DNA of 63,779 bases, counting the filler, from Guillardia theta CCMP2712 (lineage: Eukaryota > Protista > Cryptophyta): assembly GCF_000315625.1 (NCBI RefSeq). It is 7 parts of 7 records of this genome, joined end to end, with 100 filler letters (N's around TTAATTAATTAA, not from the genome) between each part and the next. Parts side by side here need not be neighbours in the genome. Positions count along the whole stretch, not along the records: positions 1 to 16,857 come from NW_005434358.1; 6 more parts are not named here. The stretch is one strand, 5' to 3'. The notes beneath the pieces were generated by a model. It was given only the letters and a program-made list of their open reading frames with translations. It was not told the origin of the DNA and searched no databases. Position numbers and translations under genes: made by a program. Each line of letters begins with the position of its first letter. Positions within the stretch are counted from its first letter, which is position 1. Below, piece by piece: positions 1 through 63,779 of this stretch.

Positions 1-88
<88 letters not shown>
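1..88. repeat. (GA)n microsatellite, probably intronic
   Basis: Pure GA dinucleotide run at the window start. Confidence 0.95.
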
Positions 89-92
<4 letters not shown>

Positions 93-153
93 AGGAGGAC
101 AGGGAGGAGGAGAGGGGGTGATGTGAGTGGTGGCGTGTGAATTTTTCCTGCAG

Positions 154-365
154 GCGCTACACAGAATGAGGCTCGAGAGATTGAACTGAAGATCGAACAG
201 GTGAAGGAGAGGAGAGAGCAAGAGAAAGATGGCGAGGGGAGGAGCTGACATGTGCGGCAGGAGAACGCCAGACTGAATGTGCTCAACATGGAGCAGGTGG
301 TGAAAGATCTCGAGCAGATCAAGACGGAGAACCAGACGATGACAAAGAAGCTCGAGCAACGATGA
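154..365 (+). CDS. CCDC22: 3' exons of a CCDC22-like coiled-coil protein (Commander/CCC complex)
   Basis: Exons 154-200 and 261-365 flank a GT-AG intron with a CTGAC branch point. They give ATQNEAREIELKIEQENARLNVLNMEQVVKDLEQIKTENQTMTKKLEQR*, which resembles the CCDC22 C-terminus as I recall it (TG..RE.R.LE.QIE.E....NLEKI..D...L.QEN). Confidence 0.55.
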
Positions 366-1182
366 TGATCACCATCATGATAGCGATGGATGAGGAGGAG
401 GAGGAGGAGGAGGAGTGGCTTAGTTGTCTTTCATTACAGTGAGACTCTCTCACTAATCAGTGTACACAATCGCACATGCTCAAGCATGCGCGTTGAAGTT
501 CCAGGGCTGCAGTGGAGGAGAGGAGCTTCCTATCGCTTGGTTGCGCTCATCTTCACTTCCTGGTAGAGTTTGCGAGCAAAGGGAGCCGCCATGACCGCTG
601 CGAGCAAACGAGCACGTGAGGAGGAGGAGGAGGAGCACAGAGAGCGAGGAGGAGGTTGGCATATGAGGTTGTATGATCAGGAGATGACTGTGAGGAGGAG
701 TAGGAGGAGAGGAGCAGGGCTGACCGAGGGTCGTCGTGAACGTGATCGCTTTGAGCTGAAGCATTTGCATGTCCAAACAGGAGACGCTTGCTGCGCTCCT
801 GCAGCGCGAGTTAGGATGGCGAGGAGGGATGAAGGGCTCTTGCCTCTTGAAGTAGAGATGTAGAATCGTGACTTGTGCTTGCTGTGACAGCAACCTGCTG
901 CTGTTGTGGACCTCCAGAATCAAGAAGTTCCTGATGGACAAGAAGGTGAGGGAGGAGATTCAGACTTGACACTGCTGTAACTTCTGTATCACAGCTCCAA
1001 CAAGCAACTTCCTCCGTCGCTACCATCCATCCTCACCCCTTATGTGTATCTTCCGTCACTTCGCCACCTCATGATGACCTCTGTCCTTCAGGTTACATCC
1101 ACCTACTCAAACAAATCCTGTTCTACTGGAATCCTGCCTTGATTTCTTTTCCCTTCCCTCCATTCCCTCTCTACTGGCTTCT

Positions 1183-1282
1183 GTCTCGTCTCGTCTCCTC
1201 TCCTCTCGTCTCGTCTCCTCTCGTCTCCTCTCGTCTCCTCTCGTCTCCTCTCGTCTCCTCTCCCCTCCTCTCCTCTCCTCCC
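1183..1282. repeat. (TCTCG/TCTCC)n pyrimidine microsatellite
   Basis: Direct inspection. Confidence 0.9.
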
Positions 1283-2064
1283 CATCATAGTTTGTCTCCT
1301 TGCTTGGCATTTTCCTCCTCGCTCCAGTACCCCATCCTCAATTTTCTATCTCCCCACCCCACCCCCTCATTCCCCATCATGCAACCACTATGACCCATGG
1401 AAAATGGGGGGTCATCTACGACCCCCACCCTCAAAGTCCCACAGACAACCCCCAAATACGCCCCCTCTCGTGCGATTCAAACGGAAGAAACTGAGGGGTG
1501 GGGTGATAACCCCTACCCCCTATAATGAGTGAAAATTCCCTACACCCCTCCTAGGGCTGCTATAAAGGGCGCGGCCTCACAAAGCTTCTGAAAAGGACCC
1601 TACCCCCATTGTCCACCCAACACCCCCTCTATTCACCTTAATTGTACCCCTTCTTCGAGATAACCAGTACCCACCCCGTACACGCACGTCCAGAACAACC
1701 CGAGATACCGGCCCCCCTCATCCCCTCACGCCTCAGTCTCGTTCAAGTACGTCCGACGTACCGCAGGGCCGCCGGGCCTTCAGTGCCGGGCCGCCGCGGT
1801 GGGTGTAACGGTCCGACTCGGCTCGCCAGGGCCGTGCAGCCTCCGTTACTGCCCTGATACGGCAGGGCCGCTTCCGACGAGGCCGGGGGACGGTCGGACT
1901 GACGCGGCCCATCGGCGTGACGCGTCAGTAGCCTACCCGGCGTACTACCGGCGTTACGCGGCACCCGGAGTGATGGATCCGATCGTATCTCGGCCCGGAG
2001 AAAGATACCGTACAAATAGGGGGCTCCGGCAGTCCGGGCTAGTAGATTATTTAGTAGAAACTTT

Positions 2065-3340
2065 CTAGTGGGATCTTGACTTGATAAGCTTCGTCACTTT
2101 CTGCAGCAGAGAGTTCAGCTGGTTGTCCATCTTCTTCTTGAGCTGCAAGACCTGCAGACGTGTTAGAGTCTCGGAGACAGACAGGCTCCACTCGAAGTCA
2201 CAGAGCGAGGAGAATGGAGGAAAGAGAGAGGGGGGAGGGGGAGATAAGGCGTTTGCTAGATGCTCACCTCCGCGGTCTTCTTCGCCTTAATCTTGCGCAA
2301 TGCTTGGTTCATCTGAGTGCCTCCCACATCAGCGAGCTGCGTCTCCTGTCCTCCCCCGGTCCTCCGTCTGAGCGAAGCAGACTTGAGCTCCTGCATCTGG
2401 TTCTTCAGCTGCCGGATGGCAGAGACTGTCTCCTTCGCGAGTGTCAGCAGGGACATCTTCACCGCCTTCAACTCCGTGTCGCTCCTGCCTTTCCTTCGCC
2501 CTCGAGACCCAACCATACGATCCTCGTTTGCGTCTTCGCTGTCATCCCCCATGGTCACCGCCATGAGCTCCTTGCGCAGCTTCGCCTGCTCCATCTTGGC
2601 CTTGAGGATCTTCACTCGCCATTGTGCCAAGTTATACGCATGCTCTGCAGCGTCCTCCGCCGCCCACTCCATGGGAAGCTGCTGGCTGGCGGGAGCAGGG
2701 TAGGGAACCGGAACCTGTTGCACGGGTGCCTGCTGGGAAGGAACATTGACAATGATCTGGTCGGGGTTCTGACTGCAGTCTGATCCCCCGCAGTCCTCTG
2801 CTTCAGGCTCCGAGGCCTGGGCCTTAGGCTCAACCTCCTCCCTCACCTTGCCGTCTGGCTCGACCACCTCCTTGACCACCTCCTTCTCGCGCGGCTGGGC
2901 AGCCGGGGCTTCAGGCACACCAGCATCATTCATGGGCTCAGCAACAGGACGTTCCTCAGCCGCTGCTGCTGGCATCTCCTCTGCTTCCACCGCAGCCGCT
3001 GCTCCATCGCCACCAGCTGCCACTGGCTCGGCAGCTGGCTCTTCGGCCGCACCCGCTGGCGCTTGCTCTTCCCCCTGTTCCCCCTGCGGTTCCTCAGCAA
3101 CGGCAGTAGGCTGTGCCCAGACGCCCGTGGTCGGTCTGATCCCGTTGCCGTAGATTCGGTCATACATCCACGTGTTCCCTCCTCGCTCCCAGGTCGGAGG
3201 GCCCTGGGACGGCACCGGGTGCAGCCCTTCAGCTCCTCCCATGGCGCCCATGGCCACTTGACCTTGGATGAGAGACTGGGTTCGAGCAGCAGATACTTGG
3301 GCATCTCGTAGACGTTCAGGCCCGGCGTGAAGATTCCCTC
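2065..3340 (-). CDS. Hypothetical protein with acidic/Ala-Pro-rich region and C-terminal coiled coil; spliced, 5' end uncertain
   Basis: 333-aa ORF 2256-3257, a donor near 2266, and a last exon VLQLKKKMDNQLNSLLQKVTKLIKSRSH* ending at 2065. Confidence 0.6.
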
Positions 3341-4229
3341 CTGATCGTCAAGTCACGATTCGACCCTCCCACCAGCTTCACCGCCTCTCGCATGACCAAG
3401 TATCAACATGCCACAAGGCTCATGGCTGACTACACGACAGGCTTCCAGGGAATCTAAAGATATCAATGATGTCCATGCCATAGCAACCAGCCCATCCTCG
3501 GGCTCCTTCGATCTCCTCACACATTTCTACAACTACTCAGGTCGCTTTTCAAAGTCAGCTCGAAACCAAGACAAGTGCTGATGCCTCAATTGACATCCTT
3601 CCTTTCCCCTTCAACGAAGCAAGGTCTCGCCTCAAGAATTATCGACCTCAAGCTAATGGTGAGGTCTATCCTCCATGCTCTTCCCACACCTACTCAGCCT
3701 GCCCTCACTGCACCTCAGCCAACCCCTCGCTTCTCCATCCTCCTCCCTTGCCTGATCTTCATCTTCACGTGTGTTTCTTCATACCTGAGTGAGCTCGGTC
3801 GACGGCTTGCTTGTTGATGCATACAAGTACATCATCATCATCGCCGCCGCCGCCGCCATGGCCGCCGCTCCTCCAGCCTTCCCCACCATCATCGCCGGCG
3901 CCTCTTCACAACCTCCGTTACAGATCGTTACTTTAGCCGTTGCGACTTATACAGACCGTTATCGCCTTGCGTAAGACAAGTCATCAGAGATGATAAATCT
4001 GGGGGTGGGTAGTCAATAGTCCAGACAAAATTGGGGGTGGGGGGTACGATCGGAAGTGACTCTTCGCACTTGGCATGCAGAGGCGATAGGGGCAGAAGAA
4101 GAAGAAGAAGAAGAAGAAGAAGAAGAAGAACAGAGACTGTCTTGCGCTAACACGTCGCTGACTGAGTTGAGAGATATCTTCTCATCTTGTCTCATTCTTT
4201 TCATTCCTTGTTGAGACTTTCTTGTCCAA

Positions 4230-5123
4230 ATGGTACAAGCAAGTAGGAACGTGAACATCCATGAGCCAGCCAGGGATTTGAGCTCCTTCAAGCTCAAGAG
4301 CAAAGATCCTCGAAGATCGATGTTTGTAAACAGCCTAGCGCTTGCCGCTTCATGTATTGTCTTCGCTGCTGCCCTGCTGATGCTCGTTTCGTCTCCCGGG
4401 AGACCGGAGGAGCCGAACTCACGGGTCAAGTCAGTGCTCCTCCAGCATGCGGTCACTCAGAAGTTGGAGCAAGAGAACAAGTGCGACAGCGCGTGCCAGC
4501 AGAAGAAGCAGATGGTGGCAGCCGAGATGAAGCAACTGCGCGAGCAGATCAAGCATGATTATGATAGCATGGTCACCTTCGGAAACAAGGCCGGGTACGT
4601 ACCTCCCGTTCGCTCCATCAAGGAACAGGTCATGGATGGAACCCTCCTGGGGGGCAGTGATGATGGTCCTGCTGCTCCTCCTCCTTTCGACCCCAAGCTC
4701 GCTGCCAAGCCCGGCAAAGCCTTCGGGGCTGCCAACATGAAGAAGCTCCTTGCATCGCAGGAGCCTCATTCCCAGGCAAGATCGAGAAGATCCTCCTCCT
4801 CCTCCTCCTCTATCCTACCTCCCGTTCAATCTCCGGATGACGTCGCCAAGAAATTCCTTCAGGACGTTCCATCATCCAAGTCTAGCGATGACTTCACTTC
4901 CTCGGTGCTTCACCCCAGCCTCTCGTCCAAGATCAGCATGCACAGCAAGTCCAGCAAGACACACAGCAACAAGGCTTGGGAGAAGGCGTTCAGTTTCATG
5001 AAGCATCACCAACATTCCCAGGCCAGGGCTGAGCTGCATGACATGGCCAAGAGAGGACACGTGAACCCCGAGCCTTCGGTGGTGAGGCGAGCAATGCAGA
5101 AGGCGCTTTCCTTCGACTTGTAA
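4230..5123 (+). CDS. Hypothetical single-pass membrane protein
   Basis: 297-aa ORF with an N-terminal hydrophobic helix (LALAASCIVFAAALLMLV) followed by coiled coil and Ser-rich tail. Confidence 0.7.
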   Translation: MVQASRNVNIHEPARDLSSFKLKSKDPRRSMFVNSLALAASCIVFAAALLMLVSSPGRPEEPNSRVKSVLLQHAVTQKLEQENKCDSACQQKKQMVAAEMKQLREQIKHDYDSMVTFGNKAGYVPPVRSIKEQVMDGTLLGGSDDGPAAPPPFDPKLAAKPGKAFGAANMKKLLASQEPHSQARSRRSSSSSSSILPPVQSPDDVAKKFLQDVPSSKSSDDFTSSVLHPSLSSKISMHSKSSKTHSNKAWEKAFSFMKHHQHSQARAELHDMAKRGHVNPEPSVVRRAMQKALSFDL

Positions 5124-5552
5124 GTCCAGCACTGTCTCCTCTCACTCCCTCTCCTCTGTTTCCTCTAGCTCACGAAAGGGTCAGGCAAAAGTCAAGATCG
5201 GAAGTGGCCGGCGACAAGCTTCTCGGCTTGCATCTCGGACACCACTCGTCGGTGGTAAGATTGAGAAGCTGAGGTTAAAAGGCTGACGTTGATGCAGAAG
5301 CGTCACGGGGATCCGCTGGGAGGAAGGTTTCTCCGTGACTTCTTCGGCGACTACAAGAAGCACTGACCGGTTGGATGACGAAAACCTAACTGTAGCAGCC
5401 TATTTTCTTGAGATTTTTTCTTAGTTAAAACATGCAGCGATAGCGATGAGATTCTGTAATTCCTATATGAGCAAGCGCATCTGCTGTTTTGTTGCCCGAT
5501 CGTTTGGATTCGTCGATGTCTTCTGCCATGGATTCGTTATTCCTCTTTCCTC

Positions 5553-6407
5553 TTAGTCCATTCTTCCTCGGAGGGTCCTTGTGATCACTCGATCGGGACA
5601 ACTGCACAGCCCGTCAGAGCAACGCCAGTCATAAGCGTGAGATACATGATGTGGACGACAGCTCCCCATCCGCTCAGACAGTCTCTGTCCTGTCCCGCGA
5701 GAAGACACTGAGAAACGGTTTCGAAGAGCTCTTCGGGCTCAAGGTCTGCAGCAAGTCAGAGAGTCATTGAAACCTAGGGTGACATCGCTTCACCTTTCCG
5801 CCACATTGATTCACACATCCCCATAAGCTGCTCTGTACATGTGCCTGCTACAACAAACCCATTCGTGTCCATGTCTGGGAGGAGAGGAGCCCCGATAAAG
5901 TCGGAAGAGAAGAGGTACGGCTTGTTCTCCTTGTCCAACCCCGCAATGACCGGCTCAATGAAGTACGGACCGAACCTGCCTCCAACGTCAAACGCCTCCC
6001 CCACGTCCCTTACACACCAACCGCTTTTCGTAGAGGAGAGTCGAGACCATCTTTCCGAACGAGGCGGGCTTAATGAGCCTCTCCTGCCAGGCTGTGAGTG
6101 ACATGGGGGAGAGCTAGTGGGTCAGACCTCTCTGAGCGAGTACATGGCCAACCTGAACTTCAATCTTTCGTAAAAGGTCTGCTGGTCGGTGGCAAGGCCA
6201 GCAAGACCGATGAAGAGCCTGATTGCAAGGAGTCACGAGACTCTACACCACTCTCAATGTACAGTACTGGTCATGCATCTTGTACACTTTCGTCTTGTCT
6301 GTCGCTAGAGTCTGGTATTGCGCACCATATCGCTTGTCGCATGCAATCGCTACACAGTTTTTCCCCGCCATGCCAATAACGCAGCCACCATTGTACTCCG
6401 TGATAGA
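5553..6407 (-). CDS. PSMB3: 20S proteasome subunit beta type-3 (multi-exon; ATG micro-exon upstream not located)
   Basis: Spliced exons read [102 protein letters not shown] and [10 protein letters not shown]. Confidence 0.93.
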
Positions 6408-6844
6408 CTGCCAAGAAGATTAATGATGTCTTTCAGGATGTCTTTCATCGTGTTGTTTCAAGCACACTCGTTCTTATCTCTGCTCCTGGAGCAAAATCTT
6501 GCCTTGCCTCTCCTGTTAATGCTTGCCTTTTGCCTTCAGCCAGTCCTTTCTTCCTAGCAAAACATTTCCAAGAACCTTCTATCTATGCTCTCAACACGCT
6601 ATCCTCTTCTCCGTTATACCCTCGACCAATTTTTGGATGGGAATTGACAGAAGACAGAGAAGGTGAGAGGAGTGCAGGTGAGTGTAAATCACATTGAGTG
6701 GAAGAGAGAGAGAAGATGATAATGAGAGCAGGGACGAGAATAGTTGGCAAAGGGCTCTCTCACACAAGTATCATCTTCTCCCTCTCCCTCTCCCTGTCTC
6801 CCTCTCTTTTCGTCTGCTGTCTCTCCTTTTTCTAACTACTTCCA

Positions 6845-7105
6845 TCTTCTCTCCTCTCCTCTCCTCTCCTCTCCTCTCCTCTCCTCTCCTCTCCTCTCCT
6901 CTCCTCTCCTCTCCGCTCCGCTCCGCTCCTCTCCTCTCGTCTTCTCCTCTCTGCTCTCCTCTCCTCTTCTCTCCTCCGCTCCTCTCCTCTCCTCTTCTCC
7001 TCTCTGCTCTCCTCTCCTCTTCTCTCCTCCTCTTCTCTTCTCTTCTCTCCTCTCCTCTCCTCTCCTCTTCTCTCCTCTTCTCTCCTCTTCTCTCTCCCCT
7101 CCCCT
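6845..7105. repeat. (CTCCT)n degenerate microsatellite
   Basis: Direct inspection. Confidence 0.9.
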
Positions 7106-7511
7106 CCATCGCTTACCATTTTTGTCTCCGCCACCTGTCCTTCTGTGCACCACCACCCCACCTCGAACAGGAATTTGTGTACCCCCTATAAAGTACCACC
7201 CACCACATGAAATAGTCTCATTCAATATATATTTCTCTAGAAAGGACCCCTTATATGGATACCCCCACCCACCAATTGATGTGCCTCACCTCGGACGAGC
7301 CTGAGAGCGTAAATAAGCTAAAGGCATTTGAAAACAAGAAGAGCTAAATCATTAAAAATGATAGAAATGAGAACCAGAAGTTCGCCCAACCGGATTGTGG
7401 CGACACGAATGCAGGACAAGAGGAGGAAGAGCGAGAGGAAGAGGAGGAGGAAGTGGAGGAGGAGGACGAGGAGGACGAGGAGGAAGAGGAGGACGAGGAG
7501 GACGAGGAGGT

Positions 7512-7548
<37 letters not shown>

Positions 7549-7818
7549 AGCAGAAGGAGAGGGAGAGGGACAGGACAGGACAAGATAGGAGGGGGAAAGA
7601 AGAAGAGGAGAGGAGGAGAAAGCAGAAGGAGAGGAGAGAATAGCAGAAGCAGGGGGTGGTAGGAAGGAAAGGAGAGGAGATCAAGGTCAGTTCAGGGCAA
7701 GATAGGTGTGGAGAGGAAAGAGAGGAGGAAAGGCATCAGTACAAGAATAAAGAGCAGCGGAGAAGACAGCAAGCGAGTCTGTTGACAAGTTCAGTAGGTT
7801 TTACGCGCTGACGTCGTC

Positions 7819-9064
7819 ATGCTCATTCCTACTTTCCTTGCTCTGTTGACACCACTGGTGCCACTGGGAGGAGGAGGAGGAGGAGGAGGAGGAGGAGGAG
7901 GAGGATTTTCTTTGCATTCTCCGCATGTTCGGGCAGGGCGACCTTCTCTGCTTCCTCTCCTTGCCAAGTGGCATGGCCGTCAGCCGTTTCCTCCTCCCGT
8001 GGTGTTCGAGGCGGCAGAGGAGCACACGGCCAGCATCATCTTCCTCCATGGCTTCGGGGCGCAAGGGGCCGGGCGGGGGCAGCAGCTGGAGGAGCAGCTG
8101 GACTTGCCGTGGTGTCGCGTCGTGTGCCCCCTCGCCCCTCTGCGCCCCACCAGCATGGGGGACAGGCAGAGCTGGTCGAGCGTCGACCTGCTGCCGCAGC
8201 GACTGCTGGCTGGGGAGGGAGGAGGGAAGAGAAGGAGAACGACGGGAGAGGAGGAGGAGGAGGAGGAGGAGGAGCAAGGATGGAGAGACGGCTTCCCACA
8301 GGGAGGAGGAGAGAACTTGAGGGTAATCGAGGAGGATGAAGTTGACGCGTCGCGCAACGCCGAGTACATCAAGCGCCTCATTCGAGCTGAGATGCGAGCT
8401 GGAGTGCCAGCAGACCGGATCCTCCTGCTGGGGTTCTCTCAAGGCGGATGCGTCGCTCTGAGAGCTGCCATGACACTTGAGGAACGAATAGGAGGAGTCG
8501 TAGCTTGCTCTACGTCAGTGAATCCTGCTCCTCCCTCTCCTCCTCCCTCTCCTCTCCTCCCTCCCTCCCTCTCCCTCCTTCTTTCCCTTCTCACTTCCTT
8601 CAGGTGGTTTCCGCGGCTCAGGAGCTCAGCGCGAGTGAGCGCTACAGCGAGAGAAGTTCCGATCCTCCTCCTGCACGGCAAGACCGACTGGGTTGTTCCT
8701 CCTGCTCTTGGACGGCAAGCGGTGAGGAAGAAGAGTTGAGAGAGAGGAAGAGAAGAGGGGGGGGGGGCGGGGGGGGAGGGAGGGGAGGGAGGGGAGGGGG
8801 GAGGGGGAGGTGGTGGGGATGATGGGGCTAAGGGGAAGGCAGGCGGAGATTTGCAGGAGGATTGGACTCCAGGCATCCTTAGAGGAGTTTGAGGTAAGAC
8901 AAGAGGAGCAGGAGAGGAGGAGGAGGGAGGAAGGGGGTAGAGGAAGAGAGAGGAGGAGGAGACTGAGAGACGGGCAGGGCGTCGGGCATGACATCACTCC
9001 TGAGATCATCCGGAGGCTCAGAAAGTTGATGCAGGAACTCGCTCCTCGAATAAAGTTGACATGA
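7819..9064 (+). CDS. Acyl-protein thioesterase / phospholipase-carboxylesterase family alpha/beta hydrolase
   Basis: IIFLHGFG, RILLLGFSQGG nucleophile elbow, LLHGKTDWVVP (Asp) and GVGHDIT (His) in the last exon; introns near 8520-8603 and after about 8722. Confidence 0.88.
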
Positions 9065-9386
9065 CAGAGGACGAGGAGCCGCCACCACCACCACCACCAC
9101 CACCACCACCACCACCTCCTCCTCCTCCTCCTCCCCCCCACCTCCACCCCCACCAGGCCGTTGAAATGAGAGGAAGAGGGTTGATGAGATCTTTATAGTA
9201 CACAGTCAAAAGGACGTTAAAGATTGAAGGTAAGAGAGGAGAAGAGCAGGAAGAAGAGCACAAGGAAAGGAGGAAGAGCAGGAGAAGGAGGAGGTAGAAG
9301 AGGAAGAGGACGAGGAGAAGGAGAAGGAGCAGGAGGTGGAAGAGGAGGAGGAGTGAACGTGGAGGATGAACGGACGGGCAGCTTTG

Positions 9387-9477
9387 TCACTTCACACCGT
9401 CTGGGCTGTCAGTCCTCCGGATCTTGTAAAGCTTATGCATCTGCATCTGAGTGAGACGAGAAGAGGAAGAGAGGGAA

Positions 9478-9518
<41 letters not shown>

Positions 9519-10271
9519 ACCTTGACTTTCTGGTCGTGAATCTTCCGGTCATGAATTTGAATTTCTCCGATAATCCTGAGGGAGGAGGAGGAGGAGGAGA
9601 AGACAACGCAGACTTGAATGTCTCTGTACCCATCCTCCACCTCCTCCACCGCGAACTTGTTCTTGACGCGCACCAGCGGCATGAGGGGATGCATGCTGCT
9701 GCTTCCCGTCACCCACCCGAGCACCTCCAACATCTGCGAAGGGCCTTCACAGACGATTGAAGAGCGAACCTGAGCGAGAGTCAGAGGAGGAGGAGGAGGA
9801 GGAGACGGAAGAGGAAGGAGGCGGTCTGACCGGATCGAGGATGTGGCGGGTGAGGGGCCAGGTCTTGCCGTCCTCCGCATAGTCCTCGAGCTTCTCACGC
9901 ATCCTCTCCTTCCGCTTCACTGGCGCACTGCAGACCTCCACCACGCTCCTGCCGTCCTCGAAGTCGCAGTCCACGAAGATGCCCGAGCGAGACCCGGCTG
10001 AGCTCGAGCCGGAAGCGAGGTGGGAGTGGTGCTGGAGAGAGGGGGAGGCGGAGGCGTGGGAGGCGACTAGCTCGAAGACCCTGCGCTGGAACTCTTGGTC
10101 GAGCAGGTTGGCACGCGAGTGAAGCTGAGAGAGGAAGAGATCCTCCTCGAGCACGTGACCACCCTCCACCTGCCTTCCCAGCTGACTCTCCTGCTGGTAC
10201 CTCATCTCTTCCCTCGCCGCCTCGTCCACGCGTATGGCCCCTACCTGTTATGGCAATCAGGGAAAGAGAAG

Positions 10272-10323
<52 letters not shown>

Positions 10324-12538
10324 TGGAGGACGAGAAAGTCGAGGACGAGGACGAGACCTCGGAATGGTCTTGCGTGTGGATACCAGCAGGACCCCAGCTG
10401 ATCTCGGGAAGGGCCACGAGCTTGAGGCCATGAGGGAGGGACTGCATGTCGTGGTAGCGGCTGGTGCAGGAGGCCGCCAGGTAGTCCATGTGCTCCTTGA
10501 GCTCCTCCTGCAGCAGCGCGAACATGCGCGGGTAGTCTCGCCACATCCTCAGCTGCAGGAGCTTCTCGCGGAAGTACTGGAAGCGAAATTCAAAGTCGTC
10601 GTCCACCAGATTCGACAAGGCCCCCTTCGTCCTCCTCCCTGAGCCTCTTCCATCCCCCCCTCCGAGTCTCTGCCCCTCCTCCTTGTCCGGCAAGTCCATC
10701 CATATGGAGAAGGAGTGCGTGGGATCGAGGAGCTTCACGCAGACGTTCACGATCAAGTGAAGGAGGAGGAGCATCCGGGACCCCTCCTCCGTCAACGGCT
10801 TCGCCAAGTCCATGTTCCCCCAGCTCTCCTCCTGCTCTCTGCTCCTGCTGCGAGCATCGACGTCCCTCAGGAACGTGCCTAGCAGGTCGACAGCTCGAGG
10901 GTCGAAGTCTCGCATGCAGAAGAGCGACGAGATGGCGACGAGCTGGGAGAGGGAGAGGGTGCCTTCCACCTTCCTCCTCCTCCAGCTCCTCACCAGCAGG
11001 GATCGCTCGCGCGCCAGGAAGAAGCCATCTTCAGCTCTGATTCTAAGCGCCTCCCTCACTTCCGCCATCGCCCGCTTGAGCTCAGAGTCCAACTCCTCCT
11101 CCAGCTGACTTCGCCGCCAGTACACGAAGATCGCCCCGCAGCAGCAGCAGGTGAGGAGGAACAGGAGGGAGGGGACGATGATGATAACGAGCAGCAGGGT
11201 CTTGCTGAGAGAGGTCCCCCTAGGAGCAGGCACGAGAGGAGGAGGAGTCTGGGCATCCTCAGTCGACCCGGGGGCAGGAGGGAACACGTCCTTGGTCTTC
11301 AGCAGCCCTCGCGTCACGCTCCAAGTCGCCACCACCTCGTAGATGAGAAGCCCCGAGCTGGAGACCAGGAGCTGACCAACTTCGAAGTCAAACCCCAGCA
11401 GCGCCCGATCTCCGGTCTGGTTCACAAACCTCACTTCTCCTGTCAGCCCCGCAAATTCCCGCTTTCTCGTCTCGTCTGCCAGCTCACGCCCTCCGCCCGT
11501 GCTTCCTGCCAACCCAAACGCCATCGCCCACACAGCGTCGTAAGCGAAGGCAGCAAGAATGGAGGGAGAGGAGGAGAAGGAAGGTTCTAGGCCGACGGCT
11601 GCCGCTGAGGCGTTGGCATCCTCCCACATCTTGAGCATCAGACCCTCTCGTCCGGTCAGCGGTGCCTCCCGGATCCACAGCCAGCCGGCGAGCAGCTGGC
11701 GAGCAGCTGGCGGATTCTTCATGCCGCCCACGAGAACCTCCGGGTCAACCTCGCCGGCGAGCACCCACGTCCTGTCAGAGAGCAGCTGATGCGCGTCTGC
11801 CAAGGCGAGGAGAAGTTCGAGCAGGTCGGAGCTGCTGCTGTAGAGGAGGATGACGGAGGCAGGGGAGGAGGCGATGGAGGCCATGAGAGAAGCATCGGGA
11901 GGGAGGCTGACCGGTAGAGCCTCTACCATCACCCCTGGTTCCTGCAGTAGCTTCAGCCCGGCAGCGAACTCATTGCCTTCGGGAGAGTCTTGGTAGAGGG
12001 CCAGTATGGAGCTGAAGGCGTACTGCTTGAGGATGGTCGCGGCGGCGAGGGCGTCGAACTCGAGGGTGAGGGAGGTGCGGGAGAGGAAGGGAAAGAGAGC
12101 CTTGTCCGCAAACGACTTGAGCTTGGCGCTGTAGCTCATCACCGACAAGCCGCTCGGGGCAGTGAGCGAGCATGCGGCTTCAAGCTCAAACGTGTCGAGG
12201 TTTGCGACTATGGCGTCGGGTGGCTGCGACCACGACAAGATGTCACGAGCGATGAGAAGAGGCGAGAAGGAGGTCTGGAGGAAGGAGACGTTGAGCTGGA
12301 AGGGACGCGGGAGGGAGGCAGCCTCCTTGACCACCACGTTGCTCCTCGCGTTGACATGCCGAGCTGCGATGGCGAGGGCGAGGAAGGCGTCCCTGAGGTC
12401 ATTAGACGAGAAAGCAGAGGTGTTGCTCGCCGACCGCAGGGGAGAGACGAAGAGGAGGCTTGCGCTGGTTCTTGCGGAGAATCCGAGGGTCAGGTGCGAT
12501 AGGAGCAGGAGGAGACAGAGAAAGTTGGCATCAGCCAT
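9387..12538 (-). CDS. Single-pass receptor: signal peptide, ANF-receptor/periplasmic-binding-protein type-1-like ectodomain, TM helix, cytoplasmic RelA/SpoT-like nucleotidyltransferase domain
   Basis: Signal MADANFLCLLLLLSHL; ectodomain motifs FADKALFPFLSRT, AFAYDAVWAMA, EFAGLTGEVRF..TGDR; TM LLLVIIIVPSLLFLLTCCCCGAIFVYW. Downstream exons (about 10244-9831, 9770-9521, 9440-9387) give APVKRKERMREKL, ILDPVRSSIV, RVKNKF..DGYRDIQV, IGEIQIHD and MHKLYKIRR. Confidence 0.75.
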
Positions 12539-12698
12539 GGGGACACGGAGATCAGGGAAAGAATTTGTTGAGTTCCATGCTGAAGAACCTGTCCAAAAGA
12601 CATCAACGGCAAAACATGACTTCCAACTATTAAAATGTCTCTCTCGAAGTGTTTTCCTCTTGTTCCAGCACCCTGACTTTGTCATTCTTCAACCTCAC

Positions 12699-13181
12699 TG
12701 TCTTGTCTACTGCTCAGCTCAGGCCTTGTCTTGTCTACTGCTCAGCTCAGGCCTTGTCTTGTCTACTGCTCAGCTCAGGCCTTGTCTTGTCTACTGCTCA
12801 GCTCAGGCCTTGTCTTGTCTACTGCTCAGCTCAGGCCTTGTCTTGTCTACTGCTCAGCTCAGGCCTTGTCTTGTCTACTGCTCAGCTCAGGCCTTGTCTT
12901 GTCTACTGCTCAGCTCAGGCCTTGTCTTGTCTACTGCTCAGCTCAGGCCTTGTCTTGTCTACTGCTCAGCTCAGGCCTTGTCTTGTCTACTGCTCAGCTC
13001 AGGCCTTGTCTTGTCTACTGCTCAGCTCAGGCCTTGTCTTGTCTACTGCTGAGCTCAGGCCTTGTCTTGTCTACTGCTGAGCTCAGGCCTTGTCTTGTCT
13101 ACTGCTGAGCTCAGGCCTTGTCTTGTCTACTGCACAGCTCAGGCCTTGTGTTGTCTACTGCTCAGCTCAGGCCTTGTCTTG
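12699..13181. repeat. 28-bp minisatellite TGTCTTGTCTACTGCTCAGCTCAGGCCT, about 17 copies
   Basis: Near-identical head-to-tail units without spacers; variants cluster at the right end. Confidence 0.95.
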
Positions 13182-14184
13182 TTCTTCTCCTCCCCCTCCC
13201 TTCCTACGTCTTCATCGCGCGACTTGTTTTTGCAGATCTTGTATCCGAGACAAGATTCGAACAGGGTGGGGTCCAAAACTAGTCAAAAGAAGGGGTACTC
13301 AATAGAGTAGAGGAAAAGAGGGGGACGGACGCAACCTCACCACCGGTGGGGTCATGGAGAGGTAAAAGAAGGGGTAGGGGTACTTACCAAGAGACCGCTG
13401 GAAACAAAGGAACCAGACCCGATAATGATGATGGGGGTGGGTGACTATGTAGGGTGGGGTCAAACATAGGAGCTAATTGCTCAACAGTGGGGTGATGGTC
13501 TCCTGAGGTGGGGTAGGGTCTAGGGGGTGGGGTAGAGAAGGTGGGTAGGCGGTCTGAGCTGTAGTCACTCAGGTCTGCCTCAGGACCAGCAGGCGATTGT
13601 CACGGTCAGGGAGTGGTTGGCCCGACTCGTCAGAACTGAGTTTTCAGAGTCAAGTTTCCGGTGACTTCCTCGGACTCGAACTTGCTTCGGAACTCGCGGC
13701 TACCTTGCTTACCTTGGCACTGACACAGTGACGGTCGTCGGTCGCTCGTTGGCCTGGCCTGGGCTGATCTGATTGAGTGAAGCGTGACGAAATCATCGAG
13801 TCAAGCTCACCGGTGCTTCCCGGCGTGACATCCGACGACCGTGACCGGGTCAACTTGAACGCACACAAAACTAGAATTGAGGAGCACATGAGAGCATCCA
13901 GACATGAGGGGACCTTAGCAAGTGACGCCGACCTAGGAAGGTCTCCTCCTCGTCTCTGCACTACCGTGGCATTGCCGCTAGGAGTCGTCTTGGTTTACAG
14001 GAGAGTTTTTGTTAACTCGGCGCTATCAGGCTAACTGGCACGGCTGGCATACGATCCATCAACATCCTCATCCCTGGGATCTGCGATCGTGGGTCTGAGC
14101 AGTACTAGGGCTTGATTGGTAGCTCTGCCAACCTGACCAAGTGGGGGGAAGTCAACCTCGACTCCTTCCATGTCCTAGCGACTG

Positions 14185-16420
14185 TTGCTTGACGCTTCCT
14201 GCTTGTCTGCGCGGCCGCGCTTCGCGCGTGGGCTGGCGGTGCCGGGTCTGCTGACAGTTGCCAGCAGTGCTGGTTCTTTTTGGTTTGTTTTGTTGTGTGT
14301 GTTTGTGCAGCTTCTCGCTGTGCGCTGTGTGCATGCAGGGTTGCGGCTTGTTCCTGCTTTGTTCTGCTTGAGGCACTTTTTACCTTGTGCGAGTAAAACT
14401 TCGACCAGTCGAGCACTCTCGGAGTTTTACTCGCATAAGGTAAAAAGTGCCTCAAGCAGCAACAAGCAAAACCGTCAGGCAGAGAGCACACAGCAACAAA
14501 AGCAACAAACGCGGCTCAAACACCGTTAACTTGCACAGCTGAAGGCCCCGTACTCGCTCAAGTCGCAGGATAGGGTCTTGCAGTCTACCATCTTCGCTCA
14601 TTTTCCTGAACGGGACCTGAGCCACTCTACCCCCTCAAGGCCTTCCCGCACCGCTATGCTCAGATGCTCGACTGCTATCTCCATGGCATGCCGATCTGCC
14701 AGTGTCCGACGGAATGTGATGGATGTCAGCGCGAGCTCGATCCTTCCGTTGCTGCGCATCATCTCCAGACCTGCAAGCGGTCGGGTCCCGCCGGTTCTTG
14801 GGCATTGCTGCGGCGTCGCCGCCGTCAAGGGCGGTGTAGGTCTCGGCTACCGCTGACTCGGAGGCTAGCGAGGAGGACTACCTCGAGCGGTACCCGGTGT
14901 TCCTGTGTCCAGCCTCCCTCCGTCCGCTGCCCCAGGCGGACCCCCGGGCAACGCCGGCTCCTTGTCGGCGGCTGCCCTTTCTCCGTCCGCGGCCGCCAGC
15001 TTTGTCAGTGGCGGCAGCGGACGTCTCGACTGACAGTGGTCAGTCGGCTGCCTCCGGGTATCGCGTCTAAGGGATTTTCTTCCTCCTGCATGCTCCTGCT
15101 GGCAGGCTTGTTGCTTGACAGTGATTGCTTGACCCTTCGGCTGCTTGTCTGCGCGGCTTCGCGCTTGGGCTGGCGATGCCGGGTCTGCTGACGGTTGCCA
15201 GCAGTGCTGGTTCTTTTCGGGCTTGTGTTTTGTATGTGATTGTGCAGCTTCTCGCTGTGGACTGTGTACCTGCCGGTTCAGCTTGTTCCTGCTTTGTTTG
15301 CTTGAGGCACTTTTTACCTTCTGCCAGTAAATCCTATATCCAGTCCTTATACGAGTAAAACTCAGCATCTACTTGAGCGAGTACGTCCTGCGGCAAGATG
15401 AGGATAACACGCTGCTGATCGGTAAGCGAGCGCGGCACGAGCATGGACATGGCGAGAAATGAGGAAACACCCGCATTACAACCTCCGAGCTCGCCTGCTT
15501 GCTCCCCTCTGGACCCTTGGGCACTGATAGCTGCGGCATCGTCGCCGCCCGCTGAGGATGGTGAGGTTTCATGTGTGTTGTATGTTCTTCTCTTCTTTGC
15601 ACCGCTTTTGTCGCCGTGTGTTATGTGCGTGAAGATCTTACTTGTTCCTCCTTCTTGTTGCTTGATTGCCTGACCCTTAGGCTGCTTGTCTGCGCGGCTT
15701 CGCGCTTGGGCTGGCGGTGCCGGGTCTGCTGACGGTTGCCAGCAGTGCTGGTTCTTTTCGGGCTTGTGTTTTGTATGTGATTGTGCAGCTTCTCGCTGTG
15801 CACTGTGTGCCTGGAGGTTTAGCTTGTTCCTGCTTTGTTTTGCTTGAGGCACTTTTTACCTTCTGCCAGTAAATCCTATACTCTACTGCTCAAGCTNNNN
15901 NNNNNNNNNNNNNNNNNNNNNNNNNNNNNNNNNNNNNNNNNNNNNNNNNNNNNNNNNNNNNNNNNNNNNNNNNNNNNNNNNNNNNNNNNNNNNNNNGCAC
16001 TTTTACCTTCTGCCAGTAAATCCAATGCAGTCCAAGCAAAACAAAGCAGGAACAAGCGAAACCTCCAGGCACACAGCGCACAGCGAGAAGCTGCACAATC
16101 ACCCCCTCAAGGCCTTCCCGCACCGCTATGCTCAGATGCTCGACTGCTATCCCTTGTTCCTGCTTTGTTTTGCTTGAGACACTTTTTACCTTCTGCCAGT
16201 AAATCCTATATCCTATATCTCCATGGCATGCCGATCTGCCAGTGTCCGACGAAATGTGATGGATGTCAGCGCGACCTCATCCCTCCGTTCTTTTCGGGCT
16301 TGTGTTTTGTGTGTGATTGTGCAGCTTCTCGCTGTGGACTGTGTGCCTGCCGGTTCAGCTTGTTCCTGCTTTGTTTTGCTTGAGGCACTTTTTATCTTCT
16401 GCCAGTAAATCCTATACTAA
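14185..16420. repeat. Patchwork of a ~210-bp repeat in direct and inverted copies (core TGCTTGAGGCACTTTTTACCTT)
   Basis: Direct copies near 14185-14400, 15125-15340, 15660-15880, 16150-16215 and 16285-16417; inverted partial copies near 14419-14520 and 16033-16102. Confidence 0.85.
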
Positions 16421-16660
16421 GTTGCTGCACATCATCTCCAGACCTGCAAACGCCGATCCTCCAAGCTTCCCACGGCGCATGACAACCTTACTCGTACGAT
16501 TCGGTCGATGCTGAACGAAGCTGGTCTTCAGAGCGTCATCGATACAGTGGGGGATCCTCGTTCTCGACGGCAGGTACCCTCCCATCCTCATGGCCGCAAG
16601 ATGAAGGGCGATATCCACATCCCTGGAATCCGCGATCGAGGGTCTGAGCGTCGACGAGTG
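14620..16660 (+). mobile_element. Scrambled remnants of a non-LTR retrotransposon of the RLE type (CRE/R2-like): CCHC finger plus restriction-like endonuclease
   Basis: CQCPTECDGCQRELDPSVAAHHLQTCK at about 14695-14780. At 16420-16650, AAHHLQTCKRR..AHDNLTRTIRSMLNEAGL...KGDIHIPG matches the CCHC..(R)HD...PD pattern of RLE elements. Confidence 0.55.
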
Positions 16661-16901
16661 GCGCCGACGATCGGCGCGGAGCTGGCCAAGCGTCTCCGTC
16701 CCTCACTGTGACGTCAGGTGCCTCCGGAGAGCTCGACACAACTGGGGTGCTTGCTGCTGGTCCGAGCTCGCCTGCTTCCTCCCCGGCATCGGTCGGGTCA
16801 CGCCGGTCCTTGGGCATTGCTGCGGCGTCGCCGCCGTCACGGGCGGCTACCGCTGACNNNNNNNNNNNNNNNNNNNNNNNNNNNNNNNNNNNNNNNNNNN
16901 N

Positions 16902-16913
16902 TTAATTAATTAA
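16902..16913. other. Artificial scaffold linker TTAATTAATTAA inside N runs (also 25848-25859, 41864-41875, 51951-51962, 60116-60127, 62397-62408)
   Basis: The identical 12-mer, with stops in all six frames, sits in the middle of equal-length N blocks six times. Confidence 0.95.
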
Positions 16914-17153
16914 NNNNNNNNNNNNNNNNNNNNNNNNNNNNNNNNNNNNNNNNNNNNATTGGTACTGTTGGTACAATATTTGCTACCAGGAAGTACCCTA
17001 CCGCCTTAAAAGGTCCCAACCAATTTGAATCAGCTCCCAGCCGTCTGACCCACCCCAGACCCCAACTGCCATTTGCTATTCACATGTGTGGAAGGATACC
17101 CCCACAGAAAACTATTGGAAACCAGAGGGGTCAGTTGAGAGCGACAACGCTAT

Positions 17154-18444
17154 GCCGCCCGGAGAGATCAGGCCCCCGGCCAATCTCCGGACACTTAGCC
17201 TCCTGGCGGGCCTCCAGGGGGTCTGAGGCGGGGCTGAAGGCTGCAGTCGGTCTACTGACGGGCCCGGCCGGCAGGATCCGTCGAGAAACAGGGGGGTCAA
17301 GGGAGGTTTTCTTCCCCCTGGGAGAAATGTCCTATGGGTTTTTGGATCTGCGATATAAAAAAGTCTTGTCTCGGTCACGTGATGTGTCACGTGACCGGAC
17401 GGGTGAGCCTGTCAGCCGGGGTCACGGCCCCTGTCAGCCGGCTGACATGTCACGGGGCCTGCTGACACGGTCCGCTGACCGGTCACGGCCGCCCGGAGAG
17501 ATCAGGCCCCCGGCCAATCTCCGGACACTTAGCCTCCTGGCGGGCCTCCAGGGGGTCTGAGGCGGGGCTGAAGGCTGCAGTCGGTCTACTGACGGGCCCG
17601 GCCGGCAGGATCCGTCGAGAAACAGGGGGGTCAAGGGAGGTTTTCTTTCCCCCTGGGAGAAATGTCCTATGGGTTTTTGGATCTGCGATATAAAAAAGTC
17701 TTGTCTCGGTCACGTGATGTGTCACGTGACCGGTCAGGTGAGCCTGTCAGCCGGGTCACGGCCCCTGTCAGCCGGCTGACATGTCACGGGCCTGCTGACA
17801 CGGTCCGCTGACCGGTCACGGCCGCCCGGAGAGATCAGGCCCCCGGCCAATCTCCGGACACTTAGCCTCCTGGCGGGCCTCCAGGGGGTCTGAGGCGGGG
17901 CTGAAGGCTGCAGTCGGTCTACTGACGGGCCCGGCCGGCAGGATCCGTCGAGAAACAGGGGGGTCAAGGGAGGTTTTCTTCCCCCTGGGAGAAATGTCCT
18001 ATGGGTTTTTGGATCTGCGATATAAAAAAGTCTTGTCTCGGTCACGTGATGTGTCACGTGACCGGTCAGGTGAGCCTGTCAGCCGGGTCACGGCCCCTGT
18101 CAGCCGGCTGACATGTCACGGGCCTGCTGACACGGTCCGCTGACCGGTCACGGCCGCCCGGAGAGATCAGGCCCCCGGCCAATCTCCGGACACTTAGCCT
18201 CCTGGCGGGCCTCCAGGGGGTCTGAGGCGGGGCTGAAGGCTGCAGTCGGTCTACTGACGGGCCCGGCCGGCAGGATCCGTCGAGAAACAGGGGGGTCAAG
18301 GGAGGTTTTCTTCCCCCTGGGAGAAATGTCCTATGGGTTTTTGGATCTGCGATATAAAAAAGTCTTGTCTCGGTCACGTGATGTGTCACGTGACCGGTCA
18401 GGTGAGCCTGTCAGCCGGGTCACGGCCCCTGTCAGCCGGCTGAC
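17154..18444. repeat. 332-bp GC-rich tandem satellite, left block (about 3.9 units)
   Basis: Identical spurious ORFs recur at 332-bp spacing (17734 and 18066). Confidence 0.95.
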
Positions 18445-19486
18445 ATAGCGTTGCCGTTCCGTATCCTTGTCGGATCAGTTAACCAGGGTGGTTCTCATAG
18501 TAGTTTTAGTCAAATTCAAGCGGCAAGAGAAAATTGACCTAAAAATGTTGGCTCCGTCAATTTATGTACCTTTTTCGTTGCCAGGGCTGCCGGGCCATCC
18601 AAGACAAGAAGGGCAATGTTGAGCAAAACCTTCCTCTATTTGATATGAATAGGCGTGTATAGTTGACTAAATAATCATGAGGAGGCTCGGGGTAGGTATT
18701 CAAATGATTTGAATCTTTCCAACGGCCTCCAGCCCGTGTTGAGGGGTAGGGGGTAGTGCAAACTTCTCGTATCAATCTAAAACACTTGTAAACGACCTCA
18801 CACTTGCCCCGTCTCTTCCCTATCCCACTACTCCCAATGTACTCAGGGACTGTTTGCTCAGCTGCTGAGCGCAGTCAAGGACCATGGCCCCTCAATGCTA
18901 ACTCCTGAAACTGCCAGGCAAGTACTGAGATCAAACAGCTCAATTCTTGGCTGAGAATCACACCTATAGTAGGTTGAGGGTGTTGCATCTCATCGAAATT
19001 TGCACTTGCGTACCAAAGCACTCATCAGCTATAGGTGATGGTTGTTCACTTCCAGAAGAAGGGAAACATGAAGGGAACCGATCAGAGAAGCAACCTTCGA
19101 AGACATGAAGGAAATTCGATTCTCCTTGTTGTGTTGACGCCCTAGCTTCCTTTACCTGAATGCTTCGTCGGTTGAAAAAGAAACACATTTCAAGAGACTT
19201 CCTGTTGCTTTGCCATGATTGCGTTTTTTGAGGCTTCTCCCAACCTATTGTAATATGGCGGTGTCATTTGTGAGGAGGTGAGGAGTTTGAGAGGCTGGGG
19301 GAAGGAGAGGGGAGGGGTTGGAAGGGAAATGGACGCCTGGGAGGCCAGGCTAGTTGATATGCCTGATCGCTGCGAGAGGAGATGCCGGAGGAGAGACCGT
19401 GTTTACTCAAGACCACTAGCGAGGAAGGCAGGAGGGCGAGGAGGACATGAGAGGAGAGGAAGGAGAAAGCTACGGGTAGAGACGGT

Positions 19487-20395
19487 TTACTTGACAGCAC
19501 TAATGAGGAAGGGATGCTTCAGAGCCTCCAGTGCTGTAATCCTCGTGCGGGGATCGATGTTGAGGCAGCAGTTGAGGAAGTCCCAGATCGCATGTTTCTC
19601 ATCCACCTCCAGCCAGTCCTTGCATCCCGCATGCGCGCCCAGGGAGCTTGACAAGGTCCGCCATGTTTGCTTGAAACCGCGGGCATAGCTGAGATGCAGT
19701 TCCAATGGTGGAATCTGAATGACATCAAGTTAGCAACCTCAGGCCTCCCGCCACCATATCATCCTCATCCTCATCCTCTTGATACAACAACGCCGACGAC
19801 AACAATTTTACCTTAACGTCGAGGAGCTTCCACACAGCATCCATGCTCTTGATGTACATGCGCAAGCTGCTCAGACAGTCAGACAAGCGCACTTCCAAGG
19901 TACACAAAGAGCGTACCCGTAGATCTCCATCGTTGCCGTGACTATGTCGTTATACTGGAACCATTGGAACTGTGTCGTGCGGCACAGCAGGGTAAGCAGT
20001 ACTACCCCAGCAGCCCACACGTCCACTGCTGTGGTCTGGCACTGCATGCCCATGAGCACTTCGGGCGCTCGGTATCCCCGAGTTCCCGCGCGTTTGACTG
20101 GACGTTCGAATTTGACCCCTGAGTTCCTCACTGTCACCGATGCGTTCGTCTTGCTGACGCCCAACATGATCCGCCTCTTCGCCATCTGCTGCGCCATCTC
20201 TAGCTTCTCCTGCTCCTTTTGATTCCGCGAGGAGCGAGAGCTGGCCGTAGAAACCTCACAGGGCAAGATGTTGCCGATGCTGCGGCCTGATGACTGCATT
20301 TGTTTCTCTGCCAGCCCAAAGTCCACAAGCAAGTACTTCTTATTCCTTCTGTCGTAGAGGAAGTTATTCAATTTCACGTCTCGATGTATAATAAA
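19487..20395 (-). CDS. CDC7: CDC7-like Ser/Thr kinase, C-lobe only (probably a 5'-truncated gene or pseudogene)
   Basis: IIHRDVKLNNFLYDRRNKKYLLVDFGLAE, a long insert, RAGTRGYRAPEVL..CQTTAVDVWAAGVVLL, and LNIDPRTRITALEALKHPF. No Gly-rich loop or VAxK found upstream. Confidence 0.75.
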
Positions 20396-21192
20396 TGTAT
20401 AATGTATAAGACAGTTCTTGCTCAAGACCGAGTTTAATGCACACTGTGACACGAAACCACTGAGAATTGAGGCAGCACTGCACATGAGAGACTCCCGACT
20501 GTATGCTAGAATATGAAACAGGCTCAAACTTAACTTTGAGTAAAGCTCAAGCATCATTGCAACGCCGCCGCTGTTCCGATGACACGGACCGGGTACGGCC
20601 CGGTACCGCCGGGCATTGCCGCCGCGTGGGGCCGCCCGGCCTGGCTCGGAACTTGACTCTCACCGTTCAACGGTTGACTCACCGGCTACGGTAGCCTTGA
20701 AGCCTCAGAGGTCCCGGAGAGTCCGGCTCGCCCGGCCGGGCGGCGGTCGCCGGGACCTTGAGTTTTCAGCCTGTGTTCAATTAACTCAGCGGGGCTATCT
20801 GATCGGACTGGCCGCATGGCTGGCATGCTGATCCCGGCATTAATCAGCAGTGCCGACGGTCGGACCGTCTCACTGAGCCTCCGCCGGGCCGGGCGGCGGC
20901 GGCGGCGGCGGCGGCGCCGGGCGGAGCCCGAGCCTGGCAGTCACTCAGCGGCTGAGTCACTGTGCCGCGCCAGCCCGGGGCTGACTCAGTGACTCGGCCT
21001 TGGAACCGTCACGGTGCCTGCTTGCCAGCGCCGGGGCGGCCCCGGGTACTCAGGGTAGCCTGAGTCACAACTTGAACAGTCGGAGGTCAACATAACTTAA
21101 CATAACATGGCATGCCAGGCTTCAGTCGGAACTTCGGAACTTGGAACACTCAGTGCGCCCGAAATGATTCAGGGCCACAAAAAATATTTCAC

Positions 21193-22150
21193 TGTGGAAC
21201 AACTTGAAAATTGAGGGGGTGTTCGGCCTGAAATCTACATGGAACAACTTGAAAATTGAGGGGGTGTATCGCCGCCGATAAGTTCTTGGAGACGGCGAGA
21301 AGTTCAGGGTATTGCGTCTCATTGGTAGACGAAGCTCAGCGACTCAGATGGAAGTGGGCTTTGACATAGGTCTGGAATTAAGTCGGAATCGACGAGCCTG
21401 AGGGTCCCGGCAGTGAAAAGGGGGTGCCACGGTGAGGAGGACACGTGTCCAGGGCGCTGTGCATTGTACTTGCCGTCACTGGAGTCACGGTGCCAGCCTT
21501 GCAAGGGACTGAAGGGGAGGTGACTGCTGTGAATAAAGGAAGTGTTGGTGGTGTTGTGTGGTTCTTCTGAGAGTTCTATCATCATCAGTGAAGGTGTTAG
21601 AGACTGCACAGCTGTGTATCGTATATAGTTTGGAGCAAGTCCAACCTACATGGAACAACTTGAAAATTGAGGGGGTGTTCGGCCTGAAATCATTGTGTGT
21701 CACGCTCCTGCGGCCTGAAATCATTGTGTGTCACGCTCCTCCAAGTTTCAAGTTGTTCCATATAGTTTGGAGCAAGTCCAAGTTGTTCCATATAGTTTGG
21801 AGCAAGTCCAACCTACATGGAACAACTTGAAAATTGAGGGGGTGTTCAGCCTGAAATCATTGTGTGTCACGCTCCTCCAAGTTTCAAGTTGTTCCATATA
21901 GTTTGGAGCAAGTCCAACCTACATGGAACAACTTGAAAATTGAGGAGGTGTTCGGCCTGAAATCATTGTGTGTCACGCTCCTGCGGCCTGAAATCATTGT
22001 GTGTCACGCTCCTCCAAGTTTCAAGTTGTTCCATATAGTTTGGAGCAAGTCCAACCTACATGGAACAACTTGAAAATTGAGGAGGTGTTCGGCCTGAAAT
22101 CATTGTGTGTCACGCTCCTGCGGCCTGAAATCTTTGTGTGTCACGCTCCC
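21193..22150. repeat. About 137-bp tandem array with internal inverted repeats (ATGGAACAACTTGAAA / TTTCAAGTTGTTCCAT)
   Basis: Main array 21622-22150 plus partial units at 21193-21267. Confidence 0.9.
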
Positions 22151-24782
22151 ATGCCATCGCAAGTCAGCTTTGATGGCCATTATGGCCTTCACAGGCGTGG
22201 CTGGCCCTCCGAAGCTCAATCATGATGCATCGCCAATACGATATCAAATATCAAAATAAAAAATATCAATGTTGAAAGTTTCCCGCCACTGTGAACTCTG
22301 CGAAGCCGTACAGATATGAGGATGTGCAGCGTTTGACAGAGCAAGACAAGTCAGGTGAGCATTATCTCTTTTTTTCATCGAAATTATCACGGGAAGAGAT
22401 CCAAATGACGTGTTCTTGATGCAGGTTGGAATGATTTGCAGCCTTTGGCAACTTGTATGAGATTGATGAACGGGTGAAGACTTTGGCAAGTGCCCAACCA
22501 ATATTACAAACCGGTATCCAGGAGTACGTAGACGTACCAGTAAGCCGCCCAGCATACAAAACTCTCGAGACAATGGCTGCATACGAAGGGGTTTTCGACA
22601 CATCGCAGAACTGTCCCGATGTGAAAAGGTTGTGACATGAAATGGGCACAAACAAAGATAAGTTCAGGACTCGGGAGTCGATCAGGTCTAGGCAAAATAT
22701 TGACATGGTCATCTCACTGCATGGAAGAACATGCAAAACTGAAGGAAAAGCTCAACGGAAAGTTCTAAATGAACAGATACAGCGCATTTTAGCAGTCACG
22801 GTCGGAGCAGCTCGATGCTTGAAACAAAGATGATCCTCAGTACAATCGAATGATGACAAGTAAGTCCCGTGGTTCGTGAAGGATTCTTCATCCAATTCTT
22901 AAGGATGTGTTGGAACGATGAAACATTTTGCAAATCACCAATTTCATCACACTGACTGATGCATCATGTAAATATTACTGGTGTGAACTTGCATCAGATT
23001 CTGTTCATCGGATGAGCCGCTACCAAGCAGTTGATGTCACAGCAAACAAGAGAGCCGTTTTGAAGATGTTGATATTCCTGACCGTAGAGCATTCAAGATG
23101 TGGCCACATGTCACATGCTTCTTGGTTAACGCAGATACACCCTCGCCAGGCAAAAGATGGAACGTCTTCAGGATTACAGGGAGGTCGGTTGTGCTTGTAC
23201 CCTGATTGTAACTCTTCTAATAAAGATATGATAACCTGAATGTGCAATTCTGTTTGTTGATTCACAGTGTTTGCGACTCGATTGCAATCATCGAGTGCTT
23301 GCTCTGTTGAACAAGGCACTCCTCTGTAGAGCCATGCGACAAGAACACTACAGTTGCACGGTAGCATTGCGACACCAAGACAGGATTGATCCGATGAACG
23401 TCTCATTTATTGATACGCAAAGGCATCACCTGCACATTGCTTCATTTCTGACTAGGTTTCTGTGCAATCGAAATCCTTGTGAAAATATCATGACAGAGGA
23501 AAAATTTGAAGCGAAACGGAAAAATCATCGAAATATGATCATAGATATAGTGATTCATGATCAACAACGGTTCTCTACAGTCATCTATGCGGGCAGGAAC
23601 AGTCATCTTCTGTGCAAACGTCTCTTCATGTATCGTTGAACGGTTGAGTGCATGTAAGACTTGCCTCCATAGAAAGGTGAAGTGCATGAATCCTGACTGT
23701 AAGACTAGAAGAATTGAAAGCAAGTGATGACATGAGAACACATATCTAGACAGAAAAGTCGCTCAAGGTACAGCTGGATACAAATTTCTCACAAATCACA
23801 GTCATGCATTTGAGCGCAACGTGCAACCTACGGCAATTTGAATAAAGGGTCAATCAGAGTTGATTCTGTTCAATGGTGTATCGATTATCAATTCCTTACC
23901 TGATCATAAAAATTTCATCTTGTCTTCGAAGAATATTTGCAAGTACACCCGCGGATTGTTTGTACCTAGGGTGCTTATTCCAGTACACGATGGATGATTC
24001 AAACCTTGGCCCAACCTGTAGAGTTGAGAAAGAAGCTCGATCATCTCTTACAGGTATGATATGAGATCTTCATCTCATTTCTATCTCAGTTGGGTTGGAT
24101 TCAAAGTCTCTCAATATCAAAGTTCATCCTGGTGAGTCAGGAAGGCACCATTTCATCGCTTCTTGCTCGTCCAGGGAGAGGGGGCTTGGGGAATGAGAAA
24201 TGGGTGTTACCCCCACCCCCTATTGTAGAGTTTCAAACTGTTTCAAAGGTGGGTAGTTGAGGGTGCTCCATACCCACCCCACCACCCAAAATGACTCAAA
24301 CGGAGGGGTTCTCGGATCCGAAGGAATCCCGCCTCCATCACCCCCTCTCATTTGAATTCAAGATGGTTCAGGCCGACCCCACATACAGGCTTGCAGTTTT
24401 CTTATGTATGCCCATATGATTTGATCGGACAGGCCCCAGGTTCAAGGGATGAAGCAATTCACCAGCATGCTTGAAGATTTTTCATGGGAGTGGGGTTATA
24501 CTTGTACCGGATGTGTACAATACATAGGGGAGAACCCCGAATGGTACCAAAAGAGTACCAAAGTCACATGGTTCGGACTGTACTAACTGGTACCAAGAAA
24601 TTGTACTCAAGAAGACATAGCCCTGAAAAAGTTCTGCTTGGCTCTTCGTGATTTGAATTCGGAACACGGTCGGAAGACCCACCCCGCCCCCACATGAGGC
24701 GTGGTATGCGTGGATTTGAATCTACCACCCTCACCGCGAAACGTTTTAGAGCTCCAAGGTCAATTGAGAAAGGCAACGCTAT

Positions 24783-25559
24783 GACATGTCACGGGCCTGC
24801 TGACACGGTCCGCTGACCGGTCACGGCCGCCCGGAGAGATCAGGCCCCCGGCCAATCTCCGGACACTTAGCCTCCTGGCGGGCCTCCAGGGGGTCTGAGG
24901 CGGGGCTGAAGGCTGCAGTCGGTCTACTGACGGGCCCGGCCGGCAGGATCCGTCGAGAAACAGGGGGGTCAAGGGAGGTTTTCTTCCCCCTGGGAGAAAT
25001 GTCCTATGGGTTTTTGGATCTGCGATATAAAAAAGTCTTGTCTCGGTCACGTGATGTGTCACGTGACCGGTCAGGTGAGCCTGTCAGCCGGGTCACGGCC
25101 CCTGTCAGCCGGCTGACATGTCACGGGCCTGCTGACACGGTCCGCTGACCGGTCACGGCCGCCCGGAGAGATCAGGCCCCCGGCCAATCTCCGGACACTT
25201 AGCCTCCTGGCGGGCCTCCAGGGGGTCTGAGGCGGGGCTGAAGGCTGCAGTCGGTCTACTGACGGGCCCGGCCGGCAGGATCCGTCGAGAAACAGGGGGG
25301 TCAAGGGAGGTTTTCTTCCCCCTGGGAGAAATGTCCTATGGGTTTTTGGATCTGCGATATAAAAAAGTCTTGTCTCGGTCACGTGATGTGTCACGTGACC
25401 GGTCAGGTGAGCCTGTCAGCCGGGTCACGGCCCCTGTCAGCCGGCTGACATGTCACGGGCCTGCTGACACGGTCCGCTGACCGGTCACGGCCGCCCGGAG
25501 AGATCAGGCCCCCGGCCAATCTCCGGACACTTAGCCTCCTGGCGGGCCTCCAGGGGGTC
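24783..25559. repeat. 332-bp GC-rich tandem satellite, right block (about 2.3 units)
   Basis: Same unit and orientation as 17154-18444. Confidence 0.95.
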
Positions 25560-26271
25560 GTGTAGGGGGTGGCGTGGAGACCTGTTTCAAACGATTTCAA
25601 ACTGGTTTCGAAATTAAAGTTTATAAGTCGATTCTTGTTTCGGCCAAAACTATTTTAGTTTGTACTTGGGGATTGTTAAGTATAATCTGGGCAGCGACAG
25701 CCATGGCGGACCGCTCGGAGCATCGAGCATCAACAAGAAATGCAGCGCAATTGGGTGTGGCGAAAAGAAGGAAGATGGAAGCGAATGAAAATGATGCAAT
25801 TGANNNNNNNNNNNNNNNNNNNNNNNNNNNNNNNNNNNNNNNNNNNNTTAATTAATTAANNNNNNNNNNNNNNNNNNNNNNNNNNNNNNNNNNNNNNNNN
25901 NNNTGGTACGATCCCGCAGAAAACGACTTGAGGTGCATCTTGACTGATGTCTAGGCCCGTCCTCTAACTGACTCCTCTTCCTTTCTCTTCCTCCTCGTGT
26001 CAGGCTCTTCCTCCCTTGACCCGCTCCTCTTCGCTCCAGCCGCCTCCCTCCCCTCGCTCACTGACGGTGCTCGTTGATGAGTCCCAAGAATTCAAAAAGG
26101 CGTGCAAAACGCCGGGATCAACTCCTTTACTCAAAGTTAAGTTAAAAATCAATACGAGGACAATCAAGAAGGGGGAGAGGAGAGGAGGAGGGGGTGGAGG
26201 AGTGGGGGGAGGAAGAGGGGGAGAGGAGGAGCAGGGGGAGCAGGGGGAGCAGGAGGAGCAGGGGGAGCAGG

Positions 26272-27184
26272 ACCTGAGTATTCCAGTACGGAAGGTCGTC
26301 GGCGTAAGAGTCGGAGTTGTAGAGGAATCCCCCCTCCTCCACCACCAGCTTGAGCGTGTTCTCGTTGGGCTTCCCCTGTCAAAACCTCGCCATCAGCCAC
26401 GTCGTCACCGCTCCCTGTCAACCTGGTAGATCCCGAGGGGACGCTGCCCGATGGTCTTCTGCTGGACCTCGACAGCAAGCTTGATGTGTTCCTTCTCGGT
26501 CGCTTCGTCGACGTACTGGTAGTCCCACCAGCTGATCGTCGAGGGGCGCCGGACAACATGCAAGGCTCCACTCAGTGCCTAGCCGTGGCTGACATGTGCT
26601 CACCGATAGCCGTGCGAGGCGACCTCCCAGCCCGCCTCCACCATGGCTTGCGCGGCTTCAGGGTTGCGCTCCAGCGCAAGGGCGCAGGCGTATACCGTGC
26701 AAGGGATGCTCCGCTCTGTGAACATCCGGAACAGTCTCCAGAACCCAGCACGGGAGCCATACTCGTACATGGACTCCATGTTGACATGCCGCACCCCCTT
26801 GTACGGCTGAGCTCCGACGATCTCGCTGAGGAGATGCTCTGACTGACCGTCGCCGTCCAAGACACAGTTCTCTGATCCCTGTGGTGGTTGGATCACTGGA
26901 GGAAGAAGGGAGGAGGGGGTGACAAGAGGGGCTAGAGAGAGCAAAGAGCCGATAACTTCACCTCCTCGTAGTTGATCACAAGCTGAACTGCAACCCGAGC
27001 GCCTCCCGGCCACTTGGGATCTGGTGGGTAGCGACCGTAGCCGACCAGGTCTCTCTTGTAGTGAGGAGCCTTGGGGCGACTCGTCCCGGTGGGAGGAGCA
27101 TACATCTGAGGGTCATGCGGCTAGAGGAAGAGCTACGTGAGGGGTGCGGCAGCGGAGAAGAGAGCTCACCTTGTCTTGGGACAT
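26272..27184 (-). CDS. puuE: PuuE-type allantoinase / polysaccharide deacetylase family; 3' end probably lost in the gap
   Basis: Spliced exons RDLVGYG..PDPKWPGGARVAVQLVINYEEG, SENCVLDGD, MESMYEYGSRAGFWRL, EVASHGYR, WWDYQ and GFLYNSDSYADDLPYW. Confidence 0.88.
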
Positions 27185-27822
27185 AGATGCCTGTTGTCGC
27201 ACTGCGAAGGCGCAAAGAGAGTGATTAGAAGGGAGACAAGAGAAGGAGGCTCGTGAGGGAGTCCCGCAAGGGTTTTCAGGTGGAGCGTGCTGATGAGTTG
27301 AAGATATGTAGAGTCGAGATCCCGAAAAGGGCGGATCTCGATTTGTCTAGGTGGGGGGGGAGGGGGAAGCAAAGGGGGGCAGCGGGCAGCAGCAGGCAAC
27401 TAAGTTCTAGGACGAGAGCCAATCTCTCTGCTGCGTTTGTTTGACCATGGCTTCCTTCATCCGTTGAATGGGGAGATTTCGTGATACCATCGTGAGGAGG
27501 ATTTGACGGTGTATTTCTGATTTTCTAAGACCAGAAGGAGATGATTCTGTTCCAGCACTAGCTAGAGTTGGTCTAATCCTCTCTAAGAAGCTAGTCAACT
27601 TCTCCTCCTCCTCCTACTCCTCCTCGTCATCGTCGTCCTTCCTCCGTCTTCCTCCCTTTCCTCCTCCTCGCGCTTCCTACGTACCCCGACACATAAGGTA
27701 CTGGTTGTCAGTCTGGGTGCTGCCCTGGAATCCCGTGTCGCTACAAGGCATTTGACTAGGTGCATCACCCGAAATAGACTTTCCTGCTGCCATGGCGGCG
27801 GGGACGAACATGACGGTTGTAT

Positions 27823-30753
27823 GGGGAGCGACGAGGAGCTGAGGAGTTGAGTCGCGGTGCGCTTGCGAGCATGCAGGAGCTGAGCCAGTGGCACGAGCGA
27901 GTCAGACCCGAGCGGGTTGACGAGCAGAGCTCGAGAGGACGCCTAGTCTCGTTCCGCCGTCTGTTCGTAGTGCTGGTCTGTGCGACTGTACTTGTCCTAG
28001 CATGTTGGAGCGCCTCGCGCCGGCATGAGACTCCAGGGCATGAAGATTTTCTGCTGCAGAAAGGCAGACTGAAGCACTACGTGCAGCTGAAGGAGAGGCT
28101 GCTGAGGAGTGTTGTGGGCAAAAGGGACAACATAAGAGCAGCGATGCTGGTAAAGTCGCAGATTCTAGCTGATCTCCTTGGGAGATCCAGGAATGGTGAT
28201 ACAGGAGGGGATGATGATGATGTGCGCTGGAGTTCGGAGGCTGCGGCAGGGATACATGAGAAGGCAAGAATCCTCAATGACGTACTTGAGAGGCAAATTT
28301 TCGACCTCGACTCTCCACAAAATTCGAAGGATTCAGAGACTGCAGACATCAACAGCGAGATTGCAGACGTGAAACATCTTGCAAGCAAACAGCATGTTCC
28401 TCTGCCTCCCCTCGTTCCAGACAGCAAGCGCGTGGCGGGGGAAGGGATGTTGGTAGCAAGGATAGAGGGTGAGGCTGTGGATATTCTTACCGGCAGGACG
28501 GTTTCAAACGTCGTTGTACAGCTGGTAGGGGAGAATGACAGTCTGCAGCCCACGGAGATTGAGAAGGAAAGCTCGCTTGTCTGTGCTTGTGATGTTGGTT
28601 GTGACTGTGCCCCACCAGATCGAGAAGGACCAGCCGCTTCACTCGGGGATCTCGAGGGCACTGAGCTCAATCGCAAAGGGATTTCAGGTTGTCGGGATGA
28701 CGGCGGCGATTGAGGGGCGGTCGGATTCTCCTGTGCCGGCTCTCTACTCCACCATGACAGACCAGGACGGCAAGTTTGTCCTCGTCGGAGCTCCAGCAAT
28801 CTACAGCGTGAGACGCGCTGCTGATAAGCAAGAGAGGAGGTGATGATTCCTTTGTTGTGAAATCAGGTCTTTGGGGAGAAGGATGGGTACGATCCAGCGG
28901 AGAGCCAGGAGCACACGGCGATACCTGGCTATCCCGTGAGAATCCGCCTGCTCATGAACCCCTACCTTCGTGAGTCTCATGGAGACTGTACGAGTGTCCT
29001 GTCTCTGAGTTTCCTTCAGCCGTAGGAGAAATCCGATTCGTCTTGGCGTGGGGGAAGAGATGGTGGAACCCTCGCGCTCCGCTCGTCGATCTTGAGCTTC
29101 AGATCCTCACGTGAGTGAACACATTCTGCGCTCCTTCTTCTCCTCATCGGGCCCGGTCGCAGTCCGGGAGGATGCCGAGTACGACTGGGCCTGCCTGCGG
29201 GTCAGAACGAGCCGGATCTGGGACGAGACCTCAACCACGTGAGAGCTGGAGGAGAGTTGGGTCAACGGGATGACTGGTGGACGACCAGGTGTGCGATGAG
29301 GAGAAGAAGAGGGAAGACGTGGAGGCAGATGACGTTGACGATGGCGGCCCGTTAACCATCGCCCTCGAGAACCTTGTGGAAGGGAGATACTGGGTGTCTG
29401 TGGAGCTCAAGGAGAGTGAAGCAGGTGAGGAAGAGTCTGAGAGCGATCAGAGGTGTCAGATAGACGATCGAGCTCGATGCTTCCCTCCTTCCCTCGTCTT
29501 CTCTCCTTGGACCCTCAACTTGACATCCTCCTCCTCCTGCAGGGCCTCTGGACGAGGCGACGATGGAGCTCACTCAGTGCTCAAAGATCATGCAAGAGAA
29601 CTCGATCTCAGTCACGGTGCTGCACTGCTCTTCCTGTCGTCCTCCTCCTTTCCAGCCTCTTACATCCTGCGCCTGTTACTGCTATTCTCCTCCTTTCCAG
29701 CTTGTTCCTCCTTCTCCTCCACAATCCCCTCGACCTCCTTTCCTCGAGCACATGCCTGCTGCCTGCTCATTGGGTCCAGGTCTTCACACATGACGGGGGG
29801 AGCCAACGGCTTGTGGCGTCAAGGGATGGAGACATTTGGAGCAACGGGAAGTGTGTGTGGGAAGTCGTTGCCGTCGACGGCAAGACGATGGTAAGGGCGA
29901 AAGGATGAAGTTGAGGGAAGAACCAGGGAAGGAAAGAGGGGAAGAGGAGGAAAACAAGGATCAGATTTGGACGACAGGATGGGAGGGAGAGCAGTAAGGA
30001 AATGGAGGAGAAGAAGGTGAGGCAGGAGGCGATTCAGTTGAATCTTTTTTCTCAGGAACTGCATCGTGTGTATCCAAAGGGCCACGGGCTGACGAATAAG
30101 TGAAGTGACTAGTCCTCTTTGCTCCTGTTCACGGCTGGCTGCGCAGGAACGGCAAGAGCGCCTACGAGAGGTTCGTCCCAGGATCGGACGGGGAGAGGGG
30201 AAGGAGGGCCCTGCAGGTGCTGTATCCTCTGGACCCTCAGCGGGTTGAGATGGTCCATAGGTGCCCCCGGAGCCGAGGGAGAAGAAGGAGGCTGGTGACT
30301 GGCCAAAGACTCCTCAGAACATTCTGCAGGTGAGGGGAGGGGGGTGTGTGGGAGGCGAAGGAAGGAGGGGAGGAGGAGAGGCGAGGGAGAGGTGAGGGGG
30401 GGTGTTAGGAGGAAGGGGAAGGGGCAGATTATATGAGGAAGAAAATTGTGTAGAGGGAAGGGGCTGGTTGTATCTAATCATCTCCTCCTCTAGAATCCTT
30501 GCGATGGCCCTTACGCGGACTGTCCCGAGGAGGCGCAGCCGGGGCCGTACGAAGACTTTCCGCATGAGGAGGCGGGGGGGGAAGGAGAGGGAGCGAGTTC
30601 GGGTGCGACGTCGAGGGAGAGGAAGAGGAGCAGGAGCTCCAGGATGCACTACTACGCTGGGAAAGAAGCTCAGCATCTCCACTGGCCGCCCATGGCAACG
30701 CAGGGAGGACGGAGTGAGGAGGTCAGATCCCCAGCTGGGGTTGGAGCAGGAGT

Positions 30754-30787
<34 letters not shown>

Positions 30788-31612
30788 AAGCTCGACTATC
30801 GCTCCGATCCCAGCTACGACAAGAGGGACAAGCTTCAGTGGCCTGAGGGTCAGCAAGGAGGGGAGGGAGATTGGAGGAGCAGCGAGGGGGAGGGGAGGAA
30901 CGAGGACGAGGGAAGCAAGCCTGTTCCGTACCTTCACTGGTCAGAGGTAAGTGAAGGAAACCTCCACCTTCATTCTCCTTCTCCTCTTACCTTAGACCGT
31001 GCAGGAGCAGTGGAGTAGACAAACTAGACCTCCTGCGTTGATCCGTCCGCTCTGGACTCCTCTCACTGTATCGTAAAGACGCTCCCCTCCCCTCCCCTCC
31101 CCTCCTCTCCTCTCCTCTCCTCTCCTCTCCTCTCCTCTCCTCTCCTCTCCTCTCCTCTCCTCTCCTCTCCTTTCCTCTCCCTGCTTCTCCTTCCTCACAA
31201 CTTCTTTCGTCCCCAAGTCTACCCCTGCTCAATATTTCTCATGCTGCACTCGTCTTCACAGAATGTTGTGCCGGAGCACAGCATGGCCTTCTACGGGGGC
31301 TCGGGCGCGCTTGCGATCTATCCCTTCAGGGGCATGGCCGAGATGCAGGTGATCTGATATAGTGGAGAAACTAAGGAGTCCTGACTGAATCCCCATCCTC
31401 CACGTCCTCCTCCCTCTCCCCCTTTCCTCCTCCTCTTCCTCTCCCTATCGCTCTCCTCCTGCTCTCCCCTCTCGCTCTACCTGCTCTCTGCTGCTCCTCC
31501 TTCAACTTTCAGGTCTCTGCGACCTTCTGGATGTCCACAGACTCGGTAGCCAAGGCTGGGACCTACTTCTCCTACGTGGCGGGGCCAGTGGAGGAAACGT
31601 TCACCATCCAAG
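27823..31612 (+). CDS. Multi-exon membrane-anchored protein with carboxypeptidase-regulatory-like and YfaP/DUF2135-like segments (may be two genes)
   Basis: TM LFVVLVCATVLVLACW; IEGEAVDILTGRTVSNVVVQL...TDQDGKFVL; IRFVLAWG...DLELQILT...DVDDGGPLTIAL..EGRYWVSVE; many short GT-AG introns. Confidence 0.5.
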
Positions 31613-31940
31613 TGAGAGATTTCCTCCTCCTCCTCNNNNNNNNNNNNNNNNNNNNNNNNNNNNNNNNNNNNNNNNNNNNNNNNNNNNNNNNNNNNNNNNN
31701 NNNNNNNNNNNNNNNNNNNNNNNNNNNNNNNNNNNGACGTCTCAAGTTTCATGATGTTTAATGAATGTTCACAAACCATTCGTACACTCTTCATCCCTCT
31801 CCCCTTCCTCCCACCTCTCCACTTCCTCCTCTTCCCCCTGCTTCCCTTCTTCCATCACCTCCTCCCCTCTTCCTCCTTCACCTCCTACCCTCTCTCCCTG
31901 TCCTCCTCCAGTTCCACACCCCCCTCTCCTCGTCCCCTGT

Positions 31941-33949
31941 TCACTTCGCTTCCTCTCCCTCCCCCTCTGCCTCCCCCTCCTCTCCCTCTCCCTCCCCGTC
32001 TCCCTCCGGCTCGTTCGAGGCCCTCTTGTTCACCCTCAGTCTCCCTTCCTCCAAGTTCCACTCTTCGTTCGCCACCTTCTCCACGAACTCGCGGTTGTGC
32101 GAGATGGTCAGCACGGCCCCTCGGAAACTCTGGATCGCCTTCACCAGCGCCTTGAACGTCTCCTTGTCCAGGAAGTTCGTCGGCTCGTCCAGGCAGATCA
32201 AGTGAGGACGAGTCCACATAGCAGCAGCAAGCACCACCCTGCTCTTCTGCCCTCCTGAGAAACCCTTGATCTTGGACGTCGCCAGCTCCTCCTCGATCCC
32301 GTAGTTCTGCAGGTGGAGCTTGACCTCGGTCTCGTGGAGGGGGCGGAGCTCGACGCCGGACGCCAGCACCTTGAGCTTCTCGTCATAGTTCTTGATCAGC
32401 TTGCTGACGTACGCGTCCTTGCACGCCAGGTTGCTCATGGGTTCCCAGGTCTCATCGTCCCTCCTCCCGGTCCTCTTGACCTGGTAGCACAGCTGCCCTC
32501 CCCGCACGGCCCTCCCTGTGATCTCGCAGATGCTCCCCTCTTCGCCATCATCGCCTTGTCCTCCTCCGTCAGCGCAAACGTCACCATCTTTGCGAGCTCA
32601 TGGTCCCTCCCCTGGAAGAAGCGCTGCTGGATGTAAGTGACGGGGGTAAGGAGCAGGTTCTCCTCCAGGTGGTGCATCGAGTGCTGCGCGATGTAGGAGA
32701 CGCGCAGGTTCTGATGCCTCCAGATCTCTCCTCGGTTGTTCGGGTGGCTAGTAAGCTCCAGGTCCCCGACGAGCAGCTTCAGCAGCGTCGTCTTCCCCGC
32801 CCCGTTCCTCCCCAGCAGCGCAACCCTGCTCGTCATCGACATCTTCAGCGAGATCTCCTTGAGGATCTGCCTGTCCGTCCCCTCGTACTGGAAGCTGGCA
32901 TCTGTGAAGCGGATAATCGGCTTCAGCCTGCTCTTCACCCCCTGGAGCGGGCCGGGATCGGGGAACCGGATCAGGGCCTCGTACTCTCCCGTCAGCTCGG
33001 CGAAGTAGGACTGAGTTCGCCTCTTGGGCAGGGCCGAGATCACTTCCGGGCGCTTCGACGCGAACTCCTTCCATCCTCCCTCATAGTAAGCGAGCTGCAG
33101 GTCTGCGAAATGGATGATATCGCTCGCAACCTTGTCCAGGAACGAGTAGTCGTGGCTGACTATGACGCAGGTCGTGTCTCTCAGCTCGTTGAGGTACTTG
33201 ACAAGCCATCCCACCGAGTCCACGTCGAGATGGTTCGTCGGCTCGTCCAGCAGCAGCAAGTCTGCCTTGCTCAGAATGGCTCCTGCCAGCGCCAGCTTCA
33301 TCCTCCACCCCCCCGAGAGCTCCAGCACCGCCGAGTTCTGCATCTTGTCAGTGAAACCCATCTCGCCGAGGACACGGGAGATCTCTCCCACACTACTCGC
33401 TGAGTTCGCGTCTTTCCCCTGCTGCTCCATGTAGTTCAGCACTGACTGGTTGTCGTTGGCAAGAATCTCATGCCGAACAAAAACACACTTGATGTCGGTC
33501 GGGAAGCCCGCAATGTCCCTCGCCGAGATCCTCGTCATCAGTGTCGTCTTCCCCACACCGTTCTGACCGACGATGCCGTACGTGCGTCCCCTCGCCAACT
33601 TCAAGGAGCACGCGCGAAGGAGCGACTTTCCAGCGTATGCGAGGATGATGCCGTCACACTTCACTAGCCAGTCCACGCTCGTGCTCGCGTTCTGACCTTC
33701 TACTTCACCTCCTCCTCCCAGCGCGAGAGAGAAGATCTCGTCACACAGCTGGTCCAGAGCTGAAGAATCCAGACATCCTTCGATCAGAGGCTCGAGAGCA
33801 TCTTTGATCTCAGGGACGACGACGTCTTTGGGCTCATTCTTGGTGTCCTCCAACACTCCGCTCACGGCTTCAGCTGCATACTCCACAACTTCCTCTGGGA
33901 TCGAGTCAAACTTCGACAGAGCTTTCTTCACGAACACGATAGCGCTCAT
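31941..33949 (-). CDS. eEF3-like / ABC-F ATPase with chromo-like insert in ABC2; one frameshift near 32535
   Basis: ABC1: GQNGVGKTT, LSGGWRMKLALA, LLLDEPTNHLD. ABC2: GRNGAGKTT, WRHQNLRVSYIAQH, CYQVKR..TWEP, FSGGQKSRVVLAAAMWTRPHLICLDEPTNFLD. Split over two overlapping ORFs. Confidence 0.88.
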
Positions 33950-35049
33950 TGATCCAGACTAGTCGGTGCTGAACTTGTGCAAACCACAACAAGAGCGCCT
34001 GTCGTGACGTGTCATTCAAAATTGGCCGGCCGTGCATTTCATGCAATGCATCTAAGACTGCCTTCTTCGTTCTCCTACCCCATCCTAGACATCAATTCAG
34101 ACCTGCAAGTACTATCCTAGCTTGACTTCACGGTTCTCCAATACCCCTCACTATCTTGGCCTCTTCGCCAAGGATATTGCTTACGCTCTGCCACTACCCC
34201 TGCAATCAAACTTTCCTACCTTGACCGTCACCTATGCTCTGCTCATACTCTTGCTCACTTCGTTGCCTTCTGCGCTCTTCTCATTCGTTCTCTCCTCTCC
34301 TCTCCTCTCCTCTCCTCTCCTCTCCTCTCCTCTCCTCTCCTCTCTCCCTTCCATTCTGCATCCGCTGCCCAGACCCTTCCCGCATGTTCCCTGCGGCCTC
34401 ATGCCGTGTTCCAACCCGCCTCAGGTATCTTGGGAAAATATTTCACTTTTAATGGGGGAAAATGTTTTGATAATTTTAAAATTTAAAAGTGAAATTTCCT
34501 ATAGGATCTCATTCATTCGGTCACGTCCACCTGAGAAAATTTTGGAACATAAATGAAATTGTTTTATTAAATTTGAAATATGACCACAAGTCCAAGAATA
34601 CTTTCACCAGCCATCCACCATTGAAGGACAAACCAAAGCGAAAATGGCTGCTGAGTATGGGCAGGTAAAGCCTTCTCGTCCTCGTCTGTCTCTTGTTCTT
34701 CGCTAATTAAACTGCCACCACTCCTTCCCTCTTTCGCTCCTCTTTGCTCTGCTGAATGATAAAACATCCATCTACACCATCACGTCACCTTCAATGCAAT
34801 CGTTTTCATCGTGCTGATACACTCCTCTTCCTTCCCTTTTTCATCTCCATGGTACTCTTCCGAATGATGTTTGTAGCTGCTAGTGACTACTCCCCTCACC
34901 ACCCTTCTCTGCGTATCATTATCTGCTTTGTCTTTGTCGTACATCTTCACTCTCATTCCAACTGTATCCCTCGTAAACCCTTCACTGCCACTCCAACCTC
35001 CCTCTCATTCATTTACCCTTCACGCTCCCCGCCATCCCTCTCCTTCCCT

Positions 35050-36380
35050 GGATGCAGACTACGACCTCAAGGGACCTGACTCACTTCCTACAGTGGAGAG
35101 ATGGTATCTGCGATTGTTTTGGCCCTACGGGTTGCTCCTCCTTCTGTCTTGCGTGTTGGTACCCGTGCTGCACGCCATGCATCTTTGCGAAAATTGCCAG
35201 CCGTTTAGACTGGTGAGCTCATGACACGACGTTGCCAACCTCCGTGAATTGTTTGATAACAGGCAAGTCAATGCCCTCCGTTCGTTCGGGCAGACAACTT
35301 TCAAGCAATGGCTCAGAGCTCTTTCTGCGCTTGCAATCGTGTACATGATAGCATACTACAGCTACGAGCAGCTTTCGGCCATGGCAACAGCGCAGTTTCA
35401 CAAGGATATTTCGTACTATGGAAACTACTACAGTTACCAAGCATCTGGTCGTTGGTATCTGATATCATTTCGCATTCTGATTCTTTTCTGCAACAGAGTA
35501 TACATCCAGGCTGCTGACCTACACAGAGATCTTTGATATCATCACATTCGTTTGTTCTGCCGTCTTCGTAATTCTAGCCCTCGTTCTCAGAAAGATGGTA
35601 CCTCACCCTGTGCCTTATCAAGACCCTTACATGCTTGTCTTCTAGGTGAGAAGGCGATATTTGATTCCAACCACATGCGACGATGGTACCTATGGCGAGA
35701 ATTCGTGAGTGACGTGATGGTGGCGGAATGCATTTCTGATGAAGTCTGGCAGATTCTGCGGAGCTGTCGAAGACATTGCCGTCTCGTTCTTCTGCTGGAC
35801 TTGCTCTCTAGCACAGGTCATCCAGTCCGGACTCGCTCAGTGTGTTGCGCTCACGGTGAAAGTTCAGATGGCCAGGCACACTGACGCTGTCGGAACCGAC
35901 TGCGACCCCATGAGTGATCCCGGTCCCATCGACACGACTCACATCGTAAGTCGAGAGCGCGTGCTACCTGCTTGCATATGACCTTGTCTCTCTCTGACGA
36001 TGTTGTCGGCAGCCCACCGGCATCCCAGGGGTCCAGCCCATGAGCACGCAGCCTGTGTTTGTGAATGGGATGTACAACCCGAGCACGGGTCACTACCAAC
36101 TCCACGATGAGGTATGTGCTGTCGGTGGATTGGCGACGAGGGTAACGCTTCCTCGCACGTCAGCCGATCGTTCATGCTGATTTCAACCCGTCGAGCATCG
36201 AAGTGGGTCAGATTGTCACAAACCAGCACCATGTCGTAGCCAACGCATCCAGCGCAGGGCAGATGGTGAGGCCGCTTGAAGAGAGGTCGCACTGTGTTTG
36301 ACTTTGTGGTTGTTCAGGAGGCAAACGACAACGAGCTGCCAACAGCCGTGCTGGTGCAAGAGGCTCGACTGCAGAAATAA
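35050..36380 (+). CDS. PLAC8-family Cys-rich membrane protein (multi-exon)
   Basis: WRDGICDCFG...CLACWYPCCTPCIFAKIASRL; EDIAVSFFCWTCSLAQ/MARH; last exon ends ARLQK*. Confidence 0.72.
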
Positions 36381-36510
36381 GCTCCTGCCCTTGTCCAGAG
36401 GCGTTGGCCCAAGAGACTTGGGCGAGATTCGCATCTCGATAGGAGGCTTGTGATGTATTTTACTCTGAGGCAGCTTGGGCGTGAGGAGCCTTCGAGGCCG
36501 CATTTTTCGG

Positions 36511-37613
36511 TCATCCTGACTTTCGCAATACACAAAGGAAATCACGACTGTAGTAGATGTTGTTCCCGTCGACCTGGTAAGAGTCATCCACGCTGAATCA
36601 CGGTATCAAGATGTACCGAACTCTCTTTCACGATCTCCAATCCTGTCACAACGAGCAAGGATGAGAAGCAAGTGCAGTAGGCCGCCATCTCATAAGGTAC
36701 CTGCGTTCTTCACCAGCGTGCGAATGATGTCCGGCGAAGTGAAGCAAAACCCTTGAACCTGGATCGATCATCACTCAGCATCTCCCCCCGCAGCCACCGG
36801 GGCTCACGCTTGCTTCTTTCTGCTTGGCGAACCTCTTGAAACCTGGCTCGGTCGTGATGTTTGCCGTGTGGATCATCGCCCTTCCTTCGCTCTTCAGCGC
36901 TCGCCGGATCTCCTTGAGGTACTGGAAGATGGTGTGAGAGTCGCAGTGCCTGGGGAGAAGCATGCATCAGAAGCGCAGAGTCCTCCTCCCCTTCCTCACG
37001 GGAAGCAGTCGAAGGAATAGATGAAGTCGAACGTCTCAGTGCAATCCGCCGGCAGCTGAGCAGCCTCGAGGTAGTCAAAGGCTACCTTTCGCCCTGCTTC
37101 CAGCCCCAGCTCCTTGACCTTCTGCTTGGCCTTCCTCAGCATCTCCGAGCTAATGTCTGCACAGTGGAACTCGCCGCACGAAGGAATCACCCTGGACAAG
37201 GATGAGAGCAAGGACGAGACATCTCAGCCTCCCTCACTTCACAGCTACCCGCCCCCCTCCACATCCGATCTCCATAGCCTTGCAGCCTTGTAGGCAGTAG
37301 GGGAGGATGAACTCGTCGAGGACTTGCTGGAGGGAGTACCTGTCACTCCACTCGTCCCCAATGAACTCAAGATCCGCATCATTCCACTCCTCCCCAAGGT
37401 TGTCCGCCATCTTCCGCACCCACTCGCAGTCAGGCCTCCAGTCCTAGAGACGCAAGCACGACTCCGGTCACGAGCAGCGAGCGAGCAGCGGGAGGGGAGC
37501 AGAGGAGGAGGGAGTACCTTGGCATAGAGGTCCCACACCTTCCTGTTGGTCTCCACGTTCGACTCGCGGAAGGCGACGGAAGGAGCTAGAAGCTCGACTA
37601 GCTGGCGCGCCAT
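36511..37613 (-). CDS. Class I SAM-dependent methyltransferase (multi-exon)
   Basis: AMEIGCGGGRVA (motif I), CADISSEML, FDFIYSFDCFPH, EIRRALKSEG; ends SRDFLCVLRKSG*. Confidence 0.88.
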
Positions 37614-38115
37614 GGAGGGGATGGGGGTGAGCGATGAGTACCCGTAGTTGTTACCGTTTTCTTTGTAAGAGAAAGGGGGTAGGGGTAGGAGGCCTTCGGA
37701 AGAACATGGAGATGGAAGAAGGCAGGAGCTGGGAGGGTGTGGGAGGGGAGCGCAGGATGTAGAGGAGACGAAGAGATGAAGAGGAGATAAAGTGTAGGAG
37801 GCGAGAAGTCAAGGGGAAGGGTGAGGAGGAGGAGGAAGAGGAGGAGGAGGAGGAGTGGTCAGGGATCTTGAGGAGACCGAGGAAGGGACAGGAACAGATC
37901 GTGACGGAGGGGGGGAGGAGACCAGAACAGAGCGATTGGTAGGAGGGAGAGGTGAACAGTGAAGTTAGAAGTTGGTCAAGGATCTGTGCATAACGAGGCG
38001 GGGGCGAGTGACGTGAACTCGTTCCAGAAGGAGGCGCATATCTGAAGATGCTGCAGGTCAACGATCATGGGAATTTCACGCTAGTCACCCTCAAACCCCG
38101 TCAAGATTGTAAGCT

Positions 38116-41000
38116 ATGAGAGTCCTCAGCATCCTAGCCATCATTGCGCTGTGGTGGATCAGGGCTGGCGACTCCCTGGAAGGCGACCAGCCTGATACCC
38201 CTCACGGTGAGTCTGATGCCCCTTGCCGCACATGGCTGAAGGCCGTCTGTGACCCGCTGCTCCTGAATGCAGTCTCCGTCATCGTCATCGTGAGGAGGGA
38301 CGCGGGAAACCTGAGGCTGTGCCTGCGATCGCTCAGGGAGTCGTTGGGAGGAGCAAGGCAGTTCGAGTGGGATGTCACAATGGTAGAGACAGAAGGCAGG
38401 AACGGAGACTTTTCCCTCCACGAGTCCTTCGCGCGAGCCGCTCGGCTGCTCCCCCATGTGACGAGCATCGCCAACAACCAAACAGAGGGCATCAGCGTCG
38501 TAGAGGCCATGGAGCGAGGAGCGAGGGTAGCTCCGGCGCATGCCAGCTACTTACTGTTCATGGATGCTTCTGTGGAGATGCAGGAGGGAGTGGTGGAGAT
38601 CATGGTGGCGAAGTTGGAGGACGATCCTAGCATGGGGATCCTGGGCGTGAGGACTTTACAGCCGGACGGGAGGATAGTGCAGGAGGGAATCCGTGTGCAG
38701 TATGGACCGAGGAGGAGATGCCTGCAATCGCATACTCCGCAAGAGGACGCTGTCTACAGGAGGGGCAAAGTGGAGGATGAGGGAAAGGAGGGCTCCTCCG
38801 GGGGTGCGCTGCGCAGCAAGGTGCTCTGGGCGACCAACGAGTGGCAGGGGTACTATACGGACGAGGAGGAGGGAGGAAGGTTCGTTGAAGTTGATGCTGT
38901 GTCGGAGAGTTTGTTCATGGTCAGGAGGAACCTGTGGAGAGAGCTGGGAGGCATGAGGAAAGAGGAGCCGTCTTCTCTCGCCGTTGTTGACCTCTGCTTG
39001 CAAGCGACGGCCCTCCACCATCGGGTGGCCATGCTCAAATCACCGGCGCTGGTTGAGCTCGTGGGAGACGACGAGGATCGAGAGAAAGCAGCGTTCTCGT
39101 GCGCGCGGGACAGGAGAATCAGGGAGAGCCTCGGGGGAATCCCCTTCTCGGACGAGATGCAGTCGAGATGGGAGGCGAGGTTGGAAGGCAGGACGGAGCC
39201 GAGCCTGAAGGACATCCAGGTGCTGTGGAACATGGAGTGCGGGGAGGAACAGGTGCGAGGGCTGACGACGGAGGCTGTGAATCTGATCTCGGCGCTGAGG
39301 GACGAAGTGGAGATTGTTGTCCAGGTGTCGAACAAGAGGGAATGCGAGAAGGTCCTGCTAAGGAATTTCCCAGCCAGCATGGTAGGCGACATGGTCAGGG
39401 GGATGTACATGCCGATCAATCATGGCGGGAGGAAGGTACAGATCCTGCATCGAGACCCGGGGAGATACTCGCACTTCAAGTACGAGAGCTGGAGGGAGGG
39501 GGAGGGGAAGACCGTCATCGTGGGGAGGAGCATGTACGAGACGAGCAGCATCCCCAGCATGTGGGTGCGACCAGCTCTGTGCGAGGTCGACGAGATCTGG
39601 GTTCCCTCCTCCTTCAACGTCGAGACGTTCGAGTCGGCCGGGGTGCCAAGGAGCAAGTTGAGGGTGCTGAATGAGGCCACGGACACGGAGAGGCTGTTCC
39701 GTCCTCCTGCTCAGTCTCGTCCTCCTCCTGCCCACATCCTCCCTCCGTGCGAGGAGATGGGAGACGAGGTGTTCAAATTCCTCTCGGTGTTCAAGTGGGA
39801 GGAGAGGAAGGGATGGGACGCGCTGCTCTCGGCCTACTGGCTGGCGTTCGAGCGGGTGGACGACGTGTGCCTGTTCTTGCGGGTGAACATGGACGACAAG
39901 AACTTGAAGGAGTACGAGGCGCTGAGGGAGAAGCTCCGACGGCTGAAGTGCGAAGATCAGTTCTCCTCCTCCTCCTCCTCCTCCTCCTCCTCCTCCTCCT
40001 CCTCTCAGCACATGGAGGAGTGCAGGCTGGCTCCTGTCGTGATCGTCAACAAGACTTTCTCCTACAGCGAGCTTCCCTTCCTGTACCAGGCGGTCGACGC
40101 GTTCGTCCTGCCGTCAAGAGGAGAGGGCTGGGGGCTGCCCCTGCTCGAGGCCATGGCGACGGCTCTGCCGACTGTGGGGACGAACTGGAGCGGAAACACT
40201 GAGTTCATGAAGGAAGAAAACAGCTTCCTCCTCAACTACCAGCTGAGGAACGTCTCCTCCAGGAAGAAGTCCTCCTCCTCCTCCCCCCACCTCGCCTGGA
40301 GGGAGCAGGAGGAGGAGGAAGAGGCCAGGCACATGTGGGCGGAGCCATCGCTGGGCCACCTGGTAGAGATCCTGCAGCTGGTGCGAACAGACCCGGAGGA
40401 GCGAGGGAGGAGAGGGAGAGAGGGGAGGAGGCAGGTTGCGAGCAGGTTCTCCCATCGAGCCGTAGCGGCCCGTACGGTCAGCCTGCTGTCTGACATCAGC
40501 AGGAGGTGGGACGAGATCACCGGGGCTCCGAAGGACGAGACTTGCTCGAGGAAGGGGTCGCTGCTGTGGAGCACGAGGGCGGAGGAGGCGGATGCAGGGG
40601 ACGAGCTGGGGGAGTGGCGGTCAAACAGCAGGTCACCGCAAACTTTCTTGCTGGGAGGCAGCGACGTGGTGCGACCTTCGAAGTTTGCGGACGCGATCTC
40701 GTCAGAGCTCACGCATCAATCGGCCCAACTTTTCTCTCCGATGGTGAGGAAGGAGAAGAGGGGGAAAGCGGGGGAGGGAGAGGGAGGAAGAGAGAGGGGA
40801 CGAGGGAGGGAGAGAAGTGGAGGTGGGGGGAGGAGGGGAAGGGGTAACGGGGAGGGAGCGAGGGAGCGAGGGAGCGAGGGAGCGAGGGAGCGAGGGAGGG
40901 AGGGAGGGAAGGAGAGGAGATTGACTGAGTTTTCAAATAGGCTTATCAAGATGTTTTCACAAAAGAAAGTTACTTGTGAGATGACAAGACTTGACGATAC
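38116..41000 (+). CDS. Secretory-pathway bifunctional glycosyltransferase: GT2-like domain plus GT4 (Glycos_transf_1) domain
   Basis: Signal peptide; VSVIVIV..LRLCLRSL, YLLFMDA, EVDAVSESLFMVRR..W..LGG; then DEIWVPSSFN, FLSVFKWEERKGWD, DAFVLPSRGEGWGLPLLEAMA. The 3' end of the ORF probably runs into an intron. Confidence 0.85.
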
Positions 41001-41234
41001 ATGCTCTGCCTTCTACCTCCTCCCTCCTTTCCCCCCTCCTCCCCTCTTTCTATCCCCTTCCTCCTACTGTCTCCCCTCCCCTCTTCTACCCGCATCTCAC
41101 ATTCGTTTGCAATGAATTTGCTTTCTTGCTTTATTCTTGTACCCTTCTCTCACAATGGCCTTGTGTTCTCCTTCAACCACTCAAGAGCAATCTTATCCTC
41201 CTCCTGCATATCTCGTCACTCCTCCTCCTCCTCG

Positions 41235-41274
<40 letters not shown>

Positions 41275-41967
41275 TATCATCATCATCATCATCACCTTCT
41301 GGAGGAAAGGTGACACTGAATCCCAAACAGTTTTGTGGTAGCTGTTGAGATATTCCTTCTCCTGTAGCTCCCTCTCAGAGCGGCAGAGCAAGGAGACAAA
41401 AGTTACCTGGCTCGAGAGCATGTCCGCAACGATCAGCTTGCGTTGGAAGGGGATGAGAGTGAGAGGAACGAAGTGAAGGATGTCAACGTTGGAGCCAAGT
41501 TTGTGCTGCTTCTCAGTTAGGAGAGGAGAAAAGGAGGGCAGGGAGAGGGGGAGGAGGAAGGGGACGAGGAAGGGGACGAGGACGAGGACGAGGACGAGGA
41601 CGAAGAGGACGAAACATTGTGGACCTGGCCGTTCTTCTTCTCTACCAACATGATGTTTTCGAGTCGAATTCCGTAATTTCCCTCCTCTGTCTGAATGTGT
41701 CAAGAATCCGATACCAGCAAGGAAAGGAGGGGAGGAGGAGAGAAAGGAGGACAACCGGTCAACTGAGGAGAAGCAAATACTTGCTTCCTTCTTTCCAATC
41801 GACCTCTCACTTCCTCCTCNNNNNNNNNNNNNNNNNNNNNNNNNNNNNNNNNNNNNNNNNNNNTTAATTAATTAANNNNNNNNNNNNNNNNNNNNNNNNN
41901 NNNNNNNNNNNNNNNNNNNCTGCCCCTGCTCCTGCTCGCCCCCTTCCTCGTTCTCCATTTCCTCACC

Positions 41968-43559
41968 TTGGTCCTCAGCAAGTTTCCCGAGTGGGGATCA
42001 GCATGAAAGAAACCATCATCGAGCAGCTGCTTCAGGTTGCACTGGACCCCAATGTTGATCAGCTCCGCCCACTTTTTCCTCTCCTCCTCGGTCGCCGTCA
42101 CTTTTCTCCTCTCCTCCTGCGTCTCCGCCCATGGCGGCTTCGCCCCCTCAATCCACTCCATCACCATCACCCTCCTCGTGCAGAGCTCCTCCTCCACCTC
42201 CGGTACCACCAGCCCGCTGATCTCCCCATACAGCTCCTTGAATCTCCGCGCGTTCCTTGCTTCTTGCCGGTAGTCCACCTCCTCGAACAGACGCTCTGCA
42301 AACTCATCCAAGATTGCCGACAGGTCCGATCGCAGCTTCATGCTCCTCTTTGCCACCCCCGCCATCCCTCGTAAGATGTACATATCGATCGGCATCGTCT
42401 GCGTCAGCCCCGGCCGCTGCACTTTCACTGCTACATCCCTTCCTTCTCCTGCTGCTCCTGCTGCTCCTGCTGCTCCCCTGTGCAGCCTGGCCCTGTAGAC
42501 CTGCCCGAGGGAGGCGGACGCGACTGGCTCAGGCGAGAAGAACTCGAACAACTCCTCCACCGACCTCCCGCTCTCCTCCTCTATGATCGCCATCGCTTCC
42601 TCCGTAGCAAACGCACCGACGTTGTCCTGCAGCTGCTGCAGCTCCTCCATGTACTCCGCAGGCACCACGTCCGGCCTGTTGCTCAGCGCTTGCCCGATCT
42701 TGATGCTGGTAGGCCCAGCGTCTGCCAGCACCCTCCTCAGCTCTCTCGCCCGCTGCTTTCTCAGCTCCTTCCCCTTCCTGCTCATCAGCAAGTCCAGGGC
42801 CACGTTGAGGAGCCACTTGCCGACGGGAACACCGACCTCAAGCAGGCGAACGAGGACAGGGATGGGGTTGCGGTCGTAGTATGCTTTGATCTCCGATGGG
42901 GAGTAGGTGAGGAAATCCTTGGCGAACAGTCTTCCTCCTGATCTCGCCCTCCTCCTCCTCTCCTCTCCTCCTCTGACCTCCCCCCTCGCAGCCTCTTCAA
43001 TCCTCCCCTCCCTCACAACCATGGCGGGGAAAGGCATACCCCCTTCCGTCCCCTTCACCCTCTTCGCCTCCTCATCCAGGAAGCGCTCGAGACCTCCCTC
43101 CTTCAGAAAGACTTCAGAGATGTAGGGGGAGTCAGCCTTAGCTCGATCTTCCTCCTCCTTCTCCTCCTCCTTCTCCTTCTCCCCCATGACCATGTGGGTC
43201 CTGGCATCAAAAGTCCTGTCCTCGTACATCTCCTCAAGGAGCCAGGAGGGAATCTCAACCTCCGTCCAAGGCTTCCATGCTCGTTTCATCTGCGGCACGA
43301 GCTTCCCCTCAATCATAGCTCCCTCCTCTCCCTCCTCCCTCCCATCCACCAAGTGCACCCTGGGGTCTTGCAACGCTGAGAGCCTGCAACGTCCTCGACG
43401 AACCCTTGCTCCTCCCCGCGCCATGGCCACCCTCCTCTCCATGTGCCGCAGCTGCAGAGTTGGGGTTGAGGTGAACGATTGGGCAGTCGGCACGAGCGAC
43501 ATGGCGGCTAGAGCGATGCAAACAAGGGAAGATCTCCAGGGCATGGCAGCGGGAAACAT
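41968..43559 (-). CDS. ABC1/UbiB atypical kinase (ABC1K), probably plastid-targeted; 3' end in gap
   Basis: GPTSIKIGQALSNRPD, PVASASLGQVYRA, VAVKVQRP, EVDYRQEARN, VMEWIEG, GFFHADPHSGNLL; signal peptide followed by AQS-F. Confidence 0.92.
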
Positions 43560-45161
43560 GTGCCTTGACGACAGCTGTCTGTCCGTCTGTCCGTCTGTCC
43601 GTCTGTTACCAAGTCCTCTTGCTGACGANNNNNNNNNNNNNNNNNNNNNNNNNNNNNNNNNNNNNNNNNNNNNNNNNNNNNNNNNNNNNNNNNNNNNNNN
43701 NNNNNNNNNNNNNNNNNNNNNNNNNNNNCCTCTTCTCTCTCTCTCTTCCTCTTCCTCTTCCTCTTCCTCTTCCTCTTCCTCTTCCTCTTCCTCTTCCTCT
43801 TCCTCTTCCTCTTCCTCTTCCTCTTCCTCTTCCTCTTCCTCTTCCTCTTGTTCCTCTTGTTCCCTTGTTCCCTTGTTCCCTTATTCCCTTGTTTCAGACC
43901 ATTGGCCTCTTATAACCCGACTGCAAGACTTATCGACTACCCCACCCTCTATTAGAAGTACCCCCACGTGATGTACCCTACAGATTTCCTCGTGACCCAT
44001 TTTTCATGCCTATAAGTAGGGGTACTTAATGGTCAAACTTGACCCCCCTCCCCTAACATTAAACAAGTACCCCCGCATTCATGATGACATAAATCGTGGA
44101 TCACCGTCACTTTAGCCCTTGAATTAGAGGGTGGGGGTACAAGTCGAACACCTACCCCTGAAAGTACCCCTGAATTTGAGTCCAAAGGAGGGGTGAATTA
44201 ATGTGCTGCAAACTACCCCGTCCATACCATAAAATCCGCTAAGTTTGATCTATATATCAGGGGGTGGGGTAGTGGCCCCGACAACTTTCCCGCTTAGGAA
44301 GCCCTTCCATGGCGGAGAACGAAGGGGAGGGAAGGGAAGAGGAGGAAGGGAGAAGAGGAGCGGAAGAGAGGAAAAGAGCGGGAAAGAATGAAGAAGAGAG
44401 AGGAATGGCGAAAGAGATGAGGAGAGGGAGGAAGAGGGAAGACGAGGAAGGGAGGCAATGGAACAGGGAGGACAGTGGGTGAACGAGGATGGGTGATGGA
44501 AGCTGTGAGAGCAGGAGAGAGNNNNNNNNNNNNNNNNNNNNNNNNNNNNNNNNNNNNNNNNNNNNNNNNNNNNNNNNNNNNNNNNNNNNNNNNNNNNNNN
44601 NNNNNNNNNNNNNNNNNNNNNNNNNNNNNNNNNNNNNNNNNNNNNNNNNNNNNNNNNNNNNNNNNNNNNNNNNNNNNNNNNNNNNNNNNNNNNNNNNNNN
44701 NNNNNNNNNNNNNNNNNNNNNNNNNNNNNNNNNNNNNNNNNNNNNNNNNNNNNNNNNNNNNNNNNNNNNNNNNNNNNNNNNNNNNNNNNNNNNNNNNNNN
44801 NNNNNNNNNNNNNNNNNNNNNNNNNNNNNNNNNNNNNNNNNNNNNNNNNNNNNNNNNNNNNNNNNNNNNNNNNNNNNNNNNNNNNNNNNNNNNNNNNNNN
44901 NNNNNNNNNNNNNNNNNNNNNNNNNNNNNNNNNNNNNNNNNNNNNNNNNNNNNNNNNNNNNNNNNNNNNNNNNNNNNNNNNNNNNNNNNNNNNNNNNNNN
45001 NNNNNNNNNNNNNNNNNNNNNNNNNNNNNNNNNNNNNNNNNNNNNNNNNNNNNNNNNNNNNNNNNNNNNNNNNTATCTCTCACTGTCTTGCTGTCTTTGA
45101 AGATCTCTTCCTGCCTTCTCCTGCACTCTGCAAGCTTGTTGATGTTCTAACGCTCCCTCAG

Positions 45162-47515
45162 GTCGACGAGTCCAACCACATGATCATCGCTAACGCCACC
45201 ATCGACCTGCTCGCCTGCCTTGCCGTCCTGGAAAAGTGCCAGCGACCCAAGTCAAGGGAGGAGAAAGACTGGGGCGGGCTGCTCCATCAGACGCAAACAG
45301 AAACGGTGTGGGATGACGATGTTGCTATCTACACGCCAGATGGAACCAAGGTGAGGATGGAGGAGGGGTCATGCTAGGAGGTGTGGGGAAGGGACTGACA
45401 CGGGTGACTTCAGATCGGTGAGATGAAGGTAGTTGTTGACATGCACTTCAAGACAAGTCCGCAACGAACGTCCTTCGAAGTCAATGAGATGCTGGCGGAT
45501 ACAGATCCCACGCTCCCCATGTAAGGGTTTCATCCTTCTCCTTCTACTCTTCTGCAGCCAGTTCCTCATCCTCATCCTCATCCTCATCCTCATCCTCGTC
45601 ATCCTCCTCTTCCTCCTCTTCTTTCTCCTCCATGTTTTCCTCCTTCTTCGTCCCCCCCTTTACCTCCTTTATATCATCATCAAGACCACCACCATAATCA
45701 TTCCCACTCCTTCTTCTCCTAGCTTCTTCTCCGTCCTCCCTCCTCTCCATTCTCTTCCTCTTTCCTCTCCCTCTCCTCGATCCACCTCTTTTCTTGCTAC
45801 TCCACCTGACTCGCATGACAGCTACCCTCCCGGATCCTACCACAACGAGTTCTCAATCCACTCTTCACACGTGGAGCATCTGTCAACGGTGAGTACCCCA
45901 CGAGCTTCGAGCTGCTGGTCAGGTTTTGCGCTGACTGGCCGTCAGATCATGGAGGCATCCAAAGAATCTTTCCATCCCAACCACAAGTCGCTGAACTCTA
46001 CGTCATTGGAGGAGGAGGCAGGACCGGTCCAGACCTCCTCCTCCTCCTCCTTCTCCCCGGCAGCCACGGAAAGGTTCCATGGGGATCAAACAGCCTCCTC
46101 TGCTCGGCTAGGGAGGCTCAGCGGGTACAACGACGACACTGAGGTGTCTCTCAATAGGACGTATCCGTCCCACCGCCCAGCGCAGAGAGGAGCAGCGGAA
46201 GGAGCGGGAGCAGGAGTGGGAATGGGAACAGATGGAGGCAGAGAGGAAGGAAGAGTGAAGGGAACGGAAACGGAAGCAAAGATGGGAGAACAACATGGCG
46301 ACAGAGCAGGACGGGGAGGAGAAGGAGGAGCAGGAGGAGGGGGAAGAGGAAAGCAGCATTCTTCGATCATGGATGGGAGCAAGGATCTCCTACACGATGG
46401 CGATCAGGCCATGAACAATCTGATGCGACTGATAGAGGAAGACAATTGGAGCCCGTCGAAGGTGAAGGGGGAGCAAGGAAGAGGGAGGGCAAGCAAGGCG
46501 GGAGGAGGAGGAGGGAGAGAGGAGGGAGACTTCCATAACATCTCCAGCATCCTTGAAGTCTCGTCACAGGGCCAGCTGGACGACAGCTTGTCGTTCAGGC
46601 AGCAGGAGGAGCAGCTGAGCAAGAGCCAACGGTCGTTCGCTGGGCGAGAGGAAGGGAGGCAGGAGGACAGAGCACTCGACGACAGCGACGAAGACAACAA
46701 CAGCAGCAGCATCCGCAACAAGAACAACAGCAATAACAACACCATCAACAAGAGCAGAAGCAACAACAACAGCAGGAGCAACAGCAACAGGAGCAACATC
46801 AGCAATATCGACAACAACGACAACTCACAAACAACACATGGAGGCGAGGTGACAAGAGATGGAAGGCTGAGGGGAGGAGAAACAAACAGCTGCATGCGAT
46901 CGGTAGAGCTGCTGGAAAAGCTGCTCATGAAAGGGAAATCGCTGATCGGGGAGATGGATGAGCTAACTCAGAAACGTGGGACGAAAAACGATGAGCTAAT
47001 TCAGATACAATGCGCCACCAACGACAAGGAGCTTGTCCAAAAAGATGCCAAGGTGAATTTGAGATGAAATTTTAAAAAGAGATCTGACTTGCTCCTCCTC
47101 CTCCTCCTCCTCCTCCTCCTCCTCCTCCTCCTCCTCCTCCTTCTCTCATCCTCTTCCTCTCCCTCCTACTTCCCTGACTCTCCTTTCCTGCCTCTTCTCT
47201 TGTTTCGATATAACAGGATGAGGAAGATGAGATGAGCGAAGAAGATATTCTGCTGGCTGAAGACATGTGCTGCCTCGACCACGATTCCTCTTCTCCATCA
47301 CAACAAGTCCCTGGACACTTCCAAGACGAAAGAACGGAGGTGGAGGACGAGGCTAGAGAAAGCAATGTGAATGAGAAGGAGAAGGAGGAGCAGGAGGAGC
47401 AGGAGGAGATGTTTCATCTTGCTGCCAACATATCATTCCTTGCCGTTGGAGGAGGAAGAGGGATGCTTCGGCCGGGAGACGAGCTGTACATCGACTGCGT
47501 GCTGCACACCAAGGA

Positions 47516-47569
<54 letters not shown>

Positions 47570-50500
47570 AGCGGGTGAAATCTTGGTCCATCGACAGTTA
47601 CGGGTGGAGGTACCGGGCTCGATGATACTGCAAGAAGGGCAGACTATGGCGATAGGAAGAACGATGAAGGTGCCGATAAGGAGGAGGGAAGTTCTCCTCC
47701 TCCGTGGCCGCTCGACCCCTCCTCCTCCTTCCCTGGAGTTCCGCGTGCTGCACCAGGCGAGGACGCGAGTGTTCGGGGAGGAGGAGAGGAGGGAGGTGGG
47801 AAAGATGAGGATGGTTGGAACGGGGAGGATGGAGCTGGACCGAGTCTGGAGCTCAGAGGACGGGAGATGGGCGGGTATCATTCACCTGAAGCAAGCGAAC
47901 GATGGCGGGAGGAGACGAGGAGGAGGAGGAGGAGGAGGAGGAGGAGGAGGAGGAGGAGGAGGAGGAGGAGGAGGAAGATATGATGACATGATTGTCTCGT
48001 TGTTTCAGAGGGACGTGGAGCAGGAGAACATCGTTGGGCGCCTCGATGTCTCCGTTTCTTTCCACCGAGGGTGCCCAACCATGGAGGATGCTGAAGTTGG
48101 CGCGGGAGAGGCAGAGGACGGGAGGAGGAGGGAGAGCGAGAGAAGGACGGGAGAAGACGGGAGGAAGAGGGAGAGCGAGAGAAGGACGGGAGAGGAAGGG
48201 AGGAGGAGGGAGGGAGGAGCGGAGGAGGGAGGAAAGGGAGAGAGGATCGACTTCCTGTTGCAAGTGGAGGACCTGATTGGGTTGCAAGGGCAAGGGAAGC
48301 TGCTGCTGCTGGGGAGATGTTGTGGGCAGCCGTTTGCGGGGAGGATTGTTGAGGGATCGCTCCAGTGTCGGGGTGAGGGAGCGAGTCTGGTGGTGAAGAA
48401 CATGATGGGAGGAGAGGAGAAGTTGGTTGCAAGGAAGTTGTTCAACAAGTCAGAGGAGGGGGAGGGGCGGGATGGTTGCACCGTCCTGTTGGAGGTGTGG
48501 GACGTGAGGGAGGATGGAGGGAAGAAACTGGTCGGTCTGTGCCGAGTGACTTGCGAGGACAAGAGCGCAGTCGGAGGAGGAGGCAAAGTTGAGGACAACA
48601 AGGAGAAGAACAAATCGAAGAATGCGGGTGTGAGCAAACAAACAAACAGAGATGGAATGAAGGAGAAGATAAGAGGGAAGGAAAGCTGCGTCAAAGATGC
48701 GATCTGGATCGAAGGGAAGTTCGCTGTCCGCAACCCTTTGACAGGGAAGGACGTGGGTCAGGTTGCGTTGACGCTGTTCCATGGCTACGGAGACACCTTG
48801 AGCAAGTTGAAGTTGAACAACAACATGGACAGGGAGGTCAAAAGAGTCACCGAGGAGAAACTGAAGATGGTGACGGGCGCCATGCAGCAGGCTGGGACGG
48901 GAGCATGCCGGGTGGCTGTGCGGGAGGAGGAGCAAGAGGAGGAGCAGGGGGAGGAGCGGGAGGAGGAGCGGGAGGGAGCACGACATGGAAGTTGTAGAGA
49001 TTACAATGGAAACGATCGCGATCAAGGTCGTGAAGATGTTCAGATAGTGACAAGAGTCGGAAAAGTCTGCAAGAAAGGTGAACATGAGACCGAGAATGTT
49101 CACAACCCGCAAACCCGTGCAGCTGGGGATCACTGGGAGCTGGAGAAATTCCCTCGCCGAGATCGACTTGAAGGAGCCGACGATGGCTGGAAGAGGGAGA
49201 GGCAGGAGGGAGGGCAAGGGACGGAGGTCAGACACGTCCTGACGCTCAAGGTCAATGCTCTGTATCACCTTGACCGCATGACGGGCGTCAGAGGAGGTGA
49301 CGAGGTCTACCTAGCGTTCCAGCTCGACGACGGGACTTGCCAGACGTCCTCCTGCTTCCTCAGAGTCTCTTCCTGTATCAGATTTCAGCACTCGACCTGC
49401 CTCGCGACCTTTTCCAGCCGCCATGGAGGGACAGGAGAAAAGTTCGCTCCTGCCTGCGACGGTGTCCTGTTCAAGGTGTTCAGGAGGGGCACTGGGACTG
49501 AGCAAGAGGACAGAGAGCTTGCTTTCTCGTACCTATCTCCTTCCCTCATCAGGCCCTTTTTGATCTCAGCAGCAGCAGCAAACTCTTCCCGATCCTCAAG
49601 GCTCTTTCGCCTCCCCCTCTCCTGCGCCGACCTCTCGGTTCCTGACCAGTCGGCGAGTGAGTTGCAAGTTGAGCTCGCCTACTCCCAGCACAGGAGGGCT
49701 GTACAGCCAACACCCGAGACAGAGTCGGTGAGATGATCTTACACACTCCTCCTCCTCCTCCTCCTCCTCCTGCTCCTCCTCCTGCTTCTCCTGCACCTCC
49801 TGCTCCTTCTCCTTCTCCTTCTGCTCCTCCTCGTTCTGCTCCTCCTCCTCCTTCTTTCTCCTGCTCCTCCTCCTTCTGCTCCTCCTCCTCCTGCTCCTCC
49901 TCTCGCCCCACCCTTGTGCTTACAATCTTCTTCTCATCGCTGCTCACTAACTTGACCGGTAGGATCGTTCCTTTCTTGCTGACGTCACCATCACCCGAGC
50001 GATGGGCCTCAAGAGCTCAGTCGACGATGTGGAAGAGAAGTCGGCAGACTGCCGTCTCCTCATGTTCGATGGGCCAAACACGTTCGTCGTGTGCAAGCTC
50101 GAAGATGATGATGAAGATGAAGACAAAGGCGCAGATGATGATGGAGACTATGCAGGAGCACACAAGAGTTGGAGCAGTGCTATCGTAGCTCACAGCTTCT
50201 CCCCGACCTTCAACCTCCAGCTCTCCATTCCCCTCCCATCGCAGCAGGATCTGATCCGCTACGTCAACAACTCGAGGCTGCACATCTTTGTCTTCCACAG
50301 ATGTCGCAAGCATCACAGATGCAACTCGAACAACTGCTGCCGACATGTCCTGCTGTCACATGCTGTTCGGTCCTCAGACCTTCTCCTCTCCCAAGTCAGC
50401 CTTCCTCTCTCCTCCCTCCTCTACAGCGATCGCGCAAGCACGTGGGTTGCTCTCCGAACGCCCAGGGGGCGAGGAGGAGGCGCTGTCGAATTGACGGTCA

Positions 50501-50605
50501 GGAAGTCACAAGGAGTGCAGAGCTGCTTGCGAGCTCATGATGAGATGTTGATCTCGAGGATGATCAGACACTGCTGTGATCTCAGGGAGGAGGAGGAGGA
50601 GCAGG

Positions 50606-50651
<46 letters not shown>

Positions 50652-51461
50652 CGGAAGCGCGAGTGCGCGAGAGCTGAGCCTGCATGTCATCTTTGAGGAA
50701 CTTGTCGTCGATGGAGCACAGGAGGTGGAGCATGCGATGAACTTTGGGAACAATCTTGCTGGCGGGAAGAGCAGCAGGAGCAGGACCAGGAGCACGAGCA
50801 CGAGCAGGAGGATCAGGTTTCGATTCTGTGTTTGCGACCTCGGACAAGTCTGTGAATTTTCAAAGTTGGCTGTAAGAAGAAAGAAGAGACGTCAGAAAGA
50901 CAAGGAGGAGAAGGAGGACAGGAAGGACAAGGAGGAGGAGGAGGACAGGAAGGACAAGGAGCAGGAGGAGGAGGAGGAGGACGAGGAACAGAACATCTTC
51001 GTCGTGGACCATTCTCGTGTCTTCCCAGTGCGACTTGACAGGCAGTCGATGACAAAGCTGCTTACTCGTGATGTCTGGATCCGGTGTGAAATGCTGGCAG
51101 AGGACGAGGAAGAGGAAGACGAGGACGAGGAAAGGATGAGAAGCATGCAGCTGGGAGAAGTCAGATTCAGCCTCCGCTCCCTCCTCCTCAAGCTCCTGGG
51201 GAAGGAGCTGGGAAGGGAGGAGGAGCGAACGAGATGGGTTGGCGGCTTCTTTCCCCTCGTCAAGGAAGGATCGTCAGCCATGCTGGGCAGGATAAGGATG
51301 AAAATAGCAGCCACCCGCAGACGCGCAGGAGGAGGAGGAAGAGGAGGAAGTGTTGGTGGTGTTGGTGGAGCCAGGGGGGTATGTCAGCTAGTGAGGAGCT
51401 GGACGAGGTTCGCCGACGGAAGAGGTCGAGCAGGTCAGGGGCCCAGGAAGGAGAAGGAAGC

Positions 51462-51539
<78 letters not shown>

Positions 51540-51758
51540 GCAGCAGTGGTTCGATATCAAGATCGAGGAGGGTCGGATCCTGCAAGGCTCCTCCACCTCC
51601 CTTGGCGGCTTCTCGGTCTCGTGCCCCCAGCTCGAGGTCAGCACAAGCGTCTGCTCAGGAAGTTTGCGGCCGAACTGGAGCTCGCAACATCTTCTTCCTC
51701 TCGACCTTTCTTCTCCCCTCCTCTTTCAGGTCTGGGAACACAGGAGCAGGGAAGGAGA

Positions 51759-51830
<72 letters not shown>

Positions 51831-51906
51831 CGACGCTTCGGTGCTCTTTCCTTCCACTCTTCGGCTCCTGGGTGTCGCTCGGGTTGACCTCAGCATGCTC
51901 AAGAGC
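45162..51906 (+). CDS. Very large multi-exon protein with several C2-like domains (possibly C2CD3-like)
   Basis: Long ORFs 45433-47067, 47232-49736 and 50002-51906, with C2-type motifs VLLEVWD..LVGLCRV, FSPTFNLQLSIPL..LHIFVFHR, LRPNWSSQHLL..LLFQVWEH..LLGVARVDLS. Confidence 0.55.
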
Positions 51907-52057
51907 NNNNNNNNNNNNNNNNNNNNNNNNNNNNNNNNNNNNNNNNNNNNTTAATTAATTAANNNNNNNNNNNNNNNNNNNNNNNNNNNNNNNNNNNNNN
52001 NNNNNNCTTCCTCTCGCCGCTTCCTCCTCCTTGACTTCTTCTGCTCCTCCTCGACAG

Positions 52058-52605
52058 GCGGGCAAGCTTTCCTTGACCAAGGTCATGATCGGGCACAACA
52101 AGATGGATGGAAGTAAGAACCCGCTCCTCTCCCCTCTCTCCTTAACTTTCCTTACCAGTTGCAATCCTCGACGCGGGAGATGGTCAGGGAGGGTGCGAGA
52201 GCGAAGTCAGAGAGGCTTCTGTTGTCCGCAACGGACGGTTCGGAGTCTCCGCCATGGGCTCCTGCTCCTGCCGCCTCCTCAAAGTCAAAGTTGAGAGCAG
52301 CGGAGACGGTAGCGGGGACGGCGGACACGGCGTTGCAGCACTAAAGGGAGCGCTTGTGTCCGTGACAGAGTGCAGGATAGCTCATAACAAGAAGTGTGGA
52401 GTCCTAGGTGAGGGAAGAGAAGGAGGAGGAGGAGGAGAAGGAGGAGGAGGAGGAGGAGGAGGAGGAGGAGGAGGAGGAGGAGGAGGAGGAGGGTGGGGGA
52501 GGAGCAGAAGTGAAAGTAGAGAATGACATCGTTGCAGTGCATGGAGCTTCACCAGGAGGAAGAGCATCGGGCGTGAACTTGAAGAAATCTGTCGTGCAGG
52601 TAAAA
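52058..52605 (+). CDS. Fragment of a right-handed beta-helix (pectin-lyase-like) repeat protein
   Basis: LTKVMIGHNKMDG, GHGVAALKGALVSVTECRIAHNKKCGV and VAVHG..VNLKKSVV in short exons. Confidence 0.4.
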
Positions 52606-53282
52606 GTAGGGGAGGATCTTACGAGAGAGGAGGGAGAGAAGGAGGAAGAGGAAGAGGAAGAGGAAGAGGAAGAGGAAGAGGAAGAGGAAGGGGAAGAGGA
52701 AGAGGAAGAGGAAGAAGAAAGTGACGGAGGGACTCTGACAAGGAAGAGCAGGACAATAGTCTTTTCGGTGCCTCAGCTGCTGAGGGAGGGAGACTGCTCA
52801 TCTCCTCCTCTTCCTTCGTACGCAACACACTGGTACCTCGAGGCTCTCTCCCGCTTCCTGCTCCACCCTCCCTCCATTGACCTTCTTGCCCTTTCCCCTC
52901 CTTCCCTTCCGTTCCCTTCCTCCCTTACCCCTCTTCCCTCCTCCTCTTTCTCTCCCGCTTCTCCTTCCGTTCTCCTGCTGCAGTACTGCGGCCCTCCTCT
53001 CTCGACTCTTCACTGACCGCAAGATCCACAGGGGGAAGTGGAGGGAGACTATCGCGTGGAACGAGGAACCCTCCTGCCTGTCCTCACCGTCGCTGCGGTA
53101 TCGGTACTCCTCTATGTCTTCCTCCGCAAGTCAAGGACTTGAAAGTTTCTGTTTCAATCTTCAACCGAGCCCTTAAAGTCTTTATATGATTCCTTTGCTC
53201 TGCACTCCTCCTCTGACTCACTCTCATCCCCTCCCCCCTGCTTCCCTGCTCCTCCCGCTCCTCCTCCTCCTCCTCCTCGTCA

Positions 53283-56200
53283 TCAATTTCGTCCTGTGTG
53301 CCGTGAAGGATCGTAAAACCTCGCAAACTCCTTAGGAGTGTGCTTGTCCTCCAGCAACCAAGACTTCCAGTACACGAAGAAGACGCTATCACGGTCCGCG
53401 CGGTTGAGCAGCACAGCCCTATCGTCTGCCACATCACCTTGAAGTTCCAGCCCCCCCTCCAGTAGAGGGTTGTCAATCCCAGCTCCTGTCCGCCCGCCAG
53501 CCTGTCTGCTGGTCGTGAGCGAGTCAAACGCTGACCACGCCTTGGCCTCGTCGCTCGAGTCCTCCTCATGCACTACCGCCCCTCCTCCTCCTCCTCCTCC
53601 TCCTCCTCCCTTGGCCACGTCAGCGGTCTTGCCTTCTCTGGCAGATCTCGCTTCCAGCATTGCGGGAGTCTCATCGCCGAAATGCTGCCATTTGTAGCAT
53701 CCGTTTCCGTAGGGTTTCGTCGCGCATTTGATCGCTCCAGGCAGCTCCTGAATCAGCCGCCGGACCTCCGGGTAGGCGATACCGTAGTACTCGGGGCCCG
53801 ACACTGCCGTCTTGGACTCGCACAGCCCTCGTTGCAGCCTCATGTTGTTCACCTTCTTCATGATCGCTGACCACACGCCCGACGCCGTTGCCGCCACCTC
53901 CTTCCCAGCTGGGTTGTCGGTGGGAGTGATCTGGAAGGTCGGCTTTGGCCCAGCGTCGAGGATCTCGCAGATGTAGTCGACTTTCTTATCAACCTCCAAC
54001 GTGCTCTGGTACTGCCTCCTCGCCCGGTACCCGACCGGCCAGATGTACTTGTCCGTGTGGAAGTTGGGGTTGTCAGCCTTGATGTGCCCGAGGCTCTCGA
54101 TCGTCATGGCGTTGCCCAGCTGGATCGGCAGCTCGGGCCGCCCATGCTCGTCCACAGGGATGTCATGCTTGCGCCGCGACCTCGCCTGCTTCGGCTGCGC
54201 CACCTCGACCGCTGCCTTCCTCTTGTCCCCCAGCTTCGGCTCGTAGATCTCCTCCTCCACCTCGTTGGCTACCGCCACTCCCTTGGTGCTCAAGTGCCGG
54301 GTGACGCGGAAGTGACACTTGGAGGAGGGCGGCATGGCACACTTCCCTCCCAGCACACTGATCTCCTCCCACAGTGTCTTCAGCTCATGCAGCGTCCAAC
54401 CGCTCACGTTCCCTGCAGTCTCTGCCTTGGCCAGGTAGGAAGAAACGGTATCAATGGTTTTGTTTGCTACAGCGATCATGTCTTCCGGAGCCGACTGGGA
54501 TATGCACGTTTCCACCAGCTCCTTCAGCCCTCTTATCTTCTCCTTCTTAGGAGCAGTGATCTCCCCTCCTTTCCCCACCACCAGCTCCCCAGCATGTCCT
54601 CCCTGCCCTCTGGCTTGCGACACTGTCGATCGGACCGCCCGCTCACTCGAGCTGCTCCCGCTGTAAAGAGGAGAGTACGTGCTGCCAAGAGGGAGGTACC
54701 GCGTTCTGCGCTCGATAGCTGCAGTGGTGACATAAGGGACGGGGAAGGGGACGGTGACGTCCTTGCAGAGAAAGCCAGCCTCCTCTAAGTTCTTGACGTC
54801 CTTGGCGGTGAGAGGCAGAAGGCTTCCTCGCAGCATCTCTGCCATGCGCTCTTGGAATGCCTTGAGCGTGTCCCCGTCAAACTTGTCAGGCTGCAGAGCG
54901 TCGGGGATGGCGGCGACGGTAGAGCAGGAGGGGCTCGAGTCCTCGAGCAGCCCTCCTATCAAGAGCTCGTGCAAGAATATGCCTCCCTCCTGGTCTCGCA
55001 AGACCCACACGCGCGAGGGGCAGGCCGATGGAGAGCTGGAGGAGAAAGGGGAGGGCAGGGAACTGCTTGAGCCAGCGAGCACAAGGGTAGCAGGAGCGCC
55101 GCCTCGGATGTGCGTGAGGATCGTCTGAGTCGCCTCCTCCTTGGGCTTCAGGGCCGTCGATCGGTGGATGGTGCGGGAGGAGTGCGCATGGATGTTGAAG
55201 CCGATCTTCTCCAGCTGCTTGATCGACTTCCACTCCAGCACAAGTTCAGCTACGTCGCCGACTTCTGCGAAGCTCAGGAGCTCGACGTCGTACTCCTTCT
55301 TGCTGCTGCCCTTGACGTCTTTGGTCTTATCAGCTTCCGTGTCTTTCTTCCTCATCGGAATCCCCGTGATCCTCACGATCTGCAAGTTGAAGTGCGCGGC
55401 TGCCAGCCTGTACACCCTGGAGCGCAAGGAGGAGGCAACGACGTTGGAGGAGAGGGAGGAGGAGGTACTGGTGCTCATCACCTTCTCGCTGCTCTCTGAC
55501 TCCAAAACCCACAGCATCTCCAGACGCACGTCGCTCTCCTCCGCGCACGCTGAATGATTCTTCGCCTTGGTGAAAGCACTTTCAATCGCTCCATCCAACT
55601 TCATGCTCGAGCCCTGAGGGCATCGGAGTGCTGCTGGGCTGGAGATGAGAAGGACCCGAGCCTGTAAAGTTCCAACCTCCTCGTGGTCGAGATCTGACAC
55701 CAGCGCCTTGAGGGCTTCGCGAGCGATGTCGTCTCCTGATCCAGCACGGGTCACAAGACAAGAAGGTAGATGAGGTGCCAACCTGAGATAGTTTCTTCTG
55801 ACTTGACGATCTTCGAGGAGGATATGGCACCATAAATGTAAGCCATGTTCTGCTGTTCCGCGTTCCACTTGTTCAGCTAGCCAATCACGTTCAGAGGGCA
55901 AGCAGAGTTGCACGAATCATCAAGAGAGGACCTGGACGATAGAAACCTCTTTGCTGTAACCCGAGTAGCCGCAGAGCATGATGCTGACAGCTGACCTGAA
56001 GCGAAAGTGAGGCAATGAACAGGGAAGATGAAGCAGCAACACAAGGCAGCAACAGAGCTCAACTTCTACTTACCCTTGTGGGCGCAGTTCGTTGACGACT
56101 CTCGCATACTCCAGCGCAGCTTCCAACAAAGCGCTCCAACGAGAGCGCTGGAGCTGCAAGAGAACTTTGCCTTGGAAGCTGCGAAAAAGTCACTCCTTGG

Positions 56201-56380
56201 AGACAGACAGGAGACTGCCTCACTTCTTCTTGTCCTCAACCTCGACCTCGTTGTTCTCATATACCTGCACACTTGGTCATCACATACCTCACGATCCACT
56301 CGCTCTGACCTCGTCGGAATCGTTCCCGCAGACAAGCACGATCAAGGTTCGATTCACTGACTGTCCTGACATGATTTCTA
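53283..56380 (-). CDS. INTS13: Integrator subunit 13 (Asunder)-like protein with an internal FYRN/FYRC domain
   Basis: Asunder-like motifs SRWSALLEAALEYARVVNEL (about 56085-56145), HFNLQIVRITGIPMRK...EYDVELL, IERRTRYLP and C-terminal SVFFVYWK...KEFARF. FYR motifs IESLGHI..FHTDKYIWPVGYRARRQY..YICEILD..SGPEYYGI..VRRLIQELPGA..C. Confidence 0.7.
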
Positions 56381-56577
56381 GTCTAGTCGGATCGGCATGC
56401 AACCTGATCAAATGCGTCAAGACGTGATAATAAGAACTTTGGACAATCAGAACTAGCGATCACCAAGGAACAACACAATCGAAAGCCAACAGGAAGCTCA
56501 GAATATTGATCTATGATGTTACTACAGCCAAAGGACTGCCTCTGTACATGACATGTGAAGGAGCGATAGGGCAAAGA

Positions 56578-56581
56578 TAGG

Positions 56582-56659
<78 letters not shown>

Positions 56660-56943
56660 AGCAGAAGCAGGAGAAGCAGGAGGATCAGGAGCAGCAGGAG
56701 CAGGAGCAGGAGCAGGAGGATCAGGAGGAGCAGGATGAGCAGGAGCAGAAGCAGGAGCAGGAGGAGCAGGAGCAGAAGCAGGAGAAGCAGGAGGAGCAGG
56801 AGGAGCAGCATAAGTAGGATAAGCGGGAGCGGGAGCAGGAGAAAGAGGAGCAGGAGGATCAGGAGTAGGATCAGGAGCAGGAGGGGCAGGTGGGGCAGGT
56901 AGGGCAGGTGGGGCAGGTGGGGCAGGAGGGGCAGCAGGAGCGG

Positions 56944-56974
<31 letters not shown>

Positions 56975-56975
56975 T
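56578..56975. repeat. (GGAGCA)n / (GCA)n degenerate microsatellite
   Basis: Direct inspection. Confidence 0.9.
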
Positions 56976-57309
56976 TCGGGGAAGGAATCTGCATTGATGT
57001 GCCTTCACCTTCGTCGACGTGACAGTTACAAACGGTTATGATCATCTTCACCACTGCCCTGTGAGATCGCCCGGGCTGGCGGCGCACACTGCACTGGCCG
57101 CTCAGCGACCCCGGGCCCGGGCCGGGCCGTGGAGTCACGGTCCCGCGGCCGCCGCACGGTCTACCGGTGATCGTGATAGGTCTTCACTACTGAAAAGTTG
57201 TTCACGGCCAATCTGATACGGTAACTTAAAAACTTGAAAGGCCGGCGGGACTCAGGGGAGGCCCTAGGCCCGGGCGGATGAAGGGTGAGGGACCGGAAGC
57301 AAAAAAGAA

Positions 57310-59070
57310 GAGGGCAGCATGTGGTATATATACTGTGAGAGGTATTGATCGAGTAACTCGGCGGCTGGTCAAGGTGTATATCACCCCAACCTTTTTGACC
57401 CCCACTCACTACCACACATTCTTTTACTTCGTAACCTCCCCAGATCGATTCCTCCTGAAGTCACCACCCACCCTTCAACCCACCCACTCAGCGCAATGCA
57501 CTGCACCGATTATGTCCCCTACGCTCCATACATTTTTGCTTGTGCTCTGCGGTCTGCTCATACAAGAACGCTACCTTTGCTGTTGATGCTGATAATGCCT
57601 CATCACTCTCAGCATCTTCATAGGAGCTGCGTCAAAGTCATACGCGCAGAGTCCATGTGGTTGGGCATACAATGAGAACGAAAGCAGTCAGGATGGCAGC
57701 ATCTATTCAGAGGAAACGAAACCCTTGCATATCCATCTACGATTGCAGACTGAGCGATCGCTACAAACGTCCAATGGAGCGACTCAACTTGAAGCTTACA
57801 CCACGAAACTTGTTCTGATACAATCGATCAGCACTCGGCAAATGAGAGTCCGAGCTTGAGAGAGAGAGCTGTGCATTTTCTTGTATGTCAATGCTGTGTG
57901 TATGACAAACCTGCGTACGACTCTCCTATGATTGTACCTGCCGGCAGGCAGCACCGTTGAATCACCAATTGATTCTATGGCAGTGAGCTTCATCTAAACC
58001 CAAACGATCATCCGAACGGTCTATGATCCTGTACGGTCGCCTCATGCTACACGGCGTCAAAAGGTACGCCAGGATGGACCTGACCTACAGACGTCAGGAA
58101 AAGCGCTACAGGACAAATGAGCCAGGGCGAGGAGGAGGGGGCGGGGCGGGAGGAAGGGATGGAGGATGGGGTTTGCAAGGGTGGAAGGAGGGGAAGGGGA
58201 GGGAGGAAGGGGAGGGCAGTATGTGGTATATATACTGTGAGGGGTGTTGATCGAGTAACTCGGCGGCTGGTCAAGGTGTATATCATCCCAACCTTTTTGA
58301 TCCCCACCCACTATCAAACATTCTTTTACTTCGTAACCTCCCCAGATCGATTCCTCCTGCCGTCACCACCCACCCTTCAACCCCCCCACTCAGCGCAATG
58401 CACTGAACCAATCAATGTCCCCTACACTCCATACATTTTTGCTTGTGCTCTGCAGTCTGCTCATACAAGAACGCTACCTTTGCTGTTGATGCTGATAATG
58501 CCTCATCACTCTCAGCATCTTCATAGGAGCTGCGTCAAAGTCATACGCGCAGAGTCCCATGTGGTTGGGCATACAATGAGAACGAAAGCAGTCAGGATGG
58601 CAGCATCTATTCAGAGGAAACGAAATCCTTGCATATCCATCTACGATTGCAGACTGAGCGATCACTACAAACCTGCATGCAGGTGCGACTCTCCTATGAT
58701 TGTACCTGCCGGCAGGCAGTACCGTTGAATCACCAATCCGATGATGGACGCTGCAACAGCAGTGAGCTCGATTCTATACGGCATCAAAAGGTACGCCAGG
58801 ATGGGCGTAGCCTACAGACGTCAGGAAAAGCGCTACAGGACAAATGAGCCGGGAAGAGGAGGAGGGGACGGGGCGGGAAGAAGGGGTTTGCAAGGGTGGA
58901 AGGAGGGGAAGGGGAGGGAGGAAGGGGAGGGCAGCATGTGGTATATATACTGTGAGGGGTGGCATACCAGTAACTCGGCGGCTGGTCAAGGTGTATATCA
59001 TCCCAACCTTTTTGACCTCCACCCACTACCATATATTCTTTTACTTCGTAACCTCCCCAGATCGATTCTC
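57310..59070. repeat. Three diverged tandem copies of a ~0.7-0.9 kb unit
   Basis: Anchor ATGTGGTATATATACTGTGAG...GTAACTCGGCGGCTGGTCAAGGTGTATATCA at about 57319, 58221 and 58936. Confidence 0.9.
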
Positions 59071-60173
59071 ATTTCTGTCCGGATCGTTTTACTCGACCTT
59101 AGCTTTTTACCATGCGCCCCATCACTCTTGTTTTTCTGCCCATGGCCAGAGGGAACTTGTGGAGGAGGAGGAGGGTGGGGAAATAAAGGAGGAGACACTT
59201 CATAATAGGAAGAAGAGAGAAGAAGAGAAGGCAGGGCAGGGCAGGGCAGGGCAGGGCAGGCAAAGTCATGGAGCCGCAGAAGGAGGAGAGAAGACTGAAA
59301 GACCCTCGTCGTATCTTGATTTTTTCCTGGTTCAGGGTAATGGTTCGCCTTGATGGTAGTGGATCTCGTGGATACACCAGATCATTGCAAGTTCTCTTGA
59401 TATTTCTTGTTAACATTCATCTTTTCTCCTCACCTCAATCTGTTGCTGGGTTCGTCAGCGTTATCAGCATCAGAAAGCTGGTGATTCATCCAGCAACGGG
59501 CAGCCGCAATGCACTGAGAAAGAAAGGTGCGGCGTCGATCCCTGTGCGCAACTTTGAGCCTCCCCTGCAGCTTGCTGTCCGAGCATTCAAGATTTGCTGA
59601 TGGGCGATGATGGTGAGCGAGACATTCTTGTTGTTTGTATGGTGACCGAGCACGTTGCTATGATAGAGCTCGACTTCAAGGAGGGTGACTGGGTCAAGGT
59701 GTCTGAAGATGCGCCATTGAAGATGGCGAAGAAGGTAGTTGTTGCTTGCTGAATGGAGGTTCGGTGAAGGGCGAGTAGGGGTGGAGCACTGGACTGAAAC
59801 CAACGCTGGGGAAGGTTGGGATGTTCGTGGAGGAAGTTGTGGCAGGAGGGCGATTCTGTGTGGTCGACTTTAGCATGACGCCTGGAATCGAGCACCTGGG
59901 GCGGCGAGTCTTGCTGGGGTCCTGCCTATCCTCGTCGCAACCTCTTGACGAGATCTCCTTTGACGAAGTGCTCCCACCTCCTGCGGAGTACACGCATCAG
60001 ACCGTGAAGGAGGAAGTGCAAGTCCCTCGTGTGTCGATCGATGATGAGATTGCAAAGTTGGAGAAGCAGCTNNNNNNNNNNNNNNNNNNNNNNNNNNNNN
60101 NNNNNNNNNNNNNNNTTAATTAATTAANNNNNNNNNNNNNNNNNNNNNNNNNNNNNNNNNNNNNNNNNNNNTT

Positions 60174-60822
60174 TCAAAGTCGATGGGTTTGATTTCCACG
60201 ACGCGTTAGGATATCATGCAGCAGATCTTTATCGGGAACGTAGTGCAAGTTCATGATATTCTGTCTTTCCATGAGCTCCTGAACTCCTTGGTGAGAACTT
60301 CCTTTCTGTTGACATAGAGCCATTGCAAAAGACGTATCATGGAGCTGGTATACATCTTCTGCTCTTCTTCGATATCGTATTCTCGCGGATAGCTTCCACT
60401 GATGCTTCGAGCGCTGCTTCGTCTTGTACGCGTAAGTTGTCCCACAGAGCAGACTCAGCTTCTGTAGAAGAACGTTTTCTCTTTGGTCGTGCATTGTTGG
60501 GTCTTGCAGCAGCAGTGGGATTTTGAAACATCGAGCTTGGTCCCTCCATCCCATCATCTAATTGTGACGTGCAAGATGACACTGACATGCCATCTCCTTC
60601 CGATTCGTCAATTGCTATCGCTGACTGCACATCATCGCTGGGAGGAGGCGGCGATTGACAACCACAAAATCCAGGATCCTCACTTCGAAAACTGGCACAT
60701 ACTGCATGAAAGTTGCCACCACATTTCCGGCACTTATGTCCAGTCCCAGTCGCAGGGTTGCATGGAGCTCCCTGTATTCGACATTCGCGTCCAAACAGGC
60801 ATTCTCCGCTAGTTTCCGCCAT
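60174..60822 (-). pseudogene. Frameshifted ORF: Cys/His zinc finger followed by a segment resembling the N-terminus of Crypton-type tyrosine recombinases
   Basis: HKCRKCGGNFHAVC..FCGC; ENTISKKSR / KMYTSSMIRLLQWLYVNRKEVL joined by a 1-nt shift near 60358. Confidence 0.4.
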
Positions 60823-62694
60823 TTCGTACTTTTTGTTGTACCGGGATCAAAGACTTTTGGCCGTACAATATTGGTACAAAATAAAAACATAAAAGATTTG
60901 TTATCAAATAGATATCGACCAGAATTCACTCAAAAACTATTTATTGGTACTAATATTGGGTACTATAGTTGAAGCGGACATCGGTCCATATCAAATCTCA
61001 AAGTAAATACACCCGATGCAATGTATATTTTGTACCCCATCATTTGTACTCTCCTGAACTTGACCGGTACTCTGTAGANNNNNNNNNNNNNNNNNNNNNN
61101 NNNNNNNNNNNNNNNNNNNNNNNNNNNNNNNNNNNNNNNNNNNNNNNNNNNNNNNNNNNNNNNNNNNNNNNNNNNNNNNNNNNNNNNNNNNNNNNNNNNN
61201 NNNNNNNNNNNNNNNNNNNNNNNNNNNNNNNNNNNNNNNNNNNNNNNNNNNNNNNNNNNNNNNNNNNNNNNNNNNNNNNNNNNNNNNNNNNNNNNNNNNN
61301 NNNNNNNNNNNNNNNNNNNNNNNNNNNNNNNNNNNNNNNNNNNNNNNNNNNNNNNNNNNNNNNNNNNNNNNNNNNNNNNNNNNNNNNNNNNNNNNNNNNN
61401 NNNNNNNNNNNNNNNNNNNNNNNNNNNNNNNNNNNNNNNNNNNNNNNNNNNNNNNNNNNNNNNNNNNNNNNNNNNNNNNNNNNNNNTTTCCTTCTTTTTG
61501 GATCCTTCATCATCTACTCCTCAAGAAGTCTCCTTCATGGGCATTCATCACCAACTTGTTAGCTTCCTGTCCCTCAAAGCCTCTGCTGATCAATCTAAAA
61601 TCTCAAACCTGAAATTTTTCTTTCGACCTACTTATCTGGATTCCAAGGATTTGTGTAGCGTTGCAAACGAAGGAAAGGTTGAGTTGCCTGAATTCTGAGA
61701 TTTGAAAATGGATCCCTCGTGGTTGCTGCCAACAAATGCTGCATCCTGCACTTTTGTTCAAAAGGATGACAGGAAAAACAGGGAAAACAGGAAAAGCATT
61801 AAGTTAAGATGTCACCTGGCGCAATAACATACACAGAACTTGAAGTACAACACAAAAGCACTGCTGCTTACAAACTGCACCAATCTTCAGTCAGTATAGA
61901 TCAATGAAACCATCAGTCTCTACCAAGGAGTGCAAAACCTGAACCTGACCCATCTTCCTTGCCGCCGTCACATCCGGAGGAATGGCAAGCCTCGGAAAGA
62001 TGGTTGCTGCGAAGAGTGTCATGCGATATTGCCTAACAAAACTTCATGCACATCACCTCAGATTGAGGCTCTAACAAAGGAGATCCATATGTCAAATTTT
62101 ACGAAAATCATGGGTGGATTGAATATATACCTTCTCAAAATTTTAATCGATGGAGAAATGATTTCCCTATGTTATTTGCATTATTTGTCAGGAACAAACA
62201 GCATACTGTTTGAGAACAATTGCGATCTATCTTCCTTCCATCGCCACCAGCATGAGTTTTCGCTTAGGGTCAAAAGAGGAAGAAACGCAGTACTGTAGGC
62301 GATTTTTGATCTCAAAAATGGATTCTCAACTTTCGACTCATCCGGAATAAAANNNNNNNNNNNNNNNNNNNNNNNNNNNNNNNNNNNNNNNNNNNNTTAA
62401 TTAATTAANNNNNNNNNNNNNNNNNNNNNNNNNNNNNNNNNNNNNNNNNNNNGTCCTTGTTCTTCCCTTATTCTCCTTCCCCTCCTGTCCTTGTTCTTCC
62501 CTTATTCCCTTCCCCTTCCCTGTCCTTCGTTCTTCCCTTATTCCCTTCCCTCCTGTCCTTGTTCTTCCCTTATTTCCCTTCCCCTCCTGCCCTTGTTCTT
62601 CCCTTATTCCCCTTCCCCTCCTGTCCTTGTTCTTCCCTTCTCCTGCTCCTGCTCCCTCCTCCTCCCGCTCTTCTCTGCTCATATCTCTTCTCAA

Positions 62695-62929
62695 GACTAT
62701 CAAACTCTCGCCAAACCTCTTGCTCGCAAGCTTTACTTCGCCGGCGAGCATACGTGCTGGACCCACCCATCGCAGGTGCCTTGAGGGACCGGTGCTTCTT
62801 CCTCTTACAGCTTCTCAGGTCGTTGGGGCTGCTTTGAGCGGACTGAGGGCGGCAGGAGAGCTGTCGTACGACTTGGGGAGGAGGGAGGAGCGGCACAAGA
62901 GCGAGGAGGAGGCGTCGAGAGAGAAATGA
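62695..62929 (+). CDS. C-terminal exons of a flavin-containing amine oxidase (LSD1/PAO family)
   Basis: DYQTLAKPLARKLYFAGEHT..HPS and LSGLRAAGEL. Confidence 0.75.
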
Positions 62930-63346
62930 AGCGGGCGAGGAGGAGGAAGCTCGGGGCAGCGAGCGAGGAGGAGGAAGCTGATGTGTACAGAGAACGAAAA
63001 CCAACTAAATGTGTGTGGTCATGATGAGGAGACGATGCGAATGGCCTGCGGGAAGTCAAGGAAGGAGACGGAGGAGGGAGGCGAGTGACCTGAGCTTTGT
63101 CGCCAGCATCAACGACGAAGAAGAGAGTGGAAGGGAGGGACGAAACCATGATCCCCTGAGACTCTCCGTTGATGCAAACCTGCTCAGCAGTGAGGACGGG
63201 GAAGGGAGAGGAGGGAGGGGATGGGCGGAGAGGGGAGGAGAGACACCAAGATGGTGGGAGAGAGGTGGAGGGGAGGAGGTGGATGATGATGGATGCAGAG
63301 AGCAGTCAGGAGAATCGAGAGCTCGAGAGTCAAAGTGACACGTCAC

Positions 63347-63603
63347 CTCCAGCGTCCTCGCGTCCATGTCCACCCGCAGCCCAACTCGGTCGCCAGTGCG
63401 AGGGAGGCGCTTAGCATACTCAGCACCTTGATCGAAGTGAAGGAGATTCCCTGCTGTTTCTCAGCTCGCCTCCTCCTCCTTCGCTCTCTACCGTTATGGC
63501 ACGAGAAGCACCAGCCCGAGTCCGTCTGGTAGGCCGGCGTGCCCGCTAGTATGTCGTGCGTTCCCCTGCATACGCCCAGCTGGATGTAGCAGTCCGGGGT
63601 GCC
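63347..63603 (-). CDS. Internal exons of a SPRY/B30.2-domain protein
   Basis: YIQLGVC...GWCFSCHNG and TGDRVGLRVDMDARTLE. Confidence 0.6.
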
Positions 63604-63779
63604 TGGAGAGAAGAATGAGAGGGGGAGAGGGAGTGAGGGAGTGAGGGTGGTGGGGGGGGTGGAGGTGGGAAGGGGAGGGAGGGAGGGGAGGGAAGGGAAG
63701 GGAGGAGGGAGGAAACGAAGGAGGGGAGGGGGAGGGAAGGGGAGGGAGGGGAGGGAGGGGAGGGAGGAGGGAGGAAACG

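Follow-up and report, generated by a model that had tools for sequence, protein, structure and literature searches.

Introduction

Eukaryotic signalling of the (p)ppGpp type is known in plastids, which use bacterial-type RSH enzymes, and in animals, which have the Mesh1 hydrolase; to our knowledge, a eukaryotic cytosolic alarmone synthetase has long been missing. The output enzymes of single-pass receptors form a short list of kinases, cyclases and phosphatases. The closest known proteins to the one described here are RelQ and RelP (SAS1/SAS2; PDB 5dec, 6fgk, 6ewz, 6ex0) and the synthetase domain of Rel, RelA and SpoT (1vj7, 6s2u, 8acu). Divergent, unplaced synthetase-only RSHs, termed divRel, have been described in fungi, Dictyostelium, Thalassiosira and Phaeodactylum (Atkinson et al. 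2011, PMC3153485).

Here, we analyse a minus-strand locus of Guillardia theta in a stretch of 63,779 nucleotides (the window, along which all positions are counted). The locus is already in the public annotation, as hypothetical protein GUITHDRAFT_122367 of 967 aa, so that what appears to be new is not the gene model but the interpretation of its C-terminal domain.

Results

One spliced transcript spans the sensor and the enzyme-like domain

Four GT-AG exons (12538-10358, 10244-9831, 9769-9521 and 9440-9387) yield one mRNA, as the preliminary description had proposed, and the 967-aa product of that description's splice model is identical to XP_005818426.1 / UniProt L1I5D2. The features of the locus are the following:

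10358..12538, minus strand: exon 1, aa 1-727 (leader, ectodomain, TM helix, juxtamembrane module), with donor GAG|GTCTCG; from the open reading frame and contigs
12482..12538, minus strand: predicted signal peptide, aa 1-19; hydrophobic N-terminus read by eye
11402..12310, minus strand: ANF_receptor / Venus-flytrap (type I periplasmic-binding-protein) ectodomain; Pfam PF01094, six-frame match C316:11402-12310
11117..11200, minus strand: predicted single TM helix, aa 447-474, then RRSQ; Kyte-Doolittle window maximum 2.93, the sole such segment after the leader
10358..11116, minus strand: conserved helical juxtamembrane module, aa 475-727; phmmer matches in relatives, AF2 helices
10245..10357, minus strand: intron 1, 113 nt, GT..AG, mostly in-frame (GAGGAC)13.5 that prolongs the open frame as poly-Ser; absent from cDNA contigs
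9831..10244, minus strand: exon 2, aa 728-865, the N-terminal helices and first strands of the RSH-like domain, with K837, R841, K845 and the putative Mg-Asp D864 (9836-9834)
9770..9830, minus strand: intron 2, 61 nt, GT..AG, interrupting the catalytic motif ILDP|VR
9521..9769, minus strand: exon 3, aa 866-948, with R867, the RVKNKF strand (N902), the G-loop DGYRD (Y913, 9628-9626) and the putative catalytic E934-x-Q936 (9565-9557)
9441..9520, minus strand: intron 3, 80 nt by RNA contigs and 74 nt in the public annotation, containing (GAGCAG)6.5
9387..9440, minus strand: coding part of exon 4, MHKLYKIRRTDSPDGVK, stop TGA at 9389-9387, with the 3' UTR running onward to ~9180

An intron-less contig of 3110 nt (run X1, record 1) aligns to 12541-10363, 10246-9829, 9767-9612 and 9442-9357, coordinates that fit the junctions 10358|10244, 9831|9769 and 9521|9440; a further 179 contig letters fall in the repeat-masked interval 9200-9356. 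All three junctions are also found in contigs of runs X2 and X5, from two other studies (three studies in total), and the X2 record 8 contig extends to 12590, so that the 5' UTR reaches at least that far. None of the three introns is present in these contigs, which therefore stem from spliced RNA and, as the locus is present once at 100% identity in the genome, not from a processed copy. Thus, the ectodomain frame and the exons at 9387-10244, which might have been separate genes, are joined in one spliced RNA. In the single raw RNA run, expression is low (3 reads from 6% of the data).

The 814-aa open frame at 12685-10241 (minus strand) includes the ATG at 12538, the leader, the ANF_receptor match and the TM helix. 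It overruns the true donor (10358) solely because the in-frame (GAGGAC)13.5 microsatellite of intron 1 keeps it open. Exons 1 and 2 join in frame, with neither a stop before the donor nor an ATG-led start of exon 2, and an invariant motif, QDH..V.A.R, bridges their junction in relatives; exon 2 begins at a conserved VGAIR, as it does in the paralogs. The sequence motifs VKRKERMREK, ILDP|VRSSIV, RVKNKF..DGYRDI, GEIQIH and MHKLY that had been listed from the DNA are present in that order in the three short downstream exons. One detail of the preliminary description did not hold, namely the last acceptor at 9446. This is the annotated site (..KVK|MQMHKLY, 967 aa), but the RNA contigs favour 9441/9440, 6 nt downstream (..KVK|MHKLY, 965 aa): the contig segment 9442-9357 is compatible with no acceptor but 9440, and paralogs whose frame is uninterrupted at the exon 3/4 site read K|MHRLY, in agreement with it.

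The N-terminal part is predicted to form a type I receptor

The receptor elements noted previously were all recovered. A hydrophobic leader can be read at aa 1-19, and the paralogs likewise begin with secretory-type leaders. The ectodomain matches PF01094 with an E-value of 4.7e-18 (65.8 bits against a cut-off of 25.4), covering profile positions 21-341 of 353 and hence both lobes; a PDB sequence search with the ectodomain found nothing. Aa 447-474 form the only predicted TM helix after the leader. A hydrophobic leader and one TM segment followed by RR fit a predicted type I topology. We also considered a plastid-targeting signal, with the Phe after the leader (..TLG|FSART) as its mark, and rejected it by reasoning alone: the first strand of the flytrap lies within ~8 residues and the paralogs lack the Phe.

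The expected helical linker corresponds to aa 475-727, which AF2 models as helices packed against the enzyme domain. According to phmmer, this juxtamembrane module is common to relatives with CHASE, ANF or phosphonate-binding sensors. No structural look-alike of it was found in Atlas or PDB scans, in which it was modelled together with the enzyme domain; some Foldseek alignments to the N-terminal halves of Rel extend over it, at an rmsd of 16-20 Å. These scans speak neither for nor against a pseudo-HD module. A homodimer prediction for aa 475-967, in which the alignment was not used, scored 0.00 and is evidence neither way.

Models of the C-terminal domain show an RSH-type fold

The AF2 model of the C-terminal domain has a pLDDT of 77. 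All of its top 50 Foldseek matches are RSH synthetases, including RelP, RelQ, RelSeq, Tas1, CapRel and FaRel2 (E 1.2e-6 to 7e-4, prob 1.00), and this outcome was reproduced with a second model (aa 475-967). RSH entries have Z-scores of 14-9 while all other transferases lie at 8.8 or less, and the closest structural matches are RelQ, RelP and Rel, not tRNA-modifying enzymes. In the ESM Atlas, PF04607 is present in 66 of the 100 nearest named clusters, TM-scores against GTP diphosphokinase clusters are 0.52-0.63, and the neighbours include diatom clusters named “RelA/SpoT domain-containing”. Together, these models show that the C-terminal domain is predicted to have an RSH-type alpha/beta nucleotidyltransferase fold; the lack of a Pol-beta/RelA-type fold, which would have spoken against the earlier assignment, was not observed.

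Profile comparisons gave graded results. Against a 14-member RSH profile assembled from plasmid-borne Rel/SAS genes, hhalign gave E 3.3e-4 (prob 38%) for the family alone and E 5.6e-6 (prob 86%, 135 columns) when the family was pooled with a second G. theta family, to which it is related at E 7.7e-18 (prob 99%). This second family has a weak match to PF04607 (E 0.002, 18.7 bits, against a gathering score of 27 bits). With E. coli RelA alone or RelA plus SpoT, the alignment fell in the expected register without significance (prob 2-9%). Neither the exons, nor the intron-less paralogs, nor any of 36 family members matched PF04607 even at E 10. Thus, the initial description as a RelA/SpoT-like domain stands as regards the RSH fold and catalytic residues, while Pfam RelA_SpoT is not reached at all. 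Scanning the C-terminal domain and its paralogs against NCBIfam, PHROGs and PADLOC models produced nothing usable, PDB sequence searches with a paralog or with the family profile found nothing, and Pfam HD_4, TGS, ACT and PF00211 are all absent from the GUITHDRAFT_122367 protein.

The putative catalytic centre is conserved and the acceptor side is replaced

We compared 110-170 relatives at each of the putative active-site positions. Conservation is 170/171 for D864, 171/171 for R867, 112/112 for E934, 112/113 for Q936, 152/154 for K837, 155/159 for K845, 156/156 for N902 and 100/116 for Y913. In the hhalign alignment, D864, E934 and Q936 align to the catalytic D275, E335 and Q337 of RelA, the first of which we take to be D264 in RelSeq; this profile-profile alignment bears out the earlier assignments of the GY loop, the Asp in DPVR and the Glu in EIQ. 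Thus, the family has near-invariant predicted counterparts of the RSH residues responsible for binding Mg2+ and the ATP phosphates and for catalysing transfer. Conservation of the Mg-Asp, the Glu-x-Gln and the phosphate Lys at 96-100% in more than 100 diverged relatives is the pattern expected of an active site.

Other RSH positions have changed. By hhalign, the R-x-K-xxx-S-xxx-K motif has K837 and K845 at both Lys, with the Arg, that of GRvK, replaced by Pro835 and the Ser by Arg841; the Arg-Thr of EIQIRT is H938-D939. The G-loop P-K-x-N-G-Y-x-S-x-H retains just its Gly and Tyr (G912 and Y913), with Val in place of Lys, Asp/Gly in place of Asn, D915 in place of Ser and a variable residue at the His position. 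Judging from the RelSeq, RelP and RelQ structures, the RSH residues replaced here presumably contact the acceptor and, in part, the donor. We had considered RVKNKF as the RxKD/ExDD motif of Rel/RelA, but a better alignment sets V-K-N-K there and the motif is therefore not conserved. The family has invariant residues of its own, P857, P865, N902, D915 and D939. With the acceptor site altered in this way, no particular acceptor can be named and, as the replaced positions include those that bind GDP/GTP in RSHs, (p)ppGpp is no likelier a product than others; the preliminary description had left room for another nucleotide messenger.

The output domain belongs to a modular family

G. theta has ~15 paralogous loci with homologues of exons 2 and 3. 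In five paralogs (C7, C35, C60, C80 and C18), intron 2 is missing, and a single open frame runs through both parts, which meet at precisely the inferred junction. The C-terminal domain is therefore not a chance product. At nine of the paralogous loci, an ANF domain is encoded on the strand of the enzyme domain, 1-3 kb upstream of it, and transcriptome proteins of Hanusia and Cryptomonas carry a sensor or TM helix and the enzyme in a single chain. The search for the same domain behind other sensors, suggested at the outset, yielded relatives in which it is preceded by CHASE, Phosphonate-bd or ANF plus Ephrin_rec_like, and a metagenomic relative, P0125, in which Guanylate_cyc (PF00211) stands in front of it, the only case with PF00211. 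GUITHDRAFT_122367 is thus part of a modular family, with the same output module behind ANF, CHASE or periplasmic-binding sensors. These modular sensors and the cyclase fusion argue for a genuine signalling module.

Public protein data contain about 1,500 clusters of the RSH-like family. Homologue searches returned 15 short proteins without Pfam domains with the family profile and 4 proteins with the GUITHDRAFT_122367 domain region. With RelA as query, only near-identical enterobacterial RelA was returned. HD_4 occurs at just two G. theta loci, both long RSH genes (C47:131-133 kb and C24:131-132 kb), and no stand-alone Mesh1-type hydrolase was found in G. theta, so that no enzyme is evident that would degrade an alarmone in the cytosol.

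Discussion

GUITHDRAFT_122367 is probably a type I single-pass receptor with an outward-facing Venus flytrap and a cytosolic RSH-type synthetase-like output that makes an alarmone-like messenger. Ligand binding to the flytrap would change its conformation or oligomeric state, and the helical juxtamembrane module would relay this change and switch the enzyme on. The enzyme may then pyrophosphorylate an acceptor nucleotide at the 3'-OH, using the beta- and gamma-phosphates of ATP, and its product would be an alarmone-like cytosolic messenger, (p)ppGpp, (p)ppApp or a relative. Activity, product and ligand are presumed here, as is a seat in the plasma membrane; the receptor could instead sit in an endomembrane. 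More tentatively, and with rather more doubt than belief, we propose that cryptophytes and unidentified environmental eukaryotes have a class of “receptor pyrophosphokinases”, in which interchangeable sensors would gate an RSH-fold enzyme making a 3'-pyrophosphorylated messenger.

Other readings differ mainly in what the output domain does. It might be an RSH-type pyrophosphokinase acting on the 3' CCA end of tRNA, like the toxSAS CapRel, FaRel2 and PhRel2, in which case the receptor would throttle translation directly, with no diffusible messenger. We regard this as unlikely: the best structural matches are RelQ, RelP and Rel rather than tRNA-modifying enzymes, ~15 constitutively encoded paralogs behind diverse sensors resemble signalling rather than toxin use, and the one relative fused to a nucleotide cyclase points to small-molecule signalling. 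We attach a similarly low likelihood to an RSH fold with other Pol-beta-type chemistry, be it NMP transfer, linear or cyclic oligonucleotide synthesis or the use of a non-nucleotide acceptor, given the gap in Z-score between RSH entries and other transferases and the retention of the RSH-specific EIQ and GY motifs. The replacement of several RSH donor and acceptor residues would also suit a pseudoenzyme, that is, a dead nucleotide-binding or scaffolding module signalling via partners recruited by the helical module. The missing hydrolase partner in G. theta points the same way, and SpoT-like proteins with a weak synthetase exist. Such a loss of activity is nevertheless improbable in view of the near-invariant Mg-Asp, Glu-x-Gln and phosphate Lys across so many diverged relatives.

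The protein itself could be an artefact, a neighbouring receptor gene and small-enzyme gene having been joined by read-through or assembly. A contig across two genes is no proof of one transcript, and the contig runs were only guessed to be RNA. Against this stand the absence of all three introns from the contigs, the in-frame exon 1/2 junction with the invariant QDH..V.A.R across it and the single genomic copy at 100% identity. Moreover, nine paralogous loci and the Hanusia and Cryptomonas proteins keep a sensor or TM helix with the enzyme in one chain, leaving an artefact very hard to credit.

The receptor type appears to be undescribed: no description of this architecture was found in the literature, which is weak evidence of absence because “RelA/SpoT”, with its slash, is unsearchable. 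A receptor family with an alarmone-synthetase fold and a seemingly intact catalytic centre is a candidate for receptor-controlled, alarmone-like signalling in the cytosol, and would give single-pass receptors one more kind of output enzyme. If true, eukaryotes would have a signalling system separate from the plastid stringent response and parallel to that of receptor guanylyl cyclases, carried by a family that, despite its size in public data, escapes Pfam's RelA_SpoT model.

Comparison with known systems

Compared with RelQ/RelP and Rel/RelA/SpoT, the G. theta protein is unmatched by Pfam RelA_SpoT, has replaced acceptor-side residues and has invariant residues of its own. It is also eukaryotic, predicted to be membrane-anchored behind an extracellular sensor, and devoid of HD hydrolase, TGS and ACT domains. 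With receptor guanylyl cyclases of the natriuretic peptide receptor type it shares a PF01094 ectodomain, one TM helix and a nucleotide-using enzymatic output, the last two being predictions in G. theta; unlike them, it has no kinase-homology or cyclase domain, its output has the RSH fold and its helical linker is unrelated. The plastid RSHs (RSH1-4/CRSH) belong to the same superfamily, and G. theta has two, with HD_4 and RelA_SpoT above Pfam cut-offs. Those enzymes are soluble, long and of bacterial type, whereas GUITHDRAFT_122367 is a putative membrane receptor with a far more divergent domain and no hydrolase.

Like divRel (PMC3153485), the cryptophyte family consists of eukaryotic, non-plastid-type, synthetase-only RSH relatives without a matching small hydrolase. 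It is set apart by description: divRel was found by RSH profiles and described as synthetase-domain-only, and the text of that paper contains neither “transmembrane” nor “receptor” (PMC3153485). Finally, Tas1 (a pppApp synthetase, 6ox6), CapRel and FaRel2 (tRNA pyrophosphokinases, 7ztb and 8pu1) and an exported Streptomyces SAS (8vx3) serve bacteria as effectors, toxins or defence proteins and are paired with antitoxins or immunity proteins, whereas the G. theta proteins form a eukaryotic multigene family of putative receptors.

Gene structure and transcript

On the minus strand of the window, an open frame of 814 aa (12685-10241, with an ATG inside at 12538) is followed by three short frames, which hold the motifs that the preliminary description had listed for a RelA/SpoT-like domain. 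Splicing at GT-AG sites, all in phase 0, joins the four exons listed below, as that description had proposed, into a protein of 967 aa which is identical in every letter to XP_005818426.1 / EKX31446.1 / UniProt L1I5D2. The public entry reads "hypothetical protein GUITHDRAFT_122367", Guillardia theta CCMP2712, and its UniProt name refers solely to the ligand-binding region; the gene model is already public.

Features in and around the gene
12538-10358, minus strand: exon 1, the ectodomain exon
10272-10355: (GAGGAC)13.5 repeat, filling most of intron 1 (113 nt)
10244-9831, minus strand: exon 2
9769-9521, minus strand: exon 3
9478-9516: (GAGCAG)6.5 microsatellite in intron 3
9446-9387, minus strand: exon 4 as annotated
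12699-13182: near-perfect tandem array, 28-bp unit, 17.3 copies, 98% matches
7819-8739, plus strand: convergent open frame with Abhydrolase_2 (phospholipase/carboxylesterase), E 1.4e-30, broken by Gly- and Glu-rich low-complexity runs

Contigs from three runs of three studies (X1, X2 and X5, whose nature as RNA is our guess) and one raw RNA run were mapped on 9200-12640. A 3110-nt contig (X1 record 1) maps to 12541-10363, 10246-9829, 9767-9612 and 9442-9357; counted along the contig, there is no space for introns, and junctions 10358|10244 and 9831|9769 are matched exactly. The overhangs of 2 nt are letters common to both sides. X2 and X5 contigs show the same junctions. Because these contigs lack introns they derive from spliced RNA, and because the genome (87.1 Mb, 669 contigs, with the gene-bearing part of the window in contig C316) holds a single copy of these exons at 100% identity, a processed DNA copy is not their source. 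Thus, the ectodomain exon and the three small exons are one gene, joined in one spliced mRNA. A 6% share of the raw RNA run contained 3 matching reads, indicating low expression there.

The proposed exon set needs one correction: at the last junction the contigs fit acceptor 9441/9440 paired with donor 9521 (..DQKVK|MHKLYK..), and not 9446. Two tandem acceptors lie 6 nt apart at 9440-9446 (cag|ATGcag|ATG); the public annotation takes the upstream one, adding Met-Gln. The downstream one fits the cDNA contigs of all three runs and the paralog alignment, in which paralogs with an uninterrupted frame also read K|MHRLY, giving an RNA-supported protein of 965 aa.

The intron 1 repeat continues the frame of exon 1 as a false poly-Ser tail, so that the long open frame masks the first donor; such in-frame hexamers could mislead ORF-based annotation in the G. 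theta genome. At the transcript 5' end (12512-12590), a 126-nt X1 contig joins both strands at 12548/12590, a fold-back probably produced as an artefact of assembly or library preparation. The 28-bp array begins about 110 nt past 12590, the farthest upstream reach of the cDNA contigs, and might belong to the promoter or the UTR or be a neutral minisatellite.

Sensor, membrane helix and juxtamembrane module

The protein begins with a hydrophobic leader directly after the ATG. The ectodomain is of the ANF type, as had been read from its motifs (Pfam ANF_receptor at E 4.7e-18 and 65.8 bits, covering profile positions 21-341 of 353). The single TM helix previously described is found at aa 447-474, strongly hydrophobic and followed by RRSQ; all long family members have one such helix between sensor and output. 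The helical stretch of about 250 aa that follows is conserved across relatives with different sensor types; modelled only within the larger intracellular part, it yielded no structural relative.

Fold of the C-terminal domain

Pfam (including PF04607), NCBIfam, PHROGs and PADLOC did not recognise the C-terminal domain in the window, in intron-less paralogs or in 36 relatives, and PDB sequence searches with it gave no match. An AlphaFold2 model of aa 700-967, built with the 36 relatives in the alignment, has pLDDT 77 and pTM 0.72, with a strand/helix core at pLDDT 80-97. The Pol-beta/RelA-type fold anticipated earlier is borne out by Foldseek against PDB: the best 50 matches are all RelA/SpoT-family synthetases (E from 1.2e-6, probability 1.00), including RelP, RelQ, an exported Streptomyces small alarmone synthetase (SAS), RelSeq, T. 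thermophilus Rel, ribosome-bound RelA, Tas1, CapRel and FaRel2. Another model, covering the entire intracellular region (aa 475-967; pLDDT 78, pTM 0.74), returned the same list with model residues 280-490. In the ESM Atlas, an independent model, PF04607 is carried by 66 of the 100 nearest named clusters, with TM 0.52-0.63 to GTP diphosphokinase clusters. Together, the predicted models show that the C-terminal domain has the fold of RelA/SpoT homologues (RSH).

Sequence link and catalytic residues

Fourteen sequences went into an RSH profile: RelA and SpoT from E. coli, plus Rel and SAS genes carried on plasmids of Listeria, Azospirillum, Prevotella, Monoglobus, Rickettsia, Neisseria, Staphylococcus, Bacillus, Ruminococcus, Enterococcus, Rhodococcus and Mesorhizobium. 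Against it, the receptor family, i.e. relatives sharing this domain, scored E 3.3e-4 (prob 38%) alone and E 5.6e-6 (prob 86%, 135 columns) when pooled with a second G. theta family, which alone gave E 2.4e-6 (prob 89%).

RSH counterparts in the profile alignment, with conservation among 110-170 relatives
K837 (152/154) and K845 (155/159): the two Lys of GRvK...S...K
D864 (170/171): Mg-binding Asp, RelA D275
R867 (171/171): two positions ahead of the usual RSH Arg
Y913 (100/116): G-loop Tyr, RelA Y319
E934 (112/112) and Q936 (112/113): RelA E335 and Q337

The RelA/SpoT-like motifs originally reported hold in part: the Asp, GY, EIQ and two Lys align, whereas other signature residues are replaced. 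In GRvK the Arg is Pro835 and the Ser of the same motif Arg841; G-loop PK.N reads V..D; after GY, D915 replaces the RSH Ser and a variable residue the His; and RT of EIQIRT is H938-D939. The stretch aligned with RxKD/ExDD reads V-K-N-K and is not conserved. By their roles in the RelSeq, RelP and RelQ structures, the kept residues are the set serving ATP phosphates, metal and catalysis, and most of the altered ones hold the guanine-nucleotide acceptor. The acceptor of the putative enzyme may, on these alignments, be other than GDP or GTP. N902 is also invariant (156/156).

A modular receptor family

Exons 2 and 3 each match about 16 further places in the genome. On contigs C7, C35, C60, C80 and C18 the two matches adjoin in a single open frame, exactly as the exon 2/3 junction ILDP|VR predicts. 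Paralog frames begin at exon 2's V-G/R/Q-A-I/V-R, the Gln codon before it fitting the CAG acceptor, and when the intracellular parts of 17 relatives are aligned, Q-D-H..V.A.R is invariant across the exon 1/2 junction. Searched with a profile, 1.84 billion representatives yielded 1563 proteins at E <=1e-3, 105 of them at <=1e-30; those with a named source come from G. theta, Hanusia phi and Cryptomonas paramecium, and the others from MMETSP transcripts and metagenomes.

The domain follows ANF_receptor in several relatives (one with Ephrin_rec_like, one with Peripla_BP_6), CHASE in the G. theta protein P0002 and Phosphonate-bd in P0022. In P0125 (573 aa, JGI metagenome), Guanylate_cyc (aa 220-414, E 4.5e-43) runs straight into the RSH-like core (aa 414-567), placing two nucleotide-converting output domains in one chain. 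At nine G. theta loci, an ANF match precedes the enzyme domain by 1-3 kb in the same orientation: C1, C47 (two), C80 (two), C108, C133, C262 and the window. These data show that GUITHDRAFT_122367 belongs to a modular multigene family. Inverted near-identical paralog pairs 10-12 kb apart, C80:110393-113420 (-) / 124305-127291 (+) and C47:5616-8366 (-) / 17956-20741 (+), suggest recent segmental duplication.

Second family and hydrolases

The second family comprises more distant multi-TM proteins with two RSH-like domains, encoded on C1, C18 and C48, and others on C214 and C81. It matches PF04607 weakly (E 0.002-0.03) and, by profile comparison, its homology to the receptor family is clear (hhalign, prob 99%, E 7.7e-18). 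Two-domain members are intron-less, of about 1020-1050 aa, with RSH-like domains either side of the multi-TM region (PF04607 E 0.02).

Second-family loci (L-numbers, extracted loci)
C1:840436-843486 (L042 937-3987): two-domain
C1 about 834-837 kb: two-domain
C18:576-579 kb (L043 2725-5850): two-domain
C48:3.9-7.1 kb (L045 2411-5572): two-domain
C50:417.6 kb: two-domain
C214:9230-11080 (L007 49-1899): multi-TM N-terminus, one C-terminal RSH-like domain, PF04607 E 0.002
C81:41200-44142 (L044 2201-5143): soluble-looking, one RSH-like domain, poly-Ser inserts, assembly gap

In a six-frame genome search, the HD_4 hydrolase domain occurs solely in two long bacterial-type RSH genes (C47:131263-131712 and C24:131220-131609), and no stand-alone Mesh1-like hydrolase was seen, versus at least 20 RSH-like synthetase-fold domains. 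For a putative messenger, this makes turnover a difficulty.

Proposed mechanism and comparison with known systems

Our results point to a type I membrane protein whose flytrap sensor is predicted to face outward; its RSH-fold domain, which keeps the catalytic centre intact, would lie on the inner side. Ligand would close or re-pack the flytrap, and the TM helix and helical module would relay this change to the enzyme. With ATP as donor, the enzyme would pyrophosphorylate an acceptor nucleotide at its 3'-OH, the product acting as a cytosolic messenger. The domain could instead be a dead nucleotide-binding module, as its replaced motifs might suggest, but near-invariance of the catalytic set argues for an active enzyme. 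As less likely active readings, the acceptor could be a macromolecule such as tRNA, like that of toxSAS enzymes, or the domain could perform other transferase chemistry.

Since the domain falls outside Pfam membership and lacks the acceptor-site signature, we place it in the RSH superfamily as a divergent branch and do not class it with the (p)ppGpp synthetases. Divergent synthetase-only proteins (divRel) have been described from fungi, Dictyostelium and two diatoms, in a text that mentions neither transmembrane nor receptor forms (Atkinson et al. 2011, PMC3153485). A search of open-access text, in which the term "RelA/SpoT" with its slash is not searchable, found no description of a receptor plus RSH-like architecture. 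What appears to be new is how the output domain is read, and with it the interpretation of the family as receptors whose output resembles an alarmone synthetase. The C-terminal domain comes nearest to small alarmone synthetases in its fold and catalytic core, while in logic GUITHDRAFT_122367 is nearest to receptor guanylyl cyclases.

What the first reader, a model, noticed from the sequence alone, without database searches (positions are those of the whole stretch)
18445..24782. 6.3-kb TIR element inserted in register into a 332-bp satellite
Seen: the satellite stops at ...GGCTGAC, then ATAGCGTTGCCGTTC begins. 6.3 kb later GAAAGGCAACGCTAT is followed by GACATGTCACG, the exact continuation of the satellite. 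The ends are inverted repeats (about 14 of 15 bp) with GAC duplicated; 1- or 5-bp readings of the TSD are formally possible. No transposase is recognisable inside. The cargo is a kinase fragment, a GC island, a MITE-like array and AT-rich gene-like DNA. Inference: a Pack-type non-autonomous DNA transposon whose termini do not fit CACTA, hAT, Tc1 or PIF signatures.
Basis: partly seen in the sequence, partly recalled or inferred. Interest (0 to 1): 0.75.

Follow-up and report, generated by a model that had tools for sequence, protein, structure and literature searches.

The report
Kinase-carrying DNA transposon in Guillardia satellite
A 6.3-kb non-autonomous cut-and-paste transposon sits precisely inside a 332-bp tandem repeat of the alga Guillardia theta; it belongs to a recently multiplied family that carries half of a Cdc7-like kinase gene and the decayed start of a gene that may be a RAG1/Transib/CACTA-like transposase.

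Summary
The piece is Guillardia theta CCMP2712 nuclear DNA. Removing 18445-24785 restores a perfect 332-bp array, with 0 mismatches over 1442 bp. The insert (18445-24782, 6338 bp) has 15-bp terminal inverted repeats matching 14/15. Its flanking duplication reads symmetrically as 3 bp (GAC, favoured), 5 bp (TGACA) or 1 bp.

A second, diverged right end of the same kind abuts the start of the array at 17153. It keeps two subterminal motifs at the same distances from the tip.

The cargo includes the C-lobe of a Cdc7-like kinase with its introns. At least 13 near-identical G. theta gene models on about ten scaffolds encode this fragment, so the family multiplied recently.

22222-22833(+) is a broken copy (two stops, two frameshifts) of the first ~150 codons of a cryptophyte gene. 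An 868-aa relative of that gene looks RAG1/Transib/EnSpm-like by language-model features and by its D..D..CxxC..HxnH..E layout. That link is not confirmed by Pfam, PDB or a usable fold.

The best reading is a non-autonomous TIR transposon, probably of the CACTA-Transib ("CMCT") clade, with atypical non-CAC ends. It is a new member of a known kind and of moderate interest.

The parts
16958..17153 (+). Right end of a second, diverged element of the same kind ('copy A'). Its terminal 15-mer is at 17139-17153 and it abuts the first satellite unit.
   Evidence: family D12: 17129-17154 vs 24758-24783, 85%. (collinear 62% match to the last 132 bp of the insert). (alignment). (GGGGTGGGT at 98 and 98, ATTCAAAT at 124 and 125 from the tip)..
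17154..18444 (.). 332-bp tandem repeat, left part (3.9 units). The first two units are about 94% identical to the rest; the others are identical to each other.
18442..18444 (.). Left copy of the target-site duplication GAC (3-bp reading). The 5-bp reading is TGACA at 18441-18445.
18445..24782 (+). The inserted element, 6338 bp, 48.9% GC, in a 63.6% GC repeat.
18445..18459 (+). Left terminal inverted repeat ATAGCGTTGCCGTTC.
19487..20557 (-). Cdc7-like protein kinase C-lobe fragment (HRD to subdomain XI). Exons are about 20485-19917, 19866-19812 and 19714-19490, with the stop at 19487-19489. Two GT..AG introns are retained and there is no N-lobe.
   Evidence: Pkinase 1.4e-19, profile positions from about 122 on. 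(100% to GUITHDRAFT_99883). (no match to residues 1-143 of a full Cdc7). (exon coordinates).
20560..21060 (.). GC island (66-69% GC) with a (GGC)n run at 20892-20920, lying between the two divergently oriented gene remnants.
21195..22150 (.). Array of foldback (MITE-like) units with periods 106/137 bp and a 31-bp sub-repeat.
   Evidence: unit 21869-21982 folds at -28.2 kcal/mol, z = -7.4.
22222..22833 (+). Decayed 5' remnant of a cryptophyte gene (relatives GUITHDRAFT_105445, an 868-aa ENA protein, and Hanusia phi). It has in-frame stops at 22273-22275 and 22633-22635, one intron (about 22356-22441) and two frameshifts near 22665 and 22742. It is a candidate transposase remnant.
   Evidence: 86%, 81% and 51% identity; E 5e-29, 4e-17, 4e-6. 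(tblastn E 5.6e-57 to P0131 residues 16-154). (frames).
22834..24100 (.). 41-45% GC DNA without recognisable relatives. It shows no homology to the rest of the 868-aa protein.
24100..24767 (.). Right subterminal region with repeated short motifs (ATTCAAAT at 62, 125 and 426 and GGGGTGGGT at 98 and 503 from the tip, read inward).
24768..24782 (-). Right terminal inverted repeat (reverse complement ATAGCGTTGCCTTTC).
24783..24785 (.). Right copy of the target-site duplication GAC.
24786..25559 (.). 332-bp tandem repeat, right part, continuing in register.

Best explanation
The insert is a non-autonomous class II (cut-and-paste, TIR) DNA transposon of Guillardia theta, 6338 bp long. It integrated recently into one unit of a 332-bp GC-rich tandem repeat. 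Integration went through a staggered cut that was filled in to give a short duplication, most likely 3 bp (GAC).

The element cannot move itself. Its only transposase-like sequence is a broken 5' remnant, so it must be mobilised in trans by a related autonomous element. That enzyme would recognise the 15-bp termini and the short subterminal motifs.

Its interior holds a Cdc7-like kinase C-lobe fragment, copied at the DNA level with its introns. This fragment has been multiplied with the element to at least 13 near-identical loci.

The remnant's full-length relatives look like transposases of the CACTA/EnSpm-Mirage-Chapaev-Transib (CMCT, RAG1-related) clade. The family is therefore probably a cryptophyte branch of that clade with atypical, non-CAC ends.

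Shown: the insertion, the TIRs, the duplication, a second terminus, the truncated kinase, multicopy cargo and a decayed gene remnant. Inferred: trans-mobilisation, that the remnant is the family's own transposase, and the CMCT assignment.
For: In-register insertion with perfect virtual excision. TIR 14/15 and a third terminus, against 0.28 expected by chance. Copy A shares the terminal 25 bp at 85% and two motifs at the same distance from the tip, although the rest has diverged to about 62-74%. Copy A has a different flank, which rules out a fixed attachment site. Pfam found no transposase domain in 30 stop-free segments. The kinase is C-lobe only. The fragment is found in GUITHDRAFT_99883/107905 (identical proteins), 111339, 105508, 107926, 117622, 116449, 107937, 103714/112657 plus one more (identical at three loci), 120534 and one unnamed model. 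A more distant paralogue with an N-lobe, GUITHDRAFT_75261 (69%), ends at the same exon boundary. The remnant at 22222-22833 matches P0131/P0132/P0133. P0132 residues 300-868 sit next to RAG1_RNase_H/ZnC2/ZnH2 clusters at 0.95-0.96, and 8 of the 10 best named hits agree. P0132 has D352 or D396, D464, C484-x2-C487, H764-x5-H770 and E794 in the order that defines the CMCT clade and RAG1 (motif definition and the 2-5 bp TSD range from PMC12730594).
Against: The termini do not start with CA/CAC, as most CMCT elements do. Pfam shows only coiled-coil noise for P0132: no RAG1, Transposase_21 or Plavaka model appears among its 25 best hits, so none scores better than E about 0.2. A PDB sequence search finds nothing relevant. 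The single-sequence AlphaFold model was unusable (pLDDT 35.7). The histidine pair is H-x5-H rather than the published H(3-4)H. The remnant is only 81-86% identical to its relatives while the kinase copies are 98-100% alike, so the remnant could be old debris or captured cargo rather than the family's own gene. Only two element ends besides this copy's own pair were seen.
Confidence: 0.72

Rival explanations
1. Strict Pack-type reading. The element belongs to an unidentified superfamily with 3-bp duplications. Both the kinase piece and the transposase-like remnant are merely captured or nested fragments of other loci. The true autonomous partner is unrelated to P0132.
For: The termini fit no named superfamily. 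The remnant is much more diverged (81-86%) than the kinase copies are from each other (98-100%). The remnant lies 3.8 kb and 2.0 kb from the ends, not next to a terminus. Two unrelated gene fragments in one element is the Pack pattern.
Against: The remnant includes the gene's start region and sits downstream of a GC island and repeat array, as an element's own gene would after internal deletion. A 3-bp duplication, a short TIR and subterminal motifs are what an EnSpm-like CMCT element would show.
Confidence: 0.2
2. Transib/RAG-like element proper. The duplication is 5 bp (TGACA), the ends are TAGCG..CGCTA, and the element is a deletion derivative of a Transib-type transposon that prefers GC-rich targets.
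For: The 5-bp reading is formally valid. Language-model features of P0132 point to RAG1 families. Transib is the superfamily with 5-bp duplications and a GC-rich target preference, and the target is 63.6% GC. A RAG-like transposon with asymmetric TIRs is known in the alga Aureococcus. Here the two ends also differ beyond base 15.
Against: The CAC of the heptamer is reported as perfectly conserved in Transib and RAG-like elements and is absent here. At copy A the base after ..CGCTA is T where the satellite has G, so a 5-bp duplication there needs an extra mutation. RAG1-like features are shared by the whole CMCT clade.
Confidence: 0.12
3. Composite or nested structure. The TIR-bounded shell is one element, and the multicopy kinase fragment belongs to a different repeat nested inside it. 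In that case the 13 kinase loci say nothing about this element's mobility.
For: Only proteins, not DNA, of the other loci could be seen. The interior is a mosaic of blocks with different composition.
Against: No internal TIR/TSD pair bounding the kinase block was found among the repeats. The kinase models all break off in the same region, as expected for one amplified unit.
Confidence: 0.08
4. Not a transposition. The alternatives are an assembly join of two satellite loci, filler DNA from double-strand-break repair, or site-specific integration at a TGACAT core.
For: Identical tandem units are hard to assemble. A 6-bp direct repeat TGACAT can be read at both junctions.
Against: A misjoin or filler would not give 14/15 inverted ends together with an exact in-register duplication. 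Copy A ends with the same terminus but has a different flank, so there is no fixed core.
Confidence: 0.02

Closest known systems
Pack-CACTA / Pack-MULE ('Pack-TYPE') transposons of plants
   Same: A non-autonomous TIR element with a short duplication. It has no working transposase, carries a host-gene fragment copied with its introns, and is mobilised in trans.
   Different: The termini are not CACTA or MULE-like. The host is a cryptophyte alga. The cargo-bearing family is amplified to at least 13 near-identical loci, more than I recall as usual for Pack elements (own knowledge, not checked here). It also holds a transposase-like remnant, so capture versus inheritance of the interior is unresolved.
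EnSpm/CACTA non-autonomous derivatives (dSpm-type) within the CMCT clade (PMC12730594)
   Same: A likely 3-bp duplication without sequence specificity, a short (about 15-bp) TIR, repeated subterminal motifs, and an internal remnant of a gene whose relatives have D-D-C(2)C-H(n)H-E.
   Different: The ends read ATAGCG..CGCTAT, not CAC..GTG. No Pfam Transposase_21/24 match was found. The histidine spacing is 5, not 3-4.
Transib / RAG-like transposons, including AanRAGL of the alga Aureococcus (PMC1131882, PMC9435367)
   Same: A GC-rich target, a possible 5-bp duplication, ends that differ beyond the first 15 bp, and RAG1-like features in the full-length relative.
   Different: There is no CAC heptamer and no RAG2-like gene was seen. 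The 3-bp reading is favoured by the second terminus.
Ac/Ds-type internal-deletion derivatives (as a mechanism, not a family)
   Same: Keeps the termini and the 5' part of the element's gene but has lost the catalytic part, so it depends on an autonomous relative.
   Different: hAT hallmarks (8-bp duplication, hAT dimerisation domain) are absent.

Membership tests
Class II TIR (cut-and-paste) transposon | Terminal inverted repeats at both ends | tested here: met
   14/15 match.
Class II TIR (cut-and-paste) transposon | Target-site duplication, with an empty site that lacks the element | tested here: met
   GAC is duplicated. Five intact paralogous units serve as empty sites. Virtual excision gives 0 mismatches.
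Class II TIR (cut-and-paste) transposon | Further copies with the same termini in different flanks | tested here: inconclusive
   One more right terminus with another flank was found.
Pack-type (gene-fragment-carrying non-autonomous) transposon | No functional transposase | tested here: met
   No transposase domain in 30 segments. The only candidate is a remnant with two stops and two frameshifts.
Pack-type (gene-fragment-carrying non-autonomous) transposon | Fragment of a cellular gene inside, with a fuller paralogue elsewhere | tested here: met
   Cdc7-like C-lobe only. GUITHDRAFT_75261 has the N-lobe, is 69% identical and shares an exon boundary.
Pack-type (gene-fragment-carrying non-autonomous) transposon | Fragment acquired by the element rather than inherited from its autonomous ancestor | not testable with these tools
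   This needs the autonomous element's sequence.
EnSpm/CACTA | 3-bp target-site duplication | tested here: inconclusive
   3 bp is one of three symmetric readings. It is favoured by copy A's junction base.
EnSpm/CACTA | Termini CACTA.. / CA..TG | tested here: not met
   The ends are ATAGCG..CGCTAT. CA..TG appears only under the 1-bp reading.
EnSpm/CACTA | Subterminal repeats | tested here: inconclusive
   ATTCAAAT occurs three times and GGGGTGGGT twice near the right end, one ATTCAAAT pair near the left end, and the same positions hold in copy A. No statistics were computed.
CMCT clade (EnSpm-Mirage-Chapaev-Transib, RAG1) | [quoted passage not shown] | tested here: inconclusive
   P0132 has D464, C484-x2-C487, H764-x5-H770 and E794, and Atlas features next to RAG1 families. 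Pfam, PDB and fold give no support. The protein is a relative of the remnant, not encoded in the window.
CMCT clade (EnSpm-Mirage-Chapaev-Transib, RAG1) | 2-5 bp duplication | tested here: met
   Either 3 or 5 bp falls in the range (range). The 1-bp reading would not.
Transib | 5-bp duplication | tested here: inconclusive
   TGACA is possible but is disfavoured by copy A.
Transib | TIR starting with the CAC heptamer | tested here: not met
   Under the 5-bp reading the ends start TAG (criterion).
PIF/Harbinger | 3-bp TWA duplication and DDE_Tnp_4 transposase | tested here: not met
   The duplication is GAC and no such domain was found.
hAT | 8-bp duplication | tested here: not met
   The longest possible direct repeat is 6 bp.
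Tc1/mariner | TA duplication | tested here: not met
   The target GGCTGACATGTC contains no TA dinucleotide, and no parse of the junctions gives a TA duplication.
Polinton-like virus derivative | TIRs of hundreds of bp, 5-6 bp duplication, capsid/ATPase genes | tested here: not met
   The TIR is 15 bp and no viral domains were found (criteria).

The most novel reading that the evidence does not exclude
Cryptophytes harbour a so-far undescribed, recently active branch of the RAG1-related CMCT transposon clade. Its ends have lost the otherwise near-universal CA/CAC start. It has picked up and multiplied half a Cdc7 kinase gene, and it inserts preferentially into a GC-rich 332-bp satellite: both termini whose outer flank lies within this piece abut that satellite.
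Probability: 0.22. Interest if true: 0.6.

Novelty: new member of a known kind. Interest (0 to 1): 0.38.

Why it matters
There are three reasons.

1. At least 13 G. theta reference proteins are N-lobe-less cargo of one repeat family, yet several carry database names such as 'non-specific serine/threonine protein kinase'. Kinome and gene-family counts for this model cryptophyte are inflated accordingly.

2. The near-identity of the copies (identical proteins at two and at three loci) points to a DNA transposon family active very recently in a lineage whose class II elements are hardly described. No paper in the searchable library mentions Transib together with Guillardia.

3. If the 868-aa relative is confirmed as RAG1/Transib/EnSpm-like, cryptophytes add a unicellular lineage with unusual termini to the history of RAG-related transposases. 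That would sit beside the Aureococcus RAG-like element.

The clean empty and occupied sites in one array also make this locus a convenient PCR marker for excision or insertion polymorphism.

Tried and rejected
No earlier notes and no G. theta contigs could be read, so termini and flanks of other copies could not be tabulated.
- Metagenome scan with a 22-base degenerate terminus pattern: 7 hits, all chance, with no similarity beyond the pattern.
- Viral-contig scan with P0132: nothing.
- Rfam and tRNA scans: nothing.
- Word search with the minus-strand ORF 23023-23406 and with the satellite ORF: no relatives.
- Structure of P0132: the single-sequence AlphaFold model had pLDDT 35.7, too poor for a fold search, so none was run.
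- PDB sequence search: only coiled-coil noise.
- Pfam on the two repetitive distant hits P0134-P0136: uninformative.
- Weak tblastn hits of later P0132 residues to 23043-23468 (E 1-6, about 35%): rejected as noise, because the genuine remnant is 81-86% identical.
- Site-specific integration at a TGACAT core: rejected, because copy A has another flank.
- Flanks or interior as degenerate satellite: rejected.
- Bacterial promoter/terminator scan: not meaningful for a eukaryote.
- CACAATG inside the 31-bp sub-repeat of the hairpin array: judged chance level, since about 0.8 occurrences are expected in the element (my estimate).
- Spliced models: exons were searched one by one by reference.


Full report
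ORIGIN. The 228-aa ORF at 19874-20557(-) is 100% identical to a predicted protein of Guillardia theta CCMP2712, GUITHDRAFT_99883. The piece is therefore nuclear DNA of this cryptophyte alga. Introns are short, with GT..AG borders.

- A 332-bp tandem repeat occupies 17154-18446 and 24782-25559.
- The left junction is ..GGCTGAC|ATAGCGTTGCCGTTC and the right one ..GGCAACGCTAT|GACATGTCACG. The uninterrupted motif GGCTGACATGTCACG occurs in five intact units.
- Cutting out 18445-24785 restores an array with no mismatch at a 332-bp shift over 1442 bp. Cuts longer or shorter by 1-3 bases give more than 230 mismatches.
- The ends are inverted repeats matching 14 of 15.
- The 15-mer with up to three mismatches is found four times, against 0.28 expected. 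These are the two ends, a third terminus at 17139-17153, and one probable chance match at 25737-25751.
- Three symmetric parses exist: 1 bp (A), 3 bp (GAC) and 5 bp (TGACA). The longest direct repeat at the junctions is 6 bp, TGACAT.

A SECOND TERMINUS.
- The 196 bp left of the array (16958-17153) are a diverged right end of a related element.
- The last 26 bp match at 85%. The last about 130 bp align collinearly at about 62% (alignment).
- Two short motifs sit at the same distance from the tip in both ends: GGGGTGGGT at 98 and 98, ATTCAAAT at 125 and 124.
- This end is followed by a different phase of the satellite (..CGCTAT|GCCGCCCGG). There is therefore no fixed attachment core, and the family has inserted next to or into this repeat twice.
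- The satellite has G where copy A has the final T. That T therefore belongs to the element, which favours the 3-bp (or 1-bp) over the 5-bp parse. The argument assumes that copy A also sits inside the array, and the piece's edge hides that.

CONTENT OF THE INSERT.
1. Kinase fragment. On the minus strand at 20557-19487 lies the C-terminal half of a Cdc7-like kinase: HRD, DFG, a kinase insert, APE and subdomain XI. Pfam Pkinase scores 1.4e-19 and the match starts around profile position 122. A full-length insect Cdc7 aligns only from its residue 144 on, and nothing in the piece matches the N-lobe. Two introns are retained. A more distant G. theta paralogue with an N-lobe (GUITHDRAFT_75261, 69% identical) ends at the same exon border. 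The fragment was therefore copied as DNA.
2. GC island at 20560-21060 (up to 69% GC).
3. Foldback array at 21195-22150. One unit folds at -28.2 kcal/mol, z = -7.4.
4. Gene remnant at 22222-22833(+), the broken start of another gene (described below).
5. About 1.3 kb with no relatives.
6. A right subterminal region with the repeated motifs.

Thirty stop-free segments gave no transposase domain in Pfam.

THE CARGO IS MULTICOPY AND YOUNG. The 90% clusters around the kinase fragment hold G. theta models on about ten scaffolds:
- GUITHDRAFT_99883 and 107905, which are identical proteins
- 111339, 105508, 107926, 117622, 116449 and one unnamed model
- 107937
- 103714, 112657 and one more, identical at three loci
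- 120534

Within the first group the proteins differ by 0-1 residue. The second group differs by a few residues and a 20-residue indel. None has an N-lobe. This is strong indirect evidence that the unit carrying the fragment multiplied recently.

THE GENE REMNANT.
- The 66-aa exon at 22435-22632 was scored against 1.84 billion representatives. It hit GUITHDRAFT_105445 (265 aa, 86%), an 868-aa protein from an ENA contig (81%) and a Hanusia phi protein (51%).
- tblastn places residues 16-154 of the G. theta protein on 22291-22788 (E 5.6e-57).
- The window copy has stops at 22273-22275 and 22633-22635 and two frameshifts near 22665 and 22742. Nothing after about residue 150 is present.
- For the 868-aa protein, Pfam shows only coiled-coil noise and the PDB sequence search finds nothing.
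- The ESM Atlas places the whole protein, and more clearly residues 300-868, next to clusters carrying RAG1_RNase_H, RAG1_ZnC2 and RAG1_ZnH2, and next to unnamed cnidarian and arthropod clusters. Scores are 0.95-0.96 and 8 of the 10 best named hits share a family.
- The protein has, in order, D352 or D396, D464, C484-x2-C487, H764-x5-H770 and E794.
[quoted passage not shown] The elements of that clade make 2-5-bp duplications and mostly end CA..TG.
- My comparison with mouse RAG1 residue numbers is from memory and counts only as a lead.
- The single-sequence AlphaFold model was too poor to search (pLDDT 35.7).

INTERPRETATION. The element is a non-autonomous TIR transposon that inserted recently into an already homogeneous array. 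It is most simply read as a rearranged deletion derivative of a CMCT-type element. Supporting features are a short TIR, subterminal motifs, a likely 3-bp duplication as in EnSpm/CACTA, and a remnant of the family's gene. It also carries a kinase fragment in the manner of Pack-CACTA elements.

The ends, however, do not start with CA/CAC. That start is reported as invariant in Transib and RAG-like elements and usual in the clade. The remnant is also far more diverged than the kinase copies are from each other.

The alternatives therefore stay open: pure capture by an unknown superfamily, or a true Transib with a 5-bp duplication.

Other explanations do not fit. A Polinton-like virus derivative is excluded by the TIR length and the gene content. 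An assembly artefact or repair filler is excluded by the inverted ends combined with the exact duplication.

LIMITS. No other copy's termini could be inspected. The metagenome scan for the termini gave only chance hits, and the viral-contig scan with the 868-aa protein gave nothing. The transposase link rests on one kind of evidence plus a motif pattern.

Noticed in passing
window 25560-25803: The satellite stops abruptly in mid-unit at 25559. Unrelated DNA follows, containing GTTTCAAAC-type motifs and the start of an ORF (ATG at about 25705) that is cut off by the piece's edge. This may be another insertion or the true edge of the array.
   Followed up: partly
window 18436-18450 and every satellite unit: The insertion site lies in a perfect 10-bp palindrome, TGACATGTCA. 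Each 332-bp unit also holds two CACGTG boxes and many TGAC/GTCA motifs. The unit looks like a cluster of bZIP/bHLH-type binding sites.
   Followed up: no
window 20930-21075: The GC island contains three TGAGTCA/TGACTCA (AP-1/GCN4-like) palindromes and a (GGC)n run. It lies between the divergently oriented kinase fragment and gene remnant, like a bidirectional promoter.
   Followed up: no
window 21680-22149: The reverse complement of each 31-bp sub-repeat of the hairpin array contains CACAATG, the Transib heptamer. One such 7-mer per 6.3 kb is about what chance gives, and the inverted repeats do not extend to it.
   Followed up: partly
G. theta proteins P0001, P0002, P0119-P0128: At least 13 reference gene models, several named 'non-specific serine/threonine protein kinase' in UniRef, are near-identical N-lobe-less transposon cargo. 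Three of them (GUITHDRAFT_107905, 107926, 107937) appear to lie on one 687,544-bp scaffold.
   Followed up: partly
P0132 (868 aa, ENA contig of 4797 bp) and P0133 (Hanusia phi): A cryptophyte protein family with no Pfam domain has an N-terminal coiled coil and a C-terminal D..D..CxxC..HxnH..E region that language-model features place next to RAG1. No paper in the library links Transib to Guillardia.
   Followed up: partly
window 20380-20410 (minus strand): Just upstream of the HRD motif the kinase reading frame carries a short AT-rich duplication (TTATACA repeated). It lengthens the usual ..H..GIIHRD.. segment. The same oddity is present in the other copies (P0122).
   Followed up: no
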